From Promethearchaeota archaeon Loki_b31 (GTDB taxonomy: Archaea > Asgardarchaeota > Lokiarchaeia > Sigyniarchaeales > SOKP01), in NCBI GenBank assembly GCA_005222975.1, contig NJBI01000087.1, positions 1-10,522 on the forward strand: a stretch of 10,522 nucleotides of DNA. Reading direction: 5' to 3'. This document shows, one piece after another, positions 1-10,522 of this stretch. Positions within the stretch are counted from its first letter, which is position 1, and every line of letters begins with the position of its first letter. A program made the position numbers and the translations under genes. Under the pieces are notes generated by a model. That model was not told where the DNA came from, ran no database searches, and saw only the letters and a program-made list of their open reading frames with translations.

Positions 1-500
1 TTTTTATTTAAATCTTCCATCTTTTGTTCTGAATATGTTGTTTTTAGTTGATTTTCCCGGTTTTCGTTATCGATCTTTTTCTGGTCTAACTGTGACTTTT
101 CTAACTCTTTTGAAGCAATTTTTTCGTTTATGGTATTTAACTTCGATAATAGGTTTTCAAGCTCAACTTTAGGTGTCTTGAGATCGCCATTGATTCTCTC
201 TAAAGTACCTTTTAATTCCAAAACTTTTGATAATGATTCATCCTTTGTAGATTTTAAGCTTTCAATTTTTTTATTTAAATCATCTGATTTAATTTTTAAT
301 CCAGTTAATTCATTCTTTTGAATTTCAATATTTTTTTCTATTTTTTGGAGATCATCATGCTCTAATTTCATCAACTTCCATGTTGTGCTTAAATTTTGAA
401 TAATATTATCGCTATTTTTTTTAAAGGCTTGCTGATATTCGTCAAAATATTTTTCAAGTTGTTCAATTGATCCTAAAATATCTTTTAAACTTGAACTCAT
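1..500 (-). CDS. Long coiled-coil protein, 3'-truncated by window edge (at least 166 aa); not in supplied ORF track
   Basis: ATG at 500..498 overlaps the upstream stop (TAATG). Frame is open to base 1: MSSSLKDILGSIEQLEKYFDEYQQAFKKNSDNIIQNLSTTWKLMKLEHDDLQKIEKNIEIQKNELTGLKIKSDDLNKKIESLK...EQKMEDLNK. K/E/L-rich heptad pattern; strong SD upstream. Confidence 0.9.
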   Translation of the reverse strand, partial: MSSSLKDILGSIEQLEKYFDEYQQAFKKNSDNIIQNLSTTWKLMKLEHDDLQKIEKNIEIQKNELTGLKIKSDDLNKKIESLKSTKDESLSKVLELKGTLERINGDLKTPKVELENLLSKLNTINEKIASKELEKSQLDQKKIDNENRENQLKTTYSEQKMEDLNK

Positions 501-1255
501 TAGAAATCAACCTCCTCTTTTAGGGTAATCGTTCCATTTGTTGGATTATATTCGATTGGTGCATTATCTTCAAGCATTTTTACTATAATTTTTTTGGCTT
601 GGTCTTCTCTCATATCAATTGCAAGTAATATATTTTTTAAATCTAAAGCACTTCCTAATTGTAAGGCTTTGATAAACTGAAATAAAGAAGAGCTCATGTA
701 TTTCTTATTAATTAAAATTTTCATGGCAGCTACTCTATTTTCATACGATTGAACGAATTTTTCCTTCTTTATAAAAGTATTTTCAAGCTCAGCTTCTAGT
801 GCTTTTAATTTTGCTTCAAATTTTTCAATGTCTTTATGTAAAGTAAACAATCTATCCTCAAGTTCTTTTAGACGTTCATCCCGACTGGTTAATTCTTCTT
901 TTTTCAATTTAATGGTCTCATGTGTCTCCTTTAACTCATTTTGTTTTTCCTGAATTTTTTGTAATAATTCTTGGCGCTTTTTAGTTAATTCAGCGTTATC
1001 TTCTTCATATTTTACTATATCTCGTTGACTTTGAGAAATCTCATTCTTGAAGGAATTAATTTCTTCGTTATTTGATTGGATAGTTTTCATTAAGTTGTTC
1101 TTTTCATCTTCATATTTTTCTAACTCTTCAAGAATGCTTTCGGGTTGCGTTCTTAATTTTGGTATGTAATCGCTATTCAATCCGCTAATATCTACAATGA
1201 TCGAAGTCATTTTCTTTAAAGATGTTTTAGCATCTAATATTGGTACCTCACTCAT
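500..1255 (-). CDS. Coiled-coil protein with putative C-terminal winged-helix domain (251 aa)
   Basis: About 140 aa of E/K/Q/L heptads, then SSLFQFIKAL-LDLKNILLAIDMREDQAKKIIVKML-PIEYNPTNGTITL (three helices plus beta hairpin pattern). AGGAG SD at 1268..1264. No Walker A motif or SMC hinge seen. Confidence 0.8.
   Translation of the reverse strand: MSEVPILDAKTSLKKMTSIIVDISGLNSDYIPKLRTQPESILEELEKYEDEKNNLMKTIQSNNEEINSFKNEISQSQRDIVKYEEDNAELTKKRQELLQKIQEKQNELKETHETIKLKKEELTSRDERLKELEDRLFTLHKDIEKFEAKLKALEAELENTFIKKEKFVQSYENRVAAMKILINKKYMSSSLFQFIKALQLGSALDLKNILLAIDMREDQAKKIIVKMLEDNAPIEYNPTNGTITLKEEVDF
507..517 (-). promoter_or_regulatory. Shine-Dalgarno site (GAGGAGGTTGA) for the ORF starting at 500
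   Basis: GGAGG at 515..511, 10 nt before the ATG at 500, embedded in the last codons (EEVDF) of the upstream gene. Confidence 0.7.
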
Positions 1256-1326
1256 ACTAAATTCTCCTATATATTTTTAACTAAAATTATAATTTATTTA
1301 TAGAGTATACATTATTAAATTTGTAT

Positions 1327-1353
1327 TTTTCAATACTTTCTATACTTTCTATA
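1327..1353. repeat. Short 9-bp tandem repeat (TTTTCAATA CTTTCTATA CTTTCTATA)
   Basis: Two exact copies and one degenerate copy in the spacer between the kinase stop and the coiled-coil start. Confidence 0.55.
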
Positions 1354-1370
1354 AAAATTAAATTGAAAAA

Positions 1371-2207
1371 TTACATTTCTTTTGAGATATTCTTTATGAA
1401 GTTTTCCTTGTCGAGATTTAAATTGATATGTCTTCTTCTCATTACAATATTTAGATTCTCAATAAGTTTCTCTGTGAAGTATTTGAAATTAAAATGAAAT
1501 GTAGGGTTTTTCCAGTAATAACTTTTTAAAAAGTGGTTTAATAGATCAATTTTTGATTTAGGATTATCCATTTCAAAAATTCCGGGATTCGTATCAAGTA
1601 AAGAACAACAAACCCATGCGATGTCGTCAATGTGATTTCCTTCGTAAGATTCTTCGAAATCCATACCATACAATTTGTTATTTGAAGGATTATATACGAA
1701 ATCTCTAAGACGAGTGTCGCCTTTATTTAGAACTATAATTTCTGAAAGCTCGTTCTTCCCAATCATATTATTTGTATGTAATTGAGTAAACCAATCTGCT
1801 AATTTCTCAACACATATAATAACCTCTTTTTTAACATCAGCGTCTAAATCGTTTAAATCAGAAACATCAACTAACTTGTCGTTAATGTAATCGCATAAAT
1901 TAACCCCTTCCGCTTTTTCAAGGAATAGATAAGGTTTTTTATAAAATATTATATCGGGGATTAATAACTTTTGTTTCTTCAATCGTTTTAAAGTATTATA
2001 TTCGTTATCGGCATTTTTAGTTCTAAATATTTTAACTATCATTTCTTTAGGTAGTCTTTCCGTTTCTTTGTTAAAAGTTAAGCTGATAACTGTATTTTGC
2101 TTACTATGTAACGGAGATATAACAAAATGATTAAATTTGTCAACCAATTCAGGGAAGTCTTCTCTAAGATCGGTAATGATATCCTTTCTAATTTTAAAAA
2201 GCTCCAT
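1371..2207 (-). CDS. Atypical protein-kinase-like fold protein (RIO/Bud32/APH phosphotransferase superfamily)
   Basis: MIVKIF (beta3 Lys), NEYNTLKRL (alphaC Glu), LFLEKAEG hinge, KGDTRLRDF (variant HGDxxxxN loop), GMDFE (DFG-equivalent), DDIAW helix. Confidence 0.8.
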   Translation of the reverse strand: MELFKIRKDIITDLREDFPELVDKFNHFVISPLHSKQNTVISLTFNKETERLPKEMIVKIFRTKNADNEYNTLKRLKKQKLLIPDIIFYKKPYLFLEKAEGVNLCDYINDKLVDVSDLNDLDADVKKEVIICVEKLADWFTQLHTNNMIGKNELSEIIVLNKGDTRLRDFVYNPSNNKLYGMDFEESYEGNHIDDIAWVCCSLLDTNPGIFEMDNPKSKIDLLNHFLKSYYWKNPTFHFNFKYFTEKLIENLNIVMRRRHINLNLDKENFIKNISKEM

Positions 2208-2439
2208 CTTGATAAAACGAAAATAAAACGGTGATTAATATATTCTGATTTATGGAACGCTGTAATTAAATATTAATTATCAAATATTTATATTAAATTT
2301 CTGTATTAATTTTTTGAAACTTTATTAAAACATTATTATTAGAATAATAAGTGAAGATGTTCAAGGCAAATATTATATGATTTATGAAATATCATAATAA
2401 TAAATTAAAGTCTAGATTAAATTTATTCCTTGATGAGAT

Positions 2440-3318
2440 ATGGAAAAACAATATAAAATTGGGATTTTTTACGGACCGGATCCAGATACAGAGATGTTAG
2501 CCCAAAAATTTATTGGTAACCTTATCAACGACGACGAATTTTGTAAAGCGTGTGAATTGCTTGAACAAAAAGTTAAATGCGATCATTGTAGAGAACATTT
2601 AAGAAACTTCTCAAGTTCGGTTTATTTTTACGATAAATTAGGAGAAAATATCCCAGATTTTATTGAAAACCCTGAAGATTTTTTGCCAAAAACTATACCC
2701 CCAGTAGATTTTTTGATGGTAGTTGGAATTCACCAAGACTTACTTTCAGAATTGCCAGAGTATTTGAAAGATAAAAAAATTAAAGCGGTAATTATCCCTA
2801 TTGAGAACCCTAAATGGGTGCCCCCAGGATTACAAGTACAGGTCTTAGAAGATTTTGAAAGATTGGGAATTCAAGCAGCGTTTCCAAAACCTTTTTGTGC
2901 AATGAGTAAAGAACTGAACGAATACAACAAAGTAGGGTTTAATCTCACTAAAAAACACGATAATATTATTGAATTTATTGATTATTATAAAATAGGAGAA
3001 CCCATTGTTTCATTCATTTTGAGCGACGATGGAAAATCAATTTTGGATACATGCGTTTTACAAAGCGCGCCATGCGGCTCTACATTCTACATCCTCCAAC
3101 AATTGAAAGCTAAATATATTAATGACGATGAATTAAGCTTAAACGAAAGAATTAGTAAAGCTCATCATTCTTATCCCTGCAATGCTTCAATGGATAAAGA
3201 TTTAATATTAAAAGATTCAATACTCCATATAGGTGGAATTCTCGTAAGAAACGCGGTTAGAAACGAATTGGGACTTAAAGAACATGAAGGTCGTAAAATG
3301 GCATATGTCGCCCCTTAA
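2440..3318 (+). CDS. DUF166 family protein (archaeal, function unknown) with N-terminal four-Cys cluster
   Basis: Family-type motifs HQDL, PKPFC, SAPCGST, HHSYPCNASM, SILHIGG; N-terminal FCKAC...KCDHCR. Confidence 0.8.
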   Translation: MEKQYKIGIFYGPDPDTEMLAQKFIGNLINDDEFCKACELLEQKVKCDHCREHLRNFSSSVYFYDKLGENIPDFIENPEDFLPKTIPPVDFLMVVGIHQDLLSELPEYLKDKKIKAVIIPIENPKWVPPGLQVQVLEDFERLGIQAAFPKPFCAMSKELNEYNKVGFNLTKKHDNIIEFIDYYKIGEPIVSFILSDDGKSILDTCVLQSAPCGSTFYILQQLKAKYINDDELSLNERISKAHHSYPCNASMDKDLILKDSILHIGGILVRNAVRNELGLKEHEGRKMAYVAP

Positions 3319-3556
3319 TTTTAACTATTTTTAAAACATAACTCACGCTTCATAATAATATTTAATATAACAATTTATATTTTATAAAAAGAAAAAGAAC
3401 TTGAGTTTTGACTCATAAAATTAGAAGCTAAAATTAAATCTGTTAATCTTTTAATAGTTTAACAACTAAAACTAATGTAATCATATTTTTAACGGAAGTT
3501 AGGTCCTTTTTATTATATAATATGAACCTTTTTAGACGTAATTAAATTCATAAATC

Positions 3557-5716
3557 ATGGTGAGTCATATAACTCAATGTACAAAGACACTGTGTCTCGA
3601 CGAAGGTTTTGAAGTAGAAAAAGAATCTTTTTTTGAAAAAAGATTTTGGTATTTCATAATTCCATCATTGATCTTGCTTGGATTATCTATCACCTTAGAA
3701 CTTCTAACTGACTCTGTTTTATTAAGTCAGGTTTTGGCTGTTGCTTCAATTCTACTCTCAGGTTATGGAATATTAAAAGAGGCTATAGAAGATGTCTTAT
3801 CTAAAAAGATTACAGCCAATATCCTAATGATAGTCGCGGGTATTGCTTCTTTTTTTATATTGCACGGTCAGGAAGGAGCTATGGCGATTTTACTTTATGC
3901 AATAGCTGAATATTTAGAGGAATTAACTACAGAAAAATCTAAAAATGCGATCAAAGAATTACTTGAATTAGCTCCAGATGACGCTCTATTAAAGATTAAA
4001 GATAGCTACGAGAAAGTACCGACTGAAACTGTAAAGATCGGTGAAGTAATCGGTATTAAACCAGGAATGAAAGCCCCTCTGGATGGAATAATCGTAAAAG
4101 GGAAATCTTATTTCGATGAAAGTGCAATAACAGGCGAGTCTTTACCTATTTTCAAAGAAGAAAACGATGAAATCTTTGCCGCGAGTATTAACAACGATAG
4201 TTTTGTGGATATAAAAGTAATAAGAGAGAGTTCAAACACAGTTGTGGCTAAAATAGCCGAAAGTATTAAATTAGCTCAACAAAACAAAAGCGATAGCGAA
4301 CGATTTATTGAAAAGTTTGCTAAATATTATACGCCAATTATATTGATTAGCGCGCTCTTTGTTATGATTATACCCACGGTCTTATTTAACCTAGATTTTA
4401 ACGTGTGGTTTTACCGAGGTTTAATTTTATTAGTAGTTTCTTGTCCTTGTGCTCTCACATTGTCAACTCCTTTAGCTAATATAGCTGCACTCACAAAATT
4501 GGCAAAGGAAGGAATACTGGTTAAAGGAAACAAATTTATTGAAATAGCGAAAAATATCGAGTTAATCGCGTTTGATAAGACCGGAACTCTTACAGAAGGA
4601 AATTTAAAAGTTTTTAATATTATTAATCATTCCAGCAATAAACAAGAGATTCTTAAAATAGCTGCTAGCTTAGAAAATCTTTCAGAACACCCAATTGGAA
4701 AAGCTATCGTTTATCAAGCGAATCAAATGCAATTACTGTTATATGCTGTGGAAGATTTTAAAATTACTAAAGGGAAAGGTATTAGAGGAGTAATTCAAGG
4801 GGAAGTATATTATATAGGAAGCAAGAATTACCTTGAAGAACTAAAATTTGACCTTCCTGATGATATCTTTGAAGAAACCGAATTATCTGGAACTATTCCT
4901 ATATTACTCGGAAACAATAAAACAATTATGGGAATAATTACAATCAGAGATGTGTTAAGAGTTTCAGCACCTCTCCTAGTCGACGGTTTGAAAAAACGAG
5001 GTTATAAGTCAGTTCTTATCTCGGGAGATAATCAGTTAGTATGTAATACAATAGGGGAGTGCTTAGATATAGATTCCTACTATGGAGAATTGTTACCCGA
5101 CCAAAAATTAGAGGAAATTGAAAGTTTTAAAAAGAAATTTAAAGGAGTAGCTATGGTTGGTGACGGAATAAACGATGCTCCTGCTTTAGCATTATCAGAT
5201 TTAGGAATTGCAATCGGTGCTTCGGCAACGGATTTAACTTTAGAAACAGCAGATGTTATTATTATGAGCGACGATTTAAAGAAAATTATAACTTTCTTTG
5301 ATATTTCAAAAAAGACTAATAAAATCATAAGACAAAACATATGGACTTCGATAATTGTCAAAGTTACTTTCGCGATTCTCACAGTCTTAGGCTTTATGAC
5401 ACTGTGGCTTGCGGTGGGTATAGCAGATATGGGCGTGTCATTACTTGTTTTAATCAATGGAATGACTATTTTCAGATATAAAATAAAGTTTAAAGAACTC
5501 TCTTTAGAGTACTTAGAAAGCAACGCAAAATTAATTATTTGTCAAATTTGCGAAACTAAAAATATTATACCTCAACACCATGGTCGAGATATGATCGAGA
5601 AAGAGGGAAAATTAATTTGTTGGAGAAAATTACTGAGTAACGAAGATTTAGAACCATGTCAAGAGGAATTACCTTTATTTTGCCCTAAATGTAATAATGA
5701 GCTACATGTAATTTAA
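3557..5716 (+). CDS. zntA: Heavy-metal-translocating P1B-type ATPase, P1B-2 (Zn/Cd/Pb; ZntA/CadA-like)
   Basis: TGES, SCPCAL, DKTGT, SEHP, SGD, MVGDGINDAPAL; TM Lys (IVKVTF) and Asp (IADMG) typical of P1B-2. No N-terminal HMA domain. Confidence 0.93.
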   Translation: MVSHITQCTKTLCLDEGFEVEKESFFEKRFWYFIIPSLILLGLSITLELLTDSVLLSQVLAVASILLSGYGILKEAIEDVLSKKITANILMIVAGIASFFILHGQEGAMAILLYAIAEYLEELTTEKSKNAIKELLELAPDDALLKIKDSYEKVPTETVKIGEVIGIKPGMKAPLDGIIVKGKSYFDESAITGESLPIFKEENDEIFAASINNDSFVDIKVIRESSNTVVAKIAESIKLAQQNKSDSERFIEKFAKYYTPIILISALFVMIIPTVLFNLDFNVWFYRGLILLVVSCPCALTLSTPLANIAALTKLAKEGILVKGNKFIEIAKNIELIAFDKTGTLTEGNLKVFNIINHSSNKQEILKIAASLENLSEHPIGKAIVYQANQMQLLLYAVEDFKITKGKGIRGVIQGEVYYIGSKNYLEELKFDLPDDIFEETELSGTIPILLGNNKTIMGIITIRDVLRVSAPLLVDGLKKRGYKSVLISGDNQLVCNTIGECLDIDSYYGELLPDQKLEEIESFKKKFKGVAMVGDGINDAPALALSDLGIAIGASATDLTLETADVIIMSDDLKKIITFFDISKKTNKIIRQNIWTSIIVKVTFAILTVLGFMTLWLAVGIADMGVSLLVLINGMTIFRYKIKFKELSLEYLESNAKLIICQICETKNIIPQHHGRDMIEKEGKLICWRKLLSNEDLEPCQEELPLFCPKCNNELHVI

Positions 5717-5722
5717 ATCTGC

Positions 5723-5738
5723 GATTTTTTAAAAAATC
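5723..5738. terminator. Probable bidirectional oligo-T terminator
   Basis: Perfect 16-bp palindrome GATTTTTTAAAAAATC gives a T6 run on each strand in the 37-bp gap between convergent genes. Confidence 0.5.
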
Positions 5739-5753
5739 TTCTTTCTTTCTCAT

Positions 5754-6314
5754 TTAAAAGAATAAAAAATATCTCGGTATTTTATTTTTATATTCTTCAT
5801 AAGATTCGCCATATTGTTCTAAAAGCTTTCTTTCCTCACATAGAATGCGAAAATGACCACCAATTATAGAAAAACCAAGGATTATTAATTCAATCCCTGA
5901 TCCAATAGTTAAACAAATCCCTAAAAATACGATATAGATAGTCAACATCTGAGGATTTCGAGATATTCGATATAACCCCGAGGTTATTGGCTTATCTAAA
6001 GGCGCATTTTTAAAACTTAGGAGTGCCATTGCCATCCCTATTGTACCAATAGCAAATATTATTATCCCAATTAAAAATTCAATTGATCCAATCTTTAATG
6101 GAGTAAGTATAAACAAAATATAAAAAAATAATACTGCAATCAATCCAGTTATTTTAAGGAAAATTCCTCTTTTTTTCCATTCTTCTTCCTCGTAAAGCCT
6201 TGCGATGACTTCTTTAGGACATGTCAATACTATTACACCAAAAATTCCGAAAAATATAACAAGTAATAACCAACCATTTAACCAACCAAACTCTAATATA
6301 GGAAAAAATTCCAT
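5754..6314 (-). CDS. Isoprenylcysteine carboxyl methyltransferase / phospholipid methyltransferase family membrane protein
   Basis: Multiple TM helices; ITSGLYRISRNPQ and EERKLLEQYGESYEEYKNKIPRY signature motifs. Confidence 0.88.
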   Translation of the reverse strand: MEFFPILEFGWLNGWLLLVIFFGIFGVIVLTCPKEVIARLYEEEEWKKRGIFLKITGLIAVLFFYILFILTPLKIGSIEFLIGIIIFAIGTIGMAMALLSFKNAPLDKPITSGLYRISRNPQMLTIYIVFLGICLTIGSGIELIILGFSIIGGHFRILCEERKLLEQYGESYEEYKNKIPRYFLFF

Positions 6315-6484
6315 TTAAAGCACCCTTAAAATTGTTTTACGTTCATTTCTATTCCAAATATTATAAGGCAAATATCATATTTAAATCTAGCTATACCTAA
6401 TTTAATTAAAAAAAGAATTGAATTCAAACGATATTTTTTGGTTTTCATTAAAACCTAAATTTAAATATAAGCTTTTACAAATTA

Positions 6485-6770
6485 AAATTAGAAAAACATT
6501 ATCTTAAGTGCAATTAGAATTGTAATTAATTATCAGAAATAGTTTCAATTCATATTCTTCCTAAAATCTTCTAGTGAATAGTCTTCAAAACCTATGTCAA
6601 ATCAAATAATCGAGATTAAAGGACTTGACCGTTTATATAAACTAAAATATCTTTGGTTGGAAAATAACTCTTTTTCAAACCCAAGTAATAATCTGATATA
6701 CAATGTAAAAAAGGAACCTAATGATATCTTTTATCGTCTAAACCTAAAGATTCTTTCCCAATTATTTTAA
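6485..6770 (+). pseudogene. Degraded leucine-rich-repeat (SDS22-type) gene remnant
   Basis: 58-aa ORF 6594..6770 begins MSNQIIEIKGLDRLYKLKYLWLENN, matching NxIxxIxxLxxLxxLxxLxLxxN. A different frame from 6485 reads KLEKHYLKCN*NCN*LSEIVSIHILPK, which looks like a broken preceding repeat. Confidence 0.6.
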
Positions 6771-6787
6771 AAGTAAGAATGTTTAAA

Positions 6788-6872
6788 TGCGGGAAGGGAG
6801 ATTCGAACTCCCGAACCCCTACGGGACTGGATTCTGAGTCCAGCGCCTTTGACCAAGCTTGGCAATTCCCGC
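6788..6872 (-). tRNA. trnL: tRNA-Leu, anticodon CAG, intronless, CCA not encoded
   Basis: GCGGGAA/TTCCCGC acceptor stem plus discriminator A; D arm GCCAAGCTTGGTCAAAGGC; anticodon arm CTGGA-CTCAGAA-TCCAG (anticodon 6836..6834); variable arm CCCGTAGGG; T arm GGGAG-TTCGAAT-CTCCC. Confidence 0.97.
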
Positions 6873-7069
6873 AATGAATTTAATTTCGAAAGTTTTTATT
6901 ACCAATAAAATTAGAGACTGAGGAATATAATTACACGAAATTTTTATATCTTGTGAACTTTGCAGTTTTTAAAGTCCAGTTTTTAAAATACTAAAATTAA
7001 GAAATACCTAATATTAAAATAAATTAAAATCTTATACATCGATAACTAATCGAAAGGGGAATTTAAATA

Positions 7070-7864
7070 ATGCCAAAGGTTAAAATTAATAATTTTAATT
7101 TGCACTACGAAGTTTACGGCGAGGGTCATCCTCTATTAATGATTTTAGGTTTGGGGGCAAATACTAGCTGGTGGGGGAGATATTTTCTTAAAGAATTAGC
7201 AAAACATTTTAAAGTTATTGTGTTCGATAATAGAGGAACAGGACAATCTGACGATCCCAAACTGGATTACACAATAAAAACATTAGCAGACGACACAATT
7301 GGTTTAATGGATGCTTTAAACGTTGAATATGCTCATCTTTTCGGACACTCAATGGGAGGTGGTATTGCTCAAGAGTTGGTTCTAAACTTTAAAAGGATAA
7401 ATAAGTTAATTTTATGTTCCACAAGTTGTGGTGGACCTAAATCTATTTTAGCATCTCCAGAAGTATTACAAATCGTAGGTAAGCCAAGAGAGGGTCGAAC
7501 TATAGAAGAAATAGCAGAAGAAACTTTGACAATATTCTATTCAAACGAATTCATAAAAAAAAACCCTAAGCTTATTGGATATGCGATTCAAAACATGGGA
7601 AAAACGCCAATGTCGCCCGAAAATTACGAACATCAAACAAAGGCAATTGAATCGTTCAATACATGCGATAAATTAAAAGAATTAAAGATATCTACCTTAA
7701 TCATGCATGGAAAGAAGGACATTTTAGTTCCACCTCAAAACGCCGAAATCCTCGCTGAATTAATAGCAAATTCCCAAATCACATGGTTTAATAAAAGCGC
7801 ACATGCTCCTTTTGTCGAAGAACCAAATTTGGTCTTAAATGCTATAATCGAATTTCTGAAATAA
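7070..7864 (+). CDS. Alpha/beta-fold hydrolase
   Basis: FDNRGTGQSD, nucleophile elbow GHSMGG, HGKKD acid, SAH catalytic His. Confidence 0.93.
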   Translation: MPKVKINNFNLHYEVYGEGHPLLMILGLGANTSWWGRYFLKELAKHFKVIVFDNRGTGQSDDPKLDYTIKTLADDTIGLMDALNVEYAHLFGHSMGGGIAQELVLNFKRINKLILCSTSCGGPKSILASPEVLQIVGKPREGRTIEEIAEETLTIFYSNEFIKKNPKLIGYAIQNMGKTPMSPENYEHQTKAIESFNTCDKLKELKISTLIMHGKKDILVPPQNAEILAELIANSQITWFNKSAHAPFVEEPNLVLNAIIEFLK

Positions 7865-7953
7865 ATTCTACATCTATTTTTAAAGCAAAAATAATAATAT
7901 ATTATTAATCCTAATTAGTTATTAAGTAATGAAAGCAATTTAAATTAAATAAA

Positions 7954-8700
7954 ATGCCAGATGAGCAACCCCCAGCTAGGAATAACACGAAAGAAGAAGA
8001 AGATGTTCCTGAAAGAAAAGTTCAAGATATTATTGTTTATCAATTTAACGATGAGATTGGTGATTTTGAAGAATTAATAATTGATCCTGATCTACGATTA
8101 CAAGATTTGTTAGATGATGATTTCGTTCTTCTTTTTACAGATCCTCAACATTACAGAGTCTGGTTGTGGCACGGCTATAACACTACTACAAGAATGAAAT
8201 TCATCGCTGCAAAGATGGCTCCAGCTATAAGGGACAAACACGGGATTGCCTTTAAAATTACTGCTGTTGACCAAGATGACGAAGCACATGGTTTTAAAGT
8301 AATGCTAGGGTTAGAGAAAGAGATCGATTATGAACTTACTCAAACTGGACCGGCTTATGAAGGTACAGCTGAAGATCTTGAGCTTCTTGAGTCTTTATCG
8401 AGAGAAAAAATACTCCTAATACTTGAAAAAGCGGGAATTCCTGAAGGATTTGAACGAAAAATTGTTATTGTAAAAAATAATATCTTTGGGTATCGCGAAT
8501 ATGAACGAAATTATCTAGGTTCTGTAATCAAAGAAAAGCAGTTATTCCCTTTAAAAGAAGAAATCGAAGATGGAACCTATTTAGCTGATAAATATATCCC
8601 CAGAATGCTTTTTTCGTTTAATAAAGTGGTATTAATTGAACTATTGCAAAAGGTAGAAGTGGAAGTAGAAGTAGAAGGCGAGGATATCATAAACAAATAG
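7954..8700 (+). CDS. Gelsolin-like domain protein: one gelsolin-type domain plus uncharacterised C-terminal domain
   Basis: Residues ~24-120: LLDDDFVLLFTD...RVWLWHG.NTTTRMKFIAAKMA...ITAVDQDDEAHGFKVMLG fits the gelsolin repeat consensus (LxxxDxFxLD, IxxWxG, long helix, VxQGxExxxF). Confidence 0.75.
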   Translation: MPDEQPPARNNTKEEEDVPERKVQDIIVYQFNDEIGDFEELIIDPDLRLQDLLDDDFVLLFTDPQHYRVWLWHGYNTTTRMKFIAAKMAPAIRDKHGIAFKITAVDQDDEAHGFKVMLGLEKEIDYELTQTGPAYEGTAEDLELLESLSREKILLILEKAGIPEGFERKIVIVKNNIFGYREYERNYLGSVIKEKQLFPLKEEIEDGTYLADKYIPRMLFSFNKVVLIELLQKVEVEVEVEGEDIINK

Positions 8701-8845
8701 CTACTTAAAGAAAATAATGAATAAAATGAGTTCATTAAAATCAAAACAGTACCAAAAAAGCTAAATCCCTTAATGTTTCTAAACGATCAACTATTTAATG
8801 AACTTCTTTTTATTTTACATAATAAAATCATGAAGTATTAATTAA

Positions 8846-9565
8846 ATGAAGTTAAAACGAATAGATTACGTCTTTGTATTTCTTTTAATAGTGCTTACGA
8901 TTATTTCAATTGATTTCCTATTAAATGAAGCTCATAGAGAAGCTATAGAAAACTTTTCCAAATATCCCCCCTTTCAAAATTTAGCATCTGGGCTTCTAAT
9001 AACCTTTCTTGTTTGTTTAATAGGAAACTTATTACCTATTCCTACACCATATACATTTGTAGTTTGCTTTAGCTCGCTTCCATTTTTACAATTAAATTTG
9101 ATCATCCCTATGATTGTCGCTTTAGTAGCAAGTTTAGGTTGTTTATTTGGCGAGTTGGTGGGTTATTTTGTTGGTAGAGGCGTTTCAGAGTTCATTTCTG
9201 AAGAACAGAGAAAAAAATTAAAGAATTATCAACAGTTCTTAGTAGAACATCCAAAAATTGCTCCTTTTGCTATATTTTTTGCCGCTTTAACGCCCATATC
9301 GGATGATCTTATTACAATTCCCCTTGGATTAATAAAATATTCTTTGAAAAAGACAATATTTTGGTGTTGGCTTGGGAAATTAGGCTTGATGTTAATTTTC
9401 TCTTATAACTTCTTAAAGATTTGCAGTTTATTGGGAGGAGAAAGTTGGATTCTAAGCGTAGTCTCATTATATGTTATGGTAATCTTCTTATATGCTATGT
9501 TGAAAATAAATTTACTAGACTTAGTTAAAAAATATATAAAAAGAAAATCAAATAAAAAGTTATGA
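8846..9565 (+). CDS. DedA / VTT (SNARE-associated) family membrane protein
   Basis: Hydrophobic protein with LLPIPTPY, GELVGYFVGRG and AALTPISDDLITIPLGL motifs. Confidence 0.85.
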   Translation: MKLKRIDYVFVFLLIVLTIISIDFLLNEAHREAIENFSKYPPFQNLASGLLITFLVCLIGNLLPIPTPYTFVVCFSSLPFLQLNLIIPMIVALVASLGCLFGELVGYFVGRGVSEFISEEQRKKLKNYQQFLVEHPKIAPFAIFFAALTPISDDLITIPLGLIKYSLKKTIFWCWLGKLGLMLIFSYNFLKICSLLGGESWILSVVSLYVMVIFLYAMLKINLLDLVKKYIKRKSNKKL

Positions 9566-9574
9566 ATTTTTAAT

Positions 9575-10084
9575 TTACCTTTCCTTAATTAAGATATCCG
9601 TACCTGGTAAAGAAACGCTCCCCGATGTCATCCCTTCGGCTTTCATATAATCATCGATCGTTCTTTCTTCTACTTTTTTAATATATTCTTGTAGTTCAGA
9701 ATGGATGTCTTGAGAAAGTTCAGGAGGTTTATAATCCCGCAATATTTCCTCGAATTTTTCGTGAGCTGACTCCATAATGTCTTTTGAACCCTTCTTTCGC
9801 CAAGTACTTCTTCTATTCCTATTAATAAGTTTATGAATTGGCATATATAATTCTTGCTTCAAATGTTTACGCGTGTGTTTTTCAGCCAAGAAAGTAGAAC
9901 CGGGCTTTTCATTCAATGCTATTTTCTTAATAGTTTCTAACCCTATTGTATCTTCATTTACAATAATACCCTCAGTTGCTCTTTTTACCATGCCAGCTAA
10001 CTCGTCATCAATTACAAGAAGCTCCAAAGCTTCGACTAAAGTTGCTTCGTAGGTTCCCGCGCACGTAATGTAATTTATTCCCAT
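9575..10084 (-). pseudogene. mttB: 3' portion (~169 aa) of an MttB-superfamily (trimethylamine/quaternary amine:corrinoid) methyltransferase; 5' two-thirds absent
   Basis: GINYITCAGTYEATLVEALELLVIDDELAGMVKR..EGIIVNEDTIG..FLAEKHT..ELYMP..W..KG..A..ILRDYKPPEL follows the MttB C-terminal consensus; similarity stops abruptly upstream of MGIN. Confidence 0.8.
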
Positions 10085-10204
10085 TTCTATGAATTTCTTT
10101 TGTTTATCGGTTAAATCGTTTACGTCGCACTTAGAACAAACGCTATAATGCTTAGGATTATCGTTTTGAACGATTATTTTCCCACATAAGATACATTCTA
10201 ACAT
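10085..10204 (-). CDS. 40-aa zinc-ribbon segment (CxxC-x15-CxxC) reading in frame into the mttB remnant (chimeric ORF 9575..10204, 209 aa)
   Basis: MLECILCGKIIVQNDNPKHYSVCSKCDVNDLTDKQKKFIE; ATG at 10204 preceded by purine-rich AAGGGGA (10220..10214). Confidence 0.6.
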
Positions 10205-10253
10205 TTTCTCAAATCCCCTTATCAAAATCTTTAATTTTTTTTTATCATGCTCA

Positions 10254-10522
10254 TTAAATAGCTTCGTAGTATTTTTTAATTCTCCCACCTTTGTTTAGGA
10301 TAACTCTTATTTTTCCTTGTCTTTCGAGATTTCGGACAGTCTTTGATATGTTCGTAGAGTGTTCGTAATCCATAGCTAACGCCCATTTCTTTAAGGACGC
10401 TTTTCCTATTTCTCTTAATTTATCCAAACAAATTTTTTCCCAAGTTCTAAAAACTTCATTTTCTTTACACTTCGTTTTTTTTATCGTTGTTAGATAACTC
10501 CTTCGTTTTTTTGTCGTTCTTT
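10254..10522 (-). CDS. Small winged helix-turn-helix DNA-binding protein, start outside window or unresolved; not in supplied ORF track
   Basis: Frame open from 10520 to TAA at 10256..10254: ...FRTWEKICLDKLREIGKASLKKWALAMDYEHSTNISKTVRNLERQGKIRVILNKGGRIKKYYEAI*; helix-helix-turn-helix plus wing pattern. Confidence 0.7.
   Translation of the reverse strand, partial: RTTKKRRSYLTTIKKTKCKENEVFRTWEKICLDKLREIGKASLKKWALAMDYEHSTNISKTVRNLERQGKIRVILNKGGRIKKYYEAI

Follow-up and report, generated by a model that had tools for sequence, protein, structure and literature searches.

A coupled pair of coiled-coil and winged-helix genes conserved across Asgard archaea, predicted to encode a two-headed rod

What do two small coiled-coil proteins do in an Asgard archaeon, when their genes overlap by a single base and neither fits a named family? 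The question is raised by the left edge of the window, i.e., the whole stretch of 10,522 nucleotides of Promethearchaeota archaeon Loki_b31 (contig NJBI01000087.1) that was analysed. Two reading frames lie there on the reverse strand: ORF1 (500..1255 (-), 251 amino acids), which comprises an N-terminal helix, a long coiled-coil helix, a neck, a winged helix and an acidic C-terminal tail; and ORF2 (3..500 (-)), which is open at the window edge and of which the first 166 of about 245 amino acids are encoded. The stop codon of ORF1 (TAA, 500-502) and the start codon of ORF2 (ATG, 498-500) have one base in common, creating a TAATG stop/start overlap (498..502 (-)), and within the end of ORF1 there is a Shine-Dalgarno-like GGAGG (511..515 (-)), spaced 10 nt from the start codon of ORF2. 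A first-pass annotation of this DNA had described two long heptad-rich frames with this overlap and this internal GGAGG, and all of these features were found again. A GGAG (1264..1267 (-)) is situated 8 nt upstream of the ORF1 start. The pair probably has a promoter of its own, because the 115-nt spacer upstream of ORF1 is AT-rich and carries TATA-like runs; a scan for bacterial-type promoters and terminators, which is ill-suited to an archaeon, gave no enrichment. Window position 1 is base 1 of the contig (one of 99 in a 3.5-Mb assembly), so ORF2 is cut short by the contig end, and its last 79 codons were found on no other contig of its own assembly. The G+C content is about 0.24-0.35. The two frames are not chance ORFs, because 189 ORF1 homologues of near-fixed length exist.

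Among the 120 ORF1 homologues listed, nearly all have 250-252 amino acids and 67-96% identity, and inside one genus the identity of the proteins is 56-96%, with lengths fixed at about 250 and about 245 amino acids. The named homologues among those listed are from Asgard metagenome-assembled genomes (Lokiarchaeota, Promethearchaeota and others), in keeping with the Asgard-like host that had been suspected from the letters alone. In 19 of 19 related loci (from the window's genus and a second family), an ORF2 orthologue of 245 (or 242) amino acids directly follows the ORF1 orthologue; the two genes overlap by 1 base in 17 of these loci and by 4 bases in one, and are directly adjacent in the remaining one. 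The same order, i.e., an ORF1-type gene immediately upstream of an ORF2-type gene, was found in every complete locus examined (19 + 7 + 18 loci), covering 12 genera of two Lokiarchaeia-type families as well as the families f16, f9, and f19. In the loci of f16, f9, and f19 and of ten more genera of the window's family, the genes overlap, abut, or lie at most about 30 nt apart, and across complete loci the overlaps are mostly 1 or 4 nt. The co-conservation and synteny on which the first-pass annotation had staked its reading are thus present in all complete loci that were examined.

An ORF2 profile was used to trace the pair more widely. Of 400 genomes sampled from the phylum, 148 gave a match; these comprise 104 of the 134 from the window's family, 5 of the 14 from the sister family, and weaker full-length matches of 241-255 amino acids in seven further families. 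In the distant clusters, those members that have a name go under Hodarchaeales, Heimdallarchaeota or “Asgard group”. When 1.84 billion representative proteins were searched with a profile, family-like matches of 241-254 amino acids (289 for a paralog) were returned, and those whose names were checked were Asgard or unnamed; the other matches were discarded as giant coiled-coil proteins, which are unrelated, or short fragments. The pair was found neither in a single-contig genome of 4.4 Mb from the same order nor in a genome of the same genus estimated to be 100% complete, each of which gave coiled-coil noise only. Although conserved across Asgard lineages, the pair is not universal, as some genomes of the same order and genus lack it despite being complete or nearly so. 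A second, longer paralog pair (284 + 289 amino acids) is present in some genomes of two genera. A 488-residue variant of ORF2 (P0172) differs by an acidic disordered extension only, which offers no functional clue.

The pair fits no named family. Searches of Pfam, NCBIfam, PADLOC, and PHROGs gave sub-threshold coiled-coil matches to the helices only, and a profile search against PDB sequences gave coiled-coil matches only, leaving both proteins without assignment to a characterised family, as had been anticipated. A literature search found no paper on this gene pair. One relative appeared to offer a clue to chromosome partition, in that a ParB N-terminal domain (PF02195, E 1.2e-34) is joined to the tail of ORF2 (genome G028, L070:4989-5618:-). 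This protein is unique and was rejected as an assembly chimera: its first 55% is 84-91% identical to ParB of Clostridia, with the end of a Soj-like gene upstream, and its last 49% matches an ordinary ORF2 orthologue of 242 amino acids on another contig with 100% identity. Structural matches to the kinetochore complexes CCAN and Ndc80-Nuf2 (Z 8.3-8.5) were set aside as well, as they reflect a common arrangement of long helices (rmsd above 8 Å).

The gene upstream of the pair in the window (1371..2207 (-)) has the same orientation and encodes an atypical Kdo/APH-like kinase of 278 amino acids, a possible regulator rather than a proven part of the unit. The window copy is Kdo-like with an E-value of 0.035, and its orthologue in genus g22 matches Kdo (2.7e-5) and APH (6.2e-5). 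This kinase gene lies ahead of the pair, in the same orientation, both in the window's genus and in 5 of the 10 other genera examined in its family; farther out there is often a DUF166 gene. No neighbour conserved across lineages was seen in the loci examined, so the genomic context says little. The suggestion that the operon continues to the left did not hold up, as in relatives ORF2 ends after 245 amino acids and is followed by a different gene from one genus to another.

A collinear match over 221 columns between the profiles of the two families (probability 75%, hhalign E 2.5e-5) marks ORF1 and ORF2 as distant paralogs. Their AlphaFold2 models (mean pLDDT 84 each) have the same layout. In ORF1, a short N-terminal helix (residues 4-24; 1184..1246 (-)) with a different heptad phase and with invariant K10 and T11 is predicted at the cap end of the rod. 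It is followed by the long helix and neck (residues 32-183; 707..1162 (-)), modelled as a helix from 32 to 169 and neck helices from 171 to 183, where the heptads run unbroken from 34 to 157 and the neck takes up 158-183. After these come an acidic winged helix (residues 187-245, 190-245 in the model; 521..697 (-); H1-S1-H2-H3-S2-S3; pI 4.65) and a disordered, acidic-aromatic tail, EEVDF (residues 247-251; 503..517 (-)). ORF2 is modelled without a separate N-terminal helix, as a long helix (residues 3-157), two neck helices (159-174 and 176-184), and a winged helix of the same order of elements (H1-S1-H2-H3-S2-S3; residues 190-243 in the full-length orthologue L003:764-1498:-). The heptads are real, in that family alignments have a single unbroken register over residues 34-157 of ORF1 and 26-138 of ORF2.

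The winged helix that had been proposed for the C-terminus of ORF1 is borne out by the topology of the AlphaFold2 model and by matches of the head (residues 187-251) to solved winged helices, both with VIA (Z 6.8-7.6, rmsd 2.1-2.8 Å over 60-68 residues) and with Foldseek, in which a probability of 0.97-1.0 goes with a weak E-value of about 0.06-0.1. Whether ORF2 also ends in such a domain had been left to its missing part, and in full-length relatives (245 amino acids) it does, with an invariant P-I-M-A-V-R-T-I-K-Q-L-A. The ORF2 head (residues 188-245) matches solved winged helices with Z 9-10.3 and rmsd 1.4-2.0 Å over 57-58 residues, including those of SelB, ArsR, IclR, MarR, Z-alpha, Rpa2, the MCM C-terminus, Hop2 (2mh2, Z 9.3), and cullin. 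As modelled, both heads have winged-helix topology.

How might the two chains pair? The g-e′ charge contacts were scored for every parallel register in which the hydrophobic cores are in phase, where an offset (delta) of 1 places ORF1 residue r opposite ORF2 residue r-1. At delta = 1 the heterodimer, summed over 14 species pairs, has 121 attractive contacts and 15 repulsive ones, and all other registers have a net of at most +1 per pair. The in-register homodimers have 60 attractive and 72 repulsive contacts for ORF1, and 76 and 78 for ORF2. The scan was then run on individual sequence pairs, with the register assigned anew for each and 10-13 registers possible; in all 12 pairs from f1 and f2 (the two Lokiarchaeia-type families) and in both pairs from f9, the best offset was 0-2. 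Among the three f16 pairs, offset 0 was best in one, 0 and 7 were the top two in the second, and the third gave 5; the protein of the pair with offset 5 carries six extra N-terminal residues. For the f19 pairs and the 284 + 289 paralog pair the scan was ambiguous. When the residues at the e and g positions of ORF2 were shuffled, the observed register score was seldom reached (0-16 of 300 shuffles in f1/f2, 1-2 of 300 in f9, and 1-26 of 300 in f16). As species inside one family are kin, the result of 12 out of 12 counts as about three independent lineages, and what these agree upon is the register that would set both heads side by side.

The composition of the core points in the same direction. 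Ten a/d layers would pair a charged residue in one chain (K52, R94, K104, K118, and R125 in ORF1; E47, K131, K135, K142, and E149 in ORF2) with a hydrophobic residue in the other, and none would place charge on charge; in-register homodimers are disfavoured, because each would stack five like-charged core layers on themselves. A polar layer would be formed by ORF1 N62 opposite the invariant ORF2 Q61, and 13-14 of the 14 pairs retain the predicted salt bridges R128-E132, K127-E133, and K78-E84. Furthermore, in the 284 + 289 pair both chains carry inserts of about 33 residues toward the head end of the helix, and such matched inserts are what in-register pairing would demand. A parallel, in-register heterodimer in the form of a two-headed rod is therefore a well-supported prediction; we infer it from sequence and do not regard it as proven.

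Conservation is unevenly distributed along this putative rod. Within the heptads, the a and d positions have the highest mean conservation (0.72-0.76), followed by e and g (0.63-0.65) and then b, c, and f (0.53-0.55). The best conserved parts, all above the rod, are the neck, the heads, the EEVDF tail of ORF1, and the N-terminal caps; within ORF1, no stretch is better conserved than the tail (mean column identity 0.92 for residues 246-251). Conservation is thus higher at the ends than along the rod, which gives the rod the look of a spacer and its two ends that of functional sites. Both heads are acidic (pI 4.2-4.9 in f1/f2), as are both whole proteins (pI about 5). Helix 3 of ORF1, the recognition helix of the fold, starts with M-R-E-D, and helix 3 of ORF2 starts with an invariant, hydrophobic and exposed P-I-M, while the wing tip of ORF2 is rich in Asp and Glu (D-E-D). 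Binding of a protein looks likelier than classical DNA binding, because the heads are acidic and the recognition helix of ORF1 opens with Glu-Asp.

On balance, the reading we favour is one in which the two coupled paralogs form a parallel two-headed rod whose double head grips a protein, so that the complex serves as a tether or adaptor. ORF1 and ORF2 would be made 1:1 from a single coupled two-gene unit, and the chains would zip together in parallel and in register, at the offset of 1 defined above, giving a rod some 20-25 nm long. At one end, behind the conserved neck, the winged helices would lie side by side, and a small conserved cap built from both N-termini would form the opposite end, the rod being mainly a spacer between these working parts. 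The double head would most likely grip a protein partner rather than duplex DNA; winged-helix modules of ESCRT-II, cullins, PCI subunits, and CdvB are known to grip proteins. The complex would then act as a tether or adaptor of fixed length, and the product of the upstream kinase gene may control it, e.g., at a hinge of ORF2, F-F-T-S-F, that is both invariant and disordered.

The strongest rival is that the heterodimer acts on DNA or the chromosome, either in the manner of Hop2-Mnd1 or as a paired winged-helix regulator, with the winged helices binding DNA and the rod spacing DNA or bridging it to another factor. Hop2-Mnd1, the heterodimer that assists recombination in eukaryotes, would be the closest known design: two paralogs of about 200-250 amino acids, each with one winged helix and a long helix, arranged in parallel with the winged helices side by side (a pairing that is predicted for ORF1 and ORF2). 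The head fold is canonical and common to many DNA binders, the winged helix of Hop2 among them. The recognition helix of ORF2 (A-V-R-T-I-K-Q-L) resembles those of the Lrp, TrmB, and MarR families, with R222, T223, and K225 kept and the overall pattern V-R-x-I-K-x-L-x-x-x-G-I-I; relatives give weak MarR and TrmB matches; and in IMG some fragments are labelled MarR or IclR regulators. Against this stands, besides the acidity of the heads and whole proteins and the acidic residues in helix 3 of ORF1 and the wing tip of ORF2, the position of the winged helix, which is C-terminal here and N-terminal in Hop2-Mnd1, where it precedes the leucine zippers. The rod of Hop2-Mnd1 consists of three zippers with kinks, whereas that of ORF1 and ORF2 would be one nearly unbroken run of heptads. 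No relation in sequence or in Pfam was found: Mnd1 HTH, TBPIP/Hop2, and LZ3wCH were not among the best 25 Pfam matches of the window proteins at E <= 0.1, with ORF2 searched as its fragment of 166 amino acids. Nor does the pair have a gene link to RadA/Dmc1 or any recombination, replication or segregation gene among its conserved neighbours, the sole ParB fusion being the assembly chimera. The matches to Lrp, TrmB, and MarR all remain below family thresholds, and, unlike in those regulators, the winged helix of ORF2 is acidic in domain and wing tip, is fused to the end of a coiled coil some 180 residues long, and would be paired with a second, different winged helix. A role on DNA is thus unlikely, though it deserves to be taken seriously.

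A special case of the protein-tether reading would make the pair an accessory of the membrane-trafficking or ESCRT-like machinery of Asgard archaea, with the heads docking on ESCRT-type or longin/GTPase partners. Proteins with a coiled coil and a winged helix (arCOG09748 and arCOG11741) occur in archaeal ESCRT-like loci [Makarova et al. 2024, PMC10936438] and, like CdvB [PMC10936438], have a helical body followed by a C-terminal winged helix for protein docking. From the published description, they are set apart from the present pair, in that they are encoded by single genes adjoining ESCRT-III and Vps4, whereas ORF1 and ORF2 are an obligate paralog pair that adjoins neither. Two small longin-like genes (Fuz_longin_1, E 1.6e-6 and 0.065) flank the 284 + 289 pair in two genera, a weak hint of trafficking or GTPase-related partners, and in genus g21 a longin gene (E 2e-9) is located 3.5 kb from the main pair; such proximity may be due to chance, because longin genes are common in Asgard genomes. 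The same 284 + 289 pair lies after a gene for an ORC/Cdc6-like ATPase. In the lineages examined, no gene for Vps4, ESCRT-III, Vps22/25/28 or a GTPase adjoins the main pair, and neither the window nor the related loci have a Vps4/CdvC or CdvA neighbour. Snf7 (PF03357), EAP30, and Vps25 were likewise not among the best 25 Pfam matches at E <= 0.1 for the window proteins (ORF2 as the 166-residue fragment). ESCRT-III and CdvB have a hairpin core of the Snf7 type, whereas the models of ORF1 and ORF2 have one long helix, and ESCRT-II (Vps22/Vps25/Vps36) has tandem winged helices, compared with one per protein here. This placement of the pair in ESCRT-like machinery is quite improbable.

It could also be argued that ORF1 and ORF2 do not pair with one another, forming homodimers or higher bundles instead, or that they pair antiparallel with a head at each end, e.g., as units of a polymer resembling intermediate filaments. 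Paralogs would have heptad breaks in common with or without pairing; both ends of the rod are conserved, as end-to-end assembly would need; and in single species some antiparallel settings score nearly as high as the parallel register (e.g., 9:1 in L021). The best antiparallel setting, however, varies from species to species, whereas the parallel register stays the same; the g-e′ balance of the homodimers is neutral to negative and each would bury its five like-charged layers; and the strict 1:1 coupling and order of the genes are held across the phylum. These arrangements are consequently very unlikely. The first-pass annotation had envisaged a heterodimeric rod or filament complex, of which the rod is supported by the g-e′ contacts and the core; a filament form is hypothetical. 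Of the targets that it had put forward for the complex (DNA, membranes or the cytoskeleton), DNA bound in the ordinary way is disfavoured by the acidity of the heads.

The last reading, that of chromosome segregation ATPases of the SMC/Rad50 type, follows the IMG label “chromosome segregation ATPase” carried by many homologues (a confusion with Smc that had been foreseen) and sub-threshold coiled-coil matches to models of SMC, Rad50, ASRP, JetC, and LmuB, and it can be dismissed because no NTPase domain is present: the matches involve the helix only and fall far below the cut-offs (34.3 vs 567 bits for TIGR02168, 31.2 vs 729 for TIGR02169, and 32.9 vs 300 for ASRP), the Walker A motif G-x4-G-K-[ST] is absent from both proteins (as had been noted for their N-termini), no P-loop family matches either above threshold, and the proteins, with 251 and 245 amino acids a quarter of the length of SMC, Rad50 or ASRP, have neither hinge nor ATPase head and resemble those proteins in a heptad-rich helix only.

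The pair is thus a real, conserved and unnamed gene pair of Asgard archaea, and its public annotation as an SMC-like ATPase is wrong. Eukaryotes have no closer known relatives than the Asgard archaea, in which most conserved proteins specific to the lineage are, to our knowledge, without a known role. The pair would be a simple complex of two proteins, for which a register and individual salt bridges have been predicted. If its function proves ordinary, e.g., that of a regulator, the gain would be a corrected annotation for hundreds of genomes; identifying the ligand of the double head could reveal a piece of Asgard cell organisation. Speculatively, and with considerable doubt, the pair could be an Asgard-specific tether of defined length, in which the double head and the N-terminal cap link two cellular structures, e.g., the membrane or cytoskeleton on one side and chromatin or a large protein machine on the other, under the control of the neighbouring atypical kinase. 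Spc24-Spc25 and similar complexes are comparable in being small paralogs with a parallel coiled-coil stalk and a paired globular head that binds proteins; they differ in that their head is an RWD domain rather than a winged helix, and no homology was detected. If the tether reading is true, the pair would be a prokaryotic forerunner, by design and not by sequence, of stalk-and-head adaptors such as Hop2-Mnd1 or Spc24-Spc25.

Upstream of the pair formed by ORF1 and ORF2, two distant paralogs that each comprise a long coiled-coil helix followed by a C-terminal winged-helix head, there is an atypical kinase-like gene in the same orientation as the pair (window 1371-2207, minus strand). In its product, the H-x-D-x4-N motif is replaced by K-G-D-x4-D, and an M-D-F-E motif is present. 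This co-oriented, upstream arrangement is found in several genera of the window's family, and in loci of that family a DUF166 gene often lies beyond the kinase-like gene, as in the window itself (2440-3318, plus strand; E 8e-45).

In the distant Asgard family f16, the pair is transcribed divergently from four genes whose arrangement is conserved (L052:8202-12457, and likewise in loci L053, L059, L077 and L078). Two of them, judged by eye, are an Hsp20-like gene and a gene for a Cdc48-like AAA ATPase; after these come a gene of the PAC2 family (E 4e-11) and a gene with an HTH_20 match (E 9.5e-8). This linkage is uninformative so far, because all five genomes are from a single genus (g49).

The window also encodes a P-type ATPase (3557-5716, plus strand), which matches E1-E2_ATPase at E 2e-44 and Hydrolase at E 6e-27. 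At its C-terminus it carries a Cys-rich extension of about 70 aa, which resembles a zinc ribbon. A Cys-rich, zinc-ribbon-like region is also found at the N-terminus of a 237-aa ORF (9575-10288, minus strand), whose match to the MttB methyltransferase model is confined to the C-terminal third (positions 363-496 of 500, E 3.5e-25); its start is overlapped by a second ORF in another frame (10254-10520, minus strand), which runs off the window end. The 248-aa protein encoded at 7954-8700 (plus strand) has no Pfam match. The Atlas cluster closest to it (score 0.99), which has 329 members and belongs to Promethearchaeota, carries the automatic name gelsolin-like. Among PDB sequences, its best match is 7c2f_B (E 0.078), a protein with a gelsolin-like domain. 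The 248-aa protein is probably an Asgard actin regulator of the gelsolin/cofilin type.

One related locus, L070:4989-5829, joins a Clostridia-type soj/parB end to an Asgard ORF2 tail at a short A-rich microhomology. This contig (C226 of G028, a public MAG) is a chimeric assembly.

A second, longer paralog pair (283-284 and 288-289 aa) lies in a cluster (L057:3214-8767) whose layout is repeated in L072, L073 and L074: a small TM protein gene, a longin-like gene and an ORC/Cdc6-like ATPase gene (PF24389, E 8e-12) precede the pair, which is followed by a longin gene (Fuz_longin_1, E 1.6e-6) and then by genes for 160-aa coiled-coil proteins. In L057, a SIR2-TPR gene is also located upstream.

The window's own genome contains, on contig C72, a third coiled-coil and winged-helix gene (L081:1240-1953, plus strand), which is unpaired. 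Its 237-aa product has a head similar to that of ORF2 (A-M-V-L-R-A-V-H-E-L ... Y-D-E-D-T) and a basic C-terminal tail. This unpaired gene suggests a wider Asgard superfamily of coiled-coil and winged-helix proteins.
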